Shown here: one piece after another, positions 1 to 64,000 of the stretch
Layout: the number at the start of each line of letters is the position of its first letter
Position numbering within the stretch: the first letter of the stretch is position 1
Source of the DNA: Candidatus Brocadiia bacterium
Lineage (GTDB): Bacteria; Planctomycetota; Brocadiia; CAIUPP01
Assembly: GCA_050015075.1 (NCBI GenBank)
Contig: JBEKCB010000010.1
Coordinates: forward strand, 65,096 to 129,095
Length of the DNA: 64,000 bases
Direction of reading: 5' to 3'
Notes under the pieces: generated by a model
Seen by the model: the letters and a program-made list of their open reading frames with translations, nothing else
Databases searched by the model: none
Told to the model about the DNA's origin: nothing
Made by a program: the position numbers and the translations under genes

Positions 1-2
1 CT

Positions 3-413
3 GCAGTCTGGAACGCGATTATTCACGGGGCAACAGCTATCGGCTATCGAATGCAACCGCGCGACAAGTCCTCGCAAGCGGACGGTGAAATGACGGCGGC
101 GTTGAAGCAACTCAACCGGCAGATCGCGCAACTGGCGCCGGCCATTCTCAGCGACCCTGCGCGTGTCAAGGCTGTGATGGCGATGAACAGCGGACAGGAG
201 TGCGGCTGCAAGGCGACCGAGTCCGACGGTTCGATGGTCATCTTCGCGCAGAACCTCGGCTCGGAGGGCAAAGCCGTCATTCGTGTGGATGGACTTCGAG
301 CCGGAACGAACATTGAGGCGGTCGGCGAAGGGCGCACCATCGCCTCGAGCCAAGGCGAGTTCAACGACGATTTCGCGCCGCTGTCTGAGCACGTCTACAG
401 ACTAAAACTCTAG
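3..413 (+). CDS. 5'-truncated CDS; C-terminal part of a probable carbohydrate-active protein
   Basis: Frame is open from the window edge (AVWNAIIHGATAIGYR-MQPRD...). It resembles the IIHGAxGIxY segment and beta-sandwich tail of GH-A-clan-like proteins. TAG at 411-413. Confidence 0.55.
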   Translation, partial: AVWNAIIHGATAIGYRMQPRDKSSQADGEMTAALKQLNRQIAQLAPAILSDPARVKAVMAMNSGQECGCKATESDGSMVIFAQNLGSEGKAVIRVDGLRAGTNIEAVGEGRTIASSQGEFNDDFAPLSEHVYRLKL

Positions 414-515
414 CCTTCTAAGAAGGCGAGGGAGAGTGAAGTCGCCGGCTTTACGGTTCTGATCGTGAAGGGGCAGTCCGTATGCCGTACGCGCTCGAAG
501 TAATGCCCTCCGGCC

Positions 516-1940
516 TCATTCCGGCGCAACATAGTTTTTCGGCCCACCGTAGCGCATGAACCGGCTGTGGACGATCAACAGCAAGATCGCGGCGAACACT
601 GCAATGCCGGAACCCATGAGGAAGGTGTAGCGGTACTGATGGCCGCTCCAATCCAGGATGCCGCCGATGGACGGGCTCATCACCATACCGATGGCCGCGC
701 CGACCAGGCCCGCGGCCGAGTTGAACTGCGCGAACGTCGAACGCGGCAACAGCCGTTGCGCCAGCGAGGCGGACGTGGTGTAGTAGACGCCGGAAAGAAC
801 GCAATGCACCACCCAGCCGACGGCGAACCGCGCCGGCGCGGTCACGTAGAAGAGTCCCGCCATCATCGCGATGGCATAGAGCAGCAGCGCGATAATGCTC
901 ACCCGCAGCGCATGGAACCGATCCACCAGCACGCCGAGGAAATACGCCAGGCACAGCGAGATCACGTACGACAGGGCACTGTACTTCCCGTACTTTTCCA
1001 TGTTGACGCCCATGCTGTTGGCGAACGGCACGCTGAACAGGTTGATGGGCCAGAAACTTATCCCGCCGAAGGTCAACCCCAGGAACACCCAGAGGTAGTA
1101 CGGCTTGCTGAAACATTCCTGGAAATAGACCTTCGTGATTGCGAAGACGCTCTTGCGTTCGCCCGGCTTGACGTCCGGCGGCGGCGCATACTGGCCCTCT
1201 TTGACCATCAGGCACATCATCATTACGCCCACGCCGTACAGGATCGCGATGCCCCCGAACAGCCATTGGCTGTGCTCTTCGGCCTGCCCGATCAGCCAGT
1301 AGTTGAAAAGAATCCCCGCGAGCAGGCTCAATACCCGGAAGAGCCCGTAGAAACGGCCGAGCAACGAGCTGGGAACCACGTCATTGATCAACGCGCCGAA
1401 GACTGAACCGGCTATGATCGCGGCAAACTCGAAACACGTCCAGAAGACTCCGAAAACGATGAGGGTGAGGTTCACTCCGGTCAGCCACTGGCTGCCCAGG
1501 ATGCCGCGAACCAGGTCGGCGATGGGCTGGCTGAATGCCAGTCCCGCCATGGCCAGCGCCGCGACCGGCGTGGCGACGAGGATGTAGGGAATCCGTCTGC
1601 CCCAGCGTCCGCGATGGCGGTCGGAACGATAGCTGATGATCGGTCCCAGAATGGCGCTGATGCCCAGCGGCAGAGAACTGAGCAGCAGGCCCATGACCGT
1701 ATCCGAGGCGCCGTACTTCTTCACCAGCATTTGCACAACGGGGGCCACAGCCCGATCGCGCATGGACCAGGCGAAATCACCCCAGAGGAGCCAGGAGAAC
1801 AGGATCACGAGACCGCCGAAGGTGTAGGCGAGCGTGCCGACGCGCCAGAGTTTCCGCTGCGGCGCAGGAATTGCGTCCGCCGGCACGCTCCGCGCGCCGC
1901 GAGTCGCGTCCGCTTGGCCGCTTGACTCGTCGCCCATCAC
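516..1940 (-). CDS. MFS transporter (GPH/sugar-type)
   Basis: About 12 hydrophobic segments; SDRHRGRWGRRIPY loop motif typical of GPH-family MFS. Confidence 0.85.
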   Translation of the reverse strand: MMGDESSGQADATRGARSVPADAIPAPQRKLWRVGTLAYTFGGLVILFSWLLWGDFAWSMRDRAVAPVVQMLVKKYGASDTVMGLLLSSLPLGISAILGPIISYRSDRHRGRWGRRIPYILVATPVAALAMAGLAFSQPIADLVRGILGSQWLTGVNLTLIVFGVFWTCFEFAAIIAGSVFGALINDVVPSSLLGRFYGLFRVLSLLAGILFNYWLIGQAEEHSQWLFGGIAILYGVGVMMMCLMVKEGQYAPPPDVKPGERKSVFAITKVYFQECFSKPYYLWVFLGLTFGGISFWPINLFSVPFANSMGVNMEKYGKYSALSYVISLCLAYFLGVLVDRFHALRVSIIALLLYAIAMMAGLFYVTAPARFAVGWVVHCVLSGVYYTTSASLAQRLLPRSTFAQFNSAAGLVGAAIGMVMSPSIGGILDWSGHQYRYTFLMGSGIAVFAAILLLIVHSRFMRYGGPKNYVAPE

Positions 1941-2149
1941 CCGACCTCAGTTGATTTGCACTCTTTCACCCCGTGGCCAAGCGTCCTTCAAAGAAAACCG
2001 GGTTTTGGAGCATGAGAATAAAGAGCCGAATTGCCGCTGTCAAACGATTCTTCGGGGATATGCCGGTCTTGAACAGGGTTCCGAGGCGCTGGCGGTGGCT
2101 GAAATGGGGCAGAAAGGGAGACGCCCGCGCCCGCTCCGGCAGCTTGAGC

Positions 2150-2176
2150 TAAAGAACGCGTGATTTCTTGCGATAA
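2150..2176 (+). promoter_or_regulatory. Candidate sigma-28 (FliA-type) promoter
   Basis: TAAA-N15-TGCGATAA compared with consensus TAAA-N15-GCCGATAA, upstream of the EAL/HDOD gene. Confidence 0.35.
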
Positions 2177-2224
2177 TCCTTATGGAGATCCTCGGAATGC
2201 CGCAGATGCTTTAGGTCGGACGCC

Positions 2225-3511
2225 ATGAGCAGTCTTGCCGAAATAACTACGCTGGGAGGCGCCGGCGCCGCCGGCGACTCCCTGTCCAAAATCTTCATCG
2301 CCCGGCAACCCATTCTGGATATGCAGCAGAAGGTCTACGGCTACGAACTCCTCTTTCGCTCCGGGCTCGAGAATGCCTTCAGAAGCGCGGAACCTAACCA
2401 GGCCAGCGCCAAGGTCATGACCGATGGCACCCTGATCCTCAGCATGGAGGCCATCAGCGACGGCAAGCTCGCCTTCATCAACATCACGCGCGACATCCTG
2501 CTCAACGACTACATCAGTCTTCTGCCCAGGGGCCTGACCGCGGCGGAGATCCCGGAGACCATCGAACCGGGCCCGGAGATCATCAGCGCCTGCAGCAGAC
2601 TTAAGGAAGCCGGCTACATACTCGTCCTGGACGACTTCGTCTACGGAGAGCAGTATGCCGACCTTATGAGCCTGGCGGACATCGTCAAGGTGGATTTCCT
2701 GTCCACTTCGGCGGAGGAGCGCCGGCAGGTTCTGTCACGCTTCAAAGCCCCCAAAGTCCGTTTCCTGGCCGAGAAAGTCGAGACGCACGAAGTCTTCCAG
2801 CAGGCGGTCAGCCTGGGATACACTTATTTTCAAGGGGACTTCTTCAGCAAGCCCGTGATCATCTCGTCGCGAGACGTGCCGGGCTTCAAGCTCAATTACC
2901 TGCATATGCTTCAGGAGCTTCAGTGGCCCGATGTCAACTTCCCCCGTCTGGAGGGGATTGTCAAGCGCGACATGGCGCTCTCTTTCAAGCTGCTGCGATA
3001 CATCAATTCCGCTTATTTCGGCCTGAGCAACAAGGTCAGTTCCATCATGCATGCCATACGGCTGCTGGGGCCGCGGCAGTTCAAGCAATGGGCTTCGCTC
3101 CTCGTCATGGCCAGCATGGGCAGCGACAAGCCCGACGAGCTCGTCGTCCGGGCGCTCATCCGCGGGAGGTTCTGCGAGTCCCTCGCCCCGATCCTCGGCA
3201 TGAAGCAGCAGTCGCAGGAACTCTTCCTGCTGGGAATGTTCTCCGCGATTGACGCGATCCTGGGCCGCCCGCTGGAAGAGATCCTCAAGGACCTTCCGCT
3301 GTCCGATGACATCAAGGACGCGCTCTGTGGAAAGCCCAACCGCCTGCGCGCCGTCTTTGATTACGCTTTGGCTTACGAAAAAGGGGACTGGGATGGTTTG
3401 AGCGCAAAGGCCGACGCCCTGGGGCTCGACGAGTCCGGAATCCCGGCGGTCTATCTGGCCGCCGTGCATTGGGCAAAGCGCAGCTTTGGGGAAGCCACTG
3501 CCGCCCGGTGA
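2225..3511 (+). CDS. EAL + HDOD domain c-di-GMP signalling protein (YuxH/PdeH-like)
   Basis: IARQPI, YELLFR, LDDF, AEKVET and YFQG motifs, followed by HDOD (LLRYINSA, LFLLGMFS). Confidence 0.9.
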   Translation: MSSLAEITTLGGAGAAGDSLSKIFIARQPILDMQQKVYGYELLFRSGLENAFRSAEPNQASAKVMTDGTLILSMEAISDGKLAFINITRDILLNDYISLLPRGLTAAEIPETIEPGPEIISACSRLKEAGYILVLDDFVYGEQYADLMSLADIVKVDFLSTSAEERRQVLSRFKAPKVRFLAEKVETHEVFQQAVSLGYTYFQGDFFSKPVIISSRDVPGFKLNYLHMLQELQWPDVNFPRLEGIVKRDMALSFKLLRYINSAYFGLSNKVSSIMHAIRLLGPRQFKQWASLLVMASMGSDKPDELVVRALIRGRFCESLAPILGMKQQSQELFLLGMFSAIDAILGRPLEEILKDLPLSDDIKDALCGKPNRLRAVFDYALAYEKGDWDGLSAKADALGLDESGIPAVYLAAVHWAKRSFGEATAAR

Positions 3512-3718
3512 GGCAGGCGCCTGCCGCTTGCTTATTGGAAATTCGGCCGATGATCGAGAAAAAGGATCTCCAGCGTCAGGCCCGGCGGCGCGGCATCCGG
3601 CGCTCCGGTGGAAACGCTTTTCAGGGCTATCCAGAGCTATTGACGCCGCCCGCCGAGGATGATACGGTCTCCGAGCAGGCTGGGGTCAACAGGGCTTAGC
3701 GGTAGAAAGTGCAACGCC

Positions 3719-3967
3719 ATGGCGGAGAAGCAGGGGGATAAACACAGTGCTGATGCGGCTGCCAGGCTGGAACCCTTCCTAAAGATTGTGGATTCACTGG
3801 AGAAAGAAAAGGAGGGCTTGCTGGAAAAGATAGGCGCAACGAGTCCTGACAATGCGATAGCGGCCCAGCGCATACGCGAGATTGACAGCAAGCTGATGAG
3901 CATTCAGGATGCGTTCACAGACAGCTTAGTGAAACGGATAGGTGTGGAGCGCGAGAGAAAAGGTTAA
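3719..3967 (+). CDS. Small helical/coiled-coil hypothetical protein
   Basis: 82-aa ORF MAEKQGDK..., charged and helical in composition. Confidence 0.55.
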   Translation: MAEKQGDKHSADAAARLEPFLKIVDSLEKEKEGLLEKIGATSPDNAIAAQRIREIDSKLMSIQDAFTDSLVKRIGVERERKG

Positions 3968-3973
3968 GTCCGA

Positions 3974-4693
3974 CTATCTGCCTGAGAAGGAACGGTAGTG
4001 GCGAACCAGTTCGGGGTACTTCGCCAAGGCTTCGCTCCCCTTGGACGTGACCGCGTACAGCCCTCGACCGACGCGACAAAACCAGCCGTAGACGTTTCTT
4101 GACAGGATGGAGAGCGTCTTGGGCCCGGTCCCGAGCGCGCGCAGTTGCCGAGGCTTCATCTCACCGCAGTCGGCGAGGTAACAGGCGATCTGGATCGCGT
4201 TCTCACGGTACGCCGTGACGAGCGGTCGCCGGGTGCTGCCGCCGAGGTTGAAGTCCCCTGAGCGCCGGCCGATTTCCTCGAGGACCGTTCGCCGCGCGCT
4301 GCGCCGCTTTCTTCGCTCGAAGGGCAACGGGTGGAAGACCACCTCCACCGGCGGCCTGCCCGGCTTGAGCGACACCAAGATCAGCCCCAGTTCCAGCCGC
4401 CGCAGCACGCGGAACACCCCGCGCATCTGCCACATCCACTTCGCGTGGTTCGGCGGGCGCGGCACGGCCAGATAGACGGAGTCGGTCATCTGCTGTCGCC
4501 GCACACCCTGGGCCAGGAGCGCCAAGTTCAGCGCCAGTTTCATCTCGATCACGATCAGGTCGTCGCCCTTCACTGCCGCGATGTCGCAGTGCTTCACCTC
4601 ACCACGGACAGTGTATCCCTGCGCCGTCAGGTACGCGTGCAACAACGGGTAGAGGTCCGTCTCCACCGGTTTCGTTTTGGCTCTGCGCGGCAT
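3974..4693 (-). CDS. DUF2161-like PD-(D/E)xK fold protein
   Basis: ETDLY...GEVKHCD...IEMK motif, NLGGS, TAYRE and NVYGWF segments. Confidence 0.8.
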   Translation of the reverse strand: MPRRAKTKPVETDLYPLLHAYLTAQGYTVRGEVKHCDIAAVKGDDLIVIEMKLALNLALLAQGVRRQQMTDSVYLAVPRPPNHAKWMWQMRGVFRVLRRLELGLILVSLKPGRPPVEVVFHPLPFERRKRRSARRTVLEEIGRRSGDFNLGGSTRRPLVTAYRENAIQIACYLADCGEMKPRQLRALGTGPKTLSILSRNVYGWFCRVGRGLYAVTSKGSEALAKYPELVRHYRSFSGR

Positions 4694-4729
4694 GGATCTC
4701 TCTCTGCAAGGGGCGAGAGTCCCTCTGGC

Positions 4730-4906
4730 CTATGACCGCTGTTTCGGAACGGCGCGTGCCGCTATGATGCCCAGCACTGCGCCTGCAATAGCCCCTGACC
4801 AGGGGCTGGCGATGCACGGTCAGCCCAGCCCCGCACACTTTCCGAAGTACCCGATGAGGCCGCCGGCAGCGGCTCCTATGACAGCCCCGACGATGTGTCT
4901 CAACAT
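4730..4906 (-). CDS. Putative selenoprotein; small two-TM membrane protein (DUF6132-like) with Sec at codon 29
   Basis: Manual translation MLRHIVGAVIGAAAGGLIGYFGKCAGLG-U-PCIASPWSGAIAGAVLGIIAARAVPKQRS*. AGGAG RBS upstream, in-frame TGA at 4820-4822, SECIS-like hairpin just downstream, TAG at 4730-4732. Confidence 0.8.
4790..4807 (-). promoter_or_regulatory. Bacterial SECIS-like hairpin
   Basis: mRNA AGCCCCU-GGUC-AGGGGCU: perfect 7-bp stem with a GGUC loop starting 19 nt after the UGA. A lower stem CC(G)UGCA/UGCAGG is possible. Confidence 0.75.
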
Positions 4907-5017
4907 GATGCGCGCTCCTGCAGCTCGGGCGGCTGGATTCGGGCTACGGCGCCTGCGCGGTCGCGCGCAGCATAACCTTGGCGCCGAGACCGGTCAAGCT
5001 CCGTCCGGGAATTTCGC

Positions 5018-5046
5018 TTGACTCCACCCCATGAGCGGACTAGACT
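5018..5046 (+). promoter_or_regulatory. Sigma-70 promoter for the Mo-hydroxylase genes
   Basis: TTGACT-N17-TAGACT. Confidence 0.65.
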
Positions 5047-5122
5047 TTTGGATGGGTCAACTACTGTTCCGGGTGTCGGCGCCTCCCAGTTGCGATGGGC
5101 TCTGTCAACAAGGTGGACCGAG

Positions 5123-5599
5123 ATGGAACCAATCTCTTTCACGCTCAATGGCAAGCCCGTAACCGTCACTACAGACGGCGAGAGGATGCTCCTGTGGGTT
5201 TTGCGGGGCGACCTGGGCCTCACCGGGACCAAGTACGGCTGCGGCGAGGGCTACTGCGGGGCGTGTACCGTCCTCGTGAACAAGACGGCCGTCCGCTCGT
5301 GCCAATACCCGCTGCGAAACGCCGCCGGGAAAGAGGTCGTCACGATTGAGGGTTTGGCCAAGGACGGGAAGCTGAACGCGCTCCAGGAAGCCTTCGTCGA
5401 ACAGGACGCCCTCCAGTGCGGCTACTGTACGCCGGGCATGATCCTCAATGCGTACAGCCTGCTGCTGAGCAACGCTCGGCCTTCCCGGGAACAGATTGTC
5501 GAGACCATGGAAGGAAATCTCTGTCGCTGCGGGGCGCATGTCCGCATCATCCAGGCGATCCAGTCCGCGAGTGAGAAGATGGGAGGAGTGGCCGGATGA
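5123..5599 (+). CDS. (2Fe-2S)-binding small subunit, CoxS/CutS/IorA family
   Basis: GTKYGCGEGYCGAC, QCGYCTPG and NLCRCG motifs; start placed at MEPISF. Confidence 0.93.
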   Translation: MEPISFTLNGKPVTVTTDGERMLLWVLRGDLGLTGTKYGCGEGYCGACTVLVNKTAVRSCQYPLRNAAGKEVVTIEGLAKDGKLNALQEAFVEQDALQCGYCTPGMILNAYSLLLSNARPSREQIVETMEGNLCRCGAHVRIIQAIQSASEKMGGVAG

Positions 5600-7767
5600 A
5601 CGAAGATGAAATCATGGAGTGCGATTTCCGCGACACGGTCACTCCGGGCCTAATCAGCCGCCGGGCCTTCCTGAAGGGGGTGGGCGGCGGGATCATCATC
5701 CTGATTTCCCTTGACATCCCCTCCGTCCTGGCGGCGGAAGCGGGCAGGAGGGAACAGGCGACCGATTTCAACGCGTACCTCAGGATTGGACCGGACGGCC
5801 GGGTCAGTTGCTTCTCGGGCAAGATTGAGATGGGGCAGGGAATCATCACCTCTCTGGCCCAGATGCTGGCCGATGAACTGGACGTGAGCGTGGAATCGGT
5901 GGACATGGTCATGGGAGACACGGCGCTCTGTCCATGGGATATGGGCACGTTCGGGTCCATGAGCACCCGTTTCTTCGGGCCGGCCCTCCGGGCGGCCGCG
6001 GCGGAAGCCAGGGTGGTCTTGATCGAACTGGCGGCCGAGCGTCTCGGCGTGCCGAAGGAGCGCTTGCAGACAAAGAACGGCGTGGTATTCGACAAGACGC
6101 AGGAGAGGACGCGGGTCACCTACGCGGAACTCGCCGGAGGCAAGCCGATCGCGCGGCACCTTACGGGGAAGGCCGTCCTGAAAGCCGCATCCGAGTTCAT
6201 GGTGATGGGCAAGCCCATGCTGCGAATGGACTCCCGGGTCAAGGTCACTGGAGAAGCCAAGTATGCGGCCGACATCCGCCTGCCCGGCATGCTGTACGCC
6301 AGGGTCCTCAGGCCCACCGCCCACGGCGCGAAGTTGACCAGCGTTGACACCGCTGCAGCCGAAGCCATGGAAGGCGTCCAGGTGGTCAAGGACGGCGACC
6401 TGATCGCCGTCCTTCACAAGGACTTCGATGCCGCAGGGAAGGCGCTGGGCGCGATCAAGGCCCAGTTCGACGTGCCCAAGGCCGAGGTGGACGATGTGAC
6501 CATCTTCGACCATCTTGTCAAAGGCGCGGGGGAGCCTAACGTTCTGGCCCAGGGGGGCGACATCGCGGAGGGGCAGAAGCTCGCCGAGGCCACGGTCGAG
6601 GCAACCTACCTGAACAGCTATGTCGCCCATGCCCCCATGGAGCCTCACAGCGCGGTGGCGCAGATCGAAGGGGACAAGGCGACAGTCTGGGCGTCCACTC
6701 AAACGCCCTTCCCGCTTCAGGGCCAGGTGGCCCAGGCCATCGGACTTTCGGCGGAGAACGTCCGCGTCATCACCCCGTTCCTGGGTGGAGGATTTGGAGG
6801 GAAGAGCCGCGGTCAGCAAGCCATTGAGGCGGCCAAGTTGGCGAAGCTGGTCGGGAAGCCCGTCCAAGTCGCCTGGACGCGCGCGGAGGAGTTCTTCTAC
6901 GACTCGTTCAGGCCGGCCGCCGTCGTCAAGATCAGGTCGGGGACGGCCGGGTCCGGGGCTATCGTGCTGTGGGACTACGGCGTCTATTTCGCCGGCGAGC
7001 GCGGCGCGCAACAGTTCTACAACATCCCGCACCATCGCACGGCGTCCTATTCGAAGTGGAGCGGTGAGGGCGGCGCCCATCCATTCGCCACCGGCCCCTG
7101 GCGCGCGCCGGCCAATAATACCAATACCTTCGCCAGGGAGTCGCAGATTGACGCCATGGCGGCCAAAGTGGGCATGGATCCCGTGGCGTTCCGATTGCAG
7201 AACCTGACCGACGAGAGGATGGTGAGAGTCCTCAAGGCGGCGGCCGAGGCGTTCGGCTGGACCCCGGCAAAAGCGCCCAGCGGCCGCGGCTTTGGCGTCG
7301 CTTGCGGCACCGACGCGGGCTCGTACGTGGCCTCCATGGCGGAGGTCCAGGTGGACAAGAAGACGGGGCACGTCCAGGTAAAGCGCGTGGTCTGCGTCCA
7401 AGACATGGGCTTGGTGATAAACCCCGAGGGCGCGAGATTGCAGATGGAAGGCGGTGTCACCATGGGCCTCGGTTATGCGCTGGCCGAGGAAATCCATTTC
7501 AAAGGGGGCCGGATCAAGGACCTGAATTTCGACACCTATGAACTGCCTCGTTTCCCCGGGGTGCCGCAGATCAAGACGGTGCTCGTGCCGGCGGACGACC
7601 TGCCTCCTCAGGGAGGCGGGGAACCGGCGATCATCTGCATGGGCGGCCTGGTCGCCAACGCCATCCACGATGCGACCGGCGTCAGGCTGTTCCAACTCCC
7701 TATGACGGAAGCGCGCCTCCTCAAGGCGCTGGCCGCGCGCACCGGCCAGCCTGCCTTTGTCGCCTGA
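5596..7767 (+). CDS. Xanthine dehydrogenase-family molybdopterin subunit, IorB-like, with Tat motif
   Basis: SRRAFLK Tat motif; EMGQG, HAPMEP, LGGGFGGK, QMEGG and GGGEP motifs; ATGA overlap with the small subunit. Confidence 0.92.
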   Translation: MNEDEIMECDFRDTVTPGLISRRAFLKGVGGGIIILISLDIPSVLAAEAGRREQATDFNAYLRIGPDGRVSCFSGKIEMGQGIITSLAQMLADELDVSVESVDMVMGDTALCPWDMGTFGSMSTRFFGPALRAAAAEARVVLIELAAERLGVPKERLQTKNGVVFDKTQERTRVTYAELAGGKPIARHLTGKAVLKAASEFMVMGKPMLRMDSRVKVTGEAKYAADIRLPGMLYARVLRPTAHGAKLTSVDTAAAEAMEGVQVVKDGDLIAVLHKDFDAAGKALGAIKAQFDVPKAEVDDVTIFDHLVKGAGEPNVLAQGGDIAEGQKLAEATVEATYLNSYVAHAPMEPHSAVAQIEGDKATVWASTQTPFPLQGQVAQAIGLSAENVRVITPFLGGGFGGKSRGQQAIEAAKLAKLVGKPVQVAWTRAEEFFYDSFRPAAVVKIRSGTAGSGAIVLWDYGVYFAGERGAQQFYNIPHHRTASYSKWSGEGGAHPFATGPWRAPANNTNTFARESQIDAMAAKVGMDPVAFRLQNLTDERMVRVLKAAAEAFGWTPAKAPSGRGFGVACGTDAGSYVASMAEVQVDKKTGHVQVKRVVCVQDMGLVINPEGARLQMEGGVTMGLGYALAEEIHFKGGRIKDLNFDTYELPRFPGVPQIKTVLVPADDLPPQGGGEPAIICMGGLVANAIHDATGVRLFQLPMTEARLLKALAARTGQPAFVA

Positions 7768-7789
7768 CCGGGGAATCCAAGCCCACGAC

Positions 7790-7876
7790 AGGCTGGCAGT
7801 ACTTCGCTGTTGTCCGCACATCGGAGTGACCGAGCACTTCGGCCGCCACCCGCTGGTTGTCATCGGCCTCAACGAT
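7790..7876 (-). pseudogene. Tyrosine recombinase C-terminal remnant
   Basis: Intergenic minus-strand translation IVEADDNQRVAAEVLGHSDVRTTAKYCQ matches the box II motif LGHxxxxTTxxY; no upstream HxxR motif. Confidence 0.6.
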
Positions 7877-7934
7877 AGGTCGTGCTTCCCCGGAACTCCT
7901 TCGACAGTCCCTCTGTCCCTGTTAGCTCGATGTC

Positions 7935-10025
7935 CTACTGGTTCAGGGGCGGCTTCCACAGCCGCAGGGCGAGAGCGTGGAACCACAGCGCGTAGTTATG
8001 GTCCGGCTGGTCGCGGCGGGCGGTCAGCTTGAGGCGGAAGGTGTGGGCGCCGGCTTTGAGTTCCACTTTGTCCAGCGTCGCCAGGCCCTCTGTAGCCCCC
8101 GTGATGCTTGTGACGGCCGGCGGCGCCTTCTCGACGGCATGCTCCGCACCCCCGTCGATCTGCCATACGAAGGGCGAGAGGGAGCGCGGCGGTTTCAGGC
8201 GCATAAGGCTATTGCCCGAGAACAGGACCTCGTAGCTTCCGTCCGCAGGAACGGTGAGAGTGACCTCGACCCAGTAGCCCTCCGGCCCCGGCTCGTCCTT
8301 GGTCCAGATGTCGGCGGTGCGTCCCTCGGAGAAGTTCTCATGAGGAGTCACCTGCCACCCCGGCCCCAGGCGGCCCGCCGCGGCTTGAGCGACCACCATG
8401 CCGGCGCTCGGCCCGCCCGCGGCGCCCCTGAGAATCTTGAGGCTGCGCGCGCCGTTCAGCAAGCAAGTGTCCTTGAGGTTGATCGTCGCCTGGCCGTCTT
8501 TGATCTGCACCTCAGTGGAGCGGCCGAGCAGGTCTGTCAGGGTCACGGGCCGACCTGCCTGCAGCGGCTGGACCGCGAGAGTAGCCGTTGCCTGGATGCA
8601 GAAGAGGTTCCCGCGGTTGTCGAAGTCTGCGATGGCCTCCTCGCCGCGCTGGAAAAAGTGCGTCTCGTAGCCGGGGATCGCGCTGCTGGAGCCGGTGTGT
8701 TTAGCCAGGCCGAGGCAGTGGGCGCCCACCGAGTAGGCGAGCCCCGCGGGACGGGCGGTGAGGTCGCGGTTGACCAGCGGACGGTAGTCTGCGTAACCGG
8801 CGAAGACGTGAAGGAACTTGAAGGACCGCTCAATGGGACTCGCCAGGTTGCGCAGCGGGATCTCCGAGCGCTCCTCGGAGTTCCACAGAGGCAGTTGGAG
8901 ATGGTGTTGCTTGAGCAGCGCCTGCCAGCCGTCAATAGCGCTCGGGATATCGTCGGTGTAATGGACCGTAAGGATATCGAGGTCTTTCCCGACGCCAAGC
9001 TGGAAGAGACGGTCGGCGAAGGTCTGACCGCTGTCGAAAAAGCCGGTCAACCCGGGCCCTGCGATGTGCGCCTCGGAATTGCCCCGTCGCAGAGCGGCGG
9101 CGGTGTGGTGGACCAACTCGGCGAAGTCATCCACCGTGCCGGTCCAGTACCGGTTCGTCAGGTTGGGCTCGTTCCAGATCTCCCAGACCTTGATGTCCTC
9201 GCGGAAGTCGGCCGACAGCTTGGTCATCAGTTGGTCCCAGAGCGCGTAGTCCGCGGGCTTTACCCGGTTGTAGACGGGACCGGCGTCCCCGATGACCGCC
9301 GTGTCGTTGGGGCGGGAGGACAGCTCGCGGGGACACTGGGCAACCTCGCCCATGACATAGAGGCCCTGCTTGCGCAGAGCCCGCACCATCGCCTTAGCCC
9401 TCGACCAGTCGGCATCCACCGAGGGCGGGGCGCCGGGCGTGATAGTGACCTTGCCGAAGGTCTCCGCCCAGAAGTTGAAACGGACCCACGAGGCGCCCAG
9501 CAGGCGCTGGCTCAGAGCCAGGTCCGCGGCCGCTTGCTCCAGGGGCCTGTCGTCGAGAGGGATGTAGAATATCCCCCAAGGCGAAGCCTCGTCAGGGGGA
9601 TCGGGCGTGAAAACGACGGCGACGGAGGTGGCGGCCGTGGCCTTCCTTTCGCCGCAGACCAGGTTCAGCCAGAGCGGGTACAGCCCGCGGCGTCCCCGTA
9701 TCTCAAGGGGCAAGCGCACTTCTCCGGCGCCGTCAGCGAACTCTGCGATGGGGACCTCGCCCTGCTGCACGAGGGTGCCCTCACTATCGGTCAGCCGGTA
9801 CTGTAAGCAGGCCGGTCCGGTCAAGCCGGTGGCCTTCGCCTGCATGTCGATCGGTTCGCTGTCCGAGAACATGAACCCGGCGCGGGGTGAGGCAGGGGTG
9901 ACGCTGAGCGCTTTTGGGTTCTGCGCCAGCGCGCTACCCGCGCACAGGCCTGCGGCGAACAGCAGGGCCAGGGTGATAAGTACCGATTGCCGCCGCGAGT
10001 TGGCAGCCTCCTGGATGATCTGCAC
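7935..10025 (-). CDS. Secreted GH-A clan glycoside hydrolase (GH39/GH5-like) with C-terminal CBM-like domain
   Basis: Signal peptide; WEIWNEPN acid/base motif, TVHY, LWNSEE nucleophile-like motif; GGAGG RBS before GTG at 10025. Confidence 0.75.
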   Translation of the reverse strand: MQIIQEAANSRRQSVLITLALLFAAGLCAGSALAQNPKALSVTPASPRAGFMFSDSEPIDMQAKATGLTGPACLQYRLTDSEGTLVQQGEVPIAEFADGAGEVRLPLEIRGRRGLYPLWLNLVCGERKATAATSVAVVFTPDPPDEASPWGIFYIPLDDRPLEQAAADLALSQRLLGASWVRFNFWAETFGKVTITPGAPPSVDADWSRAKAMVRALRKQGLYVMGEVAQCPRELSSRPNDTAVIGDAGPVYNRVKPADYALWDQLMTKLSADFREDIKVWEIWNEPNLTNRYWTGTVDDFAELVHHTAAALRRGNSEAHIAGPGLTGFFDSGQTFADRLFQLGVGKDLDILTVHYTDDIPSAIDGWQALLKQHHLQLPLWNSEERSEIPLRNLASPIERSFKFLHVFAGYADYRPLVNRDLTARPAGLAYSVGAHCLGLAKHTGSSSAIPGYETHFFQRGEEAIADFDNRGNLFCIQATATLAVQPLQAGRPVTLTDLLGRSTEVQIKDGQATINLKDTCLLNGARSLKILRGAAGGPSAGMVVAQAAAGRLGPGWQVTPHENFSEGRTADIWTKDEPGPEGYWVEVTLTVPADGSYEVLFSGNSLMRLKPPRSLSPFVWQIDGGAEHAVEKAPPAVTSITGATEGLATLDKVELKAGAHTFRLKLTARRDQPDHNYALWFHALALRLWKPPLNQ

Positions 10026-10129
10026 GAAGCCGACCTCCAAATCACCCGGAATTCCCCAGTTTGACCGTCAGAATCCGCTTGCCGAAGGGAAGTCGCGCGG
10101 CGAAAGAACGCCCCTGCGCCGGCGGGATT

Positions 10130-11740
10130 TTACCTGCCAGGCTGGGCAGGACCTTTAAGTTCTTTTGCAACGGCGTTCCTGTAGTAGCTATCGTCGTGCT
10201 GCTGCTTCCATCCGTCGGTCGGGGGCATGCCGGGAGCGGTGCGGTATTTCGCCCAGATTTCGACAACCCACTGCGTCCAGTAGCACGTGCCTTCCCGGCA
10301 ATAGTCGTTGTCGTAGTCGAGGCCGCGTGCTTTGAGGATTTTGCGGGAAGCGGCGTCGTTTTCGTACATCCAGCGATCCACGTAATCGAAGAATGCATCG
10401 TGGTTCCAGGCTTTTTCGGCGTGCAGGAGGTGGAGCGCCAAGGCCTGGGCGACCCAGGCCGAGCTCGTGTTGGCGCGGCGGTAGCCTTCGCTGGTCAGCT
10501 GGCCTCGTCCCCAGGTGGAGGGCGGCGTGTGTTCATAGGGACCCCAGGCGTTGGGCCCGCGAACATAGTTACGGCTGATCCCGGTGACTTCATCAATGCC
10601 GGAGTGCCCGGTGAAGACGACTTTCGCGCCGGTCCAGCAGTCACCGTAGGCGGTTTGCTCGTCTTCGCCGAAGGCGGCTTTGGGGAAGGACTTGTTGACG
10701 TTGGCGAGTTCGTCGTCACCGAGGAGCAGCCCTGCGAAGACGATGGGCAGCTTGCGGCCGCTGCCGTGGCCGCCGAAGCCCGGCCATCCGGAATGCCCGG
10801 CGCGAATGATGCCGCCGAGGTCAATTCCGACCTGGACGAAGTTATCGAGCAAAGGCTCTTTTTGCGCGGGAGTGAAGTTCATGCAGAGGAGCAGCGCCGC
10901 ATCGCCGACGCATTCGCCGACCTGCTGGCCGTACCAGGGCATGTTGTCGGCGGGTTCTTCGAAGCCGAAGAAGCCGGTGTTGACCCACGGGCGCTGGGTG
11001 TAGCGGACGTATTCCTCGATCGTGGCAGCATCGCCGGGACGGACGAGGGAGGGCAAGAGTTCGCGCTTCAGATCGCGCGCCAAAAAGATCTTTTGAGTGC
11101 GGTCGCAGAACGATGGACGGAATGCATCGGCCGGTTGCGGCGCAGCGACGCAGGTCAGCACGGCGGCGTCTTTGACGGGACTGGAATCCTCTACGCCGCG
11201 CGATTCCGTTTCGTTGCTATTCTGCAGTGGAACCTGCAGGACCAGTCCCATCGGCATGCTGATGGTCGAGACGAGGGAATCGCCGGGCTTCATGGCGACG
11301 GGAAGCTTTTGGATGAGGGCCGGGTCAAACCAGTTCTTGACGCCGCTGTCGTAAGATACTTTATCTTCGGCGGGCGGATTGAGCATGAAGCCGTTGCGAA
11401 CGCGGTATTTTCCCGGCTGGAGCTTATCCGTCGGGTCGAGCTGATCGGCGGGGATTTCGGCGCCGTAAAGAGGCCGCGGGCTGATCGCGGTGATCGTCAC
11501 GGGTCCGACGACGTAAAAGTCGCCGTTGACGAATTGTCCGACCCGAGCCGGCTTGTCAAACGTCCAGGTCATGCCGTATTGCGAGAGGCTGTCTTTCAAC
11601 GGAAGATCATCGAGCCTGGGCGCCGCCGGGGCGTTGGCCTTGGTGTAAATGGCGGCCGGCTTTTCCTGGCTCCAACCGGGACTCGCCAGAGCCGCGACTG
11701 TCGCGGCAGAGAGACCGAGCGCTAAAATCTTTCCGAACAT
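10130..11740 (-). CDS. Secreted hypothetical protein, probably carbohydrate-active
   Basis: Signal peptide MFGKILALGLSA...; GGAGG RBS; W/Y-rich; GGHGSGRK and FFDYVDRWM segments. Confidence 0.7.
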   Translation of the reverse strand: MFGKILALGLSAATVAALASPGWSQEKPAAIYTKANAPAAPRLDDLPLKDSLSQYGMTWTFDKPARVGQFVNGDFYVVGPVTITAISPRPLYGAEIPADQLDPTDKLQPGKYRVRNGFMLNPPAEDKVSYDSGVKNWFDPALIQKLPVAMKPGDSLVSTISMPMGLVLQVPLQNSNETESRGVEDSSPVKDAAVLTCVAAPQPADAFRPSFCDRTQKIFLARDLKRELLPSLVRPGDAATIEEYVRYTQRPWVNTGFFGFEEPADNMPWYGQQVGECVGDAALLLCMNFTPAQKEPLLDNFVQVGIDLGGIIRAGHSGWPGFGGHGSGRKLPIVFAGLLLGDDELANVNKSFPKAAFGEDEQTAYGDCWTGAKVVFTGHSGIDEVTGISRNYVRGPNAWGPYEHTPPSTWGRGQLTSEGYRRANTSSAWVAQALALHLLHAEKAWNHDAFFDYVDRWMYENDAASRKILKARGLDYDNDYCREGTCYWTQWVVEIWAKYRTAPGMPPTDGWKQQHDDSYYRNAVAKELKGPAQPGR

Positions 11741-11919
11741 GATATTCCTCCCTTTCCGTTTTGCCGTGAATCGAGACCGGAAGCGCACACCGGCTCGCGC
11801 GCTCCCACTCCGCGCTCGCGATCAACGCGGGTTATTTATCCCGCTGACCCAATGCCGTTTCAGCCGGAATTTTCCATCTGCCCCTCTTCCGGCGGACATT
11901 CGGCCTCTGGACATGAAAG

Positions 11920-11947
11920 ATTGTACGCTCTAAGCGATTGCTGTCAA
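11920..11947 (-). promoter_or_regulatory. Sigma-70 promoter with possible overlapping operator
   Basis: TTGACA-N16-TACAAT on the minus strand; near-identical to the site at 18503-18530. Confidence 0.65.
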
Positions 11948-12185
11948 GTGGTTTCACGGCTGTTCTAGAATACGATACGGCCGCGCGCCACCCCTTTGTT
12001 CAGCTACGAACGCTGTGCCATCAATTCGCTTGTTCCCGTGATCCTATCCACGCTTTAGAAGCCGGAATTTCCCTTCTTTTCGCCCTCCGTGCGACGGTCA
12101 GACATCAAATGTCGGATTCTGACGTCCAAGCTCATTCCCCGCCAGTTTTTCGGCAGTTGACCAGGCCCGCGGGAATTCCGGAGGA

Positions 12186-12749
12186 TCAGAGCCCGAGTTG
12201 TGCGGAGACGCCCTGCATCGCCTTGAGTACGATGCCGACGTGTTCCTCGAGCGGCACGCCGAGTTCCCTGGAGCCTTGCTCGACCGTCTGTCGGTTCACA
12301 CCGGCCGCGAAGGACTTCTCCTTCCATTTCTTCATCACCGTCTTCACCTCGACCTCCGCCAGTTTCTTCGAGGGTCGCACCAACGCCGCCGCGGTGATCA
12401 GGCCGGTCAGTTCGTCCACCGCATAAATGGCCTTTTTCAGGAGCGAATCGCGGACCACGCCGGCGTGGTCCGCATGGGCCAGGATCGCCTGCACGAGTTC
12501 GTCGGAGAACCCCTGCTGCCGCAAATACGCCGCGCCTTCCATCGGATGGCTGCTCAAACTGGGGAACTTCTCGTAATCGAAATCATGGAGCAGCCCGACC
12601 GCGCCCCATTTTTCGGGATCCTGTCCGAACCGCGCCGCGTAGGCGCGCATCGCTGCTTCGACGGCATAGGCGTGTTTTCGGAGGTTTTGATTCTTCGTCC
12701 AGTCTTCGAGAATTGCCTCCGCCTGGCTCCGTGTCGGCCACGTGTCCAT
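12186..12749 (-). CDS. HDIG/HD-domain metal-dependent phosphohydrolase
   Basis: LRKH, GLLHDFDY, HP, AILAH and DELTG motifs. Confidence 0.88.
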   Translation of the reverse strand: MDTWPTRSQAEAILEDWTKNQNLRKHAYAVEAAMRAYAARFGQDPEKWGAVGLLHDFDYEKFPSLSSHPMEGAAYLRQQGFSDELVQAILAHADHAGVVRDSLLKKAIYAVDELTGLITAAALVRPSKKLAEVEVKTVMKKWKEKSFAAGVNRQTVEQGSRELGVPLEEHVGIVLKAMQGVSAQLGL

Positions 12750-12839
12750 CAGGTCGCTCCTTTCGCTTTTTCAACCCGTGCGCCTCATACGGATTATACC
12801 ATGTGAGCGGCGCGGCCTATTCCGCATGCCGCCCTCCCA

Positions 12840-12848
12840 TGGTATAAT
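12840..12848 (+). promoter_or_regulatory. Extended -10 promoter
   Basis: TGgTATAAT upstream of the ORF at 12934. Confidence 0.55.
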
Positions 12849-12933
12849 ACAAGGGGATGGGCGGCAACGGCCGCCCGAAGCGCACGCTTTGCCGTTCGAC
12901 CCTCATTGCGAGACTAAGAAGGCGAGGTGCAGC

Positions 12934-13191
12934 GTGAGCGACGAGAGCAGGAAATCCGCCGGCGAGCGAATGCTGACGAGAACCGATGTGCTCGAAGGGC
13001 TCCGAGCAGCCGGCCTGCCGCAAGGTGATGTCAATGACATCATGAAGCAGATGGACCAGATCATCGGGCTCGAGACGGTGGTCAGGCTTCCAGCGCTGTT
13101 CAGTCTGCTGCTGGACTACCGGGCGGATAAAACGCAGATGATGGACTCGCCGGGCGTCAAGAAGGTTTCGCCGATTCGCCCTCCGCGCTGA
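12934..13191 (+). CDS. Small hypothetical protein
   Basis: GAGG RBS + GTG start, upstream extended -10, 85-aa ORF. Confidence 0.55.
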   Translation: MSDESRKSAGERMLTRTDVLEGLRAAGLPQGDVNDIMKQMDQIIGLETVVRLPALFSLLLDYRADKTQMMDSPGVKKVSPIRPPR

Positions 13192-13212
13192 ATGCGGCGC
13201 ATAAGGCATGTC

Positions 13213-13295
13213 TCACCACGAAGGACACGAAGGGCGCACTTAAAAATGCCTGTTTCGCCGCCCGTTCTTCATGCCCTTCGTGCCCTTCGTGGTGA
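13213..13295. repeat. REP-like inverted repeat with 23-bp arms and internal 9-nt periodicity
   Basis: TCACCACGAAGGACACGAAGGGC (13213-13235) and GCCCTTCGTGCCCTTCGTGGTGA (13273-13295), one mismatch, between convergent genes. Confidence 0.8.
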
Positions 13296-13341
13296 AGCGT
13301 CGCGGAATAGTGGAATATTAACGGAATAGTACGTGTGATAC

Positions 13342-13734
13342 TTATTTGTGGCTCCCTGCGAACCACAAGCATGAACAGATAAAGTCAACTGCAATCGAAG
13401 CGATGGCAATATAGTACCATTTGCGGTAAGTTGCGTGCTCCTGGATAAATCGCCCAAACGTCGCCCGACAGGTGAATGCTACCGCCCTAGCATACTGTAC
13501 CGGATTCACGCGCGCTTCAAATGGTAGCTGTTCAAAGTAGTTAACGTATGTTTTCAGGACAAGCCAGTAAATGGGCCACGTGAGGATGACTAAAAGAAGG
13601 GACGGAACAGCATTCCATAGAACTAAGCGCGCCTCTTTCATGCCAAGAAGCATACCTGTCCAATACGCCAGAATTAGAACCACTACGCCGAATGGAAATA
13701 TTTTGAACTGCCGTCCATAATCAGATTCGGGCAT
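13342..13734 (-). CDS. Low-GC hypothetical membrane protein (about 3 TM)
   Basis: 130-aa hydrophobic ORF; two sampled 60-nt lines are 45% GC, well below the flanks. Confidence 0.6.
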   Translation of the reverse strand: MPESDYGRQFKIFPFGVVVLILAYWTGMLLGMKEARLVLWNAVPSLLLVILTWPIYWLVLKTYVNYFEQLPFEARVNPVQYARAVAFTCRATFGRFIQEHATYRKWYYIAIASIAVDFICSCLWFAGSHK

Positions 13735-13773
13735 AGGCGCTCTCTTTAAACGGCATTCCCCAGATGGTCCGCC

Positions 13774-16389
13774 CTACTTCCTCGCGGCGCGCTTGGCGAC
13801 GATGCGGCGGACTTCGTCGTAGCCGGAGCGGTTCCGCAGGCCCAGGCTTTCTTCCACGCGCGCGATCGGCAGGGCGATCACCGGCGTGCCGGCGCGCACC
13901 AGCGCGCGCGCCATCTCGTTGGGGAAGCCCAACTCGCCTGACTTGGTATTGTACCGCCCCGCCGTTTCGTCCCACATCTCCACGTGCAGGCCGGGCAGCG
14001 TGCCCTTGAGAAGGCGCGCGCTGAGGAGAAAAGCGCCGACGTTCGTTTCACCAAGGCGTTTGGTCGGCGCCCCTTCGGCGGCGGTCTCGCGCGAGGCCAC
14101 CACGTAGCCGTGCAGGTCGCGCTGGATCGGAGCGTAGGGGGTGCGCGTGACGGCCGCCGGGAACAACATCGAAGATGACCCAAGCGCCTGGTAGACCACA
14201 ACGCTGCGCGCGAGGGTGTCGGCGCTCAGCAGAGGCTGTGAGCCCCAGACGACGAGCACGTCCGTCTCGCCATTGCGGATCTCAGGGATGGCGGTGAGCA
14301 CGGCATGGCCGGTGCCAAGCGGCTTCTGCTGGACGACGACGCGCGTTCCTCGCGGCAGCCGTATCTCCTTGAGGAGTTTGCCTTTCATGGCCGGGCTGAC
14401 GACGATGATGGGCGGCAAGGTCTTGAAGGGCATCGCCGCCAGGGAATCGAGCACGCGCGCGATGGAGGGCTTGCCGTCAATGACGTTGAGCGCCGCCGGA
14501 CTGCGATATCCTCCGCCCAGCCGGAGCTTTCCACGGCCGCCGGCGACGATGACGGGCTGAATCGGGTGCAGGAGTTTGAAGGCGGCCGCGCGAGGAATGC
14601 CCAGCAATTCGCAGGTGGACTTCTCGATCACCGGCGCGTACGTCTCCCATTTCCACCAGATGGCGCTGGCGTTGACCACCGCCCGCCGGAGCACGTCGCG
14701 CAGGCAGAGCAAGCCGAACCCTTCGCCGGGGGTGCTGACGGTGACGCTGCCCTCGGCAAGGCCGTTGCGGCTGCGAGGGGCGTAGTATCCGGACTGCACG
14801 CGGTCCACCAATTCCGCGACATGCTCCTTGGATACCAGGGCCAGGACATTTCCGCCGAACCCGCCGCCCATCAAGCGCGCGCCGTAGACGCCGGCATGGC
14901 CAAGGATGATGTCCGTCAGTTCGTCAATGTCGGGAGTCGTCAGCTCGTACAAATCACGCAGGCTCTCATGCGTCTCGGTTATGAGGTCACCCACGGCCCG
15001 CAGGCCGGGTTCGGTCTTCTCGGGCGCCTCGGGCATGCGGGAAGAGAAGATCTCCTGGAGAATCCGAACGGCCTCGCGGACCCGCACGACCTCGCCGGCA
15101 TGATGGAGCGCCCGCGGGCGGATGGCGATGGGCCGGCCGCCCATCTCGTTCGCCAAACGCGGATAGCCGCGCTCCAGTTCCGCATACACGGACGGGAAAT
15201 CCCGGCGGATCTCCGTCAACGTCACGCTCTCCGGCAGCACGCTCAGGATCTCGCGCGCCTCGTATCCGGCCGCGACCTCGTCTGTCTGGGTCGAGAGCGT
15301 TTTCACCACGCCGTTCCAGCGTTCGCCGAGAGCCGGATCCTGCCGACAAAGGCGTTCGAGGAGGGCGGGGATCAGCAGACGTGAGACGGCGGAGCGCTCG
15401 TTGAACTTGAGGAACACATCGCCGCTCTTGTCCGCCGGGTGCGAGAAGAAAGCAACCCACCGATACCGGAAGCGATGCAGCGGAACGAGGCTGGTCTTGA
15501 ACGGGGAGAAGTTCAGGTGCAGGGCGCTCTGCCGGCGCGAGAGGCACATGGTGTAGTGGTCCATGTTCCCGCCCCGCGTCCCGATGTACCACTCCGCCAG
15601 GGCCGAGTCCTCCGCGAGGGAACCGGCGTCGAACGGCAGACGATTGGCCACGCGCGTTGCCGCGCCGGTGAGGACCACCACGGCCGAGGAGGACGAGGCG
15701 CCGCCGGCTGCGGGAATGGTGGAATCGAGCAGGAAGTCGAAACCGCGCCGGAGTCTGCCGTACTTCATGGCGCAGAAGAAGACCGAGGCTTTGACGTAGT
15801 TGATCCAGTGGCGCCGAGGCGTGCCCACACGGTGCAGGTACGCCAGCCAATAGTCTTCGAGGGACGCGCCGGGCGCGCGTTTCTCCCGTGGGCCTTCGTC
15901 GGCGCGGAACTCCGCCGGCTCCGCCGCCGGCAGCGTGGAGCATCCGCGCACGCGCGGCTTGTCGGTGGGGCGGAAAAGGATCAGCATGTCATGCTCGCGG
16001 CTGGCAAACGGAAGCACCTCGGTGGGCAGGTAGCGCACGTAGTCCACGTGCTCGCCGAGAATATTGATGCGGGCCGGGGCGCGACCCAGCGTCACGGGAC
16101 CCGGCCCATAGCGGCTTGCGAATTGTTCGATCGCGCCGGCATACCGGTTGACTTGCCGATGGATCCGCGCCGCCCCGTTTCCGTAAAGGTGTCGAAACGT
16201 ATAGAGCAGCGCCAGCGCGAGCGGATTTCCCGTCGTATGATGGCGCGCCATATAGTCAATCAGCGCCTCCTCCGGCCCCTCCGGCACAATGGCCTCGCCC
16301 TCCCAATCGAGCAGATGCCGCGCCTGCTCAAGGACGCCCAGCAGGAGGCCGGAGTCCATGAGGAGATGCTCCATCTCGTATTCGTTCAC
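13774..16389 (-). CDS. Galactokinase-family GHMP kinase fused to a C-terminal GlmU-like nucleotidyltransferase domain
   Basis: Kinase motifs APARINILGEHVDY, IPAAGGASSSSA, GARLMGGGFGG. Transferase-fold motifs IVAGGRG, QQKPLGTGHAV, ETNVG. Start uncertain (16374-16407). Confidence 0.85.
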   Translation of the reverse strand: MNEYEMEHLLMDSGLLLGVLEQARHLLDWEGEAIVPEGPEEALIDYMARHHTTGNPLALALLYTFRHLYGNGAARIHRQVNRYAGAIEQFASRYGPGPVTLGRAPARINILGEHVDYVRYLPTEVLPFASREHDMLILFRPTDKPRVRGCSTLPAAEPAEFRADEGPREKRAPGASLEDYWLAYLHRVGTPRRHWINYVKASVFFCAMKYGRLRRGFDFLLDSTIPAAGGASSSSAVVVLTGAATRVANRLPFDAGSLAEDSALAEWYIGTRGGNMDHYTMCLSRRQSALHLNFSPFKTSLVPLHRFRYRWVAFFSHPADKSGDVFLKFNERSAVSRLLIPALLERLCRQDPALGERWNGVVKTLSTQTDEVAAGYEAREILSVLPESVTLTEIRRDFPSVYAELERGYPRLANEMGGRPIAIRPRALHHAGEVVRVREAVRILQEIFSSRMPEAPEKTEPGLRAVGDLITETHESLRDLYELTTPDIDELTDIILGHAGVYGARLMGGGFGGNVLALVSKEHVAELVDRVQSGYYAPRSRNGLAEGSVTVSTPGEGFGLLCLRDVLRRAVVNASAIWWKWETYAPVIEKSTCELLGIPRAAAFKLLHPIQPVIVAGGRGKLRLGGGYRSPAALNVIDGKPSIARVLDSLAAMPFKTLPPIIVVSPAMKGKLLKEIRLPRGTRVVVQQKPLGTGHAVLTAIPEIRNGETDVLVVWGSQPLLSADTLARSVVVYQALGSSSMLFPAAVTRTPYAPIQRDLHGYVVASRETAAEGAPTKRLGETNVGAFLLSARLLKGTLPGLHVEMWDETAGRYNTKSGELGFPNEMARALVRAGTPVIALPIARVEESLGLRNRSGYDEVRRIVAKRAARK

Positions 16390-16614
16390 CGGCAGCACAT
16401 TGGGCACGTTCTTGGCCTTGCAGAAACCAGGGTGTGAACTCTCCGCGGAAATCACTGCGGGGCGACAGGTTCCCGCTCGTGCGGCGCAGTATACCACCGC
16501 GCCCACGAAGATGCCACGCCGGGCAGTGCCGGAGCGAACAGTCCGGACGTCGGTTATGATTGGGACTTGAAGACGGTTACGGGTGTCCCCACGATAGCTC
16601 TGGAACAGCCCCGT

Positions 16615-17256
16615 TCAGAGCCTGGACAAGGGGGCATCCATGAGAACGAGCGGATAGACAAAGGCGGCCAAAATCGTGTGGGACGCCGCAAGCAGCCAGA
16701 TGTTCGGCCACCTGCGATAGAGCAGTGACCACGACACGCCGGCCGCGAACGTCAAAGCCATGAGAGTGTTGTTGCCCGCGTGCACGGCCGCAAATGCTGC
16801 CGCTGTAATGAGAATCTGCAGGACCGGTGACCGGATGAGAACCACGAGGCCACGGTGAAGCAGTCCTTGGAACGCCAACTGCTGGACCACGGCCCAGACC
16901 GGATAGACCGCGAGAAGCACGCCGACCTGCGGAGACCATGCGGGTTGACCGTGAGCGAATGCCCAGCCCACCAGCGCGACGCATGCTGCGAGGGTGAACG
17001 AGGCGATAGGAAGAAGCGCCGCCCGCAGGTTGTCAATTCGAAAGCCGAGGTCGCGCCAGGAATGGGGACGACGCATGGCGAGGTAAATCGCGTAGGCGGT
17101 GACCGCAACGCCGACCGCAAGGAATGACCAGCGCTTCTCTGCGCGCAGTGCTTCGAGTATGACGTAGAGGAGTGAGATGCCGATCACGACGCAAATGTCG
17201 GTGGCAGCGATCCGCCGCGGTATTACGGTGCTATTACATGTATTATGGGCAGGCAA
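16615..17256 (-). CDS. CPBP (CAAX/Abi) family intramembrane protease-like protein
   Basis: Multi-TM; FAAVH and SH motifs; the EExxxR motif appears as QQLAFQ. Start uncertain. Confidence 0.75.
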   Translation of the reverse strand: MPAHNTCNSTVIPRRIAATDICVVIGISLLYVILEALRAEKRWSFLAVGVAVTAYAIYLAMRRPHSWRDLGFRIDNLRAALLPIASFTLAACVALVGWAFAHGQPAWSPQVGVLLAVYPVWAVVQQLAFQGLLHRGLVVLIRSPVLQILITAAAFAAVHAGNNTLMALTFAAGVSWSLLYRRWPNIWLLAASHTILAAFVYPLVLMDAPLSRL

Positions 17257-17298
17257 ACTCTATTTCTTCCATCCCCGCGAGCAGCGGCTGGCGCTCCA

Positions 17299-17364
17299 TC
17301 AGTTCTCGCGGATCGTATTCAGCGCCGCCTCGACGCGCCGGCGTGAGGCCATGGGCGTTTTCAT
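17299..17364 (-). pseudogene. 21-codon remnant, possibly the head and tail of a URO-D-like gene
   Basis: TGATG-coupled to the upstream stop; MKTPMASRRRVEAALNTIREN*. Confidence 0.3.
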
Positions 17365-18434
17365 CACCTTTTCAGCCCGTGCTCCATGAGCAGAAGCGTG
17401 CCCAGAGTGGCGTCCGGCGCCTCGACGTGGGCTGTGACGGCCTCGGCGATCCGCGCCAGCGGAAAGCGGTGCGTCACGAGCGCCCGCACATTCAGCTTCC
17501 CCTCGGAAATCAGGCGCAGGACGTACTCCATGTTGGAGCGGGTGGTCCAGCGCATGAAAACGGCGGGATACGCGGCCTCGCCATGCTCCCAGGTCTCGTC
17601 ATGATAGCCTGGACCCGTTCGGGCGCAGCAGCGCAGGTCGAGATTGCCGAGCCCGGCGCCCCAGTGGCAGAGGGTGTTCAGCGCACCGACCAGGCAAATG
17701 CGGCCCATGGCGTGTGTATCCGGGGAGAGCTTCATGACCTTCGTGACGCTTTGAAGAGCCTGCGTGCCGTCTCCGCCGATGGCCATGACCGCCATGTCGA
17801 AACCCGATCCGCGCGTGAACTCGGCGGCGACCCGCGTTTCATCTTCCGACCCGACGACCGTGGCCGCGTCAATCCCCCAACGGCGGGCGACCTCGCAGCG
17901 GAAGGGGAGCTTGTCCCATCCCATGACGTACATGCCGGCCACCTGGCCGATCCGCGCCGACAACTGGCCCACGAGCCCAAGCCCGACGACGAGCAGGTAT
18001 TCGCCGAGTTGAGGTTCACCGCGGCGGATGGCGTGAAGCGCCGTCATGGCGAGGTGGGCAAAGGCGCCTTCCTCGAAGCTGACGTTATCCGGCAGGCGGG
18101 CGCAGAGCTTGATCGGGACGACCGCGAAGTCGGCATGCTGGGCATATCCGGCGCCCATGCAGGCGACGCGGTCGCCGGGCTTGAACTCCTCTGCGCCGGG
18201 GCCGCACTCGAGGACGACGCCGGAGTTCTGGTAGCCGAAAGGCTTCGGGGCCGCCGACGCGGCGGGGGAAGACTGGCGCGCCTTGGCGACGCCGCTGAGT
18301 TCCGTGCCGGGGCTGATGAGCGAGGCGTGCACCTGGACCCGCACGGTTCCTCTTCGAAGCGGCGGCATCGGTTGCGTGATGACCAGGGCGTGACCGGCGG
18401 CATCCAGCGCGCCGACTTGGCGGACCTGGGGCAT
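17364..18434 (-). CDS. MDR-family (zinc-binding ADH-like) dehydrogenase
   Basis: SLISPGTE, GYQNSG and VGLGLVG Rossmann motifs; AAAGGA RBS before MPQV. Confidence 0.85.
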   Translation of the reverse strand: MPQVRQVGALDAAGHALVITQPMPPLRRGTVRVQVHASLISPGTELSGVAKARQSSPAASAAPKPFGYQNSGVVLECGPGAEEFKPGDRVACMGAGYAQHADFAVVPIKLCARLPDNVSFEEGAFAHLAMTALHAIRRGEPQLGEYLLVVGLGLVGQLSARIGQVAGMYVMGWDKLPFRCEVARRWGIDAATVVGSEDETRVAAEFTRGSGFDMAVMAIGGDGTQALQSVTKVMKLSPDTHAMGRICLVGALNTLCHWGAGLGNLDLRCCARTGPGYHDETWEHGEAAYPAVFMRWTTRSNMEYVLRLISEGKLNVRALVTHRFPLARIAEAVTAHVEAPDATLGTLLLMEHGLKR

Positions 18435-18502
18435 GGTGGTTCCTTTCAGCCGGGATTTGCCATTGGACCGTCCTCCAGTGGCAGTCCGCATTCGAACATG
18501 CG

Positions 18503-18530
18503 ATTGTACGTTCAAAGTGCCCGCTGTCAA
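18503..18530 (-). promoter_or_regulatory. Sigma-70 promoter overlapping a LacI-like operator
   Basis: TTGACA-N16-TACAAT; quasi-palindrome TTGTACGTTCAA at 18504-18515. Confidence 0.65.
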
Positions 18531-18802
18531 GCGATTTCTCCGCGGCCTTGGAAAACGTTCCGCCCATGCGCGCCCCTCGCGCTCCTGGAATCCTTGCGGA
18601 CACAGTGGTATCATGCCTGCGGCTGACGGGGTGACTTCGGCGGCTGGTTGAAGCAGCCTGGCCAAGGTCTGGTGGGCCCCTTGGGCAATCCGGTACTCGA
18701 AAGAATCTCGCAAGAAAACCTACGAATACCCATATCCAACCAATACCGTCACCTGCCCGTCAGGAACGTGTTCCCAGCGCGAGGCCAACATGGAGACTCT
18801 TC

Positions 18803-19921
18803 ATGCCATTCTGGACTTCAACGACCCAGGATCGCGAGAGCCTGTTCTTCTACCAGCGAAAAGAAGGCGAGCAGGCCTGGGCGCCGTTGCTTTTCCCGCC
18901 GGACAAGATCCTTTCCGTGCGCAGCTCGAACGGGACGGCAACCTACGAAGAGGGCAAGGACTTCGTATTGGAGAAGGAAAGCGGCGTGCTGCGCCTGGTC
19001 CCCGGATCGAGGATTCCGTTCAAGACGCCCGGCGAGATACATCCGCCGGCGAACAGCGAGCTTCCCAAGTACAAGGCGAAGCGTGGTGATCCCGCCACTT
19101 ACCTGATGTTCGGCGAAGGCCACTTCTTCCACGACTTGCAGGTGGACGTGACCTACACGCACGCGGCCGGCCTCTGGAAGGGATACGTGCCGCGATACCA
19201 GGGTGAGAAACTGCCGATCGCGCTGGGCAAATTGAGGCGGAAGCAGCCGATCACCCTGTGTACACTCGGTGACAGCATCACCGAGGGCGGCAACGCCAGC
19301 AAGGTGGTTGGCGTCGAGCCGTTTCAGCCCGCTTACGGCGAGTTAGTGGCGCTCGGCCTCGAGAAAGCCTACGGGGCCAAGGTGACCTTCAGGAACTTCG
19401 GGGTCGGCGGCTGGACTTCCACGCAGGGGCTTGCCGACATTGATCGCGTGACCGCCGGCTCGAAGCCCGATCTGGCGATCATCGCCTTCGGCATGAACGA
19501 CGCGTGCGGCGGCGACATGGCGAAGTTCGTTGCCAACATCCGCGGCATGATGGATGCGATCAAGGCCGCCGCGTCGGAGGCGGAGTTCGTCCTGGTTGCG
19601 CCGATGCTACCGAATGCTGAGTGGGACGCCCCGAAAATGGAGAACTTTCCGGTGATTCGTGAGACGCTGGCCGGCCTTTGCGGGAAGGGCGCGGTCCTGG
19701 CGGACGTGACGTCGGTCTGGGCCGACCTGCTCAAGCGCAAGGCGTTCCTCGACCTGACCGGCAACGGCTTGAATCATCCGAACGATTTCGGACACCGCGT
19801 TTACGCGCAAACCATTCTGGCGCTCCTGGTCCCGCCCGGCGTGGCGGCCGGGATCGGAGAGCAGAAGGAGCAGGCGAGGCGGGGAAGTTCGGAGGACGGT
19901 CCAATGGGAAATCCCGGTTAA
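18803..19921 (+). CDS. SGNH/GDSL hydrolase (carbohydrate esterase-like)
   Basis: LGDSIT, GGWTS, FGMND and NHPND blocks. Confidence 0.85.
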   Translation: MPFWTSTTQDRESLFFYQRKEGEQAWAPLLFPPDKILSVRSSNGTATYEEGKDFVLEKESGVLRLVPGSRIPFKTPGEIHPPANSELPKYKAKRGDPATYLMFGEGHFFHDLQVDVTYTHAAGLWKGYVPRYQGEKLPIALGKLRRKQPITLCTLGDSITEGGNASKVVGVEPFQPAYGELVALGLEKAYGAKVTFRNFGVGGWTSTQGLADIDRVTAGSKPDLAIIAFGMNDACGGDMAKFVANIRGMMDAIKAAASEAEFVLVAPMLPNAEWDAPKMENFPVIRETLAGLCGKGAVLADVTSVWADLLKRKAFLDLTGNGLNHPNDFGHRVYAQTILALLVPPGVAAGIGEQKEQARRGSSEDGPMGNPG

Positions 19922-19991
19922 CGTGACGGGGCTGCCCGCGCCGGGCGTGTGGACTGACATCGGGGGCACTTCTGGAAAGGACGAGGGAAAT

Positions 19992-20942
19992 ATGATCAGA
20001 CCTGGAAAGACATGGCTGGACACGGATGGCAACGTCATCCAGGCGCACGGTGGCGGCGTCAACTTCTTCAATGGGCGTTACTACTGGTATGGCGAAAACA
20101 AGACCGGCTGCAGCGCGAAGCAGTCGGAAGGGAAACCGTGGCATGCCGGCGCCAATTGTTACTCTTCGTCCGATCTGTATAACTGGACCTTTGAGGGAAC
20201 CGTGTTGCCCGCGACGTCACCTGAATTCGGCCATGAGCTCAACCCGCGCAGGATCATGGATCGTCCCCATGTTCTTTTCAACAAAGCGAACGGCATCTAC
20301 GTGATGTGGATGAAACTCGTGCCCGCCAACTGGCAGGACCAGCATGTCGGAATTGCCACCTCGCCCTCGCCGACCGGGCCCTTCACTCTGAAAAAGATCC
20401 TTCACCCGAACGGCATGTGCGCCGGAGACGCAAATCTGTTCGCCGAGGCCAGCGACGGAAAGGCGTACTATGTCTTCGGCCGGCCCCACACCGAGGTCGT
20501 GGTAGCCGATCTGACTCCCGACTACCTGGATACAACGGGAATGTATAGCTGCCACTTCCCTCAACCGGGTGATCCGTGGGGCCGCGAGGCGCCGGCCATC
20601 TTCAAGCACAAGCATACCTATTACATGATTACATCGGGGACTACCGGATATCGTGCCAATGAAGCGCAGTGGGCCAGCGCACCTTTGATCCATGGTCCCT
20701 GGACCGTCCACGGCAATCCCTGCATCGGTGTGGGAAGCGGCACGACATTCGACTCCCAGATCACGGTGGTATTCGAAGTGGCCGATCGGCCCGGATGTTT
20801 CATCGCCATGGCGGACCGGTGGAATAGCGAAGACATCGAAGCCTCGACCTACGTCTGGCTGCCCTTGCAGTTCAGAGACGGCATTCTCGTCATCAACTGG
20901 TTTGATGAATGGGATTTGTCCTGGTTTGAGAAGAAGCACTAG
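19992..20942 (+). CDS. Glycoside hydrolase family 43 (GH43_24-like)
   Basis: PGKTWLDTDGNVIQAHGGG, YYWYGE, REAPAIFK, TFDSQ and MADRW motifs. Confidence 0.88.
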   Translation: MIRPGKTWLDTDGNVIQAHGGGVNFFNGRYYWYGENKTGCSAKQSEGKPWHAGANCYSSSDLYNWTFEGTVLPATSPEFGHELNPRRIMDRPHVLFNKANGIYVMWMKLVPANWQDQHVGIATSPSPTGPFTLKKILHPNGMCAGDANLFAEASDGKAYYVFGRPHTEVVVADLTPDYLDTTGMYSCHFPQPGDPWGREAPAIFKHKHTYYMITSGTTGYRANEAQWASAPLIHGPWTVHGNPCIGVGSGTTFDSQITVVFEVADRPGCFIAMADRWNSEDIEASTYVWLPLQFRDGILVINWFDEWDLSWFEKKH

Positions 20943-21028
20943 CCGCTCCGGCACTGTGCATCAGTGGCGCAGGAGGAAGGCAGATAATAGGGCTTGCAAT
21001 GAGCACGAGGCGCCAGGTGTGATGTCAA

Positions 21029-21295
21029 ATGTCCAATGAAATCAAGATTGACCTGCACGACGTCAACAACGACTCCGACGCCATTGACCAGGCGTTGGCG
21101 GGTGCGCTGGAGCAGGCGCGACGAACGCGGACGAAGTGCCTTCAAATCGTTCACGGCAAGGGGAGCGGCCAGCTCAAGAAACGCGTGGCCCGGTTCCTCC
21201 AGTCGCCCGAGGTTCGTGCCGTTGCGCGGAACGTGGACAACGATTCGAAGAACTGGGGGAGAGTCTTTGTGTACTTTCGGTGGCCGGAGAGGTAG
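21029..21295 (+). CDS. Stand-alone Smr/MutS2 domain protein
   Basis: IDLH, IVHGKGSGQLK and NWG motifs. Confidence 0.88.
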   Translation: MSNEIKIDLHDVNNDSDAIDQALAGALEQARRTRTKCLQIVHGKGSGQLKKRVARFLQSPEVRAVARNVDNDSKNWGRVFVYFRWPER

Positions 21296-21388
21296 GGTCT
21301 GTCCCACAAGCTTGCAGCTCCGCCGCATGGCATGACAGGCGCTTCGAGCGGAAGCGCGCAAGGTGGGTGGATAAAGGCCGAGACCGCG

Positions 21389-21982
21389 ATGAATCGTGAC
21401 CAGGAAGACGCCCCTGAGCGGATTGTCCCACCGACCCCGAGAGGTTTGATGGACGTGATCGCCCGCAGGGTGAGCTGCCGCGCCTACAGGCCTGACCCAG
21501 TCCCGCAGGAACACATGGTACAGATTCTGGAAGCCGCCCGGCTCGCCCCGTCCGCCTGCAATAAGCAGCCGTGGCGTTTCGCGGTGGTCCGCGACGCTAA
21601 TCTGCGGCGGCGGATCGCGGAGGAGGGCTTCCTTCCCGGCATCAAGATGGATTGGGTCCTGGATGCACCGGTCCATATCGTGATCGGCATGCAGACTTCC
21701 TTTGTGACCCACCGGCTGGGCGCCTCGATTTCGGGCGTGGACTACCCGTGGGTGGACATCGGCATTGCCGGGGAGCATCTCGTGCTGGCGGCGACGGAAC
21801 TGGGCCTGGGCACCTGTTGGATCGGGTGGATCAAGCCCCGTACCACGGCAGGAATCGTCGGATGGCCGAGGTCCGTCAAACCGGTGGCGGTCATCACCGT
21901 GGGCTATCCCCGTGAACCGGAAGCGAATAGCCTGCCGGCCTCCCGGCGCAAAGCGTTGGACGAAATCGCACTATGGTTGTGA
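21389..21982 (+). CDS. Nitroreductase family protein
   Basis: RRVSCRAY, APSACNKQPW and LGLGTCWIG motifs. Confidence 0.9.
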   Translation: MNRDQEDAPERIVPPTPRGLMDVIARRVSCRAYRPDPVPQEHMVQILEAARLAPSACNKQPWRFAVVRDANLRRRIAEEGFLPGIKMDWVLDAPVHIVIGMQTSFVTHRLGASISGVDYPWVDIGIAGEHLVLAATELGLGTCWIGWIKPRTTAGIVGWPRSVKPVAVITVGYPREPEANSLPASRRKALDEIALWL

Positions 21983-22024
21983 TGAGCGCCGATGGAGTTG
22001 GCGCTGCAATAAAGCGAAGTTCAC

Positions 22025-22052
22025 TTGATAATCCCGGATTTTTCGGTATAGT
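22025..22052 (+). promoter_or_regulatory. Sigma-70 promoter for the RDD/efflux operon
   Basis: TTGATA-N16-TATAGT. Confidence 0.55.
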
Positions 22053-22112
22053 GGCGGACAACTAGGGTGTGCCTGCCGCAATCAGCCGGCGGTCCGTGAA
22101 AAGGAGCAAGTC

Positions 22113-22518
22113 ATGGCCGACGGGCAACAGCCTGCCGATCAGAACCTGGTGCAGTGCGAGATCACGAAGCAATGGGTGCCGGCGGATCAAATCATCGAGA
22201 TCCAGGGGCACAGAGTCTGCAGCGCCGGGAAGGAGATTTTCCTCCGGCATCTCGAGAGCGGCCAGCCGCTCCCCGGCGAAATGGAACGCCCGATTGTTGT
22301 TACGCAATACATGGCCGGGATGCTGCAATTTCCACCGCGGCCCGAACATGCTGGCGCGCCTGGCCATTCTGGTCTTATCCAAGCCGAGCGTCAGCATCCT
22401 CAGCTATGTCGGCTTCGCCTACCTCCTCGCCAACATTATTGTGGCGCTGGCGGACCGCAATTCGCAGCGAGCGCTGCATGACCGTCTGGCCGGAACGCGG
22501 GTGATCACCCTTGGCTGA
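22113..22518 (+). pseudogene. RDD-family gene, internally deleted and frameshifted
   Basis: AAGGAG RBS and an N-terminal Cys-containing domain in one frame; the RDD C-terminal signature QRALHDRLAGTRV in another frame; central RDD helices missing. Confidence 0.65.
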
Positions 22519-22561
22519 CCGTGATTCCGAACGCAGAGCCTGAGCAACGCGGGAGAACGAT

Positions 22562-23941
22562 ATGAAGATCTTCGTCACGGCCGTTATTACCTGCGCGGTG
22601 ACGCTGCTGGTCGCGGTGCCGGTGTGCATCGGCTTGTCGCGCCGGCACAAGGAAGACCGCGGCTCCGCCGTGCGCGTGGAGAAGCCCATCCGCGGCGATC
22701 TCGTGGAACTCGTCAGCGCGTCCGGCACGATCATGCCCAAGACCAAGGTCTCGATTTCCGCCCGTGTCTCCGCGCTGATTCAGGAGATTCCGTACGACGA
22801 AGGGCAGGTAGTCACGCGCGGCGATCCGGCTGCGAATCCGCCGATTCCGCCGTCGGTGCTGGTGCGGCTGGACGACAAGGACCTGCAGGCGGCACTGAGG
22901 ACGGCCGAGTCCACGCGGGAATCGAAAGCGGCCCAGATCGCGGTCGCCCGGGCGCGGCTGGTGGCGTCGCGCAGCACGATTGACGGGATGCGCGTCTCCC
23001 TCGACGACGCCCGGCGCACCTTGGAGCGGCAGGCGGAGTTGCTCAAGAACAATTACGTCAGCCAGCAGGCGCGCGACTCGGCCCAATGCCAGGTGGACAA
23101 GCTCGCGGCCGACATCGCCTCGGCGGAAGCTTCGCTCAAGGCGGACGAACTGAACCTGGTGACGATGCAGCACGACCTGGCCGCCGCCGACGCCGACGTC
23201 GCGCGCTGCAAGGAAAACCTCAATTACACCGTCATCACCTCGCCGATTGACGGTGTGGTCACGGCCGTCAAGACCCATGTCGGCGAAATGGCGCTGGGCA
23301 CGATGAACTACGCCGGCACCGAAATCCTTCAGGTCGCCGACCTGTCGAAAATGACGCTCCTGGCCGAAGTGGACGAAGCGTACATCGGCAAGATCCATCC
23401 GGGCCAGAAGGTCAAGGTCTCCGTCCAGGCGTACAGCGACCGCACCTTCGACGGCACGGTGGAATCCATCGCGCTGGTGAATTCCGTCTCCACACGGACC
23501 AACTCGAAATACTTCGAGACGCGCATCCTCGTGAAGGGCGACGGCCGCCAGCTCCTCTCCGGCTTGACGGCCGAGGCCGACATCGAGACCATGCGCCACG
23601 ACGACATCATGAAAATTCCCACTCAGGCCGTGCTCGGACGGCGCACCGATGAGCTGCCCGCCAAAATCAGCGATAAGAACTCCAACGTCCAGTCCGACAA
23701 GACGGAGACGCCCGTGGTGTACCGCCTGGTGGACGGCAAGGCCGTGGTCACGCCGGTGAAGCTCGGCGTCACCGACGCCACTCACACCCAGATCGTGTCC
23801 GGCCTGGCTGATGGCGACCAGGTCATTGTGGGTCCATATAAGGTCCTGGAGACCCTCGCACACGACCAGACCGTCTACGATGATCGGACCGAGCTTCCGG
23901 CCAAGGGCGCAACCGCCTCGAAGCCGGCAAAGCCATCCTGA
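22562..23941 (+). CDS. Efflux periplasmic adaptor (MacA/HlyD family)
   Basis: N-terminal TM, ASGTI, coiled hairpin, ITSPIDGVV and EVDEAYIG motifs. Confidence 0.9.
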   Translation: MKIFVTAVITCAVTLLVAVPVCIGLSRRHKEDRGSAVRVEKPIRGDLVELVSASGTIMPKTKVSISARVSALIQEIPYDEGQVVTRGDPAANPPIPPSVLVRLDDKDLQAALRTAESTRESKAAQIAVARARLVASRSTIDGMRVSLDDARRTLERQAELLKNNYVSQQARDSAQCQVDKLAADIASAEASLKADELNLVTMQHDLAAADADVARCKENLNYTVITSPIDGVVTAVKTHVGEMALGTMNYAGTEILQVADLSKMTLLAEVDEAYIGKIHPGQKVKVSVQAYSDRTFDGTVESIALVNSVSTRTNSKYFETRILVKGDGRQLLSGLTAEADIETMRHDDIMKIPTQAVLGRRTDELPAKISDKNSNVQSDKTETPVVYRLVDGKAVVTPVKLGVTDATHTQIVSGLADGDQVIVGPYKVLETLAHDQTVYDDRTELPAKGATASKPAKPS

Positions 23942-23945
23942 ACAC

Positions 23946-24015
23946 ATTAGCCGCGCCAACGGCTGCGCGGCTGGTGCATCAGTAGAAAATGCGCGCTGAG
24001 CGCGCATTTTCTTAG
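23946..24015 (+). repeat. 70-bp double-hairpin dispersed repeat, copy 1
   Basis: 65/70 identical to the reverse complement of 54986-55055. Confidence 0.85.
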
Positions 24016-24046
24016 GAGCCTTGATTCCCGCAAACAGGCGCCGCCC

Positions 24047-24772
24047 ATGATTCGGCTGGAAAACGTCCGCAAGCTTTTCAAGATCGGCCGGGAGCAGATT
24101 CACGCGCTCGACGGCGTGGACCTGCGCGTCGAGGCCAACGAATACGTCGCCGTGATGGGCGCCTCCGGCTCGGGCAAGAGCACGCTGATGAATGTCCTCG
24201 GCTGCCTCGACCGGCCGACCTCCGGCGTGTACGAGCTCAACGGGAAACCCACCATGCAAATGAGCCAGGGTGAGCTGGCGCACACCCGGAACCGGCAGAT
24301 CGGGTTCGTTTTTCAGTCCTTCGAACTGCTCCCGCGGCTGAACGCCCTCAAGAATGTCTGCCTGCCGATGATCTACGCGCCCGGCGGCTGGTGGGGCTCG
24401 CAGAAGCGGGCGCGGGCGGCGCTCGAGCGCGTGGGACTCGGCGACCGCGTGCGCCATAGGCCGAACCAGCTCTCCGGCGGCGAGCGCCAGCGGATCGCCG
24501 TCGCCCGCGCGCTGGTGAACAGTCCGAGCATCCTCCTGGCCGATGAGCCCACCGGCAACCTCGACAGCCGCAACAGCGAGGAGATCCTGTCGCTCTTCGA
24601 TCAACTCCATCGCGACGGCCAGACCATCATCCTGGTCACCCACGAGGTGGATGTCGCCCGCCATGCCCGGCGGATCATCCGCATGCGCGACGGCCGCATC
24701 CTCTCCGACCTGCCGCGCGAAAGCGACCCCGTCATCGCGCGCGCCGTCAATCCGGCCGGGAGCGCGCCATGA
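24047..24772 (+). CDS. ABC transporter ATP-binding protein (MacB/LolD type)
   Basis: [24 protein letters not shown] and VTHE motifs. Confidence 0.95.
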
Positions 24773-26064
24773 CCCGGCTGATCACCTGGCCGCTCGGCCT
24801 ACTCCGCCTGCTGCTTCAGAGCATGGGACTGGCCTTTGGGCAAATCTGGACCAACAAGGTCCGGTCCGCCCTGACGATGATCGGCATCGTCATCGGCGTC
24901 GCCAGCGTGACCTCGGTCATCGCCTCGCTCACCGGGCTCAAGACGAACGTGCTGAAGGAGTTCGAATCCATCGGCGCCAACCGGATCTTCATTTGGGCCT
25001 GGCAGCCGGAGACCGGCCCGCAGAAAAACGCCTCCTGGCGAACCCTTCAGTTCACCCCCGAACTGTTCGACCACGCGCTGGAGTATTGTCCCTCGCTCCA
25101 GTACATCACGCGGTACACCCATTTGCAGGGGACGGTCAAACACGGCGACGTGTCCGTGGAGGATGTGACCGTCATCGGCGCAGACTCCTGCTGGAACCAG
25201 GTGGAGAACCGGCGTGTGCAGCAGGGGCGGCCGTTTTCGCTCATTGATGTTACCGAGGGCACGAACGTCTGCATGATTGACCCGGCGCTCCAGGAGAAAC
25301 TGCGATTGGAGAAGGAGTGCGTCGGCCGGACCATCGAGGTGGGCGGCCGGACGTTTGTCATCATCGGCCTGATGGAGCCGCGCATCGAGGGCATGTTCGG
25401 CGGCGCCGGGGACCAGGGACGCACCTTCACCCTCTACGCGCCTTTCAAGACGATCTATCGCATCACGCAGTTCATGACGAACGTCGAGGCATCCGCTCGG
25501 ACGCCTGCTCAGTCGGAAGAGGCGCGCGCGGAACTGCGCTTCTTCCTTCGCAAGGAGCGCCGCCTGACATTCGACGAACCGGATAATTTCCGGCTCCAGG
25601 CGGTCGAGGAGATTATGCGCAGTTTCGACCAGGTCGCCATCGTCATTACCATGATCGCCGGCGGCATCGTCGCAATCTCGCTGCTGGTGGGCGGCGTGGG
25701 CATCATGAACATCATGCTCGTGTCGGTCTCCGAGCGCACGCGGGAGATCGGGCTGCGCAAAGCTGTCGGCGCGCCGCCTTCGGCCATCCTCCTGCAATTC
25801 CTGGTCGAGGCCGTCACGCTTTGCCTGGTGGGCGGGTTGATCGGGCTGTTGTTCGGCCAGTTGTTAACGGTCGCCGTCATGGCCGCCGTCACATCGGCCA
25901 TCTCAGGAGGCAAATCCGGAATGGCGCCGATGCAGGCGACGGTCCCGCTCTGGGCCGTCGGGCTGGCGTTCGGGTTTTCGGCGCTGGTCGGCGTGGTCTT
26001 CGGCATGTTCCCCGCCATCAAGGCGGCGCGGCTGGACCCCATGGAAGCCCTGCGGCATGAGTGA
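24769..26064 (+). CDS. MacB/FtsX-type ABC permease
   Basis: [37 protein letters not shown] and [10 protein letters not shown] motifs. Confidence 0.95.
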
Positions 26065-26136
26065 GGCCGAACCGCCGGCGGCGCTGCGGAACACGCACCG
26101 TTGAGAGGCCGTGTCGTGATTCAGAGGGAGAATTGC

Positions 26137-27774
26137 ATGACCTTCGTGAAGCGGCGCGCGGTATTCCTCCTGGCCGCGATCTGCGCCGGGCTGGCCTCCT
26201 GCGCGCCCATCAAGACGAGCAGCCCTTCGGACTACATCGGTCCGGTCGAGCGCCCGCCGGCCGCGACCGGCCAGGTGCCCGCGCCTTCGGCGGCCGTCTC
26301 GCCGGCGCCGGCCGCTCCCGAAGCCGCCGCGCCGAAGGGGCCGCTGCACGTCACCGTTCCCCAGGCCATTCTCCTCGCGCTCGAGAACAACCCCTCGCTG
26401 GCCGTGGACCGCTACAACCCGCCGCTGCACCGCGCCATCGAGCAGGAGCAGCGTGCGGCATTCGATCCCGACCTGACCGGGTCATTCCTCTACACGAGCA
26501 GCCACGAGGGAGCGCCCGGCACCGTCGGCTCGCTGGTGCCATACTCGGACACCTACACCGGCACGCTCGGACTCACGGAATTCCTGCCGACGGGCACCAC
26601 GCTGTCGCTCAGTGCCGGCCTCACGCAATCGCACTTTTTCCCCTTCGTCCCGGGCGGCAAGTTCACCTCGGACGCGCAACTGAGCGTCACCCAGTCGCTC
26701 CTGCGCGGTTTCGGCACGGACGTCAACCTGGCCGCCCTGCGCCAGGCGCGGCTGGACACCGAGACCTCGCAGTACGAACTGCGCGGCTTCGCGGAGTCCA
26801 TCGTGGCGCAGACGGAGGAGGCTTACTGGAACTGCGTCCTCGCTGAGCGGCGGATCGGCATTTACGCGGAGTCGCTCGCGCTGGCTCAGAAGTCCAGCGA
26901 AGAGACGCACGCCCGCGTCCGCCTCGGAGATCTCGCCGGGACCGAGATCGCCGCCGCCGACGCGGAAGTGGCGCTGCGCCGCGAGGACCTGATCAACGCC
27001 CGAAGCACTCTGACCAAGGCGCGCATCGCGCTCCTGCGTCTCCTCAGCCCTCCGGCCAATACGTTCCGAGCCGAGCTGACCCTCGAGGACCAGCCGCAAA
27101 TGCCGCAGGAACCCGTCGGCGATGAAGAGGACCACGTCCAGCTCGGCCTGCGCATGCGGCCCGACCTGAACCAGGCGCGGCTGCAGGTCCGGCGCGGCGA
27201 CTTGAGCGTCGTCGTGACGCGAAACGGCCTGCTGCCGTTGATGAACGTTTTCATGACGCTCGGCCGGACCGGTTATTCGGATTCGTTTACGACCTCCGTC
27301 AACCAGGCTTCGGCCGGCAACACCTATGGTGTGCAGGCCGGCGTGAACCTGGAGTTCCCGCCCATCAATCGTAACGCCCGCGCGCAGTACGCCGGCGCGC
27401 TCCTCACCGTCGAGCAGAGCCGCGAGTCGGTGGTCAACCTCGAGCAACTCGTCGAGTCCGACGTCCGAACTGCCTACAGCGAAGTCCTCCGCGCGGGCGA
27501 ACAGATCACCGCCACCGCCGTCAGCCGCAAGGCTCAGGAAGAGAAGCTCAAGAGCGAGACGGAGAAATTCCACGTCGGCCAGTCCACCACTCTGCTCGTC
27601 GCCCAGACGCAGCGCGACCTGCTTTCGAGCCAGATAGACGAAATAGACGCGGTGGTGACCTACCGCAAGGCGCTCGTCGAAATCTATCGCCTCGAGGGCT
27701 CGCTCCTCCAGCGCCGCGGCATTGTGGCCCCCGGCGCAACTGCGCCCGACGCTCCGCCTGCCGCAGCGCGCTGA
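26137..27774 (+). CDS. TolC-family outer membrane efflux lipoprotein
   Basis: Lipobox LASC; ALENNP and TQSLLRGFG motifs; helical repeats; downstream of the MacAB-like genes. Confidence 0.88.
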   Translation: MTFVKRRAVFLLAAICAGLASCAPIKTSSPSDYIGPVERPPAATGQVPAPSAAVSPAPAAPEAAAPKGPLHVTVPQAILLALENNPSLAVDRYNPPLHRAIEQEQRAAFDPDLTGSFLYTSSHEGAPGTVGSLVPYSDTYTGTLGLTEFLPTGTTLSLSAGLTQSHFFPFVPGGKFTSDAQLSVTQSLLRGFGTDVNLAALRQARLDTETSQYELRGFAESIVAQTEEAYWNCVLAERRIGIYAESLALAQKSSEETHARVRLGDLAGTEIAAADAEVALRREDLINARSTLTKARIALLRLLSPPANTFRAELTLEDQPQMPQEPVGDEEDHVQLGLRMRPDLNQARLQVRRGDLSVVVTRNGLLPLMNVFMTLGRTGYSDSFTTSVNQASAGNTYGVQAGVNLEFPPINRNARAQYAGALLTVEQSRESVVNLEQLVESDVRTAYSEVLRAGEQITATAVSRKAQEEKLKSETEKFHVGQSTTLLVAQTQRDLLSSQIDEIDAVVTYRKALVEIYRLEGSLLQRRGIVAPGATAPDAPPAAAR

Positions 27775-27896
27775 CGCGAACGCGACTGCATCAGACCGCC
27801 GGCGCTCGCGACTGGATTCTTCGCCAGGCCTTTGATAAAGTCCGTGATGAGCGCAGGGATCGCTTGACCTGATCCGGGGGATCGGAGTTGTCCTCA

Positions 27897-28895
27897 ATGT
27901 CGTCAGTTCAGGTGTTACGGGCGTTCAGCCCGGAAGGGCTGCGCCGGTCCGCTTGCCGCGTGATCGGTCCGGCGCTGATCGCGTTCGTATGCCTCCCGGC
28001 GGCGCTGGGCCTGGCGCAGCCGCAACCGCGCCGGCAGTTGGTCCATGAGCGCACGTCGCGCTACTACACTATCCAAGTGGTGGACTATCCCGACGAGGGG
28101 CGGCGCGTTCTGCTGTTCTCGCGCGCGCGCGGGATCGAATCCTCGATGCTGCTGGCGGACCGCGATACGCTGGACATGGCTTACTGCCGCACGATGGTGG
28201 CGGCGCTCGCGCTGCCGGCAGAGTGCAAGGACGTGCTGCTGATCGGCCTGGGAGGCGCGTCGCTCCCACGGTTCATCCAGAGGCAGTTTCCCGACCTGCG
28301 GCTGGACATCGTGGAGCTGGATCCGGACGTGGTCAAGGTCGCCCAGCAATACTTCAGTTTCAGGGGCTCGCCGAACACGCGCGTGCTGGTTCTTGACGGG
28401 CGCCTGTTCCTGAAACGCATCGAGAAGAAATATGACGTGATCCTGCTGGACGCCTACGCGGGCGACCGGGTCCCTTTCCACATGACGACGCTCGAGTTCG
28501 TCCGCCTAGTCAAGAGCCGCCTGGCGCCCGGCGGCGTCGTCGCGACGAACCTCTGGGATCCGGCCGGGACGCGGTTCCTGGAAGCCGAGAAGAGGACCTA
28601 CCAGATGAGCTTTCCACAGACCTATGTCTTTGACGCGGCCGACTCCGGCAATATCGTCATTTTCGGCACGCTGGATGCCGAAACGGTGGCGGGCAGCGAG
28701 TGGGTACGCCGCGCTCAGAATCTGGCCGCGGGCAGGCGCCTGGGTTTCGACCTGCCCGACCTGGTCCGGACCGAATACGAACGTCTGACGCCGCTCCACA
28801 TTGAGCAGGCGCCGCTGACCGATGATATGGCGCCGGTGGACACGCTGCGGCGGGAGAACCCGCGGCATTTCGAGGAAGGGCAGCCGCCCCCATGA
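27897..28895 (+). CDS. Spermidine-synthase-like SAM-dependent domain protein with N-terminal signal/TM
   Basis: LIGLGGA, IVELDP, DGR and YDVILLDAY motifs; start uncertain. Confidence 0.8.
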   Translation: MSSVQVLRAFSPEGLRRSACRVIGPALIAFVCLPAALGLAQPQPRRQLVHERTSRYYTIQVVDYPDEGRRVLLFSRARGIESSMLLADRDTLDMAYCRTMVAALALPAECKDVLLIGLGGASLPRFIQRQFPDLRLDIVELDPDVVKVAQQYFSFRGSPNTRVLVLDGRLFLKRIEKKYDVILLDAYAGDRVPFHMTTLEFVRLVKSRLAPGGVVATNLWDPAGTRFLEAEKRTYQMSFPQTYVFDAADSGNIVIFGTLDAETVAGSEWVRRAQNLAAGRRLGFDLPDLVRTEYERLTPLHIEQAPLTDDMAPVDTLRRENPRHFEEGQPPP

Positions 28896-29602
28896 CGCCT
28901 GCCACATCGAGCGCGGCTGCAGGGAGCGGAGCCCGGACATGCGTCTTTGCGGCGGCGTTCCTTTCCGGCGCGGCGGTCATGAGCCTGGAGATGGCCGGCT
29001 TCCGCCTGGTGCAGCCGGAGTTCGGAAGCGACATCATAGTCTGGGGCAGCCTCATCAGCGTCTTCCTCGGAGGGCTTGCTCTCGGCGCATGGGCCGGCGG
29101 CCGACTTGCGGACATCCGTCCGGCCCTGTGGAAACTCGGCGCGATCCTGGCCGCGGCGGGGCTTGTGGCGCTTCTGCTGCCGCTCTATTCCGATGCCGTG
29201 CTGCAGTGGACTTTTCCGGCCAGTTGGGCGCCCACTCCTGTCGAATGGAGCACTCCGGGCGCGGAGAGCGACCTGCGGGTGTACATGCCGCCGGACCTGC
29301 GGTGGCCCGCGCTGGCGGCGGGCGCGCTGCTCTTCGGGCTGCCGGCCGTTATACTGGGCATGGTCACCCCTTACGCCGTCAAGCTGCGCGTTCGCGCCAT
29401 GCCGAACCTCGGCGCAGGCGTCGGGACGATCTCGGGCGTCTCGACGCTCGGAGGAATCACAGGCACTCTGGGCACCGCCTTCTATCTTGTCAGTTGGCTG
29501 GGGACGCGCCTGCTGTTCGCCTCGAACGGCATCGTGTTGCTCGTCGCCGGCCTTGCGTTGGTTATCGTGGGCCGGCTCGCGCCACGGACGGCGGAGGAAT
29601 GA
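28892..29602 (+). CDS. Membrane domain of the fused MFS/spermidine synthase family, encoded separately
   Basis: FLSGAAVMSLE, FGSDIIVWG and STLGGITG motifs; ATGA overlap. Confidence 0.8.
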   Translation: MTPATSSAAAGSGARTCVFAAAFLSGAAVMSLEMAGFRLVQPEFGSDIIVWGSLISVFLGGLALGAWAGGRLADIRPALWKLGAILAAAGLVALLLPLYSDAVLQWTFPASWAPTPVEWSTPGAESDLRVYMPPDLRWPALAAGALLFGLPAVILGMVTPYAVKLRVRAMPNLGAGVGTISGVSTLGGITGTLGTAFYLVSWLGTRLLFASNGIVLLVAGLALVIVGRLAPRTAEE

Positions 29603-29643
29603 GCAGTCAACTCGGGGAATAAGAAACGCGCTCCAATAAAGAA

Positions 29644-31047
29644 ATGACAGCGCACTGCATAAACCGGTTGCGAGATTGCAAAAATCGGTCTTTGCCGCAG
29701 CGACGGCGAAGAGGGTCCGCGGCGCTTGCGATGGCGGCGTTCCTTTTCGTCGAAATGGGTGCGTGGGGCGCGACTCTGGAAGTAGGGCCCGGAATGGCGT
29801 TCTCCGGGATCGAGGAGGCGCTGGCGCAGGCGAAACCCGGCGACACGATTCGGGTGCATCCGCTGCCGGAGGGAAAGTCATATCGGAAGGTCGCCCTGAT
29901 GGTTCGGACGGCGAACTTGACCCTGCAGGGCGTCCCGGAGAAGAAGGGCGACCGCATCCGGCTCGATGGCGCGGGCTATGACTATAGCGGCGCCGGCCCT
30001 GTGCCGCGCGCGATCATCCAGTTCAATGCCCGCGCCGACGGCTGCGTCCTGGAAGGGTTCGAACTCTTCAACGCGCACAACGATTCCAACAACGGCGCCG
30101 GTGTGCGCATCAATGCCGCAAACGGCGTGACCATCCGCTCGTGCGATATCCACGATAACGACATGGGGATCATGTCGAACGGCAAGCTCTCCGAGGGTAC
30201 GGGTGCGCTGCAGCGCATCGAGTTCTGCCGGATTCATTCCAACGGCAGCCTGAAGGACCCGGGCTATAACCACAACCTGTATCTCGGCGGCACGAGCGCC
30301 ATCCTTCACGCCTGCGAGGTTTTCGGCAGCCTCACGGGACACAACGTCAAAAGCCGCGCGCATTACAATCGCGTCGAGTACTGTTACGTGCACGACTCAG
30401 CCAACCGCGAGTTCGATCTCGTGGATGAAAAAGGCAACACGGACGTGCCTGAGAGCCATGCCGTGCTCCTGGGAAATATCATCGTCAAGAAACCAGACAT
30501 GACCGGCAACAAAGGGGGCATCCACTTCGGGAAGGACGGTGCGGCGGACCACCGGGGAACGATCTACCTCATTCAGAACACGATTATCACGCCTTACCAA
30601 ATGCCGGTGCTCGACTTATCGGCGGCGGGCGCCGGCGCCGCAATCGTCAATAATCTGTTCTGGGACCTGGGCTCCGGAAACCATGTGCTCGTCGCGGTGC
30701 GCAACGGGGCGGAGATGAGGAATATCAGCGGCAACCACAACTTCCTTGCGCCCGGATTCAGCTTGACGGACACGCTGAAGGGAAATCAGAACGTCATCGC
30801 GCCGAAACCGGAAGCCGTTACGTTCGCCGAGCCACCGAAAGGCGTTTGGCATCTCCGGGCGGGCGACGCGGCGATCGGAACGGGTCTACCGTGGGCGAAA
30901 CTGTCCTTCCCGCTCGCCCCAGGCGAGAACGTGTCGCAGGGGCCGTTGAAGCTGTTCGAGTATTCCGCCCCTTGCGGCGTTGCCCCGCGCTCGGACGGCG
31001 ACAAGCCTTCCCTGGGCGCCTCCGAGATTCCGCCCCCGAAGCAGTGA
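29644..31047 (+). CDS. Secreted right-handed beta-helix protein (pectate-lyase-like fold)
   Basis: PGDTI, NGAGVR, HDNDMGI, HNLY and HNVKSRA motifs; Asn ladder; start could be 29731. Confidence 0.8.
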   Translation: MTAHCINRLRDCKNRSLPQRRRRGSAALAMAAFLFVEMGAWGATLEVGPGMAFSGIEEALAQAKPGDTIRVHPLPEGKSYRKVALMVRTANLTLQGVPEKKGDRIRLDGAGYDYSGAGPVPRAIIQFNARADGCVLEGFELFNAHNDSNNGAGVRINAANGVTIRSCDIHDNDMGIMSNGKLSEGTGALQRIEFCRIHSNGSLKDPGYNHNLYLGGTSAILHACEVFGSLTGHNVKSRAHYNRVEYCYVHDSANREFDLVDEKGNTDVPESHAVLLGNIIVKKPDMTGNKGGIHFGKDGAADHRGTIYLIQNTIITPYQMPVLDLSAAGAGAAIVNNLFWDLGSGNHVLVAVRNGAEMRNISGNHNFLAPGFSLTDTLKGNQNVIAPKPEAVTFAEPPKGVWHLRAGDAAIGTGLPWAKLSFPLAPGENVSQGPLKLFEYSAPCGVAPRSDGDKPSLGASEIPPPKQ

Positions 31048-31059
31048 GCGGTTGCCCGG

Positions 31060-32070
31060 TTAGGGAAGAAAGACGGCCTTGAAAACATCCCCTTTACATT
31101 GCGCCAGGGCGTCCATCGCCTGCTGGCATCCGGCCAGCGGCGACTTGATGTCCACCAGCGTTTCCAGGTTCAGCGCGCCGCGCGCCAGGAGGTCCAGGCA
31201 GGGGGCGTAGGCATTCAGGGACCGGCACGCTCCGAGCACGTTCAGCTCTCGCATGTGGATCAAGCCCATATCCATGGGCTCCGGCTTCCAGATGTAGCTG
31301 AAGATGACCAGCGTGCCGCGTGGACGCAGGGCCGACAGGCCGACGTTCGGCGATGCGCCGGCGCCGGTGGCCTCGATGACAATGTCCACGCCGTCGGCAA
31401 TGCCTTCAGCTTTCAGGACTTCCTGAAGATTGCGATGGTGAGTATTGCAGGTAATCGCCTGCGTCTGAGAAGCGATCCTCGAAAGGCGCCGGTCGTGATG
31501 CCCGGCCACGATGATCTTGCCCGCGCCTCTTGCCCGGGCGATCTGCGCATGGAGGAAACCGAAAGGCCCGTCTCCCAGGATCAGGACGCAATCACCCGGC
31601 GCCAGACCGGCGCGCTGGAAACTTTCGTAGCAGACGGCCGCAGGCTCAGCCAGGCAAGCCGCCGTTGGATTGACCGACGGCGCAACGGGATGAGCGTTGA
31701 TCGCATCAATGACCACGTACTCCGCCCAGCCTCCGGCGACGGCTCCCCAGCCCAGGTGGCGGAAGTTCAGGCAAAGGTGCCCGATGCCCTGCCGGCAACA
31801 TCGGCAAGCGCCGCAGCGCATGACGGGATCGAGCGCCACGCGTTCGCCCAGCCTGCGGCTCTCCACGCCGGGGCCGATCTCGGAGATCATGCCGGCCACT
31901 TCGTGACCGAGGACCAGCGGCGGCTTGGCGGCGAATTCAGACATGTGAAGGTCCGAGGTGCACACGGCGGCCGCTTCGACTCGCACCACCACTTCGCCGG
32001 GGCCGGCCTTCGGATCGGGGAGGTTTTCGACGCTGAATCGCCGCTCACCCTGCCATACGATCGCCTTCAC
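31060..32070 (-). CDS. Zinc-dependent alcohol/polyol dehydrogenase
   Basis: CTSD, GHE, structural-Zn CxxCxxC-x7-C and GDGPFG motifs. Confidence 0.9.
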   Translation of the reverse strand: MKAIVWQGERRFSVENLPDPKAGPGEVVVRVEAAAVCTSDLHMSEFAAKPPLVLGHEVAGMISEIGPGVESRRLGERVALDPVMRCGACRCCRQGIGHLCLNFRHLGWGAVAGGWAEYVVIDAINAHPVAPSVNPTAACLAEPAAVCYESFQRAGLAPGDCVLILGDGPFGFLHAQIARARGAGKIIVAGHHDRRLSRIASQTQAITCNTHHRNLQEVLKAEGIADGVDIVIEATGAGASPNVGLSALRPRGTLVIFSYIWKPEPMDMGLIHMRELNVLGACRSLNAYAPCLDLLARGALNLETLVDIKSPLAGCQQAMDALAQCKGDVFKAVFLP

Positions 32071-33254
32071 TTGCGCTCTCCCGATTCGAGATAGCTCAGG
32101 ACCGTCAGCAACGCCACCCGGCAAGGCGTCAGGAGCCGTTCGAGGCGGACCGACTCATGATCCGAGTGGGCATACTCGTTGTCGAAACCGATGAGGACCG
32201 TCGGAATGCGCGCCAGGGGCACCAGCCGATTGGCATCGGTCACGACGGATGTGCCGGCGAGCGGCATGACCGTCCCTGTCACCGTCTGCCATGCGAGACG
32301 CAAGGCCTGCACGATGCTCTCGTTCGGGCCGACCTGATATGCATCGCCGGTGAGCCGCAAGTCGCATTGAACGGTGACTCCGGGGAACGCGGGCAGTGCG
32401 CCCAACAGTTCGCGCATCTCTTTCTGAACGGCGTCGAAAGAGCGACCGGGATGCCAGCGGCGCGTTCCCTGCAGCGTGCAGGCGTCCGGGGCGCGATTGT
32501 AGAAGTCGCCATAATGCATCTGGCCGATGAACAGCGATTCGGGCCGCAGAAGCCCCTGGCCGGCGGTGCTCTGCCGCAGCAACTGATCCTGGGCGCGCAA
32601 GGCCGCGGCGGCGCGCAGGGCGCATTCGAGGAGATGGTCCGCCTCGGGCGAGCGGTTGAGTTCGTGAGAGGCGGCTTCGGCGCGGCGCAGGGTCACGTTC
32701 CAGATGCACTGGCCCGCGCCGGCCACAACGGCCTTGTCCCGGTTGGAATGATCGCTCTCCATCACAATGGCGGCGTCGGCGGCGATCCCACGGCGGATGA
32801 GATGCGTGAGGGTGGAAGAATCGCCGACGGGGGCCTCGTGCATCCCGTAGGCGGCGACCAGAATCTCGCCAGGAAAGTCACGGCCGGCGGCATTGAGCAA
32901 CCGGAGGATTTCGACGATGACCGCCAGGCCCGATTTCATGTCCGCGCTGCCGCGTCCGCTGATGGTGCGCGCATCGCGCGCGGGCGCGGCGTGGGGCACG
33001 GCGATGTGATCCAAGTGCCCGGCAAGCAGGATTCGCTTCCCGGGCCGGTTTCCCTTCAGCCGGGCGACGACAAAGGGATGTTGCGGATCGGGCGCCTCCG
33101 GTTCCACCTCCGCGCCCGACGCTCGCAACATTTTCGTGTAGACCTGCGCCGCCTGTTGTTCGCATCCGGTGGGGCTGGGGATATTCACCAGCGTCCAGAT
33201 GTCCTCTGCGACGCGTTCCATCCGAATGGAACTGAGAAGGCCGGCGCTCGTCAT
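32067..33254 (-). CDS. M20 family (ArgE/DapE-like) deacylase/peptidase
   Basis: SPTGCE, GHLD, GRGSADMK and AHSDHE motifs; start MTSAG overlaps the upstream stop. Confidence 0.85.
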   Translation of the reverse strand: MTSAGLLSSIRMERVAEDIWTLVNIPSPTGCEQQAAQVYTKMLRASGAEVEPEAPDPQHPFVVARLKGNRPGKRILLAGHLDHIAVPHAAPARDARTISGRGSADMKSGLAVIVEILRLLNAAGRDFPGEILVAAYGMHEAPVGDSSTLTHLIRRGIAADAAIVMESDHSNRDKAVVAGAGQCIWNVTLRRAEAASHELNRSPEADHLLECALRAAAALRAQDQLLRQSTAGQGLLRPESLFIGQMHYGDFYNRAPDACTLQGTRRWHPGRSFDAVQKEMRELLGALPAFPGVTVQCDLRLTGDAYQVGPNESIVQALRLAWQTVTGTVMPLAGTSVVTDANRLVPLARIPTVLIGFDNEYAHSDHESVRLERLLTPCRVALLTVLSYLESGERK

Positions 33255-34297
33255 TCCGCCTCCGGATACAGCAGCATCTTGACCGCCTCGGAGCGCTTCG
33301 TGCGCTCGAAGGCCTCGCGCCAGCGGCTCAACGGCAGCACGCCGGAGATGAGCGGGCGCGGATGGATCCGCCGCTGCGCCATCAGGCCCAGCACCGCTTC
33401 CCAGTCCGGCCGGTTGTGGCCGAACGTTCCGGTCAGCGTCACGGACTTCCGGAGAAGCGGGTCGAGGCTGATACCCACCGGCTCCGGTCCCCAACCGATC
33501 TTGACGATCCGCCCCATGCGGCCGACGGCATCGAGGGCCATGCGCAGCGCGGCGGAATTGCCCGCGGCATCCACCACGACGCCGGCGCCTTCGCCGCCGG
33601 TCAGGTCCAGGATCTGCTGCGATGCTTCCGGCCGCGAGGCGTTCACGACCGCGTCGGCCCAGCCGTTTTTTTCGGCGACGGCGGCGCGGGCGGCGCTCGT
33701 GTCCCGGCAGACCAGGATCACGCGCTCCGCGCCCAGATGCCGCGCCATCTGGAGCGAGATCAAGCCCATCGGGCCCGGCCCGATGACCAGGGCCGTCTCG
33801 CCCGGCTTCAGGCGCGGTCCGCCGGCCAGGGCGTGATGCACCACGCAGAACGGCTCGCACAGCGCGCCCTCTTCGAAGGAGACTTCGGCGGGAAGGCGAT
33901 GCAGGATTTCCTGCCGCACGACGACGTAGCGCGTGAACGCGCCGTCCACTCCGTAGCCGAAGCCTTTCCGGGAAGGGCAGAGCTGGTATTGTCCCTCGCG
34001 GCAGCAGCGGCAGCGGCCGCAGACCACGGCGGAGGTCTCGCTGGCCACGCGTGCGCCGACCTTCCACGCGGCGACGCCGGGGCCGACTTCCGCGATGGTC
34101 CCGCAGAACTCGTGTCCCTGGATCACCGGCACGGAGACGGGGTTGGCCATCGTGTGCCGCCACATCTCGATGTCCCAACCGCACACGCCGCAGAACTTCA
34201 CCTCGATCATGACGCTGCCGGGGACGACCCGCGGCGCCGGGACGTCCCGGATTTCAACCTTGTCCGGGCCTTGATCATATTTGACGACCGCTTTCAT
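33251..34297 (-). CDS. Zinc-dependent alcohol/polyol dehydrogenase
   Basis: CGWD, GHEF, CGRCRCC and GPGPMG motifs. Confidence 0.9.
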   Translation of the reverse strand: MKAVVKYDQGPDKVEIRDVPAPRVVPGSVMIEVKFCGVCGWDIEMWRHTMANPVSVPVIQGHEFCGTIAEVGPGVAAWKVGARVASETSAVVCGRCRCCREGQYQLCPSRKGFGYGVDGAFTRYVVVRQEILHRLPAEVSFEEGALCEPFCVVHHALAGGPRLKPGETALVIGPGPMGLISLQMARHLGAERVILVCRDTSAARAAVAEKNGWADAVVNASRPEASQQILDLTGGEGAGVVVDAAGNSAALRMALDAVGRMGRIVKIGWGPEPVGISLDPLLRKSVTLTGTFGHNRPDWEAVLGLMAQRRIHPRPLISGVLPLSRWREAFERTKRSEAVKMLLYPEAE

Positions 34298-35646
34298 TTG
34301 CGCACCATCGCGAGGGCCTCGACCATGCTCTTCTCGATCAGGGAGACCATCTCGTCGAGGTCGCTCTTCTCCGCGATCAGCGCGGGCGCGACGGCGAACC
34401 AGTCGGGGCTGATGCGCAGGATCAGGCCGTTCTTGAGCGCCGTCTTCTTAAGCGCGTCGCCCAGCTTGCGGCCCGGCGGGAAAGGCTTCAGCGTCTCGGC
34501 ATCCTCGACCAGTTCCACGCCGCGCAGCACACCTTTTCCGCGCACCTCGCGAACGACTCCGTACTTCTTCAACGCCTCCAGTTTGGCGGCCAGGTAGTCG
34601 CCCAGGACGCGCGCCTTGGCGTCAAGCTTCTTCTCGATGATCTCGTCCAGGACGGCAATGCCCGCGGCGCAGGCCAGCGGATTCCCGGCGAAGGTGTGGC
34701 CGTGAGCGAACTCGATGCCGTCCTCGGCGCTGCCGTAAAATGCCTTGGCCATGTCGTCTCTGGCGATCATCGCGCCGAGCGGGACCGCGCCGCCGGCGAG
34801 TCCCTTGCCTGCGCAGAGGATGTCCGGCGTGACGCCGAAGGTCTGCGCGGCGAACATGCGGCCGGTGCGCGCGAACCCGGTGATGATCTCGTCGAAAATC
34901 AGGAGCACGTTATGGCGGTCGCAGGTCTCCCGCAGGATTCTGAAATACTCGTCGGTGGGCGTAATGATGCCCCCGGTGTTGCAGATCGGTTCGATGAGAA
35001 CGCCCGCAACGGTTTCGGGATCCTCGTTGACAATCACGTCGTCGAACATCCGGGCGCTGAAACGATTGGCCTCTTCCCAGGACGGGAACCGGTCGCGGTA
35101 CCATGTGGGCGGGAAAACCTTGAGGAAGCCGGGCATCTGCGGCTCGAACTTGCTCTTGCGGCTTCCGGTGCCGCTGGCGGCCATGGCGCCGAACGTGGCG
35201 CCGTGATACCCGAAGTAGATGCTGACGAATTTGTACTTGCCGGGATGGCCGGTCTGCTTGAAATACTGGCGCGCGAACTTCATCGCCGACTCGGTGGACT
35301 CCGACCCGCCGCTGTAGGGCTTGACGTACTTCAGCCGCCCGGGCGTTACGGAGCCGAGTTTCTCGATGAAATCGAGCGTGACATCGGCGATGCCGTGAAG
35401 CGGCGGGGCGAAGGTTATCTTCTCCATCTGCCGCCGCATGGCCTCCATGACCCGCGGATGCTGATGCCCCAGGACGGCGACGAAGATGCCGCCGATGGCG
35501 TCGAAGTAGCGCTTGCCGGCGGTGTCCCAGCAGTAGAGGCCGTCCGCTTTCTCGAAGACCAGGGGATTCCGGAGAAAGTCGGAAGTCTGCCGATAGTCCA
35601 GGAAGGTGCGCTTGACCAGGTCTTGTTTGCGTTTGCTGAGTTTCAT
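34294..35646 (-). CDS. Class III PLP aminotransferase
   Basis: GGSES, YHG, FDEIITGFARTG, GKGLAGG and HGHTFAGNP motifs. Confidence 0.92.
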   Translation of the reverse strand: MKLSKRKQDLVKRTFLDYRQTSDFLRNPLVFEKADGLYCWDTAGKRYFDAIGGIFVAVLGHQHPRVMEAMRRQMEKITFAPPLHGIADVTLDFIEKLGSVTPGRLKYVKPYSGGSESTESAMKFARQYFKQTGHPGKYKFVSIYFGYHGATFGAMAASGTGSRKSKFEPQMPGFLKVFPPTWYRDRFPSWEEANRFSARMFDDVIVNEDPETVAGVLIEPICNTGGIITPTDEYFRILRETCDRHNVLLIFDEIITGFARTGRMFAAQTFGVTPDILCAGKGLAGGAVPLGAMIARDDMAKAFYGSAEDGIEFAHGHTFAGNPLACAAGIAVLDEIIEKKLDAKARVLGDYLAAKLEALKKYGVVREVRGKGVLRGVELVEDAETLKPFPPGRKLGDALKKTALKNGLILRISPDWFAVAPALIAEKSDLDEMVSLIEKSMVEALAMVRK

Positions 35647-35689
35647 GCTTTTGCCTTTAATTGCCCTTGAGAAATCCGGTTTGTTCCTG

Positions 35690-36769
35690 CTACCGCACTC
35701 TCCTTCGGCCATGGGCCTGTGCCGTGGAAACCGGCTTGCCGCTCCGGGCGGAATCCCGGGCCGCCAGCGAGATGCGAGTGATCTCCATCGCTTCTTCCGC
35801 CGGGACGCCCGCCGGGATTCCTCTTCGGAAACCCTCGACCCAGGCCGTTTCGCGGTCCGGCGGCCGGATCGGGAGCGGGAGCAGCTTGACGCCTTGCGCC
35901 GTATGGACCGCGGCGACGGTCTTGCCGCCGGATGCGGGATCGGCATGGACGACCACGGCGCCGCGCGGCCCGATGATCTCCATCTCCCAGACCGGGTAGG
36001 GGAAACGGTTGCAGAAGTACATGTCGCAGGAGACCATGGCGCCCGTGGCCATGCTCAGGACCATCTTGCCGCAGTCCATGAACGGGCTCGAGGGCGTCGT
36101 GTAGTTTTCATAAAGCGAGAAGACCTGCTTCACCCGCGAGCCGGTCAAGTGCATGGCCAGGTCAACGACGTACCAGGCCAATGACAACTCCGGCCCGCCT
36201 TCCTTCTTCCGGCGATACCAGTCGTTCTTGTGGAAGCCTTCGATGGTACCGTGATGGTGCGCCAGCCGCAGAGCGAACGGTTCGCCGATCAGCCCGCGCG
36301 CGATTGCCGCCTTCGCCGCAAGGATCGCGGGCTGGTAGCGGTCACTGGGCCCGCAGGCGATGTTCACGCCGTGGACTCTGCCGGCCTGAACGATCCGCGC
36401 GGCGTCGGCAAGCGTAGTGGCGAAGGTCTTGGTGATGTAGATGTCCACTCCGAGGCGCGCCAGCCTTTCCGCCCAGTCCGCGTGTTCGCTGTGAGCGCTG
36501 CAGAGAACGACGGCATCCAGTTTTTCCAGGCGGACCATCTCCTCCGCGTTGCGGTACAGCGTCAGCCCGAACCGGTCCGCGTAGGCCTCGGGCGTCATGC
36601 CCAGGTGTTCCAGCACGGCCTTCTCGGGGGATCGCAGCGTGGCGGCGGCGACGAGCTTGGCTCCCTTCGCTTTGGCAAGGCTCTGCGCGAGGGCGATGGG
36701 CCAATACAGCGACGTCAAGCCGGCCATGCCGACTTTCAGCGGGCGCCCGGAGATAGTTTTCGCGGTCAT
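35690..36769 (-). CDS. Gfo/Idh/MocA family oxidoreductase
   Basis: N-terminal Rossmann fold; divergent YITKT in place of EKP; GGPELS motif. Confidence 0.8.
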   Translation of the reverse strand: MTAKTISGRPLKVGMAGLTSLYWPIALAQSLAKAKGAKLVAAATLRSPEKAVLEHLGMTPEAYADRFGLTLYRNAEEMVRLEKLDAVVLCSAHSEHADWAERLARLGVDIYITKTFATTLADAARIVQAGRVHGVNIACGPSDRYQPAILAAKAAIARGLIGEPFALRLAHHHGTIEGFHKNDWYRRKKEGGPELSLAWYVVDLAMHLTGSRVKQVFSLYENYTTPSSPFMDCGKMVLSMATGAMVSCDMYFCNRFPYPVWEMEIIGPRGAVVVHADPASGGKTVAAVHTAQGVKLLPLPIRPPDRETAWVEGFRRGIPAGVPAEEAMEITRISLAARDSARSGKPVSTAQAHGRRRVR

Positions 36770-36770
36770 C

Positions 36771-37598
36771 TCAATCGTTCTCCTTAAGTTTCCTGCGCAG
36801 CGGGTCCGGCAGCGCGCCGGCTTTTTCCAGAAGGCGCGCCATCGTCAGGCCGAGGATCGAGCGCTTGTCCGCGTCGCTCGCCTGGGCGAAGGCCACCGGC
36901 CCGATTCCCACCGACAGCGGGTTGAGGAATCCGTCCGAACCGAGAATGAACTTCCCCGCGCCGGCGTTGGCGATCCCGCGATCGAGCCAGCCCAGCGGCG
37001 CGACGCACCAGATGTTGGCATATACGTTCGCCCGTTCCTTGAGGACGGCATCCGGCCAGCCGCCGCCGTAGTGGCCGAAGATGAAAGTAGTGTCAGGGAA
37101 GGCGGCGGATATCTTCTCGATGACATCCTGCCTCCATGAGTGGTTGAACACGATCATCCCGCGGCGAGCGGCAAACTCGTAGACCGCCATCAGGTTGGGC
37201 CCGTCGCCGGGGTAACGCTCCTGGTAGTCGTTGATGAGCTTCAGCGCCCGGATGCCTGCATCGTAAACGCGGGACAGCTCGTCCAGAATGTTCCCGCGAG
37301 AGTCGTTGGGGTTCACGCAGGCGAAGCCGATGAGCCGATCCGGCACGCGCCGGCAGAGCTCGAGGAGGAAATCGTTTCCGAGCCGGTAGTCCATTCCCTC
37401 GAACATGTACCCGCCGGACTGGACGCAGCAGGCGTCTATGCCGGTAGCGTCCATGGCGGCGACCGACTGCGCGGCCGCTTCATCGGCGTTGGCGAATGTC
37501 GCCGCGTGCCGCCACTCGCCCATGTGGATGTGCCCGTCAATGACCAGGAGGCCGGGCAGCCCGAGGCCGGCGATCCAGTTTTTCAGAATTTCGCTCAT
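36771..37598 (-). CDS. Amidohydrolase family protein (metal ligands present)
   Basis: DGHIH, FNH, GHYG and LGSDG motifs. Confidence 0.85.
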   Translation of the reverse strand: MSEILKNWIAGLGLPGLLVIDGHIHMGEWRHAATFANADEAAAQSVAAMDATGIDACCVQSGGYMFEGMDYRLGNDFLLELCRRVPDRLIGFACVNPNDSRGNILDELSRVYDAGIRALKLINDYQERYPGDGPNLMAVYEFAARRGMIVFNHSWRQDVIEKISAAFPDTTFIFGHYGGGWPDAVLKERANVYANIWCVAPLGWLDRGIANAGAGKFILGSDGFLNPLSVGIGPVAFAQASDADKRSILGLTMARLLEKAGALPDPLRRKLKEND

Positions 37599-38398
37599 CG
37601 GACCTCCTTCAGCAGCCGGCGCAAATTGTCGCCGGCGATCTTGCGCTTCGCCGGTTCGTCCAGCCGAGGCTCGTACTGCACGTTGGAGACGTATATCCCC
37701 GGATCGGCGAACGGCGCGCCCGTGGAGAAGAGGATGCGCTCGGGGCCTGCCTCGACGGCGACCTCGCGCCAGAATTCGAGGATTCCGGCGATATCCAGGT
37801 ACAAGTTCGGCACGCGCCGGACCAGGGGAACGACCGCAGGATGCACGCCCAGCCCGCCGAATAACTGCGACAGAATCATCGGGAGCTCCGGATGGGCGAG
37901 GGCGATCTCGCGCACGCCGTTCACATCGCCGTCCGATACTTCTCCCGACGTGCTGATGTCTCCGAAGTCGAGGAAGCAGGGGATGCGGTGCTCCTCCAGC
38001 GCCGCGCAGAGATCCTCCCACAGCCACAGGAGCGGAGGCGCGGCCTTCATGGGCAGCCGGGCGGCGCGGACCCCGGCATCGAGCATCGTCGCCACCAGCG
38101 CGCGGGCGGCGTCCGGGCCGGGCGATTTGGGCGGCTCGATGACCCAGACCGGGTGCAGACGCGGCTGCCCCGCGACGGCCTCGAGCAAGCGGCGGTTGGC
38201 GCGTTCGCGCGGATGGATCAACCGCGCGTCGTGCTCGTGCACCAGCGCCTCGGCGATGTGATAGCGGTCCATGAGTTCCAGGGCCTGGTCCACGGTCAGG
38301 CCCGGGGAATACGCCGAATGGACCAACCGTCCGAGCGTCATGCAACTGTCGAACAGCCGGAGCGTATCCAGCCCCGGCATGGCTTTAGAGGCGCGCAT
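37595..38398 (-). CDS. Amidohydrolase-fold protein, metal ligands degenerate
   Basis: FDSCMTLG in place of DxHxH; FSTGAP in place of FGSDxP; IAGDNLRRLL tail. Confidence 0.75.
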   Translation of the reverse strand: MRASKAMPGLDTLRLFDSCMTLGRLVHSAYSPGLTVDQALELMDRYHIAEALVHEHDARLIHPRERANRRLLEAVAGQPRLHPVWVIEPPKSPGPDAARALVATMLDAGVRAARLPMKAAPPLLWLWEDLCAALEEHRIPCFLDFGDISTSGEVSDGDVNGVREIALAHPELPMILSQLFGGLGVHPAVVPLVRRVPNLYLDIAGILEFWREVAVEAGPERILFSTGAPFADPGIYVSNVQYEPRLDEPAKRKIAGDNLRRLLKEVR

Positions 38399-38413
38399 AT
38401 ATACTCCCGCGTT

Positions 38414-39331
38414 TCAGGAAAGGCGCTTCTCCCATTCCATCACAAGGTGGCGTCGCCGGAAACCCGCCCGCTCGTACGCCTTGAGCGCGGGCAGATTATC
38501 CACGTTCGTCGTGACGAGAATCTCGGCCGCGCCCCATTCACTCAGGCGCTTGACGCTGCGCTGGGTCAGCGCGGTGGCCAGCCCTTTATTGCGGTGGAGT
38601 TCGTCCGTCTCCACGTGCCCGATCTGGCCGACGGGGCCGCCCGAGGAGCAAAGCAGGCGCGGGTAAAGCCGCGCGCCGCAGGTGGCGACCTCTTTTCCGC
38701 CGCATAGGGCGGCATAGCGGAAGGATCGCGCCTGGAATTCGGCCGCCGCTTCGGCCTCCACCACCTGGTATTCCTGCGGGATGTCGCGCACGCCGGTCGC
38801 AGAACCCGCCGCCGCGACGAGGATGACCTCGGGGCTGCTGATGCGGAACCCGGCCTGGACGAAGAGGTCCGTCCCGTCAATGCCGCGGTCGGAATGGTAC
38901 GGCTCCTGGCCGCAGATGTAGCCTCCGTAGAATATCCCGGACGAAGCCGTCGGGCCGCGGAGCCATTCGGCGCCCGCCGCGCGCGCCCGCGCTTCCGCCT
39001 CCTCGACAAGGCGCATCCCGTCGGCGACGGCGCCCGGGACCATCGCCAGGAGATGGATCTGGTACGTCGTCTTGTTCGTCTCGCCATGAATGAAGGCCGT
39101 CGGCTTGCCCTGCCGATAGATCAGGGCCATTTCCTCCGGTTGGTACCGGCGGCCGAGGGTCTTCCAATGCGCGACCAGTTCCACGGTCACCGGCTTGGAA
39201 TAGGGCCAATCCGCGATATAGGCGTTGATGACCCGCATGGCATCCGGTTCCGTCTCAGGGCCGAACGCCCGGCGCTCGGAGTGGTCGCCCGCAGAGAATT
39301 GAGGAGCGGCTTTTGCAGCAGGCCGAGCCAT
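38414..39331 (-). CDS. GNAT acetyltransferase (tandem domains likely)
   Basis: HRNKGLA acetyl-CoA motif; NLPALKAYERAGF. Confidence 0.85.
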   Translation of the reverse strand: MARPAAKAAPQFSAGDHSERRAFGPETEPDAMRVINAYIADWPYSKPVTVELVAHWKTLGRRYQPEEMALIYRQGKPTAFIHGETNKTTYQIHLLAMVPGAVADGMRLVEEAEARARAAGAEWLRGPTASSGIFYGGYICGQEPYHSDRGIDGTDLFVQAGFRISSPEVILVAAAGSATGVRDIPQEYQVVEAEAAAEFQARSFRYAALCGGKEVATCGARLYPRLLCSSGGPVGQIGHVETDELHRNKGLATALTQRSVKRLSEWGAAEILVTTNVDNLPALKAYERAGFRRRHLVMEWEKRLS

Positions 39332-39344
39332 CGCACCGTACCCT

Positions 39345-40409
39345 CTACCGAAATGCGTTGAACGGCTTCGTCGCTTGTCCGGTGCGGACCGACTCCCACG
39401 CGGCGACGCCGACGGCGACCGCTTTGGCGCCGTCGAGCACACCGGGCGAAGGCTGGCGGTCGGTGTCCAGGCAGTCCTGAAAGTGGCGCATGTAGCGGAT
39501 GACCGTTGCGCCATGTCCATAGGCGCTCAGGTCGCGCTCCGGCTCGAAGAGGGAGACCATCGGCTTGTGGCCCTGCAGCTTGTCCAGCACGATGCGAATC
39601 TGCCCCGGCTGGTTGTCGGTGAACTCGGCCTGCAGGCTTCCTTTCGTGCCGTAGATGCCGAACTGCATCATCGGCGTGGGCGGGTGGACAATCCCGTAAA
39701 GGCCGGAGACGCGCCCGATGACGCCGGAGGCGAACCGCAGGTTGATGAAGAAGTTGTCCGCCAGCGGATAGGCTTTCGTCAGGTTTCCCTTGCGCGCATT
39801 GGCGTGGACGGCGGCCACGTCGCCGCCGAACGCACGCAGCACGTCAATGGAATGGACGCAGCCGCCGAACATCAGGTCCTGCGGCGCGGTCAGCCGCCAG
39901 GGCGTGGCGCTGAACACCGGGCGCATGTCGTGAACGTAGTAGCTCTCCAGCGCGATCAACTCGCCCAGGTCGCCGTCCGCAAAGAGCCGCTGGGCCGCCT
40001 GGAACTGCCGGTCGAAGCGCATGGTCTGGCCGACGAGGAATTTCCGTTTTGTCCGGCGGACAAGCGAGACCAGCCGCTTCGCGTCTTCGAGCGTGGTGAC
40101 CATGGGCTTGGTGCAGACCACGTGTTTGCCGGCCTCGAGCGCTGCGGCGCAGTGCTCGGCGTGGAGGTGGTCGGGCGAATAGACCGCCACCGCGTCCACG
40201 TCCTTGCGCGCGACCAGTTCCCGGTAGTCGGTGGTGCAGAAGGGAATCTTGAACGCGCGCGCGCATTCCTCGGCGGCCTGGCGCGGAAGGGCGCACATGG
40301 CGGTCAGGCGATAGCGCAGGTCCGGCTCGTGCTCCAGCAGCGTCAACGTCGAGGCCATGTTGTGCAGGCCCATGCCGATCACGCCGAGATTGATGGTCGC
40401 GCGACCCAT
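39345..40409 (-). CDS. Gfo/Idh/MocA family oxidoreductase
   Basis: GVIGMG, SPDHLH, GKHVVCTKP and CVHSID motifs. Confidence 0.9.
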   Translation of the reverse strand: MGRATINLGVIGMGLHNMASTLTLLEHEPDLRYRLTAMCALPRQAAEECARAFKIPFCTTDYRELVARKDVDAVAVYSPDHLHAEHCAAALEAGKHVVCTKPMVTTLEDAKRLVSLVRRTKRKFLVGQTMRFDRQFQAAQRLFADGDLGELIALESYYVHDMRPVFSATPWRLTAPQDLMFGGCVHSIDVLRAFGGDVAAVHANARKGNLTKAYPLADNFFINLRFASGVIGRVSGLYGIVHPPTPMMQFGIYGTKGSLQAEFTDNQPGQIRIVLDKLQGHKPMVSLFEPERDLSAYGHGATVIRYMRHFQDCLDTDRQPSPGVLDGAKAVAVGVAAWESVRTGQATKPFNAFR

Positions 40410-40421
40410 GTCGGCTGTCTC

Positions 40422-41792
40422 TCAAGTCAACGAGTGGTAGGCGAATTTCCTCGGACCCGCGTGCGACAGCTTGTAGGGGAACCGGTCCCGAAGGCCTTCC
40501 ATTATACTGAGCATCCCATGCTCGTCGAAGTGGCCGTACCCCGTCCGGTCGAAAAGGGCAATGACCTCGATCGGCTCCATGTGCCCGTTGTCCTTCACCG
40601 CCTTGAGCACCTTCTTCTCAAGGCCGGAATATTCCAGCGGTTTGACCTTGCCGCTCTCCGCCAGCTTGATCGCGCGAGCCAGGATTTTCGCCTGCGCGCG
40701 CATCTCGGCGACCGGGCGCATATTGTTGGTGGTCACCAGGCGCGGGATCATGTCCTCGGACACCGGACAGAGCCCGGGTTTCCACTCGACCTTGCCCTTG
40801 TACATCTGACAGGTATAAGGACAGCCCTTGTTGTTGTAGGCGTTCGGATTGCGGAAGATGTTATAGAGATAGGCGGGCCGCTGGATGAACCCGATGCCGA
40901 ACCCGCCGCCGGCCTGGCGCAGCGCGGCCTGGAAGACGGGCGAGGAGATGTTCCGGCGCTCGCCGCGGAAGATGCAGGACCAGAAATACGGCGCCACGAC
41001 CGCGCCGGGAAGCTCGCGGCGCGCGTCGAGCCACTCGCATTCGTCCACGACCGCGTCCATGAGCTTGCGGCCTTCGCGGTACACCTTCAGATAGCCGGGC
41101 ACCTTTTTGAGTTGCTCGACGCCCACGGCTGCCTGGAACTCGGTCATGCGGTAGTTCGACGAAAGCACTTCGGGGCTTTCGCCGAAGATGATCCGCTTGT
41201 TCAGTTCGTCCGCCAGCTTGTCGTCGTTGAGGATGGCCATGCCGCCCTCGCCGGTGGCCAGTTGCTTACCCATGTTGAACGAGAACGTGCCGACCTGCCC
41301 CCAGTTGCCCACGTACTTGCCCTTGTACGAGGCGAACATGGCGTGGGCGCAGTCCTCGAGCAGATAGATGCCGTGCTTGTCGGCGATGCGGCGCAGCGTC
41401 TGCACGTCGGCGGGAAAGCCCCACAGGTGCGTCACCCAGATGGCCTTGGTCCGCTTGGTGATCCGCTTCTCGACGGACTTCGGGTCCAGAAGGAAATCAT
41501 TCGGCTGCACGTCCGCCCAGACCGGGACAATGTTGTTGAACAGGCAGGCGATTCCGTGGAACTGGACGATGGGGTCGCAGATGATCTCGTCGCCCGGCCC
41601 GGCGCCGATGGCGGCCGGAATCGCCTGCATCAGCAGCATCGCGGTGGCGCTGGTGACGGCGTGCTTGGCGTGGAAGGCGCGAGCGAAGTCGTGGCGGAAC
41701 TGATCCATGAACCCGCCGCGCTTGTCGCAGAAGACGCCGCTCCGGATGACCTGGGTCAGGTTGCGGATTTCAGCTTGTCCGAACGTAGGCAT
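40422..41792 (-). CDS. DegT/DnrJ/EryC1/StrS sugar aminotransferase with C-terminal extension
   Basis: GPGDE, HLWG, EDCAHA, FSFNMGKQLATGEGG (catalytic Lys) and NYRMTE motifs. Confidence 0.9.
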   Translation of the reverse strand: MPTFGQAEIRNLTQVIRSGVFCDKRGGFMDQFRHDFARAFHAKHAVTSATAMLLMQAIPAAIGAGPGDEIICDPIVQFHGIACLFNNIVPVWADVQPNDFLLDPKSVEKRITKRTKAIWVTHLWGFPADVQTLRRIADKHGIYLLEDCAHAMFASYKGKYVGNWGQVGTFSFNMGKQLATGEGGMAILNDDKLADELNKRIIFGESPEVLSSNYRMTEFQAAVGVEQLKKVPGYLKVYREGRKLMDAVVDECEWLDARRELPGAVVAPYFWSCIFRGERRNISSPVFQAALRQAGGGFGIGFIQRPAYLYNIFRNPNAYNNKGCPYTCQMYKGKVEWKPGLCPVSEDMIPRLVTTNNMRPVAEMRAQAKILARAIKLAESGKVKPLEYSGLEKKVLKAVKDNGHMEPIEVIALFDRTGYGHFDEHGMLSIMEGLRDRFPYKLSHAGPRKFAYHSLT

Positions 41793-41804
41793 CGTTCGTC
41801 CCTT

Positions 41805-42212
41805 TCAGAAAGCCCGATTCAGATGTCCCGGACGCGCCCCGGCGCGCGCCGTTCCCTGCCACTCGAAACAGCCCCAATCCTCCAGCGGCTGGTGACCATG
41901 CTCTACGCCCCGGACGCAATAGACGATCCAGCCGGGGCCGATCTCGAACTCCTCCTGCCGCGCGTCCGGCAGCCGGATCGTCAGTTGCGTGCGGCCCTTC
42001 GTCCATCCCCAGTACTCATCGAAATCGTGATAGTGCAACTCCGTGGACCGCTCCCGGGCGAGAAGCCAGTGGTGGAAACTGCCCGGCAGGACCGGATCGA
42101 GCAACCCGGCCACCTGCGGCGATAACTTCTCTCCCGCGGAGTGGTTCACGGCGAACATCCGCGGGGTCAGTCCCGGGCAAAGGTCCGCTGTCAAGCTGGC
42201 AATCCGGGCCAT
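41805..42212 (-). CDS. Cupin domain protein
   Basis: HYHDFDEYW and GVEH metal motifs. Confidence 0.8.
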   Translation of the reverse strand: MARIASLTADLCPGLTPRMFAVNHSAGEKLSPQVAGLLDPVLPGSFHHWLLARERSTELHYHDFDEYWGWTKGRTQLTIRLPDARQEEFEIGPGWIVYCVRGVEHGHQPLEDWGCFEWQGTARAGARPGHLNRAF

Positions 42213-42254
42213 GAGGTTCCATTCTTCCGTGCTCGCGCGTCGTTACGCGACGCG

Positions 42255-43025
42255 CTAACTGCAAAGCTCCCGCTGGATGTAGTCGAAGCTGATCTTCAAA
42301 GAATCGAACGGGTCGCCCGGGCAGGTGTCCTGTTCGACGATGAACCACTCGCAGCCGTTCTTCTCCGCCGCCGGGATGATTTTTTTCCAATTCAAATTGC
42401 CGTTCCCGATCTCGCAATACATGGGCTGGTTGCTGGCGTTCACTCCAAAGTCCTTCATGTGGAGGAGCGGAAGGCGATTCTTCAATTTCTGGCACCACTC
42501 CAGCGGACTGCCTCCGCCGTACTGCACCCAGTATGTATCGGGTTCACCTTTGAGATACCGCGGGTCGGTTTCGGCGTAAATGATCTCGAGGATGGTTCGC
42601 CCGTCCAGGCGCCGGAACTCGATCGCGTGGTTATGATAGCTGAGGACCAGTCCCGCATCGTGCAGCACCTTGCCCGAGGCATTCAGTTTCGCCGCGAACT
42701 CTTTCACGGTCGCCAGGGTGTCAAACTTTATTCCGCCCGGATAGGGGTATGCCGTGTGGCGGCACTTCAGCTTGCGCAGGGTGTCCACGATGCGTTGCGG
42801 TTCCTGGAGTATCCGCTCGCCCGGTTCGTGCGTCGCGCAGCACGTCAGCCCCTCGCCGTCGAGGATGCGGAGCAGTTCCTCCTCGGCGATGGGTCCCATG
42901 CCGCTGACCTGCACCGCCTGGTAACCGATCTTGCGGACCCGCTTCATCGAAGCGGCGATCTCCGGCGGGGTCTTGATGAAATCGCGCACCGTGTACAACT
43001 GCGCGGCAACACGCTCGATCTTCAC
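42255..43025 (-). CDS. Sugar phosphate isomerase/epimerase (xylose-isomerase-like TIM barrel)
   Basis: QLYTVR, YHNHAIEF, DTYW, LHMKD and IVEQD motifs. Confidence 0.9.
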   Translation of the reverse strand: MKIERVAAQLYTVRDFIKTPPEIAASMKRVRKIGYQAVQVSGMGPIAEEELLRILDGEGLTCCATHEPGERILQEPQRIVDTLRKLKCRHTAYPYPGGIKFDTLATVKEFAAKLNASGKVLHDAGLVLSYHNHAIEFRRLDGRTILEIIYAETDPRYLKGEPDTYWVQYGGGSPLEWCQKLKNRLPLLHMKDFGVNASNQPMYCEIGNGNLNWKKIIPAAEKNGCEWFIVEQDTCPGDPFDSLKISFDYIQRELCS

Positions 43026-43163
43026 AGGAAGCCTCCTCTCGCTAAAACCGGAATAGTCCAGCGTGGCGCTCGACAGAAAGCACGCCTGGCGCCGCGAACG
43101 CCCGCGCCGGAAAGGTAAGCATAGCGACTCCAGCTTCCCATCGCAAGGCTGCTGACCCGCGCG

Positions 43164-43574
43164 TCATCCCCGTTTGTAGACGCCGGCGGCTCGCTTCTCT
43201 TCCGCCTTCTTGGAAATGGTCGTGTCGCAGGAGAAGGGCAGGCCTACTTTGCGAGTCAGCTCTTTGAGATAGGCCAGGTGCGGGCAGGGCGGCCCATGGT
43301 AGTTGTCGGTGCTGATGCAACTGGCCAGCTTGACCAATATCTCTTCAGGCTCGATGTTGTCAAATTGCTTGGCTTTTTTCTTGAGCAGGACCAGTTTCCG
43401 GTGCAGCGCTCTGCCGCAGCAACCGCCGCAGGTGAAGGATATTTTCCTCGCGCCGTCGGCGAGGCTGAGTCCCTCGAACCCTCCTGTCCGGTTCACGAAT
43501 GCCCGGTCGCACATGTACCCGGGGCATCGCTGATGGACCAGATGACACTGGACAATGGCCACCAGCTTCGTCAT
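43164..43574 (-). CDS. CGGC domain protein (putative metal/Fe-S binding)
   Basis: CPGYMC, CGGCCG, LASC and PCPH motifs. Confidence 0.88.
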   Translation of the reverse strand: MTKLVAIVQCHLVHQRCPGYMCDRAFVNRTGGFEGLSLADGARKISFTCGGCCGRALHRKLVLLKKKAKQFDNIEPEEILVKLASCISTDNYHGPPCPHLAYLKELTRKVGLPFSCDTTISKKAEEKRAAGVYKRG

Positions 43575-43619
43575 TGAACAGGCCTCCTCATCATAGTCAG
43601 CGCCTGCCGGACTCGATTC

Positions 43620-44564
43620 TCACTGCGCGCGTTTGGAACGGTTCGAGGCGATCAGTTTTTCAGTCTCGGCGAGCGACGGGATCCCGGCCCGCCCGCCGAG
43701 CTTGCGGCACTTGAGGGCGGCGACGGCCGAGGCGAACTCGGCGGTCTTCCGCAGGTCCATTCCCTTCGCCATGCCGAAGGCGAACGCGCCGTGGAATACG
43801 TCGCCGCAGCCGGTGGTGTCCACGACGGGAACCTGGAAGGCGGGCTGGTGGAATTCCTCGTCGCGCGTGACGAAGTGGCTGCCCTTCGAGCCGGCGGTGA
43901 CGGCCACGACTTTGTCCGGGTCATGCGCGGAGAGTTTCTTGAAGAGCCGCCGCGCCGCCTCGGCCGGTTCGCAGTCGCCGACGCGGCTCCGGGCGAAGCC
44001 CAGGCTGGCGACGACGTGCGTGGCGATGTCGGCCAGTTCGTCGCTGCCGGCGTCGGTCAGCTCTGCATCCATTAGGATCGGCCGCTGAGCCTCGCGGCCC
44101 CACCGCGCGGCCTGTATCGCCGCCTTGAGCTGGAACCCGTCCACGAAGATCACCTTGCCGGCTAGCACCTCGTCGCGGTCCATCTCGCCCGGCTCCAGCA
44201 GCGGCGCGTCGTCGGTGCAATAGAAGAGCGTCCGGAAACCCTTGGCCGGGTTGATCAGGCCGATGGCGCGGATGCAGGACATCCTCGGCATGATGCGGAC
44301 GCAGTTGGTGTCCACGCCTTCGCGCTTGAATTCCCGGATGACGAACTGCGCGTGGTCGTCGTCGCCGACCTTGCCGATGTACCGGGCCGTGCCGCCGAGG
44401 CGCGCGACCGCGACGAGGCCGGTGGCCACGAGCCCGCCGCCCTGGCGCGTGATGCCCGTGACCTGCATCTTCTGGTCTTCCTCGATCGGCCCTTCGTAGA
44501 TGCCGAGCGTATCCACCGCGCAGCAGCCCATGCCGACCACGTCGAATTTTCCCTGAAAACTCAT
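43620..44564 (-). CDS. PfkB family carbohydrate kinase
   Basis: GGG, VGDD and DTTGCGDVFHGAF motifs. Confidence 0.92.
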   Translation of the reverse strand: MSFQGKFDVVGMGCCAVDTLGIYEGPIEEDQKMQVTGITRQGGGLVATGLVAVARLGGTARYIGKVGDDDHAQFVIREFKREGVDTNCVRIMPRMSCIRAIGLINPAKGFRTLFYCTDDAPLLEPGEMDRDEVLAGKVIFVDGFQLKAAIQAARWGREAQRPILMDAELTDAGSDELADIATHVVASLGFARSRVGDCEPAEAARRLFKKLSAHDPDKVVAVTAGSKGSHFVTRDEEFHQPAFQVPVVDTTGCGDVFHGAFAFGMAKGMDLRKTAEFASAVAALKCRKLGGRAGIPSLAETEKLIASNRSKRAQ

Positions 44565-45802
44565 TCTTTCCCGGTGTTCTTTGTGCCTTGGTGGTGAACT
44601 TCGCCCACAATAGGGTCATTGTGAAAATAGGGAGGCTCCAGGTCAATGGCGACGGTCGCGCGCGGGAATTTCGCCCGGATTCTGCCCGCCACTTCGTCGC
44701 GGAACGACTCGAAGGGAATGTCCTTCGCGCCCGGCGCCGGCGCGATGTCGAAGACCACCTTGAAGCGGTTCCTGCCGCCGACCAGCCGCAAGTCGTGGAA
44801 CGAGACGATCTTCTTCTCCGCCGCGACCGCCTCGGTCACGATGCGGTGGACCTCGTCGTAGTGCTCGTGGGCCGTGTTCAGCGGATCCACGTGGACGATT
44901 GCATGGCCGGGGAAAGCCCGCCGGACCTTCGTCTCGATCTCCTCGCTCATGTCGTGGAGGTGCATGACGTTCTCGGTGGCGCTGACCTCGATGTGCAGCG
45001 AGATGATGTCCATCCCGCCGTACCGGTTCACGAGCACGTCGTGGACGCCGAGGACGCCGGGCACGGCGCGGGCGATCCGCTCGATCTCCTCGTACATATC
45101 CTCCGGCGCGCGTTCGCCGAGCAGCGGGCTCATCGCGCCGGCCAGCGTCTCGTACGCGCACCAGCCGATCAAAACGGCCACGCCGATGCCCGCCACACCG
45201 TCAATCAAGGTGATTTTCCAGCGCGCCGCGATGAGCGCCACGATGACCAGCCCGGTCGCCAGGACGTCGCTGCGGTGGTGCAGCCCATCCGCGACGAGCG
45301 CCTGCGACTTGATGAGCTTGCCCAGGTCCATCGAGAACCGGGCCTGGAATTCCTTCAGCGCGACCGTGCCGATGAGCGAGGCGATCACCCAGGTTTCCGC
45401 GTGCACCGGCGTCGGGTTCTTTTCGATCAACCGCTCCACGGCGTACTGCGTCATCTCGACAGCCGCCACGGCGAGCAGCACGCCGATGACCACCGCGGCG
45501 AGGCCTTCCATCCGTCCATGGCCGAACGGGTGCCGTTCGTCCGCGGGCCGGTCGGACATGCGGAAGCCGAAGATGACTACGACCGAGGTGAGCGAGTCGG
45601 AGAGTGTGTGGACGGCGTCCGCCAGCAGCGACACGCTTCCGGTCATCAGGCCCAGGATTCCCTTGAACACAGCGAGCGCGGCGTTAAGGACGACGCTCGA
45701 CCAGCCCTCGAGCAGCCCTGCGCGCATCCGCACGGCGGGGCTCTCCATCGGCTCGCCCGTCGGCGCGAAACCCGAAAGAATCCAGCGCGACACCCGCATC
45801 AT
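44561..45802 (-). CDS. Cation diffusion facilitator with duplicated C-terminal domain
   Basis: ADAVHTLSD, HPFGHGRME and HHRSD motifs; two metal-binding-type C-terminal domains. Confidence 0.92.
   Translation of the reverse strand: MMRVSRWILSGFAPTGEPMESPAVRMRAGLLEGWSSVVLNAALAVFKGILGLMTGSVSLLADAVHTLSDSLTSVVVIFGFRMSDRPADERHPFGHGRMEGLAAVVIGVLLAVAAVEMTQYAVERLIEKNPTPVHAETWVIASLIGTVALKEFQARFSMDLGKLIKSQALVADGLHHRSDVLATGLVIVALIAARWKITLIDGVAGIGVAVLIGWCAYETLAGAMSPLLGERAPEDMYEEIERIARAVPGVLGVHDVLVNRYGGMDIISLHIEVSATENVMHLHDMSEEIETKVRRAFPGHAIVHVDPLNTAHEHYDEVHRIVTEAVAAEKKIVSFHDLRLVGGRNRFKVVFDIAPAPGAKDIPFESFRDEVAGRIRAKFPRATVAIDLEPPYFHNDPIVGEVHHQGTKNTGKE
44574..44598. repeat. Half-copy related to the 13213-13295 REP-like element
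   Basis: CTTTGTGCCTTGGTGGTGAA compared with CTTCGTGCCCTTCGTGGTGAA. Confidence 0.45.
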
Positions 45803-45843
45803 CGAAGTTTTCCTCTGTGAGGCATGTCCGGAACAGTTGCCGG

Positions 45844-46968
45844 CTACCGCGCTCCGCCTCCGCCCTTCAGCCAGCGTTGGACTGCGGCGACGACCGGGCC
45901 GGCCTCGATCGCCTGCATGCAGGACGGGTTGCGGGCGCATTCGGCGCGATAGCACGGCGCGCAGTGCGCCGAGGCGGTAATCACCTCGCCGCGCCCGTAC
46001 AGTTCGATCTCCTGCGCGCAGGTCGGGCCGAAGAGCGCGACGACGGGCCGCTTCTCCGCGATGGCCAGGTGCATGCCGAGCGAGTCGCCGGTGACCACCA
46101 CCGCGCACCGCGCCAGCAGCGCCCGGAACTGGCGGATGGTGTTGCGCGTCCCGGCGCTAAGCACGTTCGGGCGGCCCGCGGCGAGGATCTGCTCGATCGT
46201 CACGCGCTCGCGTTCCGCGCCGAAGAGCAGCACCCTGCACGGCAGTGCCTTCAGGAGCGCGTCGAGGAACGCCCCGGCGCAGCGGGCGTTCCACATCTTA
46301 TTCGCAAAGGCGCTGCCGCCGCCCAGGTTCAGCCCGATGACGACCTCGAGCGGCGCCATCTTCCATTGCTCGAAGAGCGCCTCGGCGTGGCGGCGGTCGC
46401 GATCGTCAATCTCGATCGCGTACTCTTCCTTCGCGTACGGCAGCTTGATCGCCTCGAAGAGGACTTCCTGGTACGTCTTCTGATTGCGCTTGAACTTCAA
46501 ATCGTCGTCGAGGCCGAGCTGAAAGGCGTATTCGGCCTCGGGGTTCAGCGGGAAAACCGTGCCGAACTCGCTCAGGCCGAAGCCAAGCTTCTCCGGCGCG
46601 TTCGACCACATCGCCGCGGCCGTCGCGCGCGGCGTCTTGTCGAGGCTGAGCACGAGGTCGAACCGCTGCACCCGCAGCGGCTCGAGCGACTCCGGCTGAT
46701 ACGGCAGCAGCACGTCAATCAGCGGGTTGCCGCGCAGCATCTCCTCGGCCGCCGGATGCACCAGCCATGTGATGTGGCAGGGATCGTATTTCGCGTGGAG
46801 CGGGCGGAGGATCGTGGTCGTGCGCGCCACGTCGCCGATCGCGTCGAGCTTGACGACGAGGATGCGCTTTCCCATCGGCGCATAGTGGGCGCAGCCTTCG
46901 CAACTGCACGCGAAGCGGCAGGGCTTGTCACCCCGAAAGTTCCGGCAATCGAGTTTCAGTTTCATCAT
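45844..46968 (-). CDS. Glycosyltransferase family 9 (heptosyltransferase-like) with Cys-rich termini
   Basis: AIGDV, DSLGMHLA, LFGPT and CAPC..C..C motifs. Confidence 0.9.
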   Translation of the reverse strand: MMKLKLDCRNFRGDKPCRFACSCEGCAHYAPMGKRILVVKLDAIGDVARTTTILRPLHAKYDPCHITWLVHPAAEEMLRGNPLIDVLLPYQPESLEPLRVQRFDLVLSLDKTPRATAAAMWSNAPEKLGFGLSEFGTVFPLNPEAEYAFQLGLDDDLKFKRNQKTYQEVLFEAIKLPYAKEEYAIEIDDRDRRHAEALFEQWKMAPLEVVIGLNLGGGSAFANKMWNARCAGAFLDALLKALPCRVLLFGAERERVTIEQILAAGRPNVLSAGTRNTIRQFRALLARCAVVVTGDSLGMHLAIAEKRPVVALFGPTCAQEIELYGRGEVITASAHCAPCYRAECARNPSCMQAIEAGPVVAAVQRWLKGGGGAR

Positions 46969-47018
46969 TTTCTCCAGGCAGGACCCAGTTCTTACGACTC
47001 GGACGAAGGCGGAATGAA

Positions 47019-47101
47019 TGCCGGAGGTGGGAGTCGAACCCACATGAGCGTAAGCCCACGGGTTTTTGAAACCCGCGCGTCTGCCATTCCGCCACTCCGG
47101 C
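47019..47101 (-). tRNA. tRNA-Leu(CAA)
   Basis: GCCGGAG acceptor stem, anticodon loop TT-CAA-AA, long variable arm, GTTCGACT T-loop; CCA not encoded. Confidence 0.95.
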
Positions 47102-47154
47102 AGCGAATCAGACCGCTCTTGCGCAAAGCCGCAGAGGCGGATTGCGCCAGGAGG

Positions 47155-47183
47155 ATTATAGTCGGCCCCGCCGCGGGAATCAA
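47155..47183 (-). promoter_or_regulatory. Sigma-70 promoter for tRNA-Leu
   Basis: TTGATT-N17-TATAAT. Confidence 0.7.
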
Positions 47184-47329
47184 CGAACGCGCGCGTCGCG
47201 CCGGGCCTTAGTTTCCGTTCGGGCGCTCGCGCGAATTTAAATTGACGCTCCATCCGCGATGCGGTAATATCAATGCTGCCGCTTCCTGCGTCATTAAGGT
47301 CCTCACTCTTCATTCAGTAACGGAAGCCG

Positions 47330-48031
47330 ATGAAGCTCTCGGTCATCCTGCCGACATATAACGAAGAGCGGACGATCCGGAAACTCCTTGACTTGGTCCT
47401 GAATGTCCAATTCCCGCCGGAATCCGGGCCGGTCGAGATCGAAGTCATTGTAGTGGATGACGGCTCAACGGACCGCACCGCCGAGATCGTCGCCCTGGAA
47501 CCGCGCGCGATACTGGTCCGCCACGAGCGCAACCGCGGCAAAGGCGCCGCGATCCGCACCGCGCTCGGGCATGTGACCGGCGACGTGGTCCTGATCCAGG
47601 ACGCCGACCTGGAGTATTCGGTGGAAGACTACCCGCGCCTGCTGCGGCCGTTTCTGGACGAGCGCGTCCAAGTGGTTTTCGGCTCGCGCTTCCTGCTGCG
47701 CCGCCACCCGACGGGGATGCACTGGACCAACTGGCTCGCGAACCGCATCCTGACGGTGACCGCGAACGTGCTCTACAACGCGAAGATCACTGACGAGGCG
47801 ACCTGCTACAAGGTCTTCCGCGCGCCGCTGCTCAAGTCGCTGCCGCTGCGGGCGAACAGCTTCGACTTCTGCCCGGAGGCCACCGCGCTGGTGCGGAAGC
47901 GCGGCGTGCCGATCCACGAAGTGCCCATCGAGTACCACGGTCGAAGCCGCGCCGAAGGAAAGAAGATCCGGTTCAAGCATGGGTTTCAGGCGATGAAGAC
48001 GCTCGTGCTGCATCGCCTTCGGCGCGCTTGA
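47330..48031 (+). CDS. GT2 polyprenol-phosphate glycosyltransferase (DPM1-like)
   Basis: PTYNE, VDDGSTD, NRGKG, QDADLEY and GSRF motifs. Confidence 0.92.
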   Translation: MKLSVILPTYNEERTIRKLLDLVLNVQFPPESGPVEIEVIVVDDGSTDRTAEIVALEPRAILVRHERNRGKGAAIRTALGHVTGDVVLIQDADLEYSVEDYPRLLRPFLDERVQVVFGSRFLLRRHPTGMHWTNWLANRILTVTANVLYNAKITDEATCYKVFRAPLLKSLPLRANSFDFCPEATALVRKRGVPIHEVPIEYHGRSRAEGKKIRFKHGFQAMKTLVLHRLRRA

Positions 48032-48035
48032 GGCT

Positions 48036-49484
48036 TTACGGCACGGAGCGCGCGGGCGCCGGCAGGCGATAGACGCGCAACGAGTAGTCCATGAAGCGGA
48101 CCGTGAGGGGAAAGCTCTTAAGCCGCGATCCGTTTCTCTCGAGGAACTTCAGCAGGTCCGGCGCCGGTCTCGCGTTCGAGGTCTGCTCGACGATCACGTA
48201 GCAGACCCGGTCTTTCGGCTGCCGCTCCAACTCCGCCAGGCCTGTCGGATTCGGCTCGACGGCCATGGATCCTTCAAGACCGGGCCGCGCGAGATAAAAC
48301 GCCAGCACCTCCGGTCCCGCGGGCGCCGCGGTCGCGATCAACGGCGCGCCCTCGGCCTGCGCTTTCGATCGCACGTATTCAGCCGCCTCGCGCCAGCGCG
48401 GCCGCTGACCGCGCTCGACGGTAAAATAGAGCGCGTCCTTCAGGCCGAGCGACAGGATGACCACGCCCGCCAGGAGCCACGCGACTTTCTTCCGGTCTTC
48501 GGCCGCATAGCGGATGAGAATGTCCAGCCCCTCGCCGGCCAGCAGAAGGAACGCGGGCAGGGCGACGAGCGCGAAACGGCTGCCGCCTTCCGCGAATCCC
48601 ACGAAGAGTACCACCAGCGCCGGCGGGACCAGCGCCCAACTGAGCAGCCACTTCGCACGACGATCCCGCTGCTGCAGCAGCATCCAGGCGGCGACGGCCG
48701 CGCAGATCAGCGCCGCCGGCTCATATCGGTCCGCCAATTTAGCCGCCGTCAGCGCGCAACGGCCGATCGAGAAGCCGCTCTTCGCGTGCCAGTCGGCCAG
48801 GAACGAAAGGATCGGGCGCGCAAAGAGAACTCCGAAGGCGGCGAACGGTGCGAAGAGGATCGCCAGGTTGCTCCAGCAAATTCCCGCCGGCCGTCCTTCT
48901 TTCCGCGAGACCCAGAGCGCATACGCCGCCAGCGCCGGAAGCGCAAGTCCGGCCGTCCAATGCGTCCATCCCGCCAGGGCCAGGAGCAGGACCGCGCCGA
49001 GCAGCCCTTTGAGGCTGTTGCGTTCGAAGCCGACGAACGCGCACCACATCGCGAGCATGCTGAGCAGCATCATCAGGCTGTAGTAGCGCGCCTCCTGCGA
49101 GAAAAAGATGTGATACGAGGAGACCGCGAGCAGCACGGCCGAGAGCATCGCGGCGCGTTCCGAGAAGAGTTTTCGCCCGATCAGGTAGAGTGCGGGGACG
49201 CTGATCGCTCCGGCGATGGCCGGCACGAGCCTGGCCGCGAATTCGTTCGAGCCGAAGAGCCGGACGGCGAACCCGATCAGCGCGTATCCGACCGGATAGG
49301 TGATGACCTTGCCCAAGTCCTGCGCATCGCGGAGCGTGGCGATCTCGTCGGCCCAGAAGCTCCAGTCTCCGAGCCGCCAGAACCGCAGGCCCGCCGCGAG
49401 AAGCGTCAGGAGCGTCAGGACCAGCGCGGTCCTTTGCTCGCTCGCCGCCGAACCGGCCGATGGGGATTCGCCGTCGTCGATCAA
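48036..49484 (-). CDS. GT-C fold membrane glycosyltransferase (PMT/ArnT-like)
   Basis: FWADE and SQEARYY motifs; multi-TM. Confidence 0.82.
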   Translation of the reverse strand: MIDDGESPSAGSAASEQRTALVLTLLTLLAAGLRFWRLGDWSFWADEIATLRDAQDLGKVITYPVGYALIGFAVRLFGSNEFAARLVPAIAGAISVPALYLIGRKLFSERAAMLSAVLLAVSSYHIFFSQEARYYSLMMLLSMLAMWCAFVGFERNSLKGLLGAVLLLALAGWTHWTAGLALPALAAYALWVSRKEGRPAGICWSNLAILFAPFAAFGVLFARPILSFLADWHAKSGFSIGRCALTAAKLADRYEPAALICAAVAAWMLLQQRDRRAKWLLSWALVPPALVVLFVGFAEGGSRFALVALPAFLLLAGEGLDILIRYAAEDRKKVAWLLAGVVILSLGLKDALYFTVERGQRPRWREAAEYVRSKAQAEGAPLIATAAPAGPEVLAFYLARPGLEGSMAVEPNPTGLAELERQPKDRVCYVIVEQTSNARPAPDLLKFLERNGSRLKSFPLTVRFMDYSLRVYRLPAPARSVP

Positions 49485-50116
49485 AGCGTTCCGCCTATAG
49501 CCCGGACGACCTTCTCCATCGTCTGCCGGGCGATCGCGCGCGCCTCTTCCGCGGCGCGCTCGACCTCGCTGCGCGTGGCGGAGGAAAGCGCCTTGTCCTC
49601 CAGGCTCTGAAGGTTAATCTCGACGTTCAGCTTGGCGGCGCGGAGCGCGGCCTCGGCCAGGATAGCCGCCACGCCGACATCGCTGATGAGATTGGGATTG
49701 GCAACCTCCGCCAGCCGCGCGATCGGCTCCAGCGCGCTGCGGCAGGTGCGGACGACCTGGAGCGGCGAGTCCATGGCGACGACGAGCGCCTTCTGGATCA
49801 TCGCGGTCCTGGCCGCAGCCTCCTCCGGCGTCTGCTTCGGCATGGCGTAGGCGGCCGAGACGGCGGCGTAGGCTTTCGTGTCCTCATCCATCAGGCGCAG
49901 CAGGTCGTCGCGCGCGCGGAGGCAGGCCGCCAGCAACTGCTGGACCTCGGGCTCGACCGCCTTGAATTTCTTTTTCCCGACGGTGAAATTCGCCGCCATG
50001 CAGCCCATAGTCATTCCGAGCGCGCCGGCCAGCGCCGCCACGCTGCCGCCGCCGGGCGTCGGCTGGCCGGAGCTGGCCGCTTCGGCGTAAGACCGAACGG
50101 TTCCGTAGAGATACAT
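49481..50116 (-). CDS. Cyclodeaminase/cyclohydrolase family (FTCD_C, FchA-like)
   Basis: PTPGGGSVAA, NPNLISD and NVEINL motifs. Confidence 0.88.
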   Translation of the reverse strand: MYLYGTVRSYAEAASSGQPTPGGGSVAALAGALGMTMGCMAANFTVGKKKFKAVEPEVQQLLAACLRARDDLLRLMDEDTKAYAAVSAAYAMPKQTPEEAAARTAMIQKALVVAMDSPLQVVRTCRSALEPIARLAEVANPNLISDVGVAAILAEAALRAAKLNVEINLQSLEDKALSSATRSEVERAAEEARAIARQTMEKVVRAIGGTL

Positions 50117-50143
50117 GGCTTCTCTCCAACCAGGCGCGACCCG

Positions 50144-50947
50144 TCAGGCCCGCATTTCCTGCCCGCCATCCACCAGGTGCGAGCAGCCGGTGATGTAGGA
50201 GGCAAGCTCCGAGACGAGATACACGACGGCGTTCGCCACGTCCTCCGGCGTGCATTGCCGGCCGAGCGGAACTTTGCGATTGTAATATTCCTCGACCTGT
50301 TCCACGGTGATGCCGGCCTGTCCGGCGCGGGCGCGGACGTACTCCTGGCTCCAGATGCCGCTGCCGCGGATCACGTTTCCGGGCAGCACGCTGTTGACGC
50401 GGATCCGGTGCTTGGCGAGTTCCTGCGCCCAGCCTTGCGCGAGGCCGATGACGCCGAACTTCGTGGCGTTGTACGCGGAATTGTCGGCCGATCCGCGCAC
50501 ACCGCTCTTCGAGCTGATGTTCACGATGCTGCCGCCCTGGCCCTGGCGGATGAGCACGCGCGCCACCGCCTGCGCGCACAGGAAATACCCCTTCAAGTTG
50601 ATGGCGACCGTCCGGTCCCAGTCCGCTTCCGGGAAATCCGCGAGCGGAAAAGAAGGCGCGATGCCCGCATTGTTGACGAGGATGTCCACGCGGCTGAACT
50701 CGGCGACCGTCGCCTCGACCATCTTCTGGACGCTGTCCTTGTTCCTGACGTCCACGGCGACCGCCCAGGCGCGGCCGCCGCCGCGCTGCGCGATCTCCGC
50801 CGCGGCCCTCCGCGCCGCATCGAGATTGATGTCCGCCACCGCCACGTCGGCGTCCGCCGCCGAAAGCCCTTCGGCGATTCCCAGCCCGATTCCCGAAGCG
50901 CCGCCGGTGACGATGGCGGCCTTTCCTTTGAGCGATATACTCTTCAT
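50144..50947 (-). CDS. SDR oxidoreductase, SrlD (sorbitol-6-P dehydrogenase)-like
   Basis: TGGASGIG, NNAG, SSKSG and YNATK motifs. Confidence 0.88.
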   Translation of the reverse strand: MKSISLKGKAAIVTGGASGIGLGIAEGLSAADADVAVADINLDAARRAAAEIAQRGGGRAWAVAVDVRNKDSVQKMVEATVAEFSRVDILVNNAGIAPSFPLADFPEADWDRTVAINLKGYFLCAQAVARVLIRQGQGGSIVNISSKSGVRGSADNSAYNATKFGVIGLAQGWAQELAKHRIRVNSVLPGNVIRGSGIWSQEYVRARAGQAGITVEQVEEYYNRKVPLGRQCTPEDVANAVVYLVSELASYITGCSHLVDGGQEMRA

Positions 50948-51009
50948 CTCTGACTCTCCTTTCGAACCGGCGCATTTTACCAGAAGCACCCGGACTTTCC
51001 GCAACTGCG

Positions 51010-51037
51010 TTGACAGGATTTCACGGACGGCTATAAT
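51010..51037 (+). promoter_or_regulatory. Sigma-70 promoter
   Basis: TTGACA-N16-TATAAT. Confidence 0.7.
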
Positions 51038-51092
51038 GCCGGATGGTGTTTTCGGCAACCTGAAACGGTTTCCATATTGAGACCTCCAACGC

Positions 51093-51581
51093 ATGGACTG
51101 GGAAATCGGCAGCACCTCGCTGGCGTGCGCCGGCTGCAGCAAAAGCTTCGCCGAGGAACAGGAAATTTTCTCCGCCCTCTACGACGAGCGCCCGATCTTC
51201 GCCCGGCGGGACTATTGCTCGGAATGCTGGCCGAAGCAGGACCTGCAGCCGGTCTTCAGCCACTGGCGGACGCGCATGCCCAAGCGCGACGCGCCGGTGC
51301 GGCGGTTCGTGGACGATGACGTCGTGCTGGATTTCTTCAAGCGGCTCGAAGGCTCGCCGGAGCCCGCGAAGATCGGTTTTCGCTACGTCCTCGGGCTGCT
51401 GCTAATGCGCAAGAAGGCGCTGAAGCTCAAGGAATTCCGCCGGTCGGAGGCGGGCGCGGCGCTGATCCTGCACGACCGCCTGCGCGACTGCGATTACGAA
51501 GTGACCGACCCGAATTTGACGGAGGAGCAGATCCGGCAGATGACGGGGGAAATCAACCAGATCCTGAACGTGAAGGGCTGA
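51093..51581 (+). CDS. Hypothetical protein with two CxxC motifs
   Basis: CAGC, RRDYCSECW and LLLMRKK segments. Confidence 0.75.
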   Translation: MDWEIGSTSLACAGCSKSFAEEQEIFSALYDERPIFARRDYCSECWPKQDLQPVFSHWRTRMPKRDAPVRRFVDDDVVLDFFKRLEGSPEPAKIGFRYVLGLLLMRKKALKLKEFRRSEAGAALILHDRLRDCDYEVTDPNLTEEQIRQMTGEINQILNVKG

Positions 51582-51613
51582 GCCGGTCGGCTTCATTGAA
51601 AGGCAGGAAAGCC

Positions 51614-52615
51614 ATGCCGCGGAAACAGTGGGACGCATGCCGGGCGACGGTGGCGGGCATCCTTTGCACGTCGGCGCTCGGGCTGACCGGGTGCGGCACG
51701 TTCAGCCCGGCGCGCATCGAGATGCAGCCGGTGGAAAGGCGCGACCTCAGCCGCGACCAGCTTCTGGCCATGCTGGATGGACAGTCGAAGCTCCTGCGGT
51801 TCTCCGCCACCACGCGAGTCAGCATCCTCGAAGAGGGCTCCGTCATCCCCGCAACGGTCATGGACGCCTTGCGGAAGGAACACGGCAAACCGTACCAGAA
51901 GAGATTCACGGAAGCGGACGTGAACGGCTCGTTCTTCCTCTCGCGCGATGCCCAGGGGCACGTGAACGTCAGTATGTCGGGCGAGGTGCAGGGAATCAAC
52001 GGCGTCGGCTTCACGCTCCTGGGCAAAGACCGCTCGTTCTGGATGCTCATCCCGACTTCACAGGAGGAGCGCGACAAGGCCGTCACCCAGGGCCAGTCGG
52101 CGCCGAACGGCAAGGTGCTCTACGGCACGTTCGAAGCGGACACCCTTCGGCCGAAGGACAGGTATTCCATTCGCCCGCAGGACTTCGCGGACCTGATGCT
52201 CACCGGGGAAGCCAGGCTGGCGCTCAACGGCCAGGACATCTGCTATGTCGAAAAGTGGCAGGATTACTACGTCATGAATTTCCTGCGGCCGGACTGGCCG
52301 AACCATATCTACTCGAAGATCTGGTTTGATCGGCAGAACCTCAGGGTCGCGATTCACCAGTTATTCGACTCCGCCGGCGAACTGGTTGCCGAAGCGCGGT
52401 TCAAGGATTACGGGCGATATCCCATGGCCAAAGACCCGAAGGTCAGGATGGAGATACCGGTCCAGGTGGAGTTCCTCTGGCCGAGAGACCGGATCCTGAT
52501 GCGCGCGTTGTTCGCGGACGTCAAATTGAACGACGACATTCCGGCGAAGAGATTCGATGAGAAGCGCTTCGAGGGTTACCCGACCGAACTGATCGAAGCG
52601 CCGCCCGCGCGCTAA
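51614..52615 (+). CDS. Hypothetical lipoprotein, LolA/LolB-like beta fold possible
   Basis: Lipobox LTGC; KIWFDRQNL beta-rich C-terminus. Confidence 0.65.
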   Translation: MPRKQWDACRATVAGILCTSALGLTGCGTFSPARIEMQPVERRDLSRDQLLAMLDGQSKLLRFSATTRVSILEEGSVIPATVMDALRKEHGKPYQKRFTEADVNGSFFLSRDAQGHVNVSMSGEVQGINGVGFTLLGKDRSFWMLIPTSQEERDKAVTQGQSAPNGKVLYGTFEADTLRPKDRYSIRPQDFADLMLTGEARLALNGQDICYVEKWQDYYVMNFLRPDWPNHIYSKIWFDRQNLRVAIHQLFDSAGELVAEARFKDYGRYPMAKDPKVRMEIPVQVEFLWPRDRILMRALFADVKLNDDIPAKRFDEKRFEGYPTELIEAPPAR

Positions 52616-54906
52616 CGCCGGCGCGCGGCCAGGGCCAGCAGGGGCAGGCTTGCGAGCGACAGGGCGCAGATCGCCCAGCACGTCATGAAGATGCCGAGGA
52701 CGGGCACGAGTATGGCGCCGGCGAGCAGGGCGCCGGCGCACGCGCCGGCCAGTTCCATCGCGTAGAGGCCGGCGGCCATCGCGCCCGGCTGGGCCAGCTC
52801 GTCGGTTTCCGCGGCGCCCAGCGCCACGCTGACGGGATATTGCACGCCCACCACCGCCCCGACGCAGAAGTTCAGAAACGGCACCACGATTGTCGCGCCG
52901 GCCGCAGCCATTCCCACGCCGGATCTCTCCAACCAGAACAGCACGGGCACGAACAACGCCGCAAGGAGCGCCAGCGCCACCTGGCAAACGGCGAGCGTGC
53001 CGAAGTTCGCCGGCGCCGTCAGACCTCCGGCCGCCAGCACGGCGCCGGCGGCCGTGCCGAGCATGAAGGCCGCGAAGAGAATCCCCAACTGCCCGTATAC
53101 GTATCCATAGAGGCTCTGAAACGCGAAGACCAGCACCATCTCCAGCACAATGCCCGCCAGGCCGGCATACACGCGCGTGGCCGGCAGTCCGACGCGGATC
53201 GGCCTCGATGTGAACGTCGCCGCAAGCGCCAGGATTCCCGTAGCGATCGCGATGAAAAGGAGTACGCTCCAGATATCCAGGTCAAGCGCCCAGTGCAGCA
53301 ATTGCGTCCCGCCGACCTGAAACGCGTCGGCCCACAGCAGCAGTTCCTGGTAGTACGCCGCGGGCCGCATGTCCGTATTGATCGTGCCGCCCTTCAGGCT
53401 CGCCTGGAATTGCAGGGCGCGCGCCGGATTCGTGATCTCGGCCAGGACGCCCTCGGTCAGCCACGCCGGATGCATTCCCCAGGTCTGCATCCGCACGGGC
53501 CAGGCGGCCGTGTCCGGAAAATCGCGGGATTTCGACGCCAGGAAATGGACGCCGTTGTCCGACGGGAACGCCGCGACGGACTTGCCGAAAACCGACCGAA
53601 GCGTGACCAGAATATCCGCAGCCAGGGCCCGCTGCGGAGCGCTCATGTATGATCGGGGGGTTCCCTCGAGGCTGAGCGCGAGGACGCCGTCCTTTTTCAG
53701 GGCGCGGCGCGCTTCCTCGAAGAACTCGCGCGTGTAGAATCGGTTAATCAGGCCGGTGGTCGGGTTGGGCGCGGCGGAAAGGATCACGTCATAGGCCGCC
53801 ACGTAGCGCTTCACGACGAGCCGGCCGTCGGCGTCGGTGAGGATGCGGACGAGGTCGGCCGGCTTGAGCGCGGCCTTTTGCTCTTCATCGCCGAACTGCC
53901 GCGCCGAGGCGACCAGCTCGGGATCGAGCTCGACGTCATCCACCCTCATCCAGGGAAGTTCGAGCGCCTTGGAGAGCACGCCGTTGACGGCCCCGCCGAT
54001 GATCAGCATCTGCCCCGGCGCGGGATGCGCCAGCACGGCCAGGAACACCGCCTCTTCCGCGGAGCGGTCCATGTGCGTCGTCCCCACCAGCGAGCCGTTC
54101 TGGTAGAACTCCTTCTGCCCCTGGTTCTCGGCCACGTCCACGCGGCCGTAAATCGTGTCCGCCGAGTGCAGCAGCACCCGGCCCTCGTAGCGCGGGGCGA
54201 GCGAGAGGAGGTCAATGACGGCGCCGAACGACGCGTACGGCTCCGACGACTGGCTCAGCGCGGAGAACGCCGTCGCGGAGAACAGGACGCAGCATGCCAG
54301 CAGGGCCCATCCGCGTTTCTCGGCGGCGCGGGAACTGTGCCGCCAGACGGCGAATCCGGCCAGGCAGTCCACCGCCGCCAGGACCAGCGCGATCTGGAAC
54401 GCGTCCATCGCCTGCAGCAGGATGTACGTCAGCAGAATGCCGCCGATGAACGTGCCGATCGCCTCGCCGAGATAGACACGGGTCGCCGCGGACGCCGCGG
54501 ATTCCTCCAACCGCGAGACGATCGAGCACGCCAGCGCGTAGAAGAATCCCAGGACGAGGCACAACGGCGCGAGGCTGATGAAGGTGGCCAGCAGCACTCC
54601 GCCCAGCGACGGCGCAATCCCGCCGCTCTCAAACAGGAAGTATCGCGAAGTGCGGGCCAGGAGAACGGTCACCGGCACGAGCGCGCCGCCGCCCGCCAGC
54701 GCCAGGGCGAACGCGGGAACGCCGAGCGAGTATTTACCGGCCAGGCGCCCCAGGCCCGCGCTGCCCGCCGCGAAGAGCAGCAGCCACACGGCGAGCACCA
54801 CGCCGTACACCAGCTCGTTCCCGTGGAACGCCGTGGCGAGTTCGCGAACCGAGAGCACCTGGCCGATGACGCAGGTCAGACCGTAGAGTATCAGGCAGCG
54901 ACGCAT
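52612..54906 (-). CDS. Membrane-fused spermidine-synthase-like protein
   Basis: GNELVYG N-terminal TM domain; IIGG, VELDP, DGR and NRFYTREFF catalytic-like domain; C-terminal TM domain (QSLYGYVY). Confidence 0.85.
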   Translation of the reverse strand: MRRCLILYGLTCVIGQVLSVRELATAFHGNELVYGVVLAVWLLLFAAGSAGLGRLAGKYSLGVPAFALALAGGGALVPVTVLLARTSRYFLFESGGIAPSLGGVLLATFISLAPLCLVLGFFYALACSIVSRLEESAASAATRVYLGEAIGTFIGGILLTYILLQAMDAFQIALVLAAVDCLAGFAVWRHSSRAAEKRGWALLACCVLFSATAFSALSQSSEPYASFGAVIDLLSLAPRYEGRVLLHSADTIYGRVDVAENQGQKEFYQNGSLVGTTHMDRSAEEAVFLAVLAHPAPGQMLIIGGAVNGVLSKALELPWMRVDDVELDPELVASARQFGDEEQKAALKPADLVRILTDADGRLVVKRYVAAYDVILSAAPNPTTGLINRFYTREFFEEARRALKKDGVLALSLEGTPRSYMSAPQRALAADILVTLRSVFGKSVAAFPSDNGVHFLASKSRDFPDTAAWPVRMQTWGMHPAWLTEGVLAEITNPARALQFQASLKGGTINTDMRPAAYYQELLLWADAFQVGGTQLLHWALDLDIWSVLLFIAIATGILALAATFTSRPIRVGLPATRVYAGLAGIVLEMVLVFAFQSLYGYVYGQLGILFAAFMLGTAAGAVLAAGGLTAPANFGTLAVCQVALALLAALFVPVLFWLERSGVGMAAAGATIVVPFLNFCVGAVVGVQYPVSVALGAAETDELAQPGAMAAGLYAMELAGACAGALLAGAILVPVLGIFMTCWAICALSLASLPLLALAARRR

Positions 54907-54985
54907 CCCGCATTCTCTTTCGACGAGGGCCGTGCGCGAACGTCATGATGCGACCGATGGCGCGTGTGCGGAGTGGGCGATGCTT

Positions 54986-55055
54986 CTAAGAAAATGCGCG
55001 CCCGGCGCGCATTATCTATTGATGCATCAGCCGCGCAGCCGTTGGCGCGGCTAAT
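54986..55055 (-). repeat. 70-bp double-hairpin dispersed repeat, copy 2
   Basis: Reverse complement of 23946-24015 with 5 mismatches. Confidence 0.85.
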
Positions 55056-55102
55056 CTGCTTGGATCAATCGTGAAGGAACCGTCCGCCGAGCCTTAAATT
55101 GA

Positions 55103-55135
55103 GAAACCCGATAGGCCGCACGCCTATCGGGTTTC
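55103..55135 (-). terminator. Hairpin, probable terminator of the TPR lipoprotein gene
   Basis: 14-bp perfect stem GAAACCCGATAGGC/GCCTATCGGGTTTC. Confidence 0.65.
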
Positions 55136-55173
55136 CCATGACGAAACCTGTCCGCGGGCCGCGACGCGCCGCT

Positions 55174-55578
55174 TCACTTCGGCGCGGGCATGGGCGCCGA
55201 ACCGGCCGGAGCCATCTTCGCCGGCGGGGCGCTCTGCATCGCTTTGTCGAGTTCTTTCAGCTCGTCTTTCGCCCACTGGGCCGGCTCGCTCGTCGGATAG
55301 AGATCCATCACCTTGTTATAGGCGTCCCGGGCATCCGCCAGCTTGCCGAGGGACCGGTACGAGCGGGCGATATTGTATTGGGCGAACGGGAGCAGATTCG
55401 GATATTCCTTCTCCGCGATGAACTCCTTGTACTTCGCGATCGCATCGCTGTACTTCCCATCGCTCTGCAGGTCCTTCGCCTTGTCGAACTTCGTGACCGG
55501 CGTCGGGGTAGTGCAGCCGAACAGGACCACTGCGCCCAGGGCGGCCGCCGCGAACAAGCACGCGCGATGCACTTTCAT
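55174..55578 (-). CDS. TPR lipoprotein (BamD/CpoB-like)
   Basis: Lipobox LFGC; TPR helices; YPTS motif; AGGAGG RBS. Confidence 0.8.
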   Translation of the reverse strand: MKVHRACLFAAAALGAVVLFGCTTPTPVTKFDKAKDLQSDGKYSDAIAKYKEFIAEKEYPNLLPFAQYNIARSYRSLGKLADARDAYNKVMDLYPTSEPAQWAKDELKELDKAMQSAPPAKMAPAGSAPMPAPK

Positions 55579-55676
55579 AACAGCCCTCCTTTAAACCGGG
55601 TATCGAGGATGCTGCAACTCCTCAGGACATTGCCGCGCGCATTGTAAGCACCGCCGGGCGCTTCTGTCAACCTGCC

Positions 55677-55705
55677 TTGACAGTTTTTTCCGTCTGTGAT
55701 AGCCT
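55677..55705 (+). promoter_or_regulatory. Sigma-70 promoter for the por operon
   Basis: TTGACA-N17-TAGCCT with extended TG; a divergent TTGACA-N18-TACAAT lies at 55641-55670. Confidence 0.6.
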
Positions 55706-55818
55706 GTGCGCGTTGCTTCACGCGTTTCCGCCGCCGAGCGAGAGCGTGGAGGGTGGGTCCTTTTCGCTTCCTCGCCTGTTCGACCTGCCGGATAAACTCG
55801 AAGTTGGAGTGAGATTCA

Positions 55819-56391
55819 ATGCCCGATAAAATGGTTGAGATTCGTTGGCACGCCCGAGGCGGCCAGGGCGCCAAGACCGCCGCCACGCTCATCGCCGCCG
55901 TCGCGCTGGAGGAAGGCAAGTTCAGCCAGGGATTTCCGGATTACGGTCCCGAGCGCGAGGGCGCGCCGATCCGCGGATACACCCGCATCAGCGACACGCC
56001 CGTCCAGGTCCACAGCGCCATCTATACGCCGGACATCGTGGTCGTGCTGGACGCCTCGCTGCTCGATTCCGTGGACGTGAGCGAAGGGCTCAAGAGCGAT
56101 GGCATCATCCTGATCAACTCGCCGAGCGAACCGGCCGTGCTCCGGAAGAAACTCGGCCTCAAGAGCGGCAAGGTCTACACCGTGGACGCGACGCGGATCG
56201 CCACCGAGGAGATCGGCCGGCCCATTCCGAACACGCCGATGATGGGCGCGCTCATGAAGGCCATGCCGATCCTCAAGCTCGAAACCATCCTCCACGACAT
56301 CGAGAAGAAGTTCAAGTCGAAGGGAGAACAGGTCGTGCAGGGAAACTTCCGCGCCATTCGACGCGCGTTTGAGGAGGTCAAAGAAGCATGA
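55819..56391 (+). CDS. porC: Pyruvate/2-oxoacid:ferredoxin oxidoreductase gamma subunit
   Basis: EIRWHARGGQG, YGPEREGAP and NTPMMGA motifs. Confidence 0.92.
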   Translation: MPDKMVEIRWHARGGQGAKTAATLIAAVALEEGKFSQGFPDYGPEREGAPIRGYTRISDTPVQVHSAIYTPDIVVVLDASLLDSVDVSEGLKSDGIILINSPSEPAVLRKKLGLKSGKVYTVDATRIATEEIGRPIPNTPMMGALMKAMPILKLETILHDIEKKFKSKGEQVVQGNFRAIRRAFEEVKEA

Positions 56392-56699
56392 GCAAGCTGC
56401 CCTCGTGGAAGGAACTGGCGTCCGGCGGTGTGATCCTGAAAGCCGGCTCCAGCGCCGAGAAAAAGACCGCCGGCTGGCGCAGCAACCGCCCGATCTGGCA
56501 TGACGAGAAGTGCATCCAGTGCATGCGCTGCTGGATCTTCTGCCCCGACTCGTCCATTCTCGTCAAGGACGGCAAGGTCGTCGGGATTGACTACGATCAC
56601 TGCAAAGGCTGCGGCATCTGCGCCGAGGAATGCCCGAAGAAGGTGGTGGCGATCACCATGAAACCGGAAAGTGAATTCGAAGGCTCCAAGAAGGATTAG
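56388..56699 (+). CDS. porD: Pyruvate/2-oxoacid:ferredoxin oxidoreductase delta subunit, 2x[4Fe-4S]
   Basis: TAGWR, CIQCMRCWIFCP and CKGCGICAEECP motifs. Confidence 0.93.
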   Translation: MSKLPSWKELASGGVILKAGSSAEKKTAGWRSNRPIWHDEKCIQCMRCWIFCPDSSILVKDGKVVGIDYDHCKGCGICAEECPKKVVAITMKPESEFEGSKKD

Positions 56700-56702
56700 A
56701 CC

Positions 56703-57878
56703 ATGGCGAAATACGTCTCACTCACCGGCAATGACGCGGCGGCTTACGCCCTCAAACAGGCGCGGCCGGACGTCGCGTCGGCCTACCCGATCACGCCGCA
56801 GACGGAGCTGATGCACAAGTTCGCCGAGTTCGTGGCCAACGGCGACGTGGATACCGAAGTGATCCTGGTGGAATCCGAGCACAGCGCCATGAGCGCGGCC
56901 ATCGGGGCCTCGGCGGCCGGCGCGCGCGTCATCACCGCCACCTCCTCACAGGGCCTGGCGCTGATGTGGGAGATGGTGTATATCGCCGCCTCCTGCCGGC
57001 TCCCGATCGTGATGCCCGAGGTCAACCGCGCGCTGAGCGGCCCGATCAACATCCACTGCGACCACTCCGACTCGATGGGCTGCCGCGACGCCGGCTGGAT
57101 CCAGATCTTCGCCGAGAATTCCCAGGAGGCGTACGACAGCACCCTCCAGGCCTTCCGGATCGCCGAGCGCAAGGACGTGCTGCTGCCGACGATGATCTGT
57201 TTCGACGGCTTCATCATCAGCCACACCAACGAGCCGGTGGCGATGCTGACCGACGCTCAGGCGGCCGCGTTCGTCGGCGAGTACAAGCCCGACCGCGCGC
57301 TGCTCGACGTGGAGCATCCGTACACCGTCGGCGGGCTGGACATGCCCGAGTGGTACTTCGAGCACAAGCGCCAGCAGGTCGAGGCGATGCGCAATTCGTT
57401 CAGCGCGATCGAGTCGGTCGGCAAGGAATTCGGCCAGCTCTCGGGCCGGCCGTACGGGTTCCTGGAGGGCTATCGGATGGATGACGCCGAGTGCGCGATC
57501 ATCGCGCTCGGCTCGACCTGCGGCACCGCGCGCGTCGCCGCCGACGAAGCCCGCGAGCAGGGCATCAAGGCCGGTGTCGTCAAGCTGCGCGTCTTCCGGC
57601 CGTTTCCCGCGCGCCAGTTACGCCAGGCGCTCGGGCGCGTCAGAACCGTCGGCGTCCTCGACCGCTCGATCTCGTTCGGCATCGAGGGCGGCCCGCTGTT
57701 CCACGAGGTCCGCTCGCACCTCTACGGCGACGACCGTGCGATCATGCCGTTCGTCTACGGCCTCGGCGGACGCGACATCCGCGTCGAGCAGATCGTTGAA
57801 GTCTTCAAGACCCTGCGCGACGCCGGCCGGTCCGGCTTGAAAGAACGGGAAGTGGAATTTATCGGGCTCCGCGAATAG
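56703..57878 (+). CDS. porA: Pyruvate:ferredoxin oxidoreductase alpha subunit
   Basis: YPITPQT, ESEHSA, TATSSQGL and NRAL motifs. Confidence 0.94.
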   Translation: MAKYVSLTGNDAAAYALKQARPDVASAYPITPQTELMHKFAEFVANGDVDTEVILVESEHSAMSAAIGASAAGARVITATSSQGLALMWEMVYIAASCRLPIVMPEVNRALSGPINIHCDHSDSMGCRDAGWIQIFAENSQEAYDSTLQAFRIAERKDVLLPTMICFDGFIISHTNEPVAMLTDAQAAAFVGEYKPDRALLDVEHPYTVGGLDMPEWYFEHKRQQVEAMRNSFSAIESVGKEFGQLSGRPYGFLEGYRMDDAECAIIALGSTCGTARVAADEAREQGIKAGVVKLRVFRPFPARQLRQALGRVRTVGVLDRSISFGIEGGPLFHEVRSHLYGDDRAIMPFVYGLGGRDIRVEQIVEVFKTLRDAGRSGLKEREVEFIGLRE

Positions 57879-57915
57879 CGCGTTTCCCGGGCTCATGAAC
57901 CAAGGATGACTGAAC

Positions 57916-58866
57916 ATGGCCATAAACCTTAAGAAACTCTCAGCGAAACCGGATCTTCTGGCGGGCGGGCACGCGGCTTGCGCCGGTTGCACCGGGCCGA
58001 CGGTCCTGCGCCAGGCGCTGCTGGCCGCGGAGACGCCGGTCGTCACGAGTTCCGCCACCGGCTGCATGGAAGTGGTGACCACGCTCTTCCCGCACACGGC
58101 CTGGCGAGTGCCGTTCATCCACAGCGCGTTCGAGAACTCGGCCGCCACGATGAGCGGCATTGAGACGGCGTATCGCGCGCTCCGCAAGCGCGGGAAGATT
58201 CCGGACCGCGAGATCGGCTTCATCGCGTTCGGCGGCGACGGCGGCACCTACGACATCGGCCTGCAGTCGCTCTCCGGCGCTCTCGAGCGTGGGCACAAGA
58301 TGCTCTACATCTGCTACGACAACGAAGCGTACATGAACACCGGCATCCAGCGTTCCAGCTCGACCCCGAAGGGCGCCGATACGACCACCGCGCCGGCCGG
58401 CAAGGTCAGCTCGGGCAAGCAGCAGAACCGCAAGGACCTGACGGCGGTCGTCATCGCGCATAACCCGGCGTACGTCGCCCAGGCCACGCCCTCCAACGCG
58501 ACCGACTTCATGGCGAAAGTCCAGAAGGCGCTCAAGGCGAACGGCGCGAGCTTCATCAACGTCATCGCGCCGTGCCACCGCGGCTGGCGCTTCAAGCCGG
58601 AACTGGGCATCGCGATGGCCCAGCTCGCCGTGGACACCTGCTTCTGGCCGCTCTTCGAGTGGGAGCGCCCCGGCAAGTTCACGGTCACCTACAAGCCGAA
58701 GGAGAAAAAGCCGCTCGAGGACTGGCTCAAGGCGCAGGCGCGCTTCCGCCATCTCTTCGAGCCGAAGAACCGCCACATCATAGACGAACTCCAGGCCGAC
58801 GTGGACCGCCGCTGGAAGGAACTGCTCGCCGCCGAAGAGGCGACTAAGGGCATCGCATTGGCCTGA
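57916..58866 (+). CDS. porB: Pyruvate:ferredoxin oxidoreductase beta subunit
   Basis: CAGC, TGC and the TPP motif GGDG...DNEAYMNTG. Confidence 0.94.
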   Translation: MAINLKKLSAKPDLLAGGHAACAGCTGPTVLRQALLAAETPVVTSSATGCMEVVTTLFPHTAWRVPFIHSAFENSAATMSGIETAYRALRKRGKIPDREIGFIAFGGDGGTYDIGLQSLSGALERGHKMLYICYDNEAYMNTGIQRSSSTPKGADTTTAPAGKVSSGKQQNRKDLTAVVIAHNPAYVAQATPSNATDFMAKVQKALKANGASFINVIAPCHRGWRFKPELGIAMAQLAVDTCFWPLFEWERPGKFTVTYKPKEKKPLEDWLKAQARFRHLFEPKNRHIIDELQADVDRRWKELLAAEEATKGIALA

Positions 58867-58885
58867 TCGAAACTCAGGACTCCAG

Positions 58886-58915
58886 GGCCGGGCGCCGAAA
58901 AGCGCCCGGCCTTTT
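58886..58915 (+). terminator. Rho-independent terminator after porB
   Basis: GGCCGGGCGC-cgaaaa-GCGCCCGGCC followed by TTTT. Confidence 0.8.
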
Positions 58916-59088
58916 CCGTTTTCACCGGGCGCGCCGGGCCGTTGCAAACTCTATTGCCCGCAACGGTTTGCGACCGAATTTTCGCCTTCCGCCTTGATCT
59001 TCTGCGGATCACGTGATATACTTCCTTCAGAAGTTGAGAGGCGTACCATAAGCTGCCAGGACTTGCTCTGCTGAGAAAGGTCTCGAAA

Positions 59089-59484
59089 ATGAAGGTTATA
59101 GGCGCTTTCGTGCTGGCTGCCACGTTGCTGGTCTGCTCCGGGTGCGCATCACTTACTGGACTGATCACCGGAGCGTTCACGGGCGCGGTGGATCTGCCGG
59201 CGGAAACTTACCGTCAGAATCGCGTGGTGTTCGACCAGCACCCGATGCTCTACGGCCTGGATGCCCTCATCGTGGCGCCCTGCGGCATTGCCGGGGGACC
59301 GGTCGTCGGGCTCGTCAAAGGTGCTTCGCTCGACGTCGAGTGGGTCTGCGGCAAGATCGGCTACGGCGTGGTCTTCGATTCGTACAGGGAAGCCAGCATC
59401 TGGCGCCCTTGGACGATCGTGTGGCCCAGCCGGAGGCCGATCAATATGGCCAATCCGCCGAATCCGGTCAATCCGGTTCCGTAG
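59089..59484 (+). CDS. Hypothetical lipoprotein
   Basis: Lipobox CSGC; AAAGG RBS. Confidence 0.65.
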   Translation: MKVIGAFVLAATLLVCSGCASLTGLITGAFTGAVDLPAETYRQNRVVFDQHPMLYGLDALIVAPCGIAGGPVVGLVKGASLDVEWVCGKIGYGVVFDSYREASIWRPWTIVWPSRRPINMANPPNPVNPVP

Positions 59485-59513
59485 AACGCCGGCGCGAAAC
59501 TTCCCGCTCGCGG

Positions 59514-60218
59514 TCAACTCCCGACGACCGCCTGAAACAGCTTCAGGTGGTCCGGGTGTTTCGCGGCCAATTCTTCGGGGTGCCACTGCACGCCGAGGAC
59601 TAGGCGGTCGTCCTCCGTCTCGATTCCCTCGATAATCCCGTCGCGGCTCCGCGCCGAAACGCGCAGTCCGCGGCCGATCCGATCCACCGCTTGGTGGTGA
59701 GACGATGCCACCTCGACTTCCGCCACGCCGAGACATTGGGCCAGCTTCGTTCCCGGCTCGATCCGCACCGCGTGCAGCAGCCGCGGCCCATCCTGGACGT
59801 GCCGGTCGGCCGAAGGCCTCTGTGAAGGAATGTCCTGGATCAGCGTGCCGCCCATGAAAATGTTCAGCAACTGCGCGCCGTAGCAGATGGCCAGGATCGG
59901 CCGCCCGAGGTCGAGCGCGGTCGCGAGGCAGCGGAAGTCGAACTCGTCGCGTCGCCGGTGCACCGGCTTCGTCATCGGGTGGGGCTGCTGGCCGTAGCGC
60001 GCAGGCGGCGTATCGGGGCCGCCGGTGATGACGAGGGCGTCGAGCCGGCGGAGCAGGTCGCGCAGCGCCTCGTCGCCGCCGATCTGCGGGATGAGGACCG
60101 GCGTTCCGCCCGCCAGTTCCACCGAATCGAAGTAGTCCGCGAGCAAATAGAACTCGTCCGCCTGCTGAGTCTTTCTCCGGCGATACCCGCCGGTGATCCC
60201 GATGAGCCGACGCGCCAT
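59514..60218 (-). CDS. Peptidase C26 / gamma-glutamyl-GABA hydrolase family glutamine amidotransferase
   Basis: TGGPD, AICYGAQ, HHQAV and VQWHPE motifs. Confidence 0.92.
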   Translation of the reverse strand: MARRLIGITGGYRRRKTQQADEFYLLADYFDSVELAGGTPVLIPQIGGDEALRDLLRRLDALVITGGPDTPPARYGQQPHPMTKPVHRRRDEFDFRCLATALDLGRPILAICYGAQLLNIFMGGTLIQDIPSQRPSADRHVQDGPRLLHAVRIEPGTKLAQCLGVAEVEVASSHHQAVDRIGRGLRVSARSRDGIIEGIETEDDRLVLGVQWHPEELAAKHPDHLKLFQAVVGS

Positions 60219-60348
60219 GGCTGGGGCCTCCTGTCTGAGCGTACAGCACAAATGGTACAGTAACATGGAGGTCCCTGTAAATAATCACTACGAACCGGAG
60301 GGCTTGAAACCGGGCGCGGAAGCGGTGAGAATGATGGGCGATCATGCC

Positions 60349-61527
60349 ATGAATTACTCGGATGAAATCCTGAGCGCGCTGCGCGACGAGCGGCGGTTTA
60401 TCCTCCTGACGCTTTCCGGGCCGAAGGACCCGGCCGAGGCGGAGTGGCGGAAGGTCGTCATCCGGCCCGTGCAGTTGTCCGGAGGCCGGCGCTTGCAGGC
60501 GGTCTTTCAAGGGCGGCGCAAGCAGACCGCGCGCAACATCGAGTCGGACCAGATTGCCAATGAGTTCCGGAAAATCGCCGAGATGGGCTTCCTCAACATC
60601 CACCTTCAGTGCGCGGACGGCGACTTGCACGTGCGTATCACTCGGAAGGGCAAGGCGCTGATCTCGCGCGGCCGGCCGTCGCTGGAATCGGCTCCGCCGG
60701 CGCAGCCGCATGACCGCCGGAAGGAATATCCTTTCCCGCCGGACGAGCCGGACGAATTCCTCGAAACGATCGGCGTCATGCGCGACGGCCGCGTGCTCCA
60801 GCCCATGCGCGAAAAGTTCCGGCAGGTCAATCATTTCCTGGCGCTGCTCAGCCACACGGACTTGGTGCGGCGGCTGCCGGTCGGCCCGCTCCGGCTGACG
60901 GATTGCGGCTGCGGCAGGGCGTTCCTCACGCTGGCGGCTTATCATTACCTGCGCGAGAAGCGCGGCCTGAGCGTCCAATTGACCGGCGTGGACGCCGATG
61001 CTGAAGTGATCGCGCGCGCGAGCGAACTGCGCGACCGGCTGGGCTACGACGAGGTGCAGTTCGCCCGGTCGCGGATTCTGGAGTACGAGCCGGCGGAGCC
61101 TCCGCAGGCGGTGTTCAGCCTTCACGCGTGCGACACGGCCACGGACGAGGCGATCGCGCAAGGGGTGAAGTGGCAGGCGGAACTGATTCTCTGCGCGCCG
61201 TGCTGCCAGCACGAGCTGCACCACCAGGTCGCGCGGCCGGAATTCCGCGCCGCGCTGCGGCACGGCATACTGCGGGAGCGTACGGCCGATATCCTGACCG
61301 ATGCGCTGCGCGCGGCCGCGCTGCGGGTCATGGGCTACCGGACGGACGTCATCGAATTCGTCTCCTCCGGCGATACGCCGAAGAACCTGATGATCCGGGC
61401 GGAGAGGTCCTCCGGCGCCGCCCCGAGCGGCGCGGCGGCCGAGTACCTTGCGCTGCGAGATTTCTGGGGCGTGAAGCCCTGCATCGAGGAGTTGCTGGGA
61501 AGCGGATTGCAGGAACGGCTTGCGTAG
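60349..61527 (+). CDS. SAM-dependent methyltransferase (Methyltransf_32-like)
   Basis: KFRQVN, DCGCG, SLHACDTATD, PCC and TPKN motifs. Confidence 0.88.
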   Translation: MNYSDEILSALRDERRFILLTLSGPKDPAEAEWRKVVIRPVQLSGGRRLQAVFQGRRKQTARNIESDQIANEFRKIAEMGFLNIHLQCADGDLHVRITRKGKALISRGRPSLESAPPAQPHDRRKEYPFPPDEPDEFLETIGVMRDGRVLQPMREKFRQVNHFLALLSHTDLVRRLPVGPLRLTDCGCGRAFLTLAAYHYLREKRGLSVQLTGVDADAEVIARASELRDRLGYDEVQFARSRILEYEPAEPPQAVFSLHACDTATDEAIAQGVKWQAELILCAPCCQHELHHQVARPEFRAALRHGILRERTADILTDALRAAALRVMGYRTDVIEFVSSGDTPKNLMIRAERSSGAAPSGAAAEYLALRDFWGVKPCIEELLGSGLQERLA

Positions 61528-61675
61528 ACGCGAGCGGTTCACTGCAGCAGTTGGTTGACGCGAGTGGCCCGGGCTGTCAAAATATGACACGTGATGCTTG
61601 ACCGCCGTGCGGAGGGCGCCCGCATGGCAGCTTCCGGATAATACGCAGACTTGGAGCGCGGCAGACACAGAAACG

Positions 61676-62074
61676 ATGACATCGCGAGGACGGATTCTGG
61701 CGGCCTACGCGCACAAGCCTGTTGACCGGATTCCTTGCAGCCCTAAGATTTACGCCTACCTGCTTGAACTGTATGGACAGTGCGGCATTGACGCGCGCAC
61801 AACGCTCACTCCTCCGCCTGTCGGCGACGTGGACTTGGGGGAGGTCAAACGCCGGATCGGCGACCGGGTTTGCCTGATGGGATATGTTGATCTGCACTAC
61901 GTCATCAAGCTGGGCACGCCCGACCTGATCGCCCGGACCGTGCGTGCCGCCATTGAGACCGCCGGCCCGGCCGGTTTTATCCTCGGCACGTACGACAGCA
62001 TCCGCGACGGAACCTCAATCGAAAACGTGCGCGCCTACTTCGACGCCTCCCGCAAATACGGGAAGCCCAAATGA
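61676..62074 (+). pseudogene. URO-D/MtaA-CmuA family gene with large in-frame internal deletion
   Basis: N-terminus MTSRGRILAAYAHKPVDRIP joined directly to the C-terminal third (PPVGDVDL, CLMGYVD, GFILGT, IENV); 132 aa, far short of a full TIM barrel. Confidence 0.7.
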
Positions 62075-62139
62075 CCGGCGTAAAGGGCAGCCTGGCGCGG
62101 AACCTTGTGTATGCGCCTTGATTAAAGTAGAATAAAGCG

Positions 62140-62874
62140 ATGACAACCGAATCGCTCGGGAATGAGATCAAGCTGCTCGGCAACGAAGGATTCCGCATCC
62201 GCGCGGGCGCCGCGGAGATTTACATTGACGCGTTCTATCACCCCATCCCGGGCATGGCCAGCGCGCCGGTCCTGCGCGGGAAGGATGTTGCGAAGGCGGA
62301 CCTGATCCTCGTGACGCATGACCACATGGACCACTTCAGGCCCGACGAGGTAGCGGAAGTCGCGTGTCGCACCGGCGCGATCGTGGTCGGGCCGCGCGCC
62401 GTGATCAAGTCGCTCGCGAGGAAAGTTCCCGCGGACGCGCTGAGGGAAATGGAGCCGTCCGCGGCGCCCGCCCGCGAGCCGGCGCGAACAGTGAAACTCA
62501 AGTTGCCGTTTGCCGGCGTCACGGCCTTCAGGACATTTCACGGACGCGGACATAACTCGTACCTGGTCGAGTCGGCCGGGTTGCGGTTCTTCCATGACGG
62601 CGACAACGGGAATACCACCAAGATTCCGGTTTCGGCGCTGGGCCGGCTGGACGCGCTGCTGATCGGGCCGTGGCAGGGTTCCGGCTGGGTGGAGTTCATC
62701 GAGAAGCTCTCGCCGTCGCGATATTTCCTGATGCATCTGTCGGAGGAGGAACTCGACGAGCACGCGGCGGGGCGGTTCCTGCCGGGCATCTGCGAGCGTG
62801 TTCCAAAGGGACTGGTGGTGCTGCGGCCGGGGCAGAGTTATTCGTTGGCTAAAGCGGATCGTGCTGTCCAATAA
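62140..62874 (+). CDS. MBL-fold metallo-hydrolase (UlaG-like)
   Basis: THDHMDH, FH, HDGD and LMH motifs. Confidence 0.85.
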   Translation: MTTESLGNEIKLLGNEGFRIRAGAAEIYIDAFYHPIPGMASAPVLRGKDVAKADLILVTHDHMDHFRPDEVAEVACRTGAIVVGPRAVIKSLARKVPADALREMEPSAAPAREPARTVKLKLPFAGVTAFRTFHGRGHNSYLVESAGLRFFHDGDNGNTTKIPVSALGRLDALLIGPWQGSGWVEFIEKLSPSRYFLMHLSEEELDEHAAGRFLPGICERVPKGLVVLRPGQSYSLAKADRAVQ

Positions 62875-62888
62875 AAGGAGTGCCGTTG

Positions 62889-63791
62889 ATGAAAGAGCTG
62901 AAGACTTGCGCGGTGCGCGTACGGCGAAAGAAGTTCGTGGACATTTTCCGCACGACGCCGCCGAAGACGGTCTGCCCCAATTTCTTCGTCCTGGCCCACG
63001 CGAACGGCTGCACTTTTCAGCCGCAGTGCACGTATTGTTTTCTGAAGTCCTCCTTCTGGTATCTCAACGAGCCGCAGGCGTTCAGCAACACCGAGCGCAT
63101 GCGGAAGGAAATCACGAGGTGGATCCGCCGCGACGACCTGGAATCGTACGTGCTGAACACGGGCAACCTGTCGGACAGCCTGGTCTTCGAGAAGGATCGT
63201 CCGCTGATCGGCAGCCTGGTGGAACTCTTCCGCGACGAGGCCGAGGCCAAGGGACGGAAGCATGCCCTGCTGCTGGTTACAAAAGGCGGTCCGCGCGACT
63301 GCAAGCCGCTCCTGGACACGCAGCCGTGCAAGAACGTGATTGTTTCCTTCTCGGTGAACGCGCCCGATGCGGCGCGCATTCACGAGAAGGGCGCCGCGCC
63401 GGTGGCCGACCGCCTTCGCGCGGCGGCGAGTTTGAAGTCGCGCGGCTGGCGCATCCGCATGCGCATTGACCCGATGATCCGCGGCTTCAATTACCGCGGG
63501 ATCGCCGAGCAGGTCCGGCGCCTGGCGCCCGAGCGCGTGACGCTCGGCACGCTGCGCGCGGAACACAATCTGCCGCGTTACGTCGGCAACGGACTTCTCA
63601 AAGAGATGGAGAAACCCGCCGATCCGAAGGCGCTGGCCCGCTACCCGATGAACGTGCGGCTGGCGCTCTATCGGCAGGCCGCCGACGTGCTCTCCAAGTC
63701 CGTTCCCCTCGCGCTCTGCGAGGAGACGCTGGATACGTGGACCGCGCTGGGGTTCGATGCGGCGTCGAAAAAGTGCAACTGCGCCCTGTGA
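62889..63791 (+). CDS. Spore photoproduct lyase-like radical SAM protein
   Basis: CTFQPQCTYCFL, TGNLSDS, SFSVN, RIDPMI and LALCEET motifs; AAGGAG RBS. Confidence 0.82.
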   Translation: MKELKTCAVRVRRKKFVDIFRTTPPKTVCPNFFVLAHANGCTFQPQCTYCFLKSSFWYLNEPQAFSNTERMRKEITRWIRRDDLESYVLNTGNLSDSLVFEKDRPLIGSLVELFRDEAEAKGRKHALLLVTKGGPRDCKPLLDTQPCKNVIVSFSVNAPDAARIHEKGAAPVADRLRAAASLKSRGWRIRMRIDPMIRGFNYRGIAEQVRRLAPERVTLGTLRAEHNLPRYVGNGLLKEMEKPADPKALARYPMNVRLALYRQAADVLSKSVPLALCEETLDTWTALGFDAASKKCNCAL

Positions 63792-63823
63792 GCGCACGCA
63801 GTTCCGCCGATGCGCCCCGCTCG

Positions 63824-63852
63824 TTGACACGTGCGGCGGCCGCTGATATACT
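63824..63852 (+). promoter_or_regulatory. Strong sigma-70 promoter for tRNA-Gln
   Basis: TTGACA-N17-TATACT with extended TG. Confidence 0.8.
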
Positions 63853-63881
63853 CGCAGCCTCGTCCGAGCGGCGTCGAACAC

Positions 63882-63955
63882 TACCCGGTGGTGCAATGGT
63901 AGCACAGGAGGTTTTGGTCCTTCTAATCGTGGTTCGAATCCACGCCGGGTAGCCA
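63882..63955 (+). tRNA. tRNA-Gln(TTG)
   Basis: TACCCGG/CCGGGTA acceptor stem, anticodon loop TT-TTG-GT, GTTCGAAT T-loop, encoded CCA. Confidence 0.95.
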
Positions 63956-64000
63956 ACCTCCGATCTCCGTCCGACTTCCGCCTCGGCATTCAACGGGAAA

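What the first reader, a model, noticed from the sequence alone, without database searches (positions are those of the whole stretch)
4730..4906. Hidden membrane selenoprotein with a C-x4-U-P-C motif and SECIS, missed by ORF calling
Seen: an AGGAG RBS and ATG open a 58-codon frame encoding two Gly-zipper TM helices. The loop between them reads KCAGLG-[TGA]-PCIASPW. A perfect hairpin AGCCCCU-GGUC-AGGGGCU starts 12 nt after the UGA, with the loop 19 nt from it. The sequence after the TGA still reads as a clean second TM helix. Established: bacterial SECIS elements lie immediately 3' of the UGA with a G-containing apical loop, and the E. coli fdhF SECIS loop contains GGUC. Inference: the protein resembles DUF6132-type small membrane proteins (GCxxGxCP-I-T-S-N-P pattern) with Sec at the second Cys position. 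An extra Cys gives three chalcogen residues in a short loop, suggesting a membrane redox or metal-binding selenopeptide. Whether a Sec form of this family is already reported needs a literature check.
Basis: partly seen in the sequence, partly recalled or inferred. Interest (0 to 1): 0.9.

Follow-up and report, generated by a model that had tools for sequence, protein, structure and literature searches.

The report
Tiny membrane selenoprotein of family DUF6132
A 58-codon gene that ordinary gene calling cuts short at an in-frame TGA most likely encodes a two-helix membrane protein with selenocysteine in its loop, one of a widespread selenocysteine branch of an uncharacterised family that a 2026 catalogue of bacterial selenoproteins does not list.

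Summary
Window 4730-4906 (minus strand) holds an AGGAG, an ATG and a 58-codon frame with one TGA at codon 29. A 7-bp hairpin with loop GGUC starts 12 nt after it. Read through, the protein passes Pfam DUF6132 across the TGA (41 bits, cut-off 23.2).

The genome has tRNA-Sec, selA, selB and selD. It also holds a 79%-identical paralogue with the same TGA and hairpin. TGA falls on the second Cys of the family's C-x4-C motif in all 56 TGA forms I collected, from nine phyla by record titles.

The hairpin recurs with covarying outer pairs. Its synonymous sites are frozen: Pro CCC in 50/55, Gly GGG in 49/55, against GGG in 4/55 at the next Gly. Its six inner pairs form in 37/55 Sec forms and 0/18 Cys forms. 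Codon-position variation shows coding constraint continuing past the TGA. Independent metagenome contigs keep the TGA.

The extra Cys31 is private to this copy, so the conserved motif is C-x4-U.

About a third of the Cys relatives (46/150) are fused to thioredoxin. This points to a thiol/selenol redox role, which is inferred, not shown.

No NCBIfam selenoprotein model matches, and a 2026 table of 119 selenoprotein families lacks this one. I rate it a new selenoprotein family of an ordinary kind.

The parts
4915..4919 (-). Shine-Dalgarno-like AGGAG, 8 nt upstream of the ATG
   Evidence: Read directly from the sequence.
4730..4906 (-). 58-codon ORF plus TAG stop. The product is MLRHIVGAVIGAAAGGLIGYFGKCAGLG-U-PCIASPWSGAIAGAVLGIIAARAVPKQRS, a DUF6132 family member.
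   Evidence: Translation. Pfam PF19628 at 41 bits against a cut-off of 23.2, over residues 2-50. The plus-strand ORFs that overlap it have no Pfam match.
4841..4894 (-). First glycine-zipper helix (about residues 5-22)
   Evidence: AlphaFold2 helix 2-25. Weak glycine-zipper Pfam hits, all below their cut-offs.
4835..4837 (-). Cys24 codon (TGT), first position of the conserved C-x4-C/U motif
   Evidence: Column 20 of alignment A1. Cys in 149 of 150 representatives.
4820..4822 (-). In-frame TGA, codon 29, read as selenocysteine
   Evidence: It aligns with the invariant second Cys (A1 column 25; 149/150 Cys). TGA sits at this column in all 56 TGA forms collected, which give 55 distinct stretches. 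It is unchanged in contigs of three DNA runs.
4790..4807 (-). SECIS-like hairpin AGCCCCU-GGUC-AGGGGCU, lying within the codons for S-P-W-S-G-A
   Evidence: Searches show the fold. On 55 Sec forms, 85.2% of cells pair, against 36.6-62.1% with slid partners. Pairs 17-32 and 18-31 covary. The six inner pairs form in 37/55 Sec forms and 0/18 Cys forms.
4757..4801 (-). Second glycine-zipper helix (about residues 36-50), translated only if the TGA is read through
   Evidence: AlphaFold2 helix 35-52. The Pfam match runs to residue 50. Codon-position entropy downstream of the TGA is 1.35/0.75/1.83, like the 1.04/0.73/1.73 upstream.

Best explanation
This is a real selenoprotein gene.

How the TGA is read (inferred from the known bacterial mechanism): the mRNA hairpin 12 nt past the UGA acts as a bacterial SECIS. 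Its GGUC loop begins 19 nt after the UGA. SelB carrying Sec-tRNA(Sec) binds the hairpin and delivers selenocysteine to codon 29.

What the product is: a 58-residue helical hairpin of family DUF6132, made of two glycine-zipper helices in the membrane. The short connecting loop carries Cys24 and Sec29.

Topology (inferred): by the positive-inside rule the loop of the stand-alone forms most likely faces outward, with both ends in the cytoplasm.

Function (inferred): the Cys-x4-Sec pair is the functional centre. It most likely cycles between selenenylsulfide and selenol/thiol. That would make the protein a small membrane-bound thiol/selenol-disulfide redox element that works with thioredoxin-fold partners.

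Shown here by sequence and comparison: the gene, the family membership, the Sec/Cys pair, the conserved hairpin and the Sec machinery. Not shown: selenium insertion, the topology and the redox chemistry.
For: (1) Family. Pfam DUF6132 matches across the TGA. Nine of 10 sampled TGA forms from other genomes also pass its cut-off.

(2) Machinery. tRNA-Sec scores 60.9 bits against a cut-off of 47, and ARAGORN calls tRNA-SeC with anticodon tca. selA scores 533 bits, selB 340 and selD 365. All are above their cut-offs and all lie on contig C13.

(3) Sec/Cys pair. In a 401-genome sample of the phylum, 9 of 21 DUF6132 matches hold exactly one TGA. All nine fall on the second Cys of C-x4-C. A pattern scan of species genomes was cut at 119 rows; 47 of those are true family members with TGA at that column. 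Of the 150 best representatives, 149 have Cys there.

(4) Paralogue. A copy in the same genome (C17, 79% identical) keeps the TGA and an identical hairpin.

(5) Hairpin. 85.2% of cells pair, and 0 of 500 shuffles reach this. With slid partners 36.6-62.1% pair. Pair 17-32 is GC 36, AU 7, GU 2. Pair 18-31 is CG 33, UG 11, UA 8. All six inner pairs form in 37/55 Sec forms and 0/18 Cys forms. Pro31 is CCC in 50/55. Gly34 is GGG in 49/55, while Gly38 of the same genes is GGG in 4/55. The loop is GGUC in 35/55. These features fit the bacterial SECIS consensus quoted in PMC13188914: a G in the first two loop positions, often followed by G or U, and 16-37 nt from UGA to loop (passage seen).

(6) Coding past the TGA. 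Third positions vary most downstream, as they do upstream. The frame stays open for 23 to 143 codons after the TGA (median 29) in the 56 TGA forms.

(7) TGA is otherwise a normal stop here: it ends 17 of 32 long ORFs in the window.

(8) Not a sequencing error. Contigs of three DNA runs cover 4798-5100 with no difference at 4820-4822.

(9) Redox role. 46 of 150 representatives carry a Pfam Thioredoxin domain, 20 match AhpC-TSA and 14 Redoxin. One TGA form (L059) is itself fused to thioredoxin.

(10) Topology. K+R on the two tails exceeds K+R in the loop in 41 Sec stand-alone forms, against 7 the other way. For Cys stand-alone forms the figures are 75 against 4.
Against: - The hairpin's energy alone is unremarkable (z -1.28; 20 of 200 shuffles fold as well).
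- The codons P-W-x-G predispose to a short stem. Cys forms that have PW.G form 2-4 of the 7 pairs. One Cys form (L057) has a strong, different hairpin at the same place.
- The pattern used fixed C19, C20, U22, G23, G24, G28 and G29. Part of the pairing is therefore by construction. The outer pairs and the wobble positions are not.
- The Cys control set is small (18) and comes from one phylum.
- No conserved neighbour gene supports any function.
- The window protein itself has no thioredoxin domain.
- The same-genus genome G001 and the same-family genome G002 show no copy.
- In the fused forms the charge rule is undecided (19 against 16).
- No selenium incorporation, transcript or peptide has been observed.
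Confidence: 0.85

Rival explanations
1. Same selenoprotein, different chemistry. The loop's Cys/Sec pair binds or passes on a soft metal or metalloid (Hg, As, Cu, Cd, Se, Te). It would act like the cysteine pairs of small mercury-transport membrane proteins, not as a disulfide-exchange element.
For: The loop holds a thiol and a selenol five residues apart, beside Pro and Gly, in a two-helix membrane hairpin. This copy has a third Cys. A membrane selenoprotein of mercury-transport type (PF02411, C/SxxU) is already listed in the 2026 catalogue (PMC13188914 Table 1). No redox partner gene is conserved beside the stand-alone forms.
Against: The only recurrent fusion partners are thioredoxin-fold oxidoreductases (46/150 Thioredoxin). 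No metal-resistance or transport genes recur in the neighbourhoods. There is no Pfam match to MerT or other metal families at E up to 10. Cys31 is not conserved.
Confidence: 0.2
2. The TGA is a true stop. The gene would make a 28-residue one-helix peptide. The downstream similarity and hairpin would reflect an RNA element, such as a terminator or attenuator, or a decaying 3' half.
For: TGA is the commonest stop in this window (17/32). The hairpin alone is not significant. No protein with this sequence was found in the protein collection.
Against: Downstream codons show coding-type variation (1.35/0.75/1.83). They match the second half of the Pfam model. The frame stays open through helix 2 in all 56 TGA forms. 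The aligned residue is Cys in 149/150 relatives. The hairpin is not followed by a U run.
Confidence: 0.04
3. It is a pseudogene or an assembly error: a Cys codon (TGC/TGT) turned into TGA by mutation or miscalling.
For: A single base change would suffice. The genome is a metagenome-type assembly of 66 contigs, 93.6% complete.
Against: The same TGA occurs in a paralogue and in 55 other TGA forms, from nine phyla in all, each time with the hairpin. Contigs from three DNA runs keep it. The genome holds no Cys copy that could do the job instead: only the two TGA copies pass the cut-off.
Confidence: 0.02

Closest known systems
Pfam DUF6132 (PF19628), Cys forms, stand-alone or fused to thioredoxin
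   Same: Same fold-level pattern: two glycine-zipper helices and the loop motif G-x-C-x2-G-x-C-P-x-T-x-N/S-P-W/Y. The window protein passes the family cut-off. The aligned Cys is the only fully invariant column in A4.
   Different: Sec replaces the second Cys. Most Sec forms have Gly rather than Pro after it, and S-P-W-S-G rather than N-P-Y/W-R-G. The Sec forms are almost all stand-alone: 55 of 56, the exception being L059. About a third of the Cys representatives are thioredoxin fusions. No function is known for the family, and no structure is solved.
Bacterial SECIS of the E. coli fdhF type (consensus as quoted in PMC13188914)
   Same: A stem-loop directly 3' of the UGA inside the coding region. 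The apical loop is small and starts with G followed by G and U. It begins 19 nt from the UGA, within the quoted 16-37 nt (passage). That the fdhF loop itself reads GGUC is recalled, not checked here.
   Different: The stem is short (6-7 bp). It is built from the codons of a conserved peptide (S/N-P-W-S-G-A), so protein and RNA constraints overlap. SelB binding was not tested.
Putative mercuric transport protein selenoprotein (PF02411, motif C/SxxU) in the 2026 catalogue
   Same: A small membrane protein with Sec paired with Cys or Ser near a membrane helix (Table 1 of PMC13188914).
   Different: An unrelated family: there is no Pfam match at E up to 10. The spacing differs (C-x4-U), as does the architecture.
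Glycine zipper 2TM domain (PF05433) and related Gly-zipper families
   Same: G-x3-G-x3-G helices. There are weak matches (21.3 bits).
   Different: The match is below the curated cut-off (24.2). Those families lack the Cys/Sec loop.
DsbD/CcdA-type membrane thiol-disulfide relays (recalled, not tested)
   Same: The idea is the same: membrane-held cysteine pairs working with thioredoxin-fold domains.
   Different: No sequence relation was found. Those proteins have six or more helices and this one has two. Electron transfer across the membrane here is speculation.

Membership tests
Pfam DUF6132 (PF19628) | Score above the curated gathering cut-off of the family model | tested here: met
   41 bits against a cut-off of 23.2, E 1.5e-10, residues 2-50 matching model positions 6-54 of 60. 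The genome-level search gave 35.4 bits with one TGA inside.
Bacterial selenoprotein | In-frame UGA aligned with Cys in homologues (Sec/Cys pair) | tested here: met
   Alignment A1 column 25. 149/150 representatives have Cys. All 56 TGA forms have the TGA at that column.
Bacterial selenoprotein | SECIS stem-loop just 3' of the UGA: loop 16-37 nt away, with G in the first two loop positions | tested here: met
   The hairpin lies at 4790-4807 and its GGUC loop begins 19 nt after the UGA. It is conserved with covariation in 55 Sec forms and absent as a six-pair stem in 18 Cys forms. bSECISearch itself was not available.
Bacterial selenoprotein | Genome encodes tRNA-Sec, SelA, SelB and SelD | tested here: met
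   all are above the curated cut-offs, on contig C13.
Bacterial selenoprotein | Coding conservation continues past the UGA | tested here: met
   Codon-position entropies and open frames. The Pfam match spans both halves.
Bacterial selenoprotein | Selenium actually incorporated (75Se labelling or mass spectrometry) | not testable with these tools
   No experiment was possible. The one RNA-library contig (X24, 90% alike, TGA kept) does not show transcription of this copy.
Any selenoprotein family with an NCBIfam model (including Haft's families and 'hypothetical protein DG/DW/DF') | Match to the family's NCBIfam model | tested here: not met
   No NCBIfam family came near its cut-off for the window protein (best 15.5 bits against 99). 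For 10 other Sec forms there was no match in the DUF6132 part.
Glycine zipper 2TM (PF05433) | Score above the gathering cut-off | tested here: not met
   21.3 bits against a cut-off of 24.2.
DUF6132-thioredoxin fusion proteins | C-terminal thioredoxin-fold domain with CxxC | tested here: not met
   The window ORF ends 8 residues after helix 2. The fusions are in relatives only.

The most novel reading that the evidence does not exclude
DUF6132 may be a minimal redox relay at the membrane. A two-helix hairpin would hold a Cys-x4-Cys/Sec pair at the outer face and exchange electrons with thioredoxin-fold domains. These domains are fused in a third of the family and separate in the rest. The Sec branch would be a high-reactivity version used by anaerobes of many phyla. 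If so, this would be the smallest known membrane selenoprotein and a new, very simple way to carry thiol redox chemistry to or across the membrane.
Probability: 0.15. Interest if true: 0.75.

Novelty: new member of a known kind. Interest (0 to 1): 0.6.

Why it matters
Selenoprotein genes are routinely lost in annotation because the UGA is read as a stop. A 28-codon stump is too short for most gene callers.

This case adds a family that is absent from the most recent catalogue I could read: 119 families and subfamilies in PMC13188914 Table 1. It also has no NCBIfam model, so current pipelines will keep missing it. Yet record titles show it in at least nine phyla: Planctomycetota, Chloroflexota, Nitrospirota, Thermodesulfobacteriota, Kiritimatiellota, Lentisphaerota, Verrucomicrobiota, Latescibacterota and Cloacimonadota.

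It gives DUF6132 its first functional handle. The invariant second Cys is a catalytic-type residue, because evolution swaps it for Sec. The thioredoxin fusions name the likely chemistry.

The overlap of a strict RNA signal with a conserved peptide (S-P-W-S-G) is a clean natural example of dual coding.

It does not change what is known about how Sec is inserted.

Tried and rejected
- **Word-indexed protein search.** The window protein found nothing. The profile search then found 1292 representatives.
- **Gene neighbourhoods.** I examined 55 Sec-form loci (all but L067, which duplicates L133). The only recurrent neighbours are lineage-specific: DUF1451 zinc-ribbon in 9 Desulfuromonadales-type loci, Lrp/AsnC, a Na/Ca exchanger, a SEC-C motif protein, and AccA and a pseudouridine synthase in Geobacter-type loci. 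No partner is shared across phyla. The window's own neighbours are a DUF2161 nuclease-like gene downstream and a 2Fe-2S plus molybdopterin oxidoreductase upstream and divergent. They give no clue.
- **Internal SECIS control.** I looked for a Sec-containing formate dehydrogenase in this genome. The one match is below the cut-off and has no stop inside, so no comparison was possible.
- **Rfam.** Only a sub-threshold sucC RNA hit (20 bits against 50) at 4658-4736.
- **PDB by profile.** No solved relative.
- **Complex prediction.** I tested the DUF6132 half against the thioredoxin half of the natural fusion from L043. The result was 'no answer' (score 0.01, mark 0.32). I take it as no evidence either way.
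- **Tree.** 122 rows over 48 columns. The Sec/Cys label needs at least 3 changes, against 40.3 in shuffles. Most forks are unresolved, and part of the Sec set was picked by a residue pattern. I use the tree only to say that Sec forms cluster in a few groups. Left out of the tree: L067 (a duplicate of L133), two thirds of the 150 representatives (every third was kept) and the Sec/Cys column.
- **Dropped from the pattern hits.** 71 of 119 rows failed the family profile; most are one recurring off-frame stretch in actinomycetes. L130 (14.5 bits) was also dropped as not family-like.
- **Literature.** Full-text searches for 'DUF6132' (one unrelated paper) and for 'selenoprotein' with 'glycine zipper' (two unrelated papers), plus two broader searches. 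Of PMC13188914 I read the outline, parts 1-2 of section 7 (all of Table 1), part 2 of the references, and passages. Of PMC12013277 and PMC13326102 I saw passages only. PMC12013261 is not held. Supplementary tables of deep-Sep and BSepDB are closed and could list the family under another name. Deng et al. 2026 (Cell Rep) was not seen.

Full report
**What is there.** The minus strand of the window carries AGGAG at 4915-4919, then ATG at 4904-4906. The frame runs 58 codons to TAG at 4730-4732 and has one internal TGA at 4820-4822. Read through, the product is MLRHIVGAVIGAAAGGLIGYFGKCAGLG-U-PCIASPWSGAIAGAVLGIIAARAVPKQRS. Twelve nt after the TGA lies AGCCCCU-GGUC-AGGGGCU (4790-4807). The three ORFs that overlap it (two on the plus strand, one on the minus strand) have no Pfam match.

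**Family.** With C in place of U, the protein matches Pfam DUF6132 at E 1.5e-10 (41 bits, cut-off 23.2) over residues 2-50, on both sides of the TGA. The glycine-zipper families score below their cut-offs. No NCBIfam model comes near its cut-off. AlphaFold2 on a 137-row alignment gives helices 2-25 and 35-52 joined by a low-confidence loop (mean pLDDT 64.3). No relative has a solved structure.

**Sec machinery.** The genome has 66 contigs and is 93.6% complete. It holds a tRNA-Sec (60.9 bits, cut-off 47; ARAGORN calls tRNA-SeC with anticodon tca), selA (533 bits), selB (340 bits) and selD (365 bits). All lie on contig C13. TGA is otherwise the commonest stop in the window, ending 17 of 32 long ORFs, so the genome does not reassign TGA.

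**Sec/Cys pair.**
- The genome has a second copy on contig C17. It is 79% identical and has TGA at the same codon and an identical hairpin. There is also a 3' remnant on C26.
- In 132 genomes of the class, 10 have a DUF6132 match.
- In a 401-genome sample of the phylum, 17 have one. Of the 21 matches, 9 hold exactly one TGA.
- In all nine, the TGA aligns with the second Cys of the motif C-x4-C-P. That column is invariant in a 27-row alignment.
Of these, 47 are family members by a profile of the alignment. The others are chance hits, mostly one off-frame actinomycete stretch.
- By record titles, the Sec forms come from Planctomycetota, Chloroflexota (Dehalococcoidia), Nitrospirota, Thermodesulfobacteriota (Geobacteraceae, Desulfuromonadales), Kiritimatiellota, Lentisphaerota, Verrucomicrobiota, Latescibacterota and Cloacimonadota.
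- A profile search of 1.84 billion representatives found 1292 relatives at E up to 0.001. Among the best 150 the column is Cys in 149. The one Trp case has the typical Sec-form context, which suggests a TGA read as Trp by a gene caller.

**The hairpin.** On its own it is not significant: z -1.28, and 20 of 200 shuffles fold as well. Comparison changes that.
- On 55 distinct Sec-form stretches, the seven pairs are formed in 85.2% of cells. With partners slid by 1-3 columns the figure is 36.6-62.1%. No shuffle out of 500 reaches the observed pairing or covariation score.
- Pairs 17-32 (GC 36, AU 7, GU 2) and 18-31 (CG 33, UG 11, UA 8) covary.
- All six inner pairs are formed in 37 of 55 Sec forms and 0 of 18 Cys forms.
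- Synonymous sites inside the stem are frozen. Pro is CCC in 50/55 and Gly34 is GGG in 49/55, while the next Gly of the same genes is GGG in 4/55.
- The loop is GGUC in 35/55.
- Third-position entropy drops to 0.93 in the hairpin codons, against 1.83 in the rest of the downstream frame.
- The loop begins 19 nt after the UGA and starts with G, then G, then U. This fits the bacterial SECIS consensus as quoted in the 2026 review.
- Caveats: my pattern fixed seven stem or loop bases; the peptide P-W-x-G favours a short stem by itself; the Cys controls are few and from one phylum; and one Cys form (L057) has another strong hairpin at the same place.

**Translation past the TGA.** Entropy by codon position is 1.04/0.73/1.73 upstream and 1.35/0.75/1.83 downstream outside the hairpin. 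The frame stays open 23-143 codons after the TGA in all 56 TGA forms.

**Not an error.** The stretch occurs in 22 DNA runs of peat metagenomes. Contigs of three of them cover 4798-5100 with no difference at 4820-4822. A contig from an RNA library, 90% alike, also keeps the TGA, but it does not prove transcription.

**Function.**
- Of the 150 best representatives, 149 match DUF6132, 46 also match Thioredoxin, 20 match AhpC-TSA and 14 match Redoxin.
- Eleven of the 18 Cys forms from genomes, and one Sec form (L059), are such fusions. No other domain recurs.
- I therefore read the Cys-x4-Cys/Sec pair as a redox-active centre served by thioredoxin-fold proteins. This is inference from fusion.
- A structure-prediction test of the two halves of one fusion gave no answer and is not used.
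- Lys and Arg counts put both tails inside and the loop outside in stand-alone forms: 41 against 7 for Sec forms, and 75 against 4 for Cys forms. The counts are undecided for the fusions, 19 against 16.
- Neighbouring genes give no help.
- A role in binding soft metals or metalloids remains possible.
It recurs only in the L042 remnant.

**Evolution.** On a weakly resolved tree of 122 domain sequences, with the Sec/Cys column left out, the label needs at least three changes, against 40 when shuffled. The window's copy sits in a small group that keeps Pro after U, next to Cys forms. It lies apart from the large G-S-T-U-G group. The Sec set was partly chosen by a residue pattern, so I draw no more from this.

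**Novelty.**
- Full-text searches for DUF6132 and for selenoprotein with glycine zipper found nothing relevant.
- Table 1 of the 2026 review (119 families and subfamilies; read) has no PF19628, no C-x4-U motif and no comparable membrane hairpin.
- Every family from the Haft papers and from deep-Sep in that table has an NCBIfam or Pfam identifier. None of these matches the window protein or 10 other Sec forms.
- BSepDB is built from previously reported families. I saw passages only, and its family table is a closed supplement.
- I therefore regard the Sec branch of DUF6132 as unreported as far as I could check. It is a new selenoprotein family of the usual kind: a Sec/Cys pair in a redox-type motif with a canonical bacterial SECIS.

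**Verdict.** I put the probability that this is a real selenoprotein gene at about 0.9. The figure of 0.85 under Best explanation is for that reading taken as a whole. I put the redox reading at about 0.6, given that the gene is real. Interest is 0.6: a solid and widespread addition to the prokaryotic selenoproteome and a first handle on DUF6132, but not a new principle.

Noticed in passing
G000 contig C17:23107-23280 (L039/L022 about 1501-1674) compared with window 3974-4906: The small selenoprotein gene and the start of the gene after it (MPRRAK..., DUF2161 in the window) are duplicated together. The C17 copy starts with GTG and ends two codons earlier, at a TAG.
   Followed up: partly
G000 contig C26 (L042 about 1521-1608): A third, partial copy. 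It keeps TGA-PCASSPWE-AIAGAVLGIIVAS and a different 6-bp hairpin (GCCUCC...GGAGGC), but it has no recognisable first helix and has stops upstream. It is probably a remnant.
   Followed up: partly
G000 contig C13:3632-17124: selD, tRNA-Sec, selA and selB all lie within about 14 kb of one contig. The genes between them were not examined.
   Followed up: no
protein P0047: A public predicted protein has Trp exactly at the Sec column in a typical Sec-form context (GKCSGST-W-GMTANPWSG). It is probably a Sec gene translated with TGA=Trp by a gene caller.
   Followed up: no
L057:806-853 (Cys form of G318): This TGT (Cys) form carries a strong 9-bp hairpin, different from the SECIS, at the same place after the Cys codon (-14.2 kcal/mol). 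This is unexplained. It could be chance or the trace of a Sec-to-Cys switch.
   Followed up: no
window 4773-4814: Summed contig depth in peat metagenome runs rises about ten-fold over the hairpin and helix-2 stretch, and contigs break there. This fits several near-identical copies or relatives sharing the stretch.
   Followed up: partly
window 5123-7764 (+): Divergent from the small gene are a 2Fe-2S subunit (Fer2, Fer2_2) and a molybdopterin-binding large subunit of the xanthine dehydrogenase / aldehyde oxidase type.
   Followed up: partly
L070-L188, many actinomycete records: One recurring off-frame stretch of a conserved actinomycete gene matches the degenerate Sec-form pattern by chance (for example ...CCPGRRU.RARSPWPGS...). 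It accounts for much of the 71 false rows.
   Followed up: no
G000 whole genome: No Sec-containing formate dehydrogenase alpha subunit was found: the one match is sub-threshold with no stop inside. Which other selenoproteins justify the Sec machinery in this genome is open.
   Followed up: no

Follow-up and report, generated by a model that had tools for sequence, protein, structure and literature searches.

A GALK2-like kinase fused to a GlmU-fold domain with an altered active site in Planctomycetota and Acidobacteriota

Background

Does a nucleotidyltransferase domain that is fused to a sugar kinase, and that differs from its relatives at catalytic positions, still make a nucleotide sugar, or is it kept to bind one? 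The question is raised by a gene on the minus strand of a 64,000-nucleotide stretch of planctomycete DNA, which was analysed as a whole and is referred to here as the window. A sequence-only reading of this gene proposed a GalK-type kinase followed by a GlmU-like domain whose catalytic lysine and metal-binding aspartate appeared to be lost, and offered both a one-polypeptide salvage enzyme and a UDP-sugar-sensing pseudoenzyme as explanations. Kinase-pyrophosphorylase enzymes on one polypeptide, Fkp among them, are mainstays of nucleotide-sugar production. Galactokinase/uridyltransferase chimeras are now being engineered for that purpose (PMC11267548, in excerpt). Our literature search found no description of a natural, kinase-first family of GalK-like and GlmU-like fusions.

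Here we confirm that a GalK-type kinase is fused to a GlmU-like domain, and we use the distribution of active-site residues across the family to ask which of the substitutions speak against catalysis.

Results

Gene, domains and reality of the fusion

The maximal open frame (13774-16506, minus strand like all features below; stop TAG at 13774-13776) encodes 910 aa from a GTG, and an in-frame GTG at 16389 yields the 871-aa protein that we call P0001. The likely start codon is an in-frame GTG at 16407-16389 or else the ATG at 16374; the database cluster representative P0002, identical to P0001, has 877 aa. Pfam recognises both halves of the protein, with GalKase_gal_bdg, GHMP_kinases_N, GHMP_kinases_C and NTP_transf_3 each above cut-off, in agreement with the original description of one frame of about 870 aa with a kinase followed by a nucleotidyltransferase fold, and all motifs quoted in that description were located in P0001 at verified coordinates. 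A family-conserved N-terminal extension (residues 1-87; 16129..16389), with a dN/dS of 0.046 against the related locus L004, precedes the GalK/GALK2-like GHMP kinase domain delimited by Pfam (residues 88-560; 14710..16128). An inter-domain linker (residues 561-609; 14563..14709), whose last stretch is a helix belonging to the AF2 model of the C-domain, leads into a GlmU-fold nucleotidyltransferase-like domain (residues 610-871; 13777..14562) identified by Pfam, profiles, AF2 and Foldseek.

This fusion is real and not rare, being found in hundreds of proteins of 800-890 aa in two phyla. A protein database search at E <= 1e-3 returned 430 proteins, and the 120 of them that were listed measure 551-890 aa, nearly all 790-890 aa. 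A genome search found 211 relatives in metagenome-assembled genomes (MAGs) of Planctomycetota and Acidobacteriota, and some fusion relatives bear automatic names, for example 'galactokinase/CTP:molybdopterin cytidylyltransferase MocA'. For residue-level comparison we used an alignment of 119 sequences (A1) comprising 29 of clade A, which is planctomycetal and includes P0001, 7 of clade B and 83 of clade C, which is acidobacterial.

Because hundreds of proteins of this length share the architecture, the fusion is not a chimera. The sequence-only reading had named an assembly chimera as the finding that would overturn it; the genome is indeed a draft of 66 contigs, but we found no support for a chimera, or for read-through of two genes, and we give this explanation practically no weight. 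A further 28 clade A proteins share the junction, as do four independent MAG loci of Planctomycetota (L004-L007); the fusion frame contains no stops, the identical cluster occurs on 3 contigs and the linker is itself under selection (dN/dS 0.22). A split version of the fusion was considered for kinase-only loci of Blastocatellia and discarded: these are true stand-alone kinases of 473-516 aa, and no transferase gene was found beside them at those loci.

The kinase half

All motifs of the galactokinase branch of the GHMP superfamily (R-x-N-x-I-G-E-H-x-D-Y, P-x-G-x-G-x-S-S-S-A, G-G-x-M-D and G-G-G-F-G-G) have their counterparts in P0001: the GalK signature RINILGEHVDY (residues 107-117; 16039-16071), motif II PAAGGASSSSA (residues 226-236; 15682-15714), the catalytic-Asp motif TRGGNMDH (residues 271-278; 15556-15579) and motif III MGGGFGGN (residues 507-514; 14848-14871). 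Eight residues within them (R107, E113, H114, D116, S233, D277, G509 and G512) are invariant in 119/119 sequences of A1; the kinase is intact, as had been proposed. It lies outside galactokinase proper, with 145.9 bits for NCBIfam gal_kin TIGR00131 against a cut-off of 226.65, and falls even further below the cut-offs of the other GalK (PRK) equivalog models. Among PDB entries, human GalNAc kinase (2a2c) matches best (E 5.4e-31, residues 84-561); for the PDB match 'AbGHMP' (9ulx) the literature search found no paper. The kinase half is GALK2-like, and its predicted reaction is phosphorylation at C1 of a sugar of the hexose or hexosamine type.

The C-domain maps onto GlmU

For the C-domain, AF2 gave a model (pLDDT 90, pTM 0.90) whose ~33 highest-ranking Foldseek matches are GlmU uridyltransferase domains, the best being 1g97 (E 1.7e-17, TMq 0.75), so that structure prediction bears out the fold first read from the letters. 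Alignment of the family profile to E. coli GlmU by hhalign (probability 98.1, 233 columns) places L622 at R18, A632 at K25, S717 at D105 and R852 at N227, the last of these columns being near the end of the alignment, and upholds the literal substitutions SPAAL, WGSQP and LGLRN. The uridine- and sugar-site residues of GlmU are all present (Q76 = Q687, G81 = G692, E154 = E768, N169 = N783), and the uridine-binding segment QQKPLGTGHAV (residues 687-697; 14299..14331) is family-invariant; the segment ETNVG occupies residues 781-785. P0001 scores far below every cut-off of the GlmU equivalog models and is devoid of the LbH acetyltransferase part, ending ~20 residues past the N227 equivalent, inside a long C-terminal helix.

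The pyrophosphorylase fingerprint L-x2-G-x-G-T-x-M-x4-P-K (PMC10087520) is broken in P0001. Its G-loop, VAGGRGKLRLGGGYRSPAAL (residues 615-634; 14488..14547), contains a 3-residue insertion relative to GlmU, with L622 at the R18 position and, within SPAAL (residues 630-634), A632 at the K25 position. At the metal site, WGSQP (residues 715-719; 14233..14247) replaces YGDVP of GlmU and brings S717 to the D105 position, its W, Q and P being family invariants, and LGLRN (residues 849-853; 13831..13845) replaces EGVNN and brings R852 to the N227 position. A family G-I-K motif was considered as the equivalent of K213, the catalytic lysine of IspD-type enzymes, and rejected, since hhalign against E. 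coli IspD aligned the N-terminal half only (probability 21) and the fold search matched GlmU, not IspD.

The altered metal site is a family trait

D105 and N227, which we take to be the second-metal ligands in GlmU, are replaced in the whole family. The D105 column of A1 holds Ser or Thr in 113/119 sequences, Ala, Val or Ile in 6 and Asp in 0, and the N227 column holds Lys or Arg in 119/119, divided cleanly by clade (Arg in 29/29 of A and 7/7 of B, Lys in 83/83 of C). A profile search of 1.84 billion representatives gave 9561 matches, of which the best 150 were compared: among these, a tight subfamily has T or S (rarely A, V or K) at D105 and K or R at N227, and generic transferases, ranked below about E 1e-34, have D at D105 with N or D at N227. 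A comparable arrangement is published for eukaryotic UAP1, in which a lysine sits in the second-metal site, Lys437 of AfUAP1 being needed for catalysis (PMC8386105, in excerpt); Lys407 of AGX1 corresponds to Asn239 of Mtb GlmU (PMC9105790, in excerpt). For a possible one-metal, UAP1-like mechanism in P0001, the candidate basic residue is R852 (Lys in clade C), which aligns with N227 in a column near the hhalign end.

Because they are family-wide, covary and match the published UAP1 case, the changes of D105 to Ser and of N227 to Arg are not evidence of decay. The argument for a pseudoenzyme had drawn on both of them and on the loss of K25, and of these only the K25 loss still counts. The unusual active site would mostly represent the known lysine-for-metal variant: as in UAP1, the whole family appears to have exchanged the two GlmU ligands for Ser/Thr plus Lys/Arg. 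Lysine standing in for the second Mg2+ is the arrangement published for UAP1, so it is probable that the family, taken as a whole, makes UDP-sugar from sugar-1-P and UTP.

Loss of R18 and K25 is confined to clade A

A different picture emerges at the G-loop, where the R18 column holds Arg in 83/83 clade C sequences versus 1/29 of clade A and the K25 column Lys in 83/83 versus 2/29; both residues are present in nearly all of the best 150 of the 9561 profile matches. The proposed loss of the catalytic lysine thus stands, and the R18 equivalent, which was not on the original list of losses, is gone as well. Clade A retains the equivalents of Q76, G81 and Y103 in 29/29 and those of E154 and N169 in 28/29 sequences. 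Of all the substitutions, only the loss of K25 and R18 is specific to clade A, and this supports an inactive or attenuated transferase.

Net charge of the G-loop ranges from -3 to +5 in clade A, where 9/29 are at or below 0 and some loops are shortened, versus +1 to +5 in clade C. The loop of P0001 is basic (R619, K621, R623, R629; net +4) and well conserved among its nearest relatives. Two of these arginines are semi-conserved in clade A, at position 619 (25/29) and at position 629 (23/29), where most clade C sequences have an acidic or neutral residue. The G-loop is also the only low-confidence part of the C-domain model (pLDDT blocks of 66 and 64 versus 72 and 85 in a clade C control model), a measure set aside as a weak test of inactivity, the control loop being weaker too and superfamily G-loops flexible.

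Selection has acted equally on kinase and C-domain, with a dN/dS against L004 of 0.111 in each (dS 0.25-0.29), an equality that is also expected of an active enzyme. Clade A sequences have a mean identity to one another of 0.675 in the kinase and 0.643 in the C-domain, and at 17 positions of the C-domain clade A is fixed where clade C varies. As to the consequences of losing the arginine, GalF, in which the T-R of GXG(T/S)R is replaced, has very low activity, and GalU T20M/R21H has its Vmax reduced by about three orders of magnitude (PMC4643126, in excerpt); on mutagenesis of Arg18 or Lys25 of GlmU the literature search found nothing usable. P0001 shares the GalF pattern: the G-loop Arg is gone, and selection has preserved the fold and the ligand site.

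Genomic context

The same genome encodes a separate GalK (408 bits versus a cut-off of 385) and a long-form RmlA/archaeal-GlmU-like transferase, either of which is a candidate for the corresponding routine function. A fusion in the Fkp order is encoded on contig C4 of this genome. Acidobacterial clade C members sit in amino-sugar loci. No conserved or informative neighbours of clade A genes were found in the window or in L004-L007, where 14/20 neighbours had no Pfam match at E <= 1e-5 and greedy ORF picking in GC-rich DNA may have assigned strands wrongly.

Discussion

Both explanations offered at the outset survive in altered form. The one that we put first, and hold at about even confidence, is an anomeric sugar kinase with a C-domain that binds UDP-sugar and is catalytically inactive or greatly weakened. 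Clade A has lost two residues that grip the triphosphate or pyrophosphate, the Arg of the G-loop and the Lys of P-K, and has kept the fold together with the residues that bind uracil and sugar, under purifying selection as strong as that on the kinase. The retained C-domain might then sense the end product and modulate the fused kinase, a regulatory role that we purely infer. This sensing pseudoenzyme is put forward without its former D105/N227 arguments.

A fully active salvage enzyme, in which the kinase makes sugar-1-P and the C-domain turns it into UDP-sugar, is a serious contender to which we give somewhat less credence. R852 would replace the second metal, and R619 and/or R629 (and K621 or R623) would replace R18/K25, an assignment that we hold with the same reserve. 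That the C-domain is fused to the source of its presumed substrate fits this reading, as do the compatibility of the family-wide T/S + K/R state with catalysis, a C-domain dN/dS (0.111) equal to that of the kinase, the retention of all uridine- and sugar-binding residues, the frequency of R619 (25/29) and R629 (23/29) in clade A, against a mainly acidic or neutral position 629 in clade C, and the +4 charge of the P0001 loop. However, the lost residues are Arg and Lys in 83/83 clade C sequences each and in nearly all of the best 150 matches, the candidate replacement arginines are not invariant, 9/29 loops of clade A carry no net positive charge and some are shortened, and losing the same Arg cuts GalU/GalF activity by orders of magnitude (PMC4643126, in excerpt). 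We consider it improbable that the C-domain serves a role unrelated to UDP-sugar sensing, be it oligomerisation or scaffolding, another nucleotide-linked ligand or other nucleotide-sugar chemistry. The 17 positions that vary in clade C and have become fixed in clade A would fit a change of function, and clade A is found without the amino-sugar operon context of clade C, but the equivalents of Q76, G81, E154 and N169 are kept in 28-29/29, arguing for the same class of ligand.

Combining the family-wide and the clade-specific changes gives a scenario that we advance tentatively and think rather unlikely in its entirety: the bacterial T/S + K/R lineage, almost always fused to GalK-like kinases, may have reached independently the solution of eukaryotic UAP1, with one metal and a basic side chain in place of a two-metal site, and clade A may then have passed from enzyme to pseudoenzyme within a single polypeptide, its transferase half losing the grip on triphosphate and becoming an allosteric UDP-sugar sensor that controls the salvage kinase.

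Taken alone, the gene is a modest finding. The acidobacterial members, with an apparently complete catalytic site and a place in amino-sugar loci, are candidate new UDP-sugar biocatalysts. Covariation of D105 and N227 provides a natural test of the lysine-for-metal idea in a bacterial fold, and with the planctomycete clade come matched versions, some looking active and others inactive, in which to study how a fused domain turns regulatory.

Comparison with known systems

Like P0001, two sugar-salvage proteins, the L-fucokinase/GDP-fucose pyrophosphorylase Fkp of Bacteroides fragilis and the zebrafish glucuronokinase/putative UDP-GlcA pyrophosphorylase GKUP, carry a GHMP anomeric kinase on the same chain as a nucleotidyltransferase fold. 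Their order is the reverse, with the pyrophosphorylase N-terminal and the kinase C-terminal in Fkp (PMC11982464, in excerpt) and in GKUP, for which pyrophosphorylase activity is described as not demonstrable in vitro (PMC3938481, in excerpt). The families differ too, the kinase of P0001 being GalK/GALK2-like and its transferase GlmU-like, so both contrasts drawn with Fkp in the sequence-only reading are sound.

The GlmU domain of E. coli, M. tuberculosis and S. pneumoniae matches the fold of the P0001 C-domain (TMq 0.70-0.75, 20-25% identity) and shares the Q76/G81 and E154/N169 equivalents; unlike GlmU, P0001 has no LbH domain, a broken fingerprint (R18 to L, K25 to A), Ser for D105 and Arg for N227. 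The eukaryotic UDP-GlcNAc pyrophosphorylases UAP1/AGX1 belong to a different sequence family (UDPGP type) and place a basic residue where GlmU places the second metal, a position that R852 of P0001 may also occupy, but AfUAP1 retains the G-loop Arg and Lys (R141 and K148; PMC8386105, in excerpt), whereas P0001 retains neither.

GalF, like P0001, has lost the G-loop Arg and retained the fold and ligand-binding residues, and reinstating T-R partly restores its low activity (PMC4643126, in excerpt). GalF and the ADP-glucose pyrophosphorylase (AGPase) large subunit, both regulatory paralogues of pyrophosphorylases, are separate subunits or paralogues, whereas the C-domain of P0001 is fused to a kinase. 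The same Arg and Lys are reportedly missing from the AGPase large subunit (attributed to Ballicora et al. 2005). Human GALK2 (2a2c), the closest relative of the kinase half with a solved structure, has all the GHMP motifs in common with P0001 and, unlike it, is a stand-alone kinase.

The fusion gene and its family

The gene lies on the minus strand in a single long open frame (13774-16506 at its maximum, no more than 910 aa). Translated from the GTG at 16389, the coordinate used in the sequence-only reading, it gives the 871-aa protein P0001; the identical database cluster representative has 877 aa. Pfam places GalKase_gal_bdg (residues 88-129), GHMP_kinases_N (197-283), GHMP_kinases_C (463-536) and NTP_transf_3 (613-734) above cut-off. 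Open frame and domain matches together bear out the proposal that one ORF joins a GalK-type kinase to a nucleotidyltransferase fold, and the motifs quoted in its favour were all found, with coordinates verified by translation. Three long minus-strand ORFs nearby, 5650-7983 (777 aa), 10130-11785 (551 aa) and 22505-24661 (718 aa), matched nothing in Pfam at E <= 1e-3; their surroundings include GH39-like (7935-10037), GH43 (19923-20939) and GDSL esterase (18803-19918) genes.

The fusion is genuine and comes from a widespread uncharacterised family. When 5.8 billion proteins were searched by word index, 430 of the 8000 candidates scored matched at E <= 1e-3, and nearly all of the 120 matches listed are 790-890 aa long with identical Pfam architecture. 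Scanning genomes turned up 211 relatives, and 80 loci were retained, from Planctomycetota MAGs at 94, 70, 68 and 64 % identity, one of them labelled Kiritimatiellae, and from Acidobacteriota, mostly Blastocatellia/Pyrinomonadaceae MAGs, at 39-44 %. Further GHMP kinase plus NTP-transferase clusters occur in Hydrogenedentota, Verrucomicrobiota and Chloroflexota in the ESM Atlas. Because the architecture recurs across MAGs and protein records, an assembly chimera, the artefact considered in the sequence-only reading, is excluded for practical purposes. In the 94 %-identical relative P0003 the last ~100 residues do not align with the family and resemble an alternative frame (window ORF 13721-13975, minus strand), which indicates a C-domain frameshifted by sequencing error or real disruption; the 94 %-identical Planctomycetota locus L004 is intact.

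An intact kinase half

The best PDB relative of the kinase half is human N-acetylgalactosamine kinase (2a2c, E 5.4e-31, residues 84-561 aligned), followed among solved structures by human galactokinase (E ~1e-24). All 119 aligned family members retain the Arg/Glu/His/Asp of the GalK signature, the serines of motif II, the catalytic D277 and the glycines of motif III, in keeping with the intact kinase originally claimed, and this half is predicted from sequence to be an intact GalK-family anomeric kinase. P0001 is not simply the galactokinase of its organism, because no GalK equivalog model reaches its curated cut-off on it (145.9 vs 226.65 bits) and the genome encodes a bona fide GalK elsewhere (408 bits, cut-off 385).

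A covarying active-site variant and a clade-specific loss

An AlphaFold2 model of the C-domain, built from 59 family sequences, reached pLDDT 90 and pTM 0.90. In a Foldseek search of the PDB its top ~33 matches were GlmU uridyltransferase domains (best 1g97, E 1.7e-17, TMq 0.75, 23 % identity); the LbH acetyltransferase part of GlmU is absent from the P0001 C-domain. Alignment of the family profile to the real E. coli glmU product (hhalign probability 98.1, 233 columns) equates R18 with L622, K25 with A632, Q76 with Q687, G81 with G692, Y103 with W715, D105 with S717 and N227 with R852. The substitutions previously listed are therefore correct, and the G-loop Arg (R18) is likewise missing. The G-loop is the sole low-confidence stretch of the model (blocks of 66 and 64), a control from the acidobacterial clade C being only moderately better (72 and 85).

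Tabulating the GlmU-equivalent columns separates three clades. Clade A, with this gene, comprises 29 Planctomycetota sequences at least 59 % identical to P0001, with Arg at R18 in 1/29, Lys at K25 in 2/29, Ser at D105 in 28/29 and Arg at N227 in 29/29. Clade B (n = 7, ~47 % identity) has Arg at R18 in 0/7 (Arg stands one column earlier in 5/7), Lys at K25 in 6/7, Thr (4) or Val (3) at D105 and Arg at N227 in 7/7. The 83 Acidobacteriota sequences of clade C (~40-44 % identity) all have Arg at R18, Lys at K25 and Lys at N227, with Thr at D105 in 81, and carry the canonical loop A-A-G-K-G-T-R-A-x-x-S-G-L-x-V-P-K-P-L. Asp occurs at D105 in none of the 119 sequences; W715, Q718 and P719 vary little or not at all.

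We take D105 and N227 to be the protein ligands of the second metal in GlmU. The C-domain profile matched 9561 of 1.84 billion cluster representatives at E <= 1e-3, only 60 of them at E <= 1e-30. Among the best 150 of the 9561, a tight subfamily pairs T/S (rarely A or V) at D105 with K/R at N227; lower in the ranking, from about E 1e-34 on, generic stand-alone transferases pair D with N or D. Two of these 150 are mixed: P0133 has D with K, and the 622-aa P0134 has K at D105 with N at N227, which looks like a relocation of the basic residue to the partner ligand position. In eukaryotic UAP1 a lysine fills the second-metal site (PMC8386105), and human AGX1 Lys407 has been equated with Mtb GlmU Asn239 (PMC9105790), the residue that corresponds to N227 in E. 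coli. Since Raimi et al. and PMC9105790 account for the pattern, the family-wide changes are best read as a putative one-metal, basic-residue active-site variant, not decay. The degenerate catalytic site of the sequence-only reading thus finds no support in D105/N227, changed family-wide and covarying, but some in K25, together with R18, where the loss is specific to clade A.

Selection and possible roles of the C-domain

Mean identity within clade A, leaving out the frameshifted P0003, is 0.643 for the C-domain vs 0.675 for the kinase (378 pairs); within clade C it is 0.612 vs 0.593. Against L004, dN/dS is 0.111 for either domain at dS 0.25-0.29, pairs more distant than L004 being near saturation. 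The C-domain is therefore functional. Twelve positions conserved in clade C, including the R18 and K25 columns, are variable in clade A, 17 fixed in clade A are variable in clade C, and three differ as fixed A/C residues (S/T at 717, L/I at 851, R/K at 852). The uracil- and sugar-binding equivalents are retained in 28-29 of the 29 clade A members. Such a pattern would be that of a functional shift, in which triphosphate-gripping residues were released and the ligand pocket kept.

We give roughly even weight, for and against, to the C-domain being a non-catalytic or attenuated UDP-sugar-binding module. The pseudoenzyme idea is plausible for clade A, although residues other than those originally emphasised carry the case. 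That P0001 is an active bifunctional enzyme is a possible but more doubtful reading: its G-loop is basic (net +4), and clade A has semi-conserved arginines of its own (619 in 25/29, 629 in 23/29), compatible with a rewired active loop, but the loops are neutral or acidic in 9/29, which is hard to square with triphosphate binding. Some other role for the C-domain seems improbable.

Genomic context

A GlmU scoring over the NCBIfam cut-off is missing from the genome, which totals 4.64 Mb on 66 contigs and is 93.6 % complete. LpxD is present, and a 356-aa long-form RmlA/archaeal-GlmU-like transferase (rmlA_long, L095:1097-2164) may be a source of UDP-GlcNAc. A canonical 404-aa GalK lies on contig C22. 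On contig C4 (~13.9-17.9 kb, L001/L087/L088) a gene for a 581-638 aa GalK-like GHMP kinase directly precedes an 855-873 aa fusion with an N-terminal GlmU-like transferase, canonical in its G-loop and 'GD', and a C-terminal GalK-like kinase. Given these other candidates, housekeeping UDP-GlcNAc synthesis need not depend on the P0001 C-domain.

Pfam analysis of 31 subfamily representatives found the domain joined in either order to GalK-like GHMP kinases of several sizes. In P0139 (923 aa) the T/S+K-type transferase domain is fused instead to a Polysacc_synt_2 dehydratase and GNAT, partners that fit UDP-HexNAc as the transferase product. The clade C neighbourhood was read from 76 neighbour ORFs at 16 loci, out of 142 ORFs listed from 24 loci. 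At L008, L012, L015, L016, L020, L034, L039 and others the arrangement is conserved: downstream of the fusion gene come an MFS transporter and a pair of PGM/PMM mutases of the archaeal-GlmM (phosphohexosamine mutase) type, while an Amidohydro_2 gene and a ~530-aa gene of no assigned family lie upstream in the reverse orientation. Variant loci carry NagB-like, GNAT, ROK, DeoR or AgaS-family genes, and both L012 mutases exceed the archaeal GlmM cut-off (454.7 and 490.9 vs 439 bits). The locus points to an amino sugar as the predicted substrate, but the clade C MFS matches the anion:cation (D-galactonate) type, at a score below that model's cut-off. Stand-alone kinases of the family occur without an adjoining transferase gene. 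One (L055:4609-8915) is flanked by a NagP/GluP-type MFS transporter and a TAT-signal Gfo/Idh/MocA oxidoreductase that may be GH109-like.

Comparison with known systems

Natural fusions of a kinase with a pyrophosphorylase are known in Fkp (PMC11982464) and zebrafish GKUP (PMC3938481). Each places the pyrophosphorylase first, an order shared by the C4 fusion, whereas P0001 places the kinase first. No description of the kinase-first family was found in full-text literature outside subscription journals. Because databases already assign automatic names to members, the architecture as such was on record before, and the novelty lies in the covarying active-site variant and in the loss of residues particular to one clade. 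For the latter, GalF offers a published parallel: with the T-R of GXG(T/S)R replaced its activity is very low, the same change in GalU lowers Vmax by about three orders of magnitude, and restoring T-R in GalF raises activity about tenfold, as reported in PMC4643126.
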